A stretch of 15,866 nt of DNA from Azolla caroliniana (lineage: Eukaryota; Plantae; Polypodiophyta), in NCBI GenBank assembly GCA_043228905.1, contig JBHGNT010000774.1, positions 1 to 15,866 on the forward strand. The letters are read 5' to 3'. Position numbers and translations under genes: made by a program. Numbering within the stretch: position 1 is the first letter of the stretch; the number at the start of each line of letters is the position of its first letter. Positions 1 through 15,866 of the stretch are shown here, one piece after another. The notes below the pieces were generated by a model that searched no databases, was not told the origin of the DNA, and saw nothing but the letters and a program-made list of their open reading frames with translations.

Positions 1-25
1 ATTCAGCTCCCTCGTTGATGTGACT

Positions 26-434
26 TCAACGCTTGCCGATTCGCCGATTCCTTCGTGTTGGCGTCGACTTTCGCTGCCTTCTCGTCCTTTTGGCCTTGAA
101 TTGATCCGGTTCTTCCGAATCCGTTTGTTGAACCAAATCGGCTGTCTCCGATTCGTTCCAGCTCTTGTTCGAATCGGTTGCTCCCGATTCGTCTTCCGGT
201 TCCAGACCCTTCACCACATCGGACCATGTCCGAGTCTTGGCCTTCTTCATTTGGTCGGCTCTGTCCTTCTTGACTTTGCCGCCGCCACCGCTTGTTCCGA
301 CTTGTTTGGATGTGTCAACTTCCTTTGTCAACTCGGCTCCTTTCTTCTTCTTGTTTCTCCCTTTGTCGGTTCTTCCCTCACCAACACAATTGTCAACATA
401 TTTGCCTTTGCCCGTTCCGGTGTCTTTGCCCATT
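26..434 (-). other. In-frame C-terminal extension of A polyprotein downstream of RNase H
   Basis: ORF 26..916 reads from RNase H through LRGR into about 135 further codons without a stop. Contains TRTWSDVVKGL and KAKRTRRQRKSTPTRR, both homologous to element D. Confidence 0.75.
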
Positions 435-445
435 CTCCCCCTCAA
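435..445 (-). other. Internal PPT-like tract TTGAGGGGGAG at end of RNase H (element A)
   Basis: Identical to the PPT preceding the LTR at 14356-14366, but not followed by an LTR. Confidence 0.55.
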
Positions 446-3070
446 GTGTGGCACATCGAGATGTTGACCACCAAGCATTTCGGTGAAGTGTTGCAACTTG
501 TCCGACCCAAGCAGTTTGGTGAAGATGTCGGCAACTTGCCGATTCGTATGAACATACCGAAGTTCAACTTCACCGCTCAGGACACGCTCACGCACGAAGT
601 GGTAGTGCACTTCTATGTGCTTTTTGCGAGCATGGAATATGGGGTTCTTGCCGAGCTGCATTATGCTTATGTTGTCGTGGTAGATCAGGATCGGGGTCGG
701 CACCTCGATCCGTAGGTCTTGCAGCAGTCGCCCAAGCCAAATGGCTTCACAGGTGGCAACGGTAGCGCCCCGGTATTCAACCTCAGTGCTCGAAAGGGCC
801 ACTGTTGGCGGCTTTTCGCTGCTCCACGCAACAGCCGCTACCAAGGGAAAACATATAGTCGGAGGTGGATCGGCGATCCGATGCATCGCCAGCCCAGTCG
901 GCATCGGTATAGCCAACTAGCTCTTCGGTTATACCATGCCGGTATAACAGCCCCCGGTCCTTCGTGCCGCTCACATATCGCAAAATTCGATGTGCGCACA
1001 GAAGGTGCTCCACGGTCGGCTTTTGCATATATTGGTTGATCAGGTGATTGTCAAATATATAAGGCTTCTGACGATTTGTCGGAACCGCTTCTCATCGCAG
1101 GCTGGTCCGGAGTCAAGATGGAGCTTGTGGTTCTGGTCTAGGGGTGTGGAAATCGGTCAGCAATCTGTCATGCCGAACTTGTACAACATATTCAACACAT
1201 AGTGTCTTTGTGAGAGCAATATGCCGTTGGGGGTTTGGATCACATCGATCCCAAGGAAATATTGAAGGTCCCCCAGGTACTTCATCTCAAATGCGTCTGA
1301 CAGTTGGGACTTGACTCGGCTGATTTCATCGAGTCCGAGTCCGGTGATGACTAGATCATCAACATACAGAAAGATGCTAACCGGACCGTCCGGACCTTTC
1401 CGGATGAACAGTGAAGAGTCGGACTTGGAGGCCGCAAACCCCATCTTACGCAACCGGTGCATGATCTTCACATTCCAAGCTCAGGGGCCTTGCTTCAGGC
1501 CATAAAGGAACTTCTTTAGCCGGCATACCGCCGACTTGGTCATCTCCGACCGGAAACCGGGGGGTTGGGTCATAAAGACCTCTTCTTCAAGATCTCCTTG
1601 AAGAAATGCATTCTTTACATCCATCTGGTGAAGATGCCACCCCCTTGCTGCAGCAACCGCCAACACCACACAAACCATCGTCATCTTTGCTACCGGAGCA
1701 AAGGTCTCGTCGTAGTCGATTCCATGGGTCTGTTGCGCGTATCCCTTCGCCACTAAGCGGGCCTTGTACCAGTTAACTGAACCATCAGTATTGTACTTTA
1801 CCTTGTACACCCACTTACATTCGATCGGTTTACAATTTCGGGGACGGTCAATTAGGTCCCAAGTGTTGTTGGCATCAAGTGCCCGCATTTCTTCCTCCAT
1901 AGTGGCACACCAATTTGCGTCCTTTGCCGCTTCTACGTAGCTCTTCGGTTCACGCACTTCTGCCACCTTGGTCATGTACACATAGTGATGCGCCATGTAC
2001 TCATTATACCCGTACCACTTTACGGGGTTCTTCTAGTGGGAAGACCGGTGTAACTTATCGTTACCCAGTTTGAGGCCCTTCTTGGCCGGTTCGGTCTTCG
2101 TTGCCGAAGATCTTCCTTCTTCTTCTTTGGAGTCAGATCCGCTCCAATCCGACTCACCATTGCCGGTCTCGTGCTCCATCATGTTCCTCTTCCCCTTTTC
2201 CTTGCACGTGAACCATCTCCTCGGTTTATTGCGCGGGGGGAACACGGCAAAGTCTCCACTACTCACCGGTTCATCTTCCGACTGGTCTGTCTGACCTAGT
2301 TGCTCGTTCGGCTTGCTCAACCGAAACGATTCCGGACTCACATCTAGAGTCTCGAACCCTTCATCTTCTAACCGGACCGATTCAGGGTCACTAGCCTCAT
2401 CCTCTGGTATCAGCTCGGGGTCGGAAGTCGGAGCCGGTAAAGCATACCATGATGTCATCTCATCAAACTCAACATCCCGGCTAACTCGGACCTGCTTCGT
2501 CCGGGGGTTATAACACTTATACGCCTTTTGCTCATGTGAGTAACCGATCAGGATGCATTTTTCCAACTTTGCATCCAACTTCCTCCGCTTCTCATCCGGC
2601 ACATGCACATATGCAATGCCACCAAATATCCGAAGGTGTCTCAAATTCGGCTTGCGCCCGAAATACAACTCATGCACAGACACCTTGTCACCGATCCGAT
2701 TTTGGAAATAAACGGTTGTCCGGACCGCCTTAGCCCAGTAGAAATGGGGCATGCTCTTCTCCTCCAGCATTGCCCTTGCCGCGTCGACAATCGACCGATT
2801 CTTCCTTTCGGCCACACTATTTTGCTCCGGTGTGTACCTGTAGCGGAATTCTCTCCGAATTCCGTTTTGCTGCAGATAACTATTGAATTGGCTGGAAAAA
2901 TATTCTTTTCCACCATCCGACCGCAGGCACTTGATCTTCCTGTCCATTTCCCGTTCAACAAGGCTTTGCAAGTTCCGGAAACACTCGAAGACTTCGCTCT
3001 TCCGCTCAATGAGGTAGATTCATGTGTGCCGGTTGTAGTCGTCAATGAAGGAGACGAAGTATCGACTCCC

Positions 3071-3105
3071 GCCAAGACTAACGTTTTGGCGCCAAGACTA
3101 ACGTT
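3071..3105 (+). repeat. 15-bp direct repeat GCCAAGACTAACGTT x2 at an integrase deletion
   Basis: Exact copies at 3071-3085 and 3091-3105. Confidence 0.9.
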
Positions 3106-4758
3106 ACCACTACAGTTTCATTCAGTGGGGAATGGAAGCCGGTGTTGCTTCCCGAGTTGGCAAGCTTCACATATTTGGACCTTCCGGCCACTTAACTTCG
3201 GCAAACTGAAAACAACTTGTTTCATTTGCAGGTCTTGAAGCCTCCGGTAACTGACGTGGCCGATCCTTTTGTGCCAGAGATCAATATCTGATTCAATCTT
3301 TTGTCCATTGGCGAACAAAGCGGTGCCGACGTCATTGGTGTTGAGGATGAACATCCTCCCATCTCTGCGCCCTTACGCAATAATCTGGCCCTCTTCCTCG
3401 ATGAAGCACCCAAGGTGCGTAAACCGCACTTGCATCCCCTCGTCAACGATATGACCGACTGACACCAGGTTCTTTGTGATAGTCGAAACGTGTAATATGT
3501 TCATTAGCTTCCCCCTCTGTCTAATGTGGCTCAAAGGGACTTCTCTGACATGCATGATTGGGTGAGGAGTGTCGTCTCCGGTTTCGACGACTCCTGGTTG
3601 TTCCGGTTTCTCCAAGAAAAAGAACCACTCTCTATGGCTCGTCATGTGATTCGACACACCGGAATCAACGTACCACACTTCCTCCGATTTGGAAGTGGTC
3701 TTCTTCATCAAGTTAGCCTCGTGTTTCATCACCAAGGCTGGCCCTTTACCAGCTTTTCCGGTTTTGGATCCTCCCGATCCTTGTACGTAGTGCGAGTATT
3801 GCCGGTTCTCTCTGCCGGCCTTGCCGGATCCGGATCTGTCCGAATCGGCGTGCTTCTTCCAGCACTCGCTTTCTCTGTGGCCCTTTTTACCACAGTACCA
3901 AAATTCCGTGTCGGACTTTGCTTGCCGGCCTCCGGGGCCGCCTTGACTCCCCTTGCTTGTGGAGGGTCCGGAACTGTTGTCGCCACATTTTCTGTGCCTT
4001 CGGTCCTGCTCTTGCCAGCCGCTACCATTGCGAGCCGACCCGCCACGTCCACCACACCCAGGGGGCCTATCCGCCTCCATGTACAACATCCGGTTGTCGG
4101 TGGGTGCACTTGTTGACGCGCCGGTGTGGTTCTCCTCTACAAGGAGCATCGATTGTAAGTCGAAAAATGACGGCGTATTCTCCCTTGTACACACCGCCGT
4201 TCAGAGCATTCTGAACTTAAACGCTAGGCCCCCAAGAAAGATCTGTACCATCTCATCTTCCTCTACAGGGACGTGAGTCACAAATCTCTTTGATTCGGGC
4301 CTTGTAATCGGCTACCGACATGTCCTTCTATCGGTTATTGCTTAACTCCTATCAGAGTTGCAGCTTCCGGGTCGTAGTGCTTGCCGCGAAAACCTTCTTC
4401 AGGTTTCCCCAAGCTTCTTTTGGCGTCCTGGCATCTCGGACATGGCTCAACAGCTGGTCTCCAACACTGGACGCAAAGCAGTGCATCACTCTGCTTGCCG
4501 CTTGTTCCCACATTGGGAAGTTGTTATATGCCGCATCAGGTGTTGTGTCGTTGGCTCCGTCGACATAGCTCCAGTAACCATGCCCAAGCAGGTATTGGTG
4601 CATCTTGTATGACCAAGATGCGTAGTTGGGTTTGTCGAGCTTCTCCACCGGGAGCGAGCTAGCCATTCCTCTGTCCATCACTTCTCTTTCTGTTCTTATC
4701 GGGTCTTAGGGTTTGTCTTCAGATGCCGATGTCGACTGCAGATGTTCTCAACCCTCGC

Positions 4759-4770
4759 GCTTTGATACCA
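4759..4770 (-). other. Primer binding site (tRNA-iMet) of A
   Basis: Minus strand TGGTATCAAAGC, 11/12 match to TGGTATCAGAGC, directly after the LTR-terminal CA. Confidence 0.92.
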
Positions 4771-5191
4771 TGTAAAAATGAAGGTACGGAAGCTTTAGAC
4801 AACCGGCTTGGCCGAATAGCAACATAGAGAGAGAGAGAGATTAACACACAAAAGCTACGCAGGAAACATTGAGAAAGAGCAGAACAACTTAAATCTATTA
4901 TCAATAACTCTGTAAAATTCACTTTAGATACAACGTGCTCAACAACACTATTTATATGTAAGTCCTAAGAGGAGTGACAGAAATACAATGTACTTCAATG
5001 CTCACACGAGCGTCTGATACTAACTACGAGACATTAGCTACCTAGTAGTCTAGGTTGCTACTAGGCTTCCGGCTACTGCTTGATCCGGCTAACCGGCTCC
5101 CCGGCTCACCGATCTGGCTCATCCTTCCGGATGCCGATCCGACTCAGGCTTATTCAGCCAATCTGGATCCGGTTCAGCTTGCCGCTCAACA
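4771..5191 (-). repeat. 5' LTR of A (421 bp)
   Basis: Minus strand TGTTGAG...TTTTACA, the same termini as the D-family LTRs at 13774 and 14367. Contains a TATA-like box, a CT tract and repeated AGCCGG motifs in U3. Confidence 0.92.
4949..4956 (-). promoter_or_regulatory. Putative TATA box in LTR A
   Basis: TATAAATA on the minus strand in context GGACTT..TATAAA..GTG..GAGCAC, which is shared with the D LTRs. Confidence 0.6.
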
Positions 5192-7023
5192 CTCCTTCCA
5201 AGGGTGATGAGGGTGATCTGTTAATCACGTACATCGTCGTCATCAGCGCCTCAGCCCAAAACGTCTTCGGACTCTCTCCATTATGGTCTGGTTCATCCGT
5301 TCAGCCAACCCGTTCAATTCTGGCGTCTTTGGAATGGTGAATTCGAGCCAAATTCCCATTCAACGGCAGTACTCCTAGAACTGCCCTTGATATTCGCCTC
5401 TGTTATCTGCTCGAACCGCCTTTAGCTTCCAACCGGTTTCTCTTTCTAGTCTCGTGTGGAGCTCCTTGAAGATAGACAACACCTGATCCTTCGTCTTCAA
5501 CGGTGAGACCCACAGCTTCCGGCTGTGGTCGTCTATGAACGTCACGAAGTACTGTGATCCGGCATGTGACTTTGTCTCCACTTGACACACATCAGTATGC
5601 ACCAGCTCCAGTGATGCATTCCGTCTCATCAATGGTCTTGACCGGAAGGAGGTTCAGTTTTGCTTGCCGGCCAAGCAATCAGTGCACTTCTCAAAATCTT
5701 CGACAAGTCTTCTCATCCCCTTCTCACTCATATGACACAGTCTCTTGTGCCATAGCTCACCGTCATTGTCGGATGCTACGTTCACTTCTTCCTGGCATAT
5801 CCGGGTGTGCATCAGGTACAACATGTTGATCTTCTGGGCTCGAGCCACGATCAAACTTCCTTTGCTGAATTTCATGACTCTGTTCCGGATGTTACCCATT
5901 AGCCTTCATCATATAGCCGACCGGTTGATATCAAGTTCAACCGAACCTCCGGAACGTGTTGGACATCCTTCAGCAGCAGCTTGCACCCGGTTGATGTCGT
6001 CAACCACACATCTCCTATGCCAACAATTCGGCAAGATCCTTCATTCCCCATCCGGACACGACCGTGATCTCCGGCAGTGTAGGATGAGAAGCATTTCCAG
6101 TCCAGCGTTAGGTGGAATGGTGCTCCGGAATCAACAACCCACGTTGTCTCGTCGCTGACAAGGTTTAACTCATTCTCCTTGGTGATGAGCAACAATTCTT
6201 CTTCACTTGTCGCGATTGCCGACGTTCCTTTTCGATCCGGACCTCTCCGGTTCGAACTCTTCTTCAAATGGGTGTTGTCAGTCCCTTTCTCTTTCCGGAA
6301 GTGCCTACAATTCTTCTTGAAGTGTCCTGGCTTCCCACAATAGAAGCAAGTAGGCGTCCCCCTTGACTTTGACCTTGTCACTGATTTTTCTCGGTTCTGG
6401 GGACTCCGGTACCGGTTTCTCCCTTGTTGTGTGTCGGATTCGGAAATCAGGGCTTTTGGCTCAGAGATCACTTCCTTGTCTTTCCGACGCGCCTCTTCAT
6501 CTAACAAAGCTCGGCTTCACTCTTGCTAGGGATAGTTGTTTTCCTTCCGGCCCGACGTTACCCAAAGTGACAACTAGCGTCTCCTAGCTATCTGGGAGGG
6601 AACCGAGCAATAGCAACGCAAGTACCTCATCGGCCAGAGGTACTTCCAATGAGGTGGCTTGATTTATGAGCCCCTGGAAGGCATTCATGTGCTCCACCAT
6701 ATTGGAGCCATCTTGATATCTGAGTCTCACCAGCTTTCGGAAACCCGAGACTCGATTCACGGCATTCTTGTTCTGGAACATGATGCCTACCTTCTCCTAG
6801 AGTTCATGAGCCTTTTTTTCTTCGTTGAAGTTATTGTATAGACTCATGTCGATGAAGCATCTGATGTATGATGTCGTCTCATGTGCATCACCTCCCATGT
6901 CGTGGCATCGATCTTGTCCGGTTTCTTGTCCCCGAACTGTACCGGCATGTCCCTCATCTTCGACTTCCACACTGGGTAGTTGGAGCCGGTGAGCTTGAAC
7001 ATGCTTCCGAATGACTCTTCCAT
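5192..7023 (-). pseudogene. Copia B gag-protease-integrase, decayed
   Basis: MEESFGSMFKLTGSNYPVWKSKM (ATG 7023); CFYCGKPGHFKKNC zinc knuckle; WVVDSGA protease; LWHKRLCHMS; CTDCLAGKQ; LELVHTDVC...FVTFIDD...VRADN; PELNGLAERMN. Confidence 0.94.
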
Positions 7024-7033
7024 TTTCTTGTTT

Positions 7034-7045
7034 GCTTTGATACCA
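7034..7045 (-). other. Primer binding site (tRNA-iMet) of B
   Basis: Minus strand TGGTATCAAAGC, 3 nt after the LTR-terminal CA. Confidence 0.9.
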
Positions 7046-7048
7046 ATT

Positions 7049-7582
7049 TGTGCGGAATAGCGTTCGGCCACAACCGAGACTCAAACACTTTATGAAAGAA
7101 CAAAACAAAAATGGAGGTTCGTACACTTACACAGAAGAGACGACACAGGATGTTTACGTGGAAAGCCCTAATAGGGAAAAACCACGGGAGCCCACAGACT
7201 CCAACTATCACTATACAAGAAAGGAGGTACAACAGGAGACTCAAAGGCAATGACCTCGAGCTCAGTATCTTCGTCAACCGGTGGCTTCACTTCTCTCTCT
7301 CTCTCTCTGTACTACTATGATACAACTAACAACAACAACAACACTAAAAGTGTATTACAAAGTGATTGCCCTAAGTCATATTTATACTTATATGAATTTA
7401 AGACTATTTACAAATATAGCCTTTATAAGCACACCAGAAACATATTTGCATATATGTCCATGGATCCAGTTCACACTGGATCCATCAAGATATCTTCCAG
7501 CCCGGTTCGGTTGCTGCGTTCGGTTTGGTTCCTTCCTTCGGGTCATCCGATCTGGCTCTCCGGAGGGACCGAATTCCTAACA
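7049..7582 (-). repeat. 5' LTR of B (534 bp)
   Basis: Minus strand TGTTAGG...GCACA, colinear with LTR C (both have CCCTCCGGA after 15 nt from the start). TATAAATA at 7379-7386. Includes short (CT)n and (AAC)n tracts. Confidence 0.9.
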
Positions 7583-10305
7583 CAATCAGCATGTCATCCA
7601 CGTACAACAGGAGTATGAGGAAATCTCCTCCATCGAGCTTCTTCACAAACATGCAGTGATCAGCCTACGTTTTATGGTAACCGTTGTCGGTCATGAAGGA
7701 TTCAAATTTTTAGTACCATTTCCGACGTGCTTGCTTTAGCCAATATAAACTCTTCCTCGATCAACATACCAAGTTCTCTTTACAATTCTCCACGAATCCT
7801 TCTAGTTGGTGCATGTAAATCTCCTCCTCCAAATCTCCATGAAAGAAGACAATCTTGACATCTAGTTGCTCGACTTCGAGGTTCATGTTGGTTGCTATGC
7901 TTAGATCTGTTCGAATTGACGTCATCTTTACGACCGGGGCAAATATTTCGTTGAAATCCGCACCTTTCTTCTGTTGGCAGCCCTTTACGACAATTCGAGC
8001 TTTATATCTCGGTGGATTTCCACTATATCTCGACTTCGGCTTGTATACCCACTTATTTCGGAGTGCCCTTTTCCTCTTTGGCACCTCGGTCAATTGGTAT
8101 GTGTGGTTCTCATGCAAGGAATCCATCTCCTCTTGCATGGCACTTAATCACTTTCAGTTGTGGGTATCTCTCTAAGTTAGCTTCTTCAATGTTTTTCGGC
8201 TCCCCCTAATTGGTTAGCAATGCTCGTTCTTCATCCGGAAATCTAGGGGGGTCTCCTGTCTCTCATGGGATATTATCTACCTCCATTCGGTACAATAAGT
8301 TCTTCTTCGATTTCTTTGGCCGATTCAAAATCGGTTCCTTGTTCGGCCGGTTCGCCTTGTTCTTTAGTCGGTTCTCAATTTTGCTGAGTATTAAATCGGC
8401 CGACTGGCTTAGATTCGATTTTGTTCGAATCGACTTCTACTCGATTCGGCCGAGCATCGACTCGACTCAATTCGTTAGTTGGAGACTTATTCTCAATCTC
8501 CCAATCGAGAATCATCTTCTCTTCCATGAAGACAATGTTTCCGCTCCTAATCACCTTCTTCTCGGCTAAGTCACATAGCCGATAGCCGAATTCGTCGTCG
8601 TCGTAGCCGAGAAATATACATGGCCAAGATTTTGGGTCCAGCTTCCCCCTCTGGTCCTTTGCACATACACATAGGCAAGACAGCCGAACACCCTCAAGTG
8701 TCTGTATGAAACATCTTTGCCGCTCCACACCCTTTGTGGAATATCACCGTCCAAGGGTACTGAGGGTGATCGGTTTATCACATATGATGCCATCCTCAGT
8801 GCTTCAGCCTAGAACGTCTTCGGTAACTTTACATGTGCAAGCATACTTTAGACCCTCTCCATTTCGGTCCGGTTCATTCTCTCGACCAAGCCGTTAAGCT
8901 CTGGCATCTTCGGCATGGTATATTCGAGCCGGATTCCCTACGCTCGGCAATATTCTTCGAATGGTCCATGGTAATCCCGCCATTGTCTGCTCGAACTGCC
9001 TTAAGTTTTCGGCCAGTTTCCCTCTCGGCCCTCGCTTGGAACTCTTTGAAGACGAATAGCACTTGTTCCTTCGTCTTCAGCATGGAAGCCCACAACTTCT
9101 AGCTACAATCGTCTATGAAGGTCACGAAATACTGTGAACCAACATGCGACTTTGTATCCACGTAGCATACATCCGTATGCACGAGTTCGAGTGACATTTT
9201 CTTCCTCATCGGGGGCCTCGATCGGAAGGAGGTTTTGTTTTGCGTGTCGGCCAAGCAATCGGTGCACTTCTCAAGTTGCACGTTATTTACCTCTGGAATG
9301 AGGTTGTCATCGGCAAGTTTTCACATCCCCTTCTGGCTCATGTGGCACAGCCTCTTATGCCACACCTCACCGGCTGTGTCAGTTGCCACGTTTACCTCGT
9401 TTCGGCATAATCGAGCATGCATTAAGTACAGTGTGTTGATCTTCCGAGCTCGGGCCACATTCAGGCTTCCCTTGCAGAACTCCATGACGTTGTCCCCAAT
9501 GCTACCCGTGTAGCCTTCATCGTCCAGCCGACCGGCTGATATCAAGTTCAATCGAACTTCCGGAACGTGTCATACATCTCTCAACACAAATCTACACCCA
9601 GTTGACGTTGTCAAGCACACATCTCCAATGCCGACAATTCGGCATGCTCCTTCATTTCCCATCTTTACAGATCTGAGATCTCTGGCTTTGTAAGATGAGA
9701 AGCAAATCCAATCAAGGGATAGGTGAAAGGACGCACCTGAATAGACCACCCATGTCAATTCATCACCGACACGGTTCACTTCATTCTGCTCGTTGATCAG
9801 CATCAGTTCCTCCTCACTTGTTGTGATTGCCGATGTGTTCTTGCTATCTGAAATCTTCTTCGGCTCGGCACCGTCGGCTGCCCTTTTTCCTTTCGGAAGT
9901 GTCAGCAATTCTTTTGGAAGTACCCCAGCTTCCCACAATAGAAGCACGTGGGCCTTCCCCTCGACTTCGACTGCGTCCCCAACTTATCTCAATTCTGGGA
10001 ACTTCTATTTCGGCCTCTTCCTCAATTCATGTCACTTTCCGTGACAAGGGCCTTTCAGTCGGAAATGGACTCTCTATCCTTCCAGCGAGCGTCCTCGTTT
10101 AGTAAGCTCAAATTCACCTACTCTAGGGATAGATGCTTCCCTTCCAGTCCGGCGTTGCCCAATGTGACAACGAGTGTTTCCCAACTATCTGGAAGGAATC
10201 CCAACAACAATAGTGTTAATACCTCATCGACAAGAGGTACTTCTTGAGAGGTGGTTTGATTCATCAGTCCTTGGAAGGCATTAATGTGCTCCGCAATGCT
10301 GGTAC
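7583..10305 (-). pseudogene. Copia C gag (3' part)-protease-integrase-RT, decayed
   Basis: GTSIAEHINAFQGLMNQ; WVVYSGASFH; VWHKRLCHMS; LELVHTDVC; YVINRSPSVPL; KLDPKS.PCIFLGY; MQEEMDSL...NKWVYK...YKARIVVKG...EQLDVK; YVDD. Confidence 0.93.
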
Positions 10306-11252
10306 CATAGATTGAGATATACGCATTCATGGGACCTCCCCTATGAATACCAACGAATACGTATAAGAATATTTCTTCCAATATTCGTTAACTTTTTTTT
10401 TCCCCTTTTTTTCCCTAATTTTTTTTTGAAAAAATGCATTCGACGAGTAGCGAATAGAGAAGAGCTCTGCAAGGAATAGCAATAAGCAATCAACAAGGAA
10501 CAACATCAAACATCGGCTCCTCGAAATTTAGGGTTCGACTGCGTCCTTTCCTCCTCCTGCGTAAGACATACACTCGGACAAAACAATACAAAGCAATAAG
10601 AGATATCATTCAAACTAGGGTAAAACAGATATGATCCAAGATAGAGATCACTCAAATTAGGTTAATCAGAAGGAATCCATAAAAGATACCACTCAACTTG
10701 GGTAGCAAAAGAAAGAAAGGAAAAAGAAAAAGAAACAGAAAGAAACCCATAAAATGTAAAGAGTCAATGAGGTTCAAAGCAGAAGAGAAAGAAGAATCTC
10801 ATCAAAGGTATCATTTCTCATAAATATAGGTTAAGACAAGAGGAGAGAAACAGGGGGGGGATAAGTTATAAAAAATTTCCATGATTTGTTTACCTTGAGA
10901 TCACAGGAGGGGATGCCTTGGCAGGGGTGGGCAGCAGCAACAATCCACAAGTTGTTGTCAAGGATGCCATGGGCAAAAGGCCAAAAGCAAAAGAAGCAGC
11001 AATGGCTATGGAAGCTTGAGGCACTCAATGGGTTCCACTAGTGGTTTTGATTTTTGAAGACCTTCCATTTTTCTATTAATTGGTGATTTTTCCTTCTTCT
11101 TTTTTTAAGTGAATTGAATCATTTTTATTATGTAAATTTATTTTCCATAAACGAATGGTTTTATAATATTCTTGGAGCAATTTTATATTCTCGAATACTA
11201 CGAATATTGCGGATGTCGAATACCACGCATATCACGCATGGGTCAATCTATG
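10306..11252. mobile_element. Non-autonomous TIR DNA transposon (947 bp), probably hAT-type
   Basis: Perfect terminal inverted repeats CATAGATTGA/TCAATCTATG. Flanks GCTGGTAC (10298-10305) and GTTGGTAC (11253-11260) form an 8-bp TSD with one C/T mismatch. Subterminal CGAATA-type repeats at both ends. Removing it restores gag YQDGTSIAEH. Confidence 0.88.
10490..10970 (-). other. Putative captured two-exon gene fragment (47-aa spliced ORF, transit-peptide-like start)
   Basis: ATG at 10970 in CCCATGGCA context; donor AAG|GTAAAC at 10893; T-rich 337-nt intron; acceptor TTACGCAG|G at 10557; stop ends at 10490. Prediction by eye only. Confidence 0.4.
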
Positions 11253-11600
11253 GTTGGTACCATCTTGATACCGGAGTCTCACGATTTTTCTGAAAACTAA
11301 GACTCTGTTCACAACGTTCTTGTTCTCGAACATTATGCCAATCTTCTTCCAAACGACGTCAGAACTCGTCTCTTCATCAAAGTTTTTGTATAGACTCATG
11401 TCTACAGAACACCTTATATATGCATCCGACTTCGGATGCATGACTTCCCAAGTTGATGCATCGATCTTGTCTGGCTTTGTCTTTCTGTATTGCACCAGCA
11501 ACCACAAGTCTTTGCACACGAGCATATTCCTCATCTTTGACTTCCACATAGAATAGTTGGATCCGGTTAACTTGAACATTCCACTGAAATGTTCGTCCAT
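11253..11600 (-). pseudogene. Copia C gag N-terminal part
   Basis: MDEHFSGMFKLTGSNYSMWKSKMRNMLVCKDLW...VRLRYQDGT, homologous to B gag and cut by the TIR element. Confidence 0.92.
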
Positions 11601-11601
11601 C

Positions 11602-11613
11602 GCTCTGATACTA
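11602..11613 (-). other. Primer binding site (tRNA-iMet) of C
   Basis: Minus strand TAGTATCAGAGC (11/12 match), 3 nt after the LTR-terminal CA. Confidence 0.88.
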
Positions 11614-11616
11614 CTT

Positions 11617-12154
11617 TGTCAGGATCGTAACCGGCCACAACTGGTTTCTCGTATGTATATTCGGGTGCAAAGACAGAGATAAAAGTCCACAGACACACAA
11701 AAATGAGAAACTCAAGGAGACACAGGTATTTAACATGGAAAACCTGAAAGGGAAAAACCACGTGGAGTCCACAAACTCCAAAATAGATCACTATGGGGAA
11801 AGAAGTACAACAAGACGATTCAAGGCAATAACCTTGAGCTCTTCTTCGTCAAGTGACGGCTATAGAGTTACACACTCTTTCACTCTCTCTCACTCTCACT
11901 ACTAGTTACAAAGGCAACAACCTTCTCTAACTATACAACAATGATCCAACTACACATCATAAAGTTTTCCCTAGTTGTATTTATAAGTTTATATAACTTT
12001 TTGGCTATTTACCGGTATAGCCCACATGGGGCACATTTAGACTATTTAAAAATATAGTCTCCCGATTTCAATTTTGGCCTTGGCCGAAATACTCATTGAA
12101 CTCTATCATATTCGGTTCGTTCTCTTCCCATCCGGAGGGCCCTGTTTCACAACA
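11617..12154 (-). repeat. 5' LTR of C (538 bp)
   Basis: Minus strand TGTTGTG...TGACA, homologous to LTR B. TATAAATA at 11978-11985. Plus-strand RT of D starts immediately after. Confidence 0.9.
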
Positions 12155-13043
12155 TGCCCAACTGGTGGCCAAGGGCTACGTGCAACAGTATGACCCCAAC
12201 TACGACAAAACATTCACACTAGTTGTCAAAATGACAATCATCCAGGTATTGCTAATTGTAGTGGCGGCGAAGGGATGACACCTACACCACCATCTTCAAG
12301 TTTAGAATGACAGACTACAAATCCATCTCGACTCCTCTAGAGCAAAACTTGAAGTTTCGCCAAGGTTCAGGAACGATGTGCGACTTGACACGGTTTTGAC
12401 AGATAGTCGAAAACCTGATATACTTTACCATCACCCGATCGGACCTCAGCTCTTGGTCAGACTGATTAGTCAGTTTATGTCACAGCCTACCATTGACCAC
12501 CTTCAGTGTGCGTAGAGGATATTGTGATATGTTAGCGTCACTAAGGACAGGGTATTGATGTATCGAACCGGTGTAGCCGGACAATTGGTCGGGTACATGG
12601 ATGCCAATTGGGCCGGAAATGCTGATGATATGCATTTTCATTGGGGAGCGCCGCGATCACCTGGAGTAGCAAGAAGCAGCCGACAATTGCATTGTCGAGC
12701 ACTAAGGCCGAATACAAAGACTACTCCTATCCCAACATGCGATGCCATATGGCTCAAAAGGCTCTTGAATGATCTGCAGATGGAGGTGTCCGAGCCAACA
12801 GTGATATACTGTGACAACCTCAACAATATCCAGCTAGTAAAGAACACCATCTTTCACTCTCGCACAAAGCACATTGAGGTGCGTTATCATTTTCTCCACG
12901 AGCGAGTTCTCTCCGGCAAAGTCGAACTTGTGTATGTTTGGACAGATCGGTAGGTTGCCAATATCTTCACCAAACCTCTTGGCCTAGACAAGTTGCAGCA
13001 TTTCTCAAGTATGCTTGGCCGTCAGCACCTCGACATGCCAAAC

Positions 13044-13054
13044 TTGAGGGGGAG
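13044..13054 (+). other. Internal PPT-like tract TTGAGGGGGAG at end of RNase H (element D)
   Basis: Identical to the tract in A (435-445) and to the PPT at 14356-14366. Confidence 0.55.
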
Positions 13055-13762
13055 AAGTAGTGAAAGCAAAAGCGAAAGGGAGAGAGATGAAGTCGGAAAA
13101 GCCGAATCGAATGTAGAATTCGATTTCGAGACGGCTAAAGAAGTCGGAATGTCTGGATCGACTGAAGAAATTCGAGGACGGATCGGACGAGAGGACAAGT
13201 GGAAGGAGAACAACTAAAGGAAGACTATCTAGTTGTAGGGGGAGTGGTCGAAAAAGACAGCCAAAGATGGAGCCAATTGAACAAGGGGGAGGTAGAGCTG
13301 AGAAGGGCAAGGCAAGTGGCAGAGCCAACCTAAAGATGAAGGTTAGGACCAGGACATAGTCAGATATGGTCAAGGGCTTGAAGGAGGACGAGTTGGAGAC
13401 AGCCAATTCGGTTGAGAGCAGTAACGGATCGTAGATAGCTGATCCAGTAGAGAGAAGTGAGCCAGACGAGACGGATCATGTGAAGGCTAGACGGACAAGG
13501 AGGCAGCTGAAGTCAACACCGATACGGAGGAGCCAACAAGTCGAGGGGCGCCAATGTCGTAAAGCAAGGGAGCTGACAAGGGCCTCGAAAGCAGTCAACT
13601 CAGTCATAGGGGTCAAGGAACGTGGAACCAGACGTGTCGAGGAGCATTGGACCATAGGGGTCGTGGGATGCAGGACCAAACCGGACAAGGAGCACGAGCA
13701 AGGCATGAAGACGCTAGGAGAAGTGAAGGTTGTTGACACAATGAACCGACCTCAAGTTGAGC

Positions 13763-13773
13763 TTGACGAGGAG
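13763..13773 (+). other. Degenerate polypurine tract of D
   Basis: TTGACGAGGAG immediately before the LTR TG, with 2 mismatches to TTGAGGGGGAG. Confidence 0.75.
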
Positions 13774-14215
13774 TGTTGAGTGGACAAGCTCAACATGGGC
13801 CGATCGGTTGAATAAGTCGAAAGTCGGATCGTGCATAGGTCAATCTACTAGGCCCGAATCGGCTAAATAAGCCATAAGCCGAATCAATTAGTCAAGTCAG
13901 ATGGAATCCGACAAGCTGTTAGGGAGCCTAGATGCCTATTTGGCCTATTTTAGGGTAATTAGTGTCAGTCTGAGTTAATGAGCATTAAAGTACGTGTCAA
14001 TACTTTTGTCAGTCCTTTTGAAGGACTTGTATAAAAAGTGCTCTCTAAGCACATTCTATGTACTGAGTATTATTTTTTGCAATAGAGTTTTTGTGTCTGC
14101 TCACTTAGTGTCTCTCTCTCTACTACTCTATGTTTACCTAATTAGCTATTTTTTGTTGTCTAGCCGAGCCGGTTGTGTTCGCACATAACGCTTCCACACA
14201 TGTAATCCTTTTACA
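13774..14215 (+). repeat. LTR D1 (442 bp): 3' LTR of D and 5' LTR of the mini-element
   Basis: TGTTGAG...TTTTACA, preceded by a PPT and followed by a PBS. Aligns end to end with 14367-14823. TATAAAAA at 14030-14037. Confidence 0.95.
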
Positions 14216-14227
14216 TAGTATCAGAGC
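14216..14227 (+). other. Primer binding site (tRNA-iMet) of mini-element
   Basis: TAGTATCAGAGC directly after the LTR CA, followed by GCGAGGGTT as in A's leader. Confidence 0.9.
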
Positions 14228-14355
14228 GCGAGGGTTAGAAGAATCCTCTGTAGTCGACACGTGAACAAGCACAGAGACAAGCTTTTGTCTTCCGGAGAAG
14301 AAAAGACAGGAACATGGATCGATGCCGAAGTTGACGAACCGACCTCAAGTTGAGC

Positions 14356-14366
14356 TTGAGGGGGAG
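14356..14366 (+). other. Polypurine tract of mini-element
   Basis: TTGAGGGGGAG immediately before the LTR TG. Confidence 0.9.
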
Positions 14367-14823
14367 TGTTGAGTTGTCAAGCTCAACATGGGCCGATTGG
14401 CTGAATAAGCCGAAAGCTAGATTGGACATAGGTCGATGGGCTAGGTCCAAATTGGCTTAATAAGTCGTAAGCCGAATCAGCTAGTTGAGACAGATGGAAT
14501 CCGACAGGTTGTTAGGGAGCCTAGATGCCTATTTTAGTAAATAGGCCTATTATAGGCTAATTAATGTCAGGCTTAGTTAATGAGCATTAAACTACGTGCC
14601 AATACTTTTGTCAGTCCTGACTCCTTTTGAAGGACTTGTATAAAAAGTGCTCTCTGAGCACATTCTATGTACTGAGTATTATTTTTTGCAATAGAGTTTT
14701 TCTGTCTGCTCACTTAGTGTCTCTCTCTCTACTACTCTGTGTTTACCTAACTTTTTGTTTCTGTTGTCCAGCCGAACCAGCTGTGTTCGCACATAACGCT
14801 TTTATAAACGTAATCCTTTTACA
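14367..14823 (+). repeat. LTR D2 (457 bp)
   Basis: TGTTGAG...TTTTACA. About 50-55 substitutions plus 9-, 7- and 1-bp indels versus LTR D1 (hand count). TATAAAAA at 14639-14646. Confidence 0.95.
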
Positions 14824-14879
14824 CACATACTCAATTACAATTTTCCACCTCTGGTCAAATTTATTAATTTCCTTTTTTG

Positions 14880-15860
14880 CACATTGTCAATCCATCCTAT
14901 CTCTACACACCACTCCCAATTGCAATATTAACTAGTAAAATTCTTACATAGTGGACGCCACTACTCAATTCCTTCTTGTGTGAAATGTTTCACTTTCTAT
15001 CTCATAGGGTATATTTGACTCTAGATTGAAGATATGAAGATATGATTTGGAAAATGGCATCAAATTTGTTTAATTACTTTTTTGTAATGCCAATATATCA
15101 CAACCTAGGAAAGATATGAAGGCTCAAGTTTCACACATTACATTACACACGTTGCCCCAAACTACAAATCCATATCTTCTTCTAGAATAGGGAAACAACA
15201 ATCTTGAATACATGCTAGAGTTCATTACTATTTTGCCATCCACACACCATTGTGTCAAAACAATTTGCACACATTCTCCTGAATGTGAGATGAGGCATTG
15301 GGGTCCAAGTGAGGATACCCAACAACCATACATAGTTTGCCTTGTACAAGTGTTGGGGTTAAAGAGTATCACACTTTGATACAATTTGTTGCATTTAACC
15401 AAATTTGAGTTTGCTTTCAACGTATTGTCATTCCAACCCACTGCATACACCGTCCTTCTCACAATGACTATGTCCACTCTTGATTACAATGTTTATTAGA
15501 AAAATTCTTCAACATCAAGAGCCACTACACAATTCCACACACAGTAAACTTATGGTATCATAGATCATATTTGACCTTCAAGGACCATAATGAAATCTCC
15601 CTCCCCCCTTCTCTATCTCTCATCATATGGGAATGAATGGTGGCTTATATGTGAGTCTTTTTTTACCTTCAAAGTTCACATGTATTGACCCCCACTTTTA
15701 AACAACATATGTTTGCTTGTTAGATGTGAACTATCTTTTTTAACATTAGAATCTAATGTTCACTCTAACTCTATGATAAAGGCATCAACGTTGTCATAAA
15801 ACAAAATATCATTGCATTACATGTGATGATGAAGTAAATCTTGAATTATCCATATTGGAA
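14880..15860 (-). pseudogene. Possible highly decayed Mutator-like (MULE) transposase remnant
   Basis: Motif shadows appear in the expected order across different frames: PIWIIQ, VYCVW...LKN (15504-15549), F.TQWC (~15245-15262), TQEGIE*W (~14958-14981), RMD* (14887-14898). Needs several frameshifts. Confidence 0.3.
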
Positions 15861-15866
15861 AATGCT

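Follow-up and report, generated by a model that had tools for sequence, protein, structure and literature searches.

The window analysed here, the whole stretch of 15,866 nt from Azolla caroliniana, carries two members, A and D, of one Ty1/copia family. Element A, on the minus strand, is a dead copy of a plant Ty1/copia element. Starting with the 5' LTR (4771..5191, TGTT...TACA) and a primer-binding site (PBS) with one mismatch (4759..4770), which we take to be of the tRNA-Met 3'-end type, it runs through gag, protease, integrase, reverse transcriptase (RT) and RNase H (434..838), as assigned with Pfam, and is interrupted by stops and frameshifts. The Pfam matches (DUF4219, Retrotran_gag_2/3, Pol_BBD, rve, SH3_retrovirus and RVT_2, the copia-type RT) follow the gag-PR-IN-RT-RH order of Ty1/copia elements, and the ends are likewise of this type, with TG...CA LTR termini, a PBS and a polypurine tract (PPT), the 5' LTR and PBS being found in A and the PPT/LTR junction in D at 13774. 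The relative P0004 has an ESM Atlas structure match to Ty1/Copia RNase HI clusters, and the RNase H clusters are from Streptophyta, which together with the plant and leaf origin of the metagenomes suggests a land plant as the host.

RNase H is normally the last part of a Copia Pol, and ordinary Copia elements replicate with nothing behind it. In A, the minus-strand frame from 916 to 26 passes the RNase H end (...HLDVPHLRGR) and continues for 135 more codons to a TGA at 28-26, which agrees with the figure of about 135 codons in the preliminary description. This Pol C-terminal tail (26..433, minus strand) was said to remain similar to D beyond the TGA, and indeed its homology extends to the window edge: L074 aligns with A as far as window base 2, and since P0001 and P0002 read through the same position, the stop is private to A. 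The LRGR codons (434..445) also form an internal PPT-like octamer, AGGGGGAG, which may mark the ancestral end of pol. In the family, the order after RNase H and LRGR is a variable acidic linker, block 1, an acidic core, a basic Arg-rich third and the terminal PQVELEGEC. Block 1 of A (203..235, minus strand), TRTWSDVVKGL, holds the sole predicted helix of the tail and is its most conserved motif, with W in 110/115, V in 115/133 and K in 123/140 proteins, a protein-based count in which stops at the W codon are invisible. It is separated from block 2 by an acidic, Ser/Thr-rich core under moderate purifying selection (98..202). Block 2 (50..97) is the basic KAKRTRRQRKSTPTRR, which by its composition would resemble a nuclear localization signal (NLS) or an RNA-binding segment.

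Element D lies on the plus strand. Behind its RNase H end, where LRGR and the internal PPT-like octamer again coincide (13044..13055), it has a decayed full tail (13056..13779) with one net frameshift ahead of block 1 and two TAG stops. The homologous stretch of about 720 nt and the end of the block-bearing frame at the LTR (PQVELDEEC*, TGA 13777-13779, stop within the LTR) were as originally reported, but this frame is not that of D's RNase H, the distance from LRGR to the motif being 298 nt and thus out of frame. An acidic EFDFE (13116..13130) is the D form of an E-E-F-D-F-G motif found in many subfamilies. Block 1 (13348..13380) differs from that of A (235-203) by six synonymous codon differences and two G>A changes, and block 2 (13483..13530) from that of A (97-50) by eight synonymous codon differences, both exactly as first noticed. 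The terminal PPT sits within a 13-nt inverted repeat spanning the PPT/LTR junction (13753..13797), and the 3' LTR follows (13774..14215); the family LTRs are about 420-450 bp. The stop codon of the tail corresponds to LTR bases 4-6, where 30/35 copies have TGA. On the 3' side of this LTR, the plus strand of window 14216-14823 has a PBS, a leader of ~130 nt, the last tail codons with the PPT and a second LTR, the leader joining near the gag start directly to the last tail codons. This is a TRIM-like, internally deleted tandem unit, which has its LTR in common with D.

Further copies were collected from metagenome contigs. Protein searches gave 2, 15 and 1 matches, and a profile scan at E<=0.001 was used for the best 150 of 302 representatives; the resulting protein set has 159 matches, mostly fragments of decayed copies. 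A degenerate block-1 DNA pattern hit 74 metagenome loci and two loci in bacterial genomes, and with A and D 72/78 sequences were scored as family members. The two bacterial matches were scored as non-members. After 6 non-members and 9 near-duplicates were left out, 62-63 copies entered the later tests. The family is very abundant, as thousands of contigs per run span the tail in four organisms. With A's own peptides as the query, no locus was confirmed in the metagenome contigs, and in the viral contigs no related locus was confirmed and the block-1 pattern had 0 matches. A full-length Pol with the tail was not found in the protein set, where a profile search for longer proteins, a weak one with 7991 candidates scored, gave only P0016. 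In P0016, a bacterial trigger-factor-like protein is joined to a piece of the tail that has an identical counterpart in P0023, and it is most likely a chimeric metagenome contig.

The family has one frame that leads from RNase H through a tail of 115-243 aa (seven proteins measured) to PQVELEGEC* and a stop inside the 3' LTR. P0001, P0002, P0004, P0022 and P0114 cover the whole of it from the RNase H end, and a LEGxC C-terminus is found in 20/159 match proteins. No stop behind RNase H is shared by the whole family, in line with the original proposal: only 3/37 copies stop within five codons of LRGR, and of the 19 match proteins that include the RNase H end, 15 extend as far as block 1 within one ORF. 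An open frame alone is little proof, because the coding strand has just 12-15% T and stops are rare. The frame is kept from LRGR to block 1 in 22/41 copies, at 33 different lengths (114-298 nt), and between block 1 and the stop in the LTR in 21/35; with stricter criteria, 18/37 copies keep the linker in frame and 24/37 RNase H itself. Both anchors are present in 22 copies, and both halves are in frame in just 7 of them, which indicates that the copies are old. When the out-of-frame copies are compared with in-frame relatives, they mostly have single-base losses at scattered places. In the linker of 37 copies, the out-of-frame offsets are skewed (15 vs 4, and 6 vs 7 in RNase H), with no single shared break site.

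In the pol frame of the tail, the columns with at least 20% stops number 0/39 and 0/57, and shared stops are present in the other two sense frames; one frame of the LTR control is likewise free of shared stops. Among tail indels of at least 4 nt, counted on a minimum spanning tree, multiples of three make up 38/64 (p=2e-5) and 25/48 (p=0.006), pooled 63/112, compared with 14/41 in the LTR and 5/11 in RNase H, and a second gap setting was concordant.

The comparison of A and D over 74 comparable tail codons gave a dN/dS of 0.23 (pS 0.62 vs pN 0.24; Fisher p=1.6e-6). The corresponding ratio is 0.13 in RNase H, and it is 1.16 and 0.79 when the tail is read in its two shifted sense frames. The ratio is well below 1 in the two blocks, as had been expected. 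The conservation was first described as two islands; instead, about 55 residues form an unbroken core, and even outside the blocks dN/dS is 0.42. Block 2 as a unit held in part, since KAK..R/K.Q is family-wide and RKSTPTRR is subfamily-specific. Across the family, the 39-codon core without the search motif has a Nei-Gojobori ratio of 0.40, RNase H, which is partly out of frame there, 0.37, and the LTR 0.80-0.93. A kappa-corrected GY94 codon model on 57 copies, again with the search motif left out, gave an omega of 0.64 for the core (LR 26.5 against omega=1, p~3e-7), whereas the controls were at 1.04 and 1.21 in the shifted frames, 0.40 in RNase H and 0.92-1.19 in the LTR; these omegas include neutral decay after insertion. 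Core diversity follows the order of codon positions pos3>pos1>pos2 (p=0.004; p=0.011 without CpG/CNG columns), and the LTR is flat.

Variants in the reads of four runs point in the same direction. The reads were placed by DNA likeness and not by peptide, and 22 of the 40 listed common variants (of 42 in all) are synonymous versus an expected 29% (p=7e-4); by part, these are 6/6 in block 1, 5/7 in block 2 and 11/27 between the blocks (p=0.15). The four-fold transversion test was negative for the core (0.084 at 13 sites, not above the 0.108 of second positions), while RNase H is above. In the basic C-terminal third (57 codons), no amino-acid-level selection was detected, with an omega of 1.01 and no codon periodicity. 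Selection on the tail is thus uneven: it is strongest in the TWSDVVKGL helix, moderate in the next ~40 residues and undetectable in the basic third. Coding and purifying selection on the tail core are well supported, and we regard it as very probable that the tail is translated and partly under selection. The tail is therefore a real feature of pol, and it is broader than first described.

Some of the conservation is at the DNA level. The LRGR-coding octamer AGGGGGAG is exact in 21/40 copies, with a third-position heterozygosity of 0.05-0.14 versus a median of 0.47 in RNase H, a conservation possibly inflated by anchoring. A terminal copy of the octamer, which adjoins the TGTT of the LTR with no gap, is present in 21/35, and a further internal one in 4/7 tails examined. 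PQVELEGEC was considered as a protein motif and rejected, as its third positions are as fixed as the others, all three codon positions being equally fixed; it is conserved because its sequence forms the terminal PPT and the left arm of the inverted repeat, an arm found in 28/35 copies. The PPT copies at both tail ends suggest that the tail may have arisen by insertion between two polypurine-tract copies, behind the ancestral end of pol.

The tail had been proposed to be a fused and mostly disordered domain with short motifs. The fusion was observed, and charge-hydropathy values place 7/7 tails on the disordered side and RNase H on the ordered side; the limits of this agreement are the basic third, without amino-acid selection, and the terminal peptide, conserved as a DNA signal. 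The highest 19-residue hydropathy in 7 tails is <=0.57, so that none has a transmembrane-like segment. An AF2 model of RNase H plus tail from 116 sequences, a weak one (pTM 0.26), has one tail helix, W-S-D-V-V-R (181-186 of P0004), with the top pLDDT of the tail (about 69), and it found nothing with Foldseek at E<=0.001; in single-sequence AF2, RNase H itself reaches a pLDDT of 42. On these models, the tail is predicted to be mostly disordered with one short helix. In-frame fusion, selection on short segments and free in-frame length change fit a disordered region with short linear motifs, since such regions typically give this pattern.

The E-E-F-D-F-G motif of the linker could be anchored in 39/63 copies, of which 3 are clearly spurious (F 35, D 29, F 32, G 27). 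A's subfamily lacks it, and a test of the motif by codon position was not significant (p=0.13). Other candidates in the tail were rejected. KxTQT is the binding motif for LC8, and Q stands at that column in just 15/110; the RACK1 motif FPxL occurs in 1/159 proteins. An origin of the tail from an old LTR or from another part of the element was also rejected, as a blastn comparison of 7 tails with the window returned only homologous tails and matches of <=29 nt. L063 has two in-frame tandem copies of block 1 (L063:794-882), spaced by 60 nt. A CxxCxxHH segment was observed in 4/159 match proteins, ahead of block 1 in P0002, P0003 and P0005 and after the core in P0008; its differing position suggests that modules have been shuffled within the tail.

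The tail was expected to lie outside the described families, and this view was upheld, as no significant match was obtained in Pfam, NCBIfam, PDB sequences or the ESM Atlas, one of these searches having a best E of 0.046 with one member each; in Rfam the window had no match. The family resembles classic plant Ty1/copia (Pseudoviridae-type) elements in its gag-PR-IN-RT-RH order, its PBS, taken as tRNA-Met-type, and a PPT adjoining the LTR. According to the accessible text of PMC2829016, the linker of classic elements averages 78 bp with one PPT, whereas most copies of the present family have about 500-720 nt in the pol frame between a retained internal PPT-like octamer and its terminal counterpart. 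The same text describes an inverted repeat around the PPT/LTR junction in Sireviruses and some classic elements, a feature in common with this family.

Additional coding between RNase H and the 3' LTR and more than one AGGGGGAG octamer are also likenesses to SIRE/Sirevirus elements. The part of PMC3414828 that could be consulted describes the Sirevirus env-like ORF as expressed via stop suppression or an internal promoter and as having transmembrane and coiled-coil segments, and in PMC2829016, as far as its text was available, 3-5 octamer copies are given for the Sirevirus linker, with the terminal AGGGGGAG exactly 10 bp from the 3' LTR. Sireviruses are further characterised by an extended Gag and LTRs of 1.28 kb on average with repeated-motif boxes, well above the LTR length of the present family. 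The tail is not the Sirevirus env-like ORF (eORF-3'F of REXdb), because it is in frame with pol without a stop, has no hydrophobic segment, and its octamer abuts the LTR and is not 10 bp from it. It is a variant form of Copia Pol, set apart from the Sirevirus env-like ORF.

No description of such a tail was found in the literature searched, which consisted chiefly of the main texts of open-access papers. In the REXdb survey, by the available portion of PMC6317226, eORFs of >=250 codons were kept and those fused to pol were removed in some elements; because of this threshold and this removal, the survey would miss the tail. The word "fern" is absent from the main text of that paper, and the accessible part of PMC9916801 lists fern copia lineages and has nothing on tails.

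Regarding function, we propose that the predicted-disordered tail would be a docking platform for host proteins, to which its short motifs would bind. It would be made as the Pol C-terminus on RT-RNase H, or might be freed by the protease of the element. By motif likeness, we see an even chance that the tail docks host proteins, most likely those of the translation and RNA-granule machinery. The TWSDVVK helix would bind a RACK1-type partner, the acidic FDFG an NTF2-like (G3BP) partner, and the basic third would be a sequence-nonspecific RNA binder. The combined effect would be that the RNA of the element is kept on ribosomes and away from silencing or storage granules.

The RACK1-interacting helix (RIH) of ZAK has been reported to be a 7-residue helix with Y611/V615/R616 (PMC12823453, accessible sections), and a pattern S-aromatic-A-x-hydrophobic, shared with LARP4, RNF10 and USP10, is given in the available part of a preprint (bioRxiv 10.64898/2026.08.26.747346). 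An RIH occupies a site on RACK1 between blades 5 and 6. As far as these sources go, block 1 is like the RIH of ZAK-alpha, LARP4, RNF10 and USP10 in being a predicted short helix in a predicted disordered region, with an aromatic residue, a +4 Val and a +5 basic residue. It is unlike the RIH in that the strict pattern occurs in 0/159 proteins, with T for S and mostly S for A. T/S-W-A-x-hydrophobic was found in 8/159, and a relaxed pattern, written after the motif was seen, in 56/159 versus 5/20000 shuffled tails. As for the second motif, the accessible text of PMC11044841 reports that FxFG peptides, also known as a nucleoporin motif, occupy the G3BP1 NTF2L pocket, and FGDF-type motifs of plant viruses on plant G3BP are reported in the part of PMC8222905 that was seen. 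The acidic F-D-F-G in a disordered, viral-type tail is like the FGDF/FxFG ligands of the G3BP NTF2-like domain in alphavirus nsP3, USP10, nucleoporins and some plant virus proteins, within what these sources cover. It is unlike them in that FGDF proper occurs in 0/159 proteins, besides the absence of the motif from A's subfamily and of significant selection on it. In yeast, ASC1/RACK1 is among the Ty1 restriction genes (PMC4673737, in the portion accessible).

A nuclear role of the translated tail, in bringing the RT/integrase/cDNA complex into the nucleus or to its integration sites, is possible but rather unlikely in our estimate. The basic block would be the NLS, FxFG the ligand of an import factor and the W helix the ligand of a chromatin protein. 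Integrase C-terminal tails steer targeting in other retroelements (the Ty1 NLS, Ty5, MLV). The coding evidence serves this explanation equally well, as do selection on the K/R-rich block 2 and the nucleoporin character of FxFG, as far as our source describes it; however, in the Copia gene order the tail is on RNase H and not on integrase.

A more specific form of the host-docking proposal, also drawn from motif likeness and judged unlikely by us, is that the tail mimics ribosome-quality-control factors such as USP10. Here, a RACK1-interacting helix and an FxFG-type G3BP ligand would together tether RT-RNase H to the 40S subunit and block stress-granule capture or stall-triggered silencing.

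We are slightly more doubtful that the tail acts on the element's own parts, as a charged RNA/DNA chaperone in reverse transcription or particle assembly with the W helix bound to RT, integrase or Gag. It would explain why a C-terminal third with drifting sequence (omega 1.0) retains its frame and a net positive charge, as under selection on composition only, and the CxxCxxHH segment of four proteins is in keeping with it. Nevertheless, the AF2 model of RNase H plus tail, weak as it is, has no folded tail, and ordinary Copia elements do without one.

Finally, it is improbable that the tail is a purine-rich 3' untranslated linker, free of stops by chance and conserved as RNA or DNA (extra PPT, packaging signals) with a synonymous excess from transition bias: the scarcity of T, the negative four-fold transversion test, the PPT-like ends conserved as DNA and the 3-nt indels that slippage in GA-rich sequence could yield speak for it, but the pol frame is the only one for which the kappa-corrected codon model rejects omega=1, codon periodicity remains without CpG/CNG columns, the block 1 variants are all synonymous in peptide-independent data, and the other two frames have shared stops.

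If docking on host proteins is the function and the partner is RACK1 or G3BP, the family would be a case of an LTR retrotransposon countering translation-linked host control, and true mimicry of their ligands would make the tail a retrotransposon-encoded counter-defence at translation. A separate Sirevirus env-like ORF is the known form of extra 3' coding in the superfamily, and a fused and selected tail with motifs is another way of gaining an accessory function. Because the function is narrowed to a 9-residue helix with a near-invariant Trp, tests of host partners are cheap.

Other elements are nested with A and D in the window. Two decayed copies on the minus strand (5194-7110 and 7560-11610), about 75% identical to each other, belong to an unrelated copia family, which is presumably Tork-like by its gag motifs. 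Inside the gag of this second family lies a 951-bp AT-rich insert (10304-11254) with perfect 12-bp terminal inverted repeats. By eye, it has a host-gene-like first exon on the minus strand at about 10990-10890, and the insert is possibly a non-autonomous DNA transposon with gene fragments.
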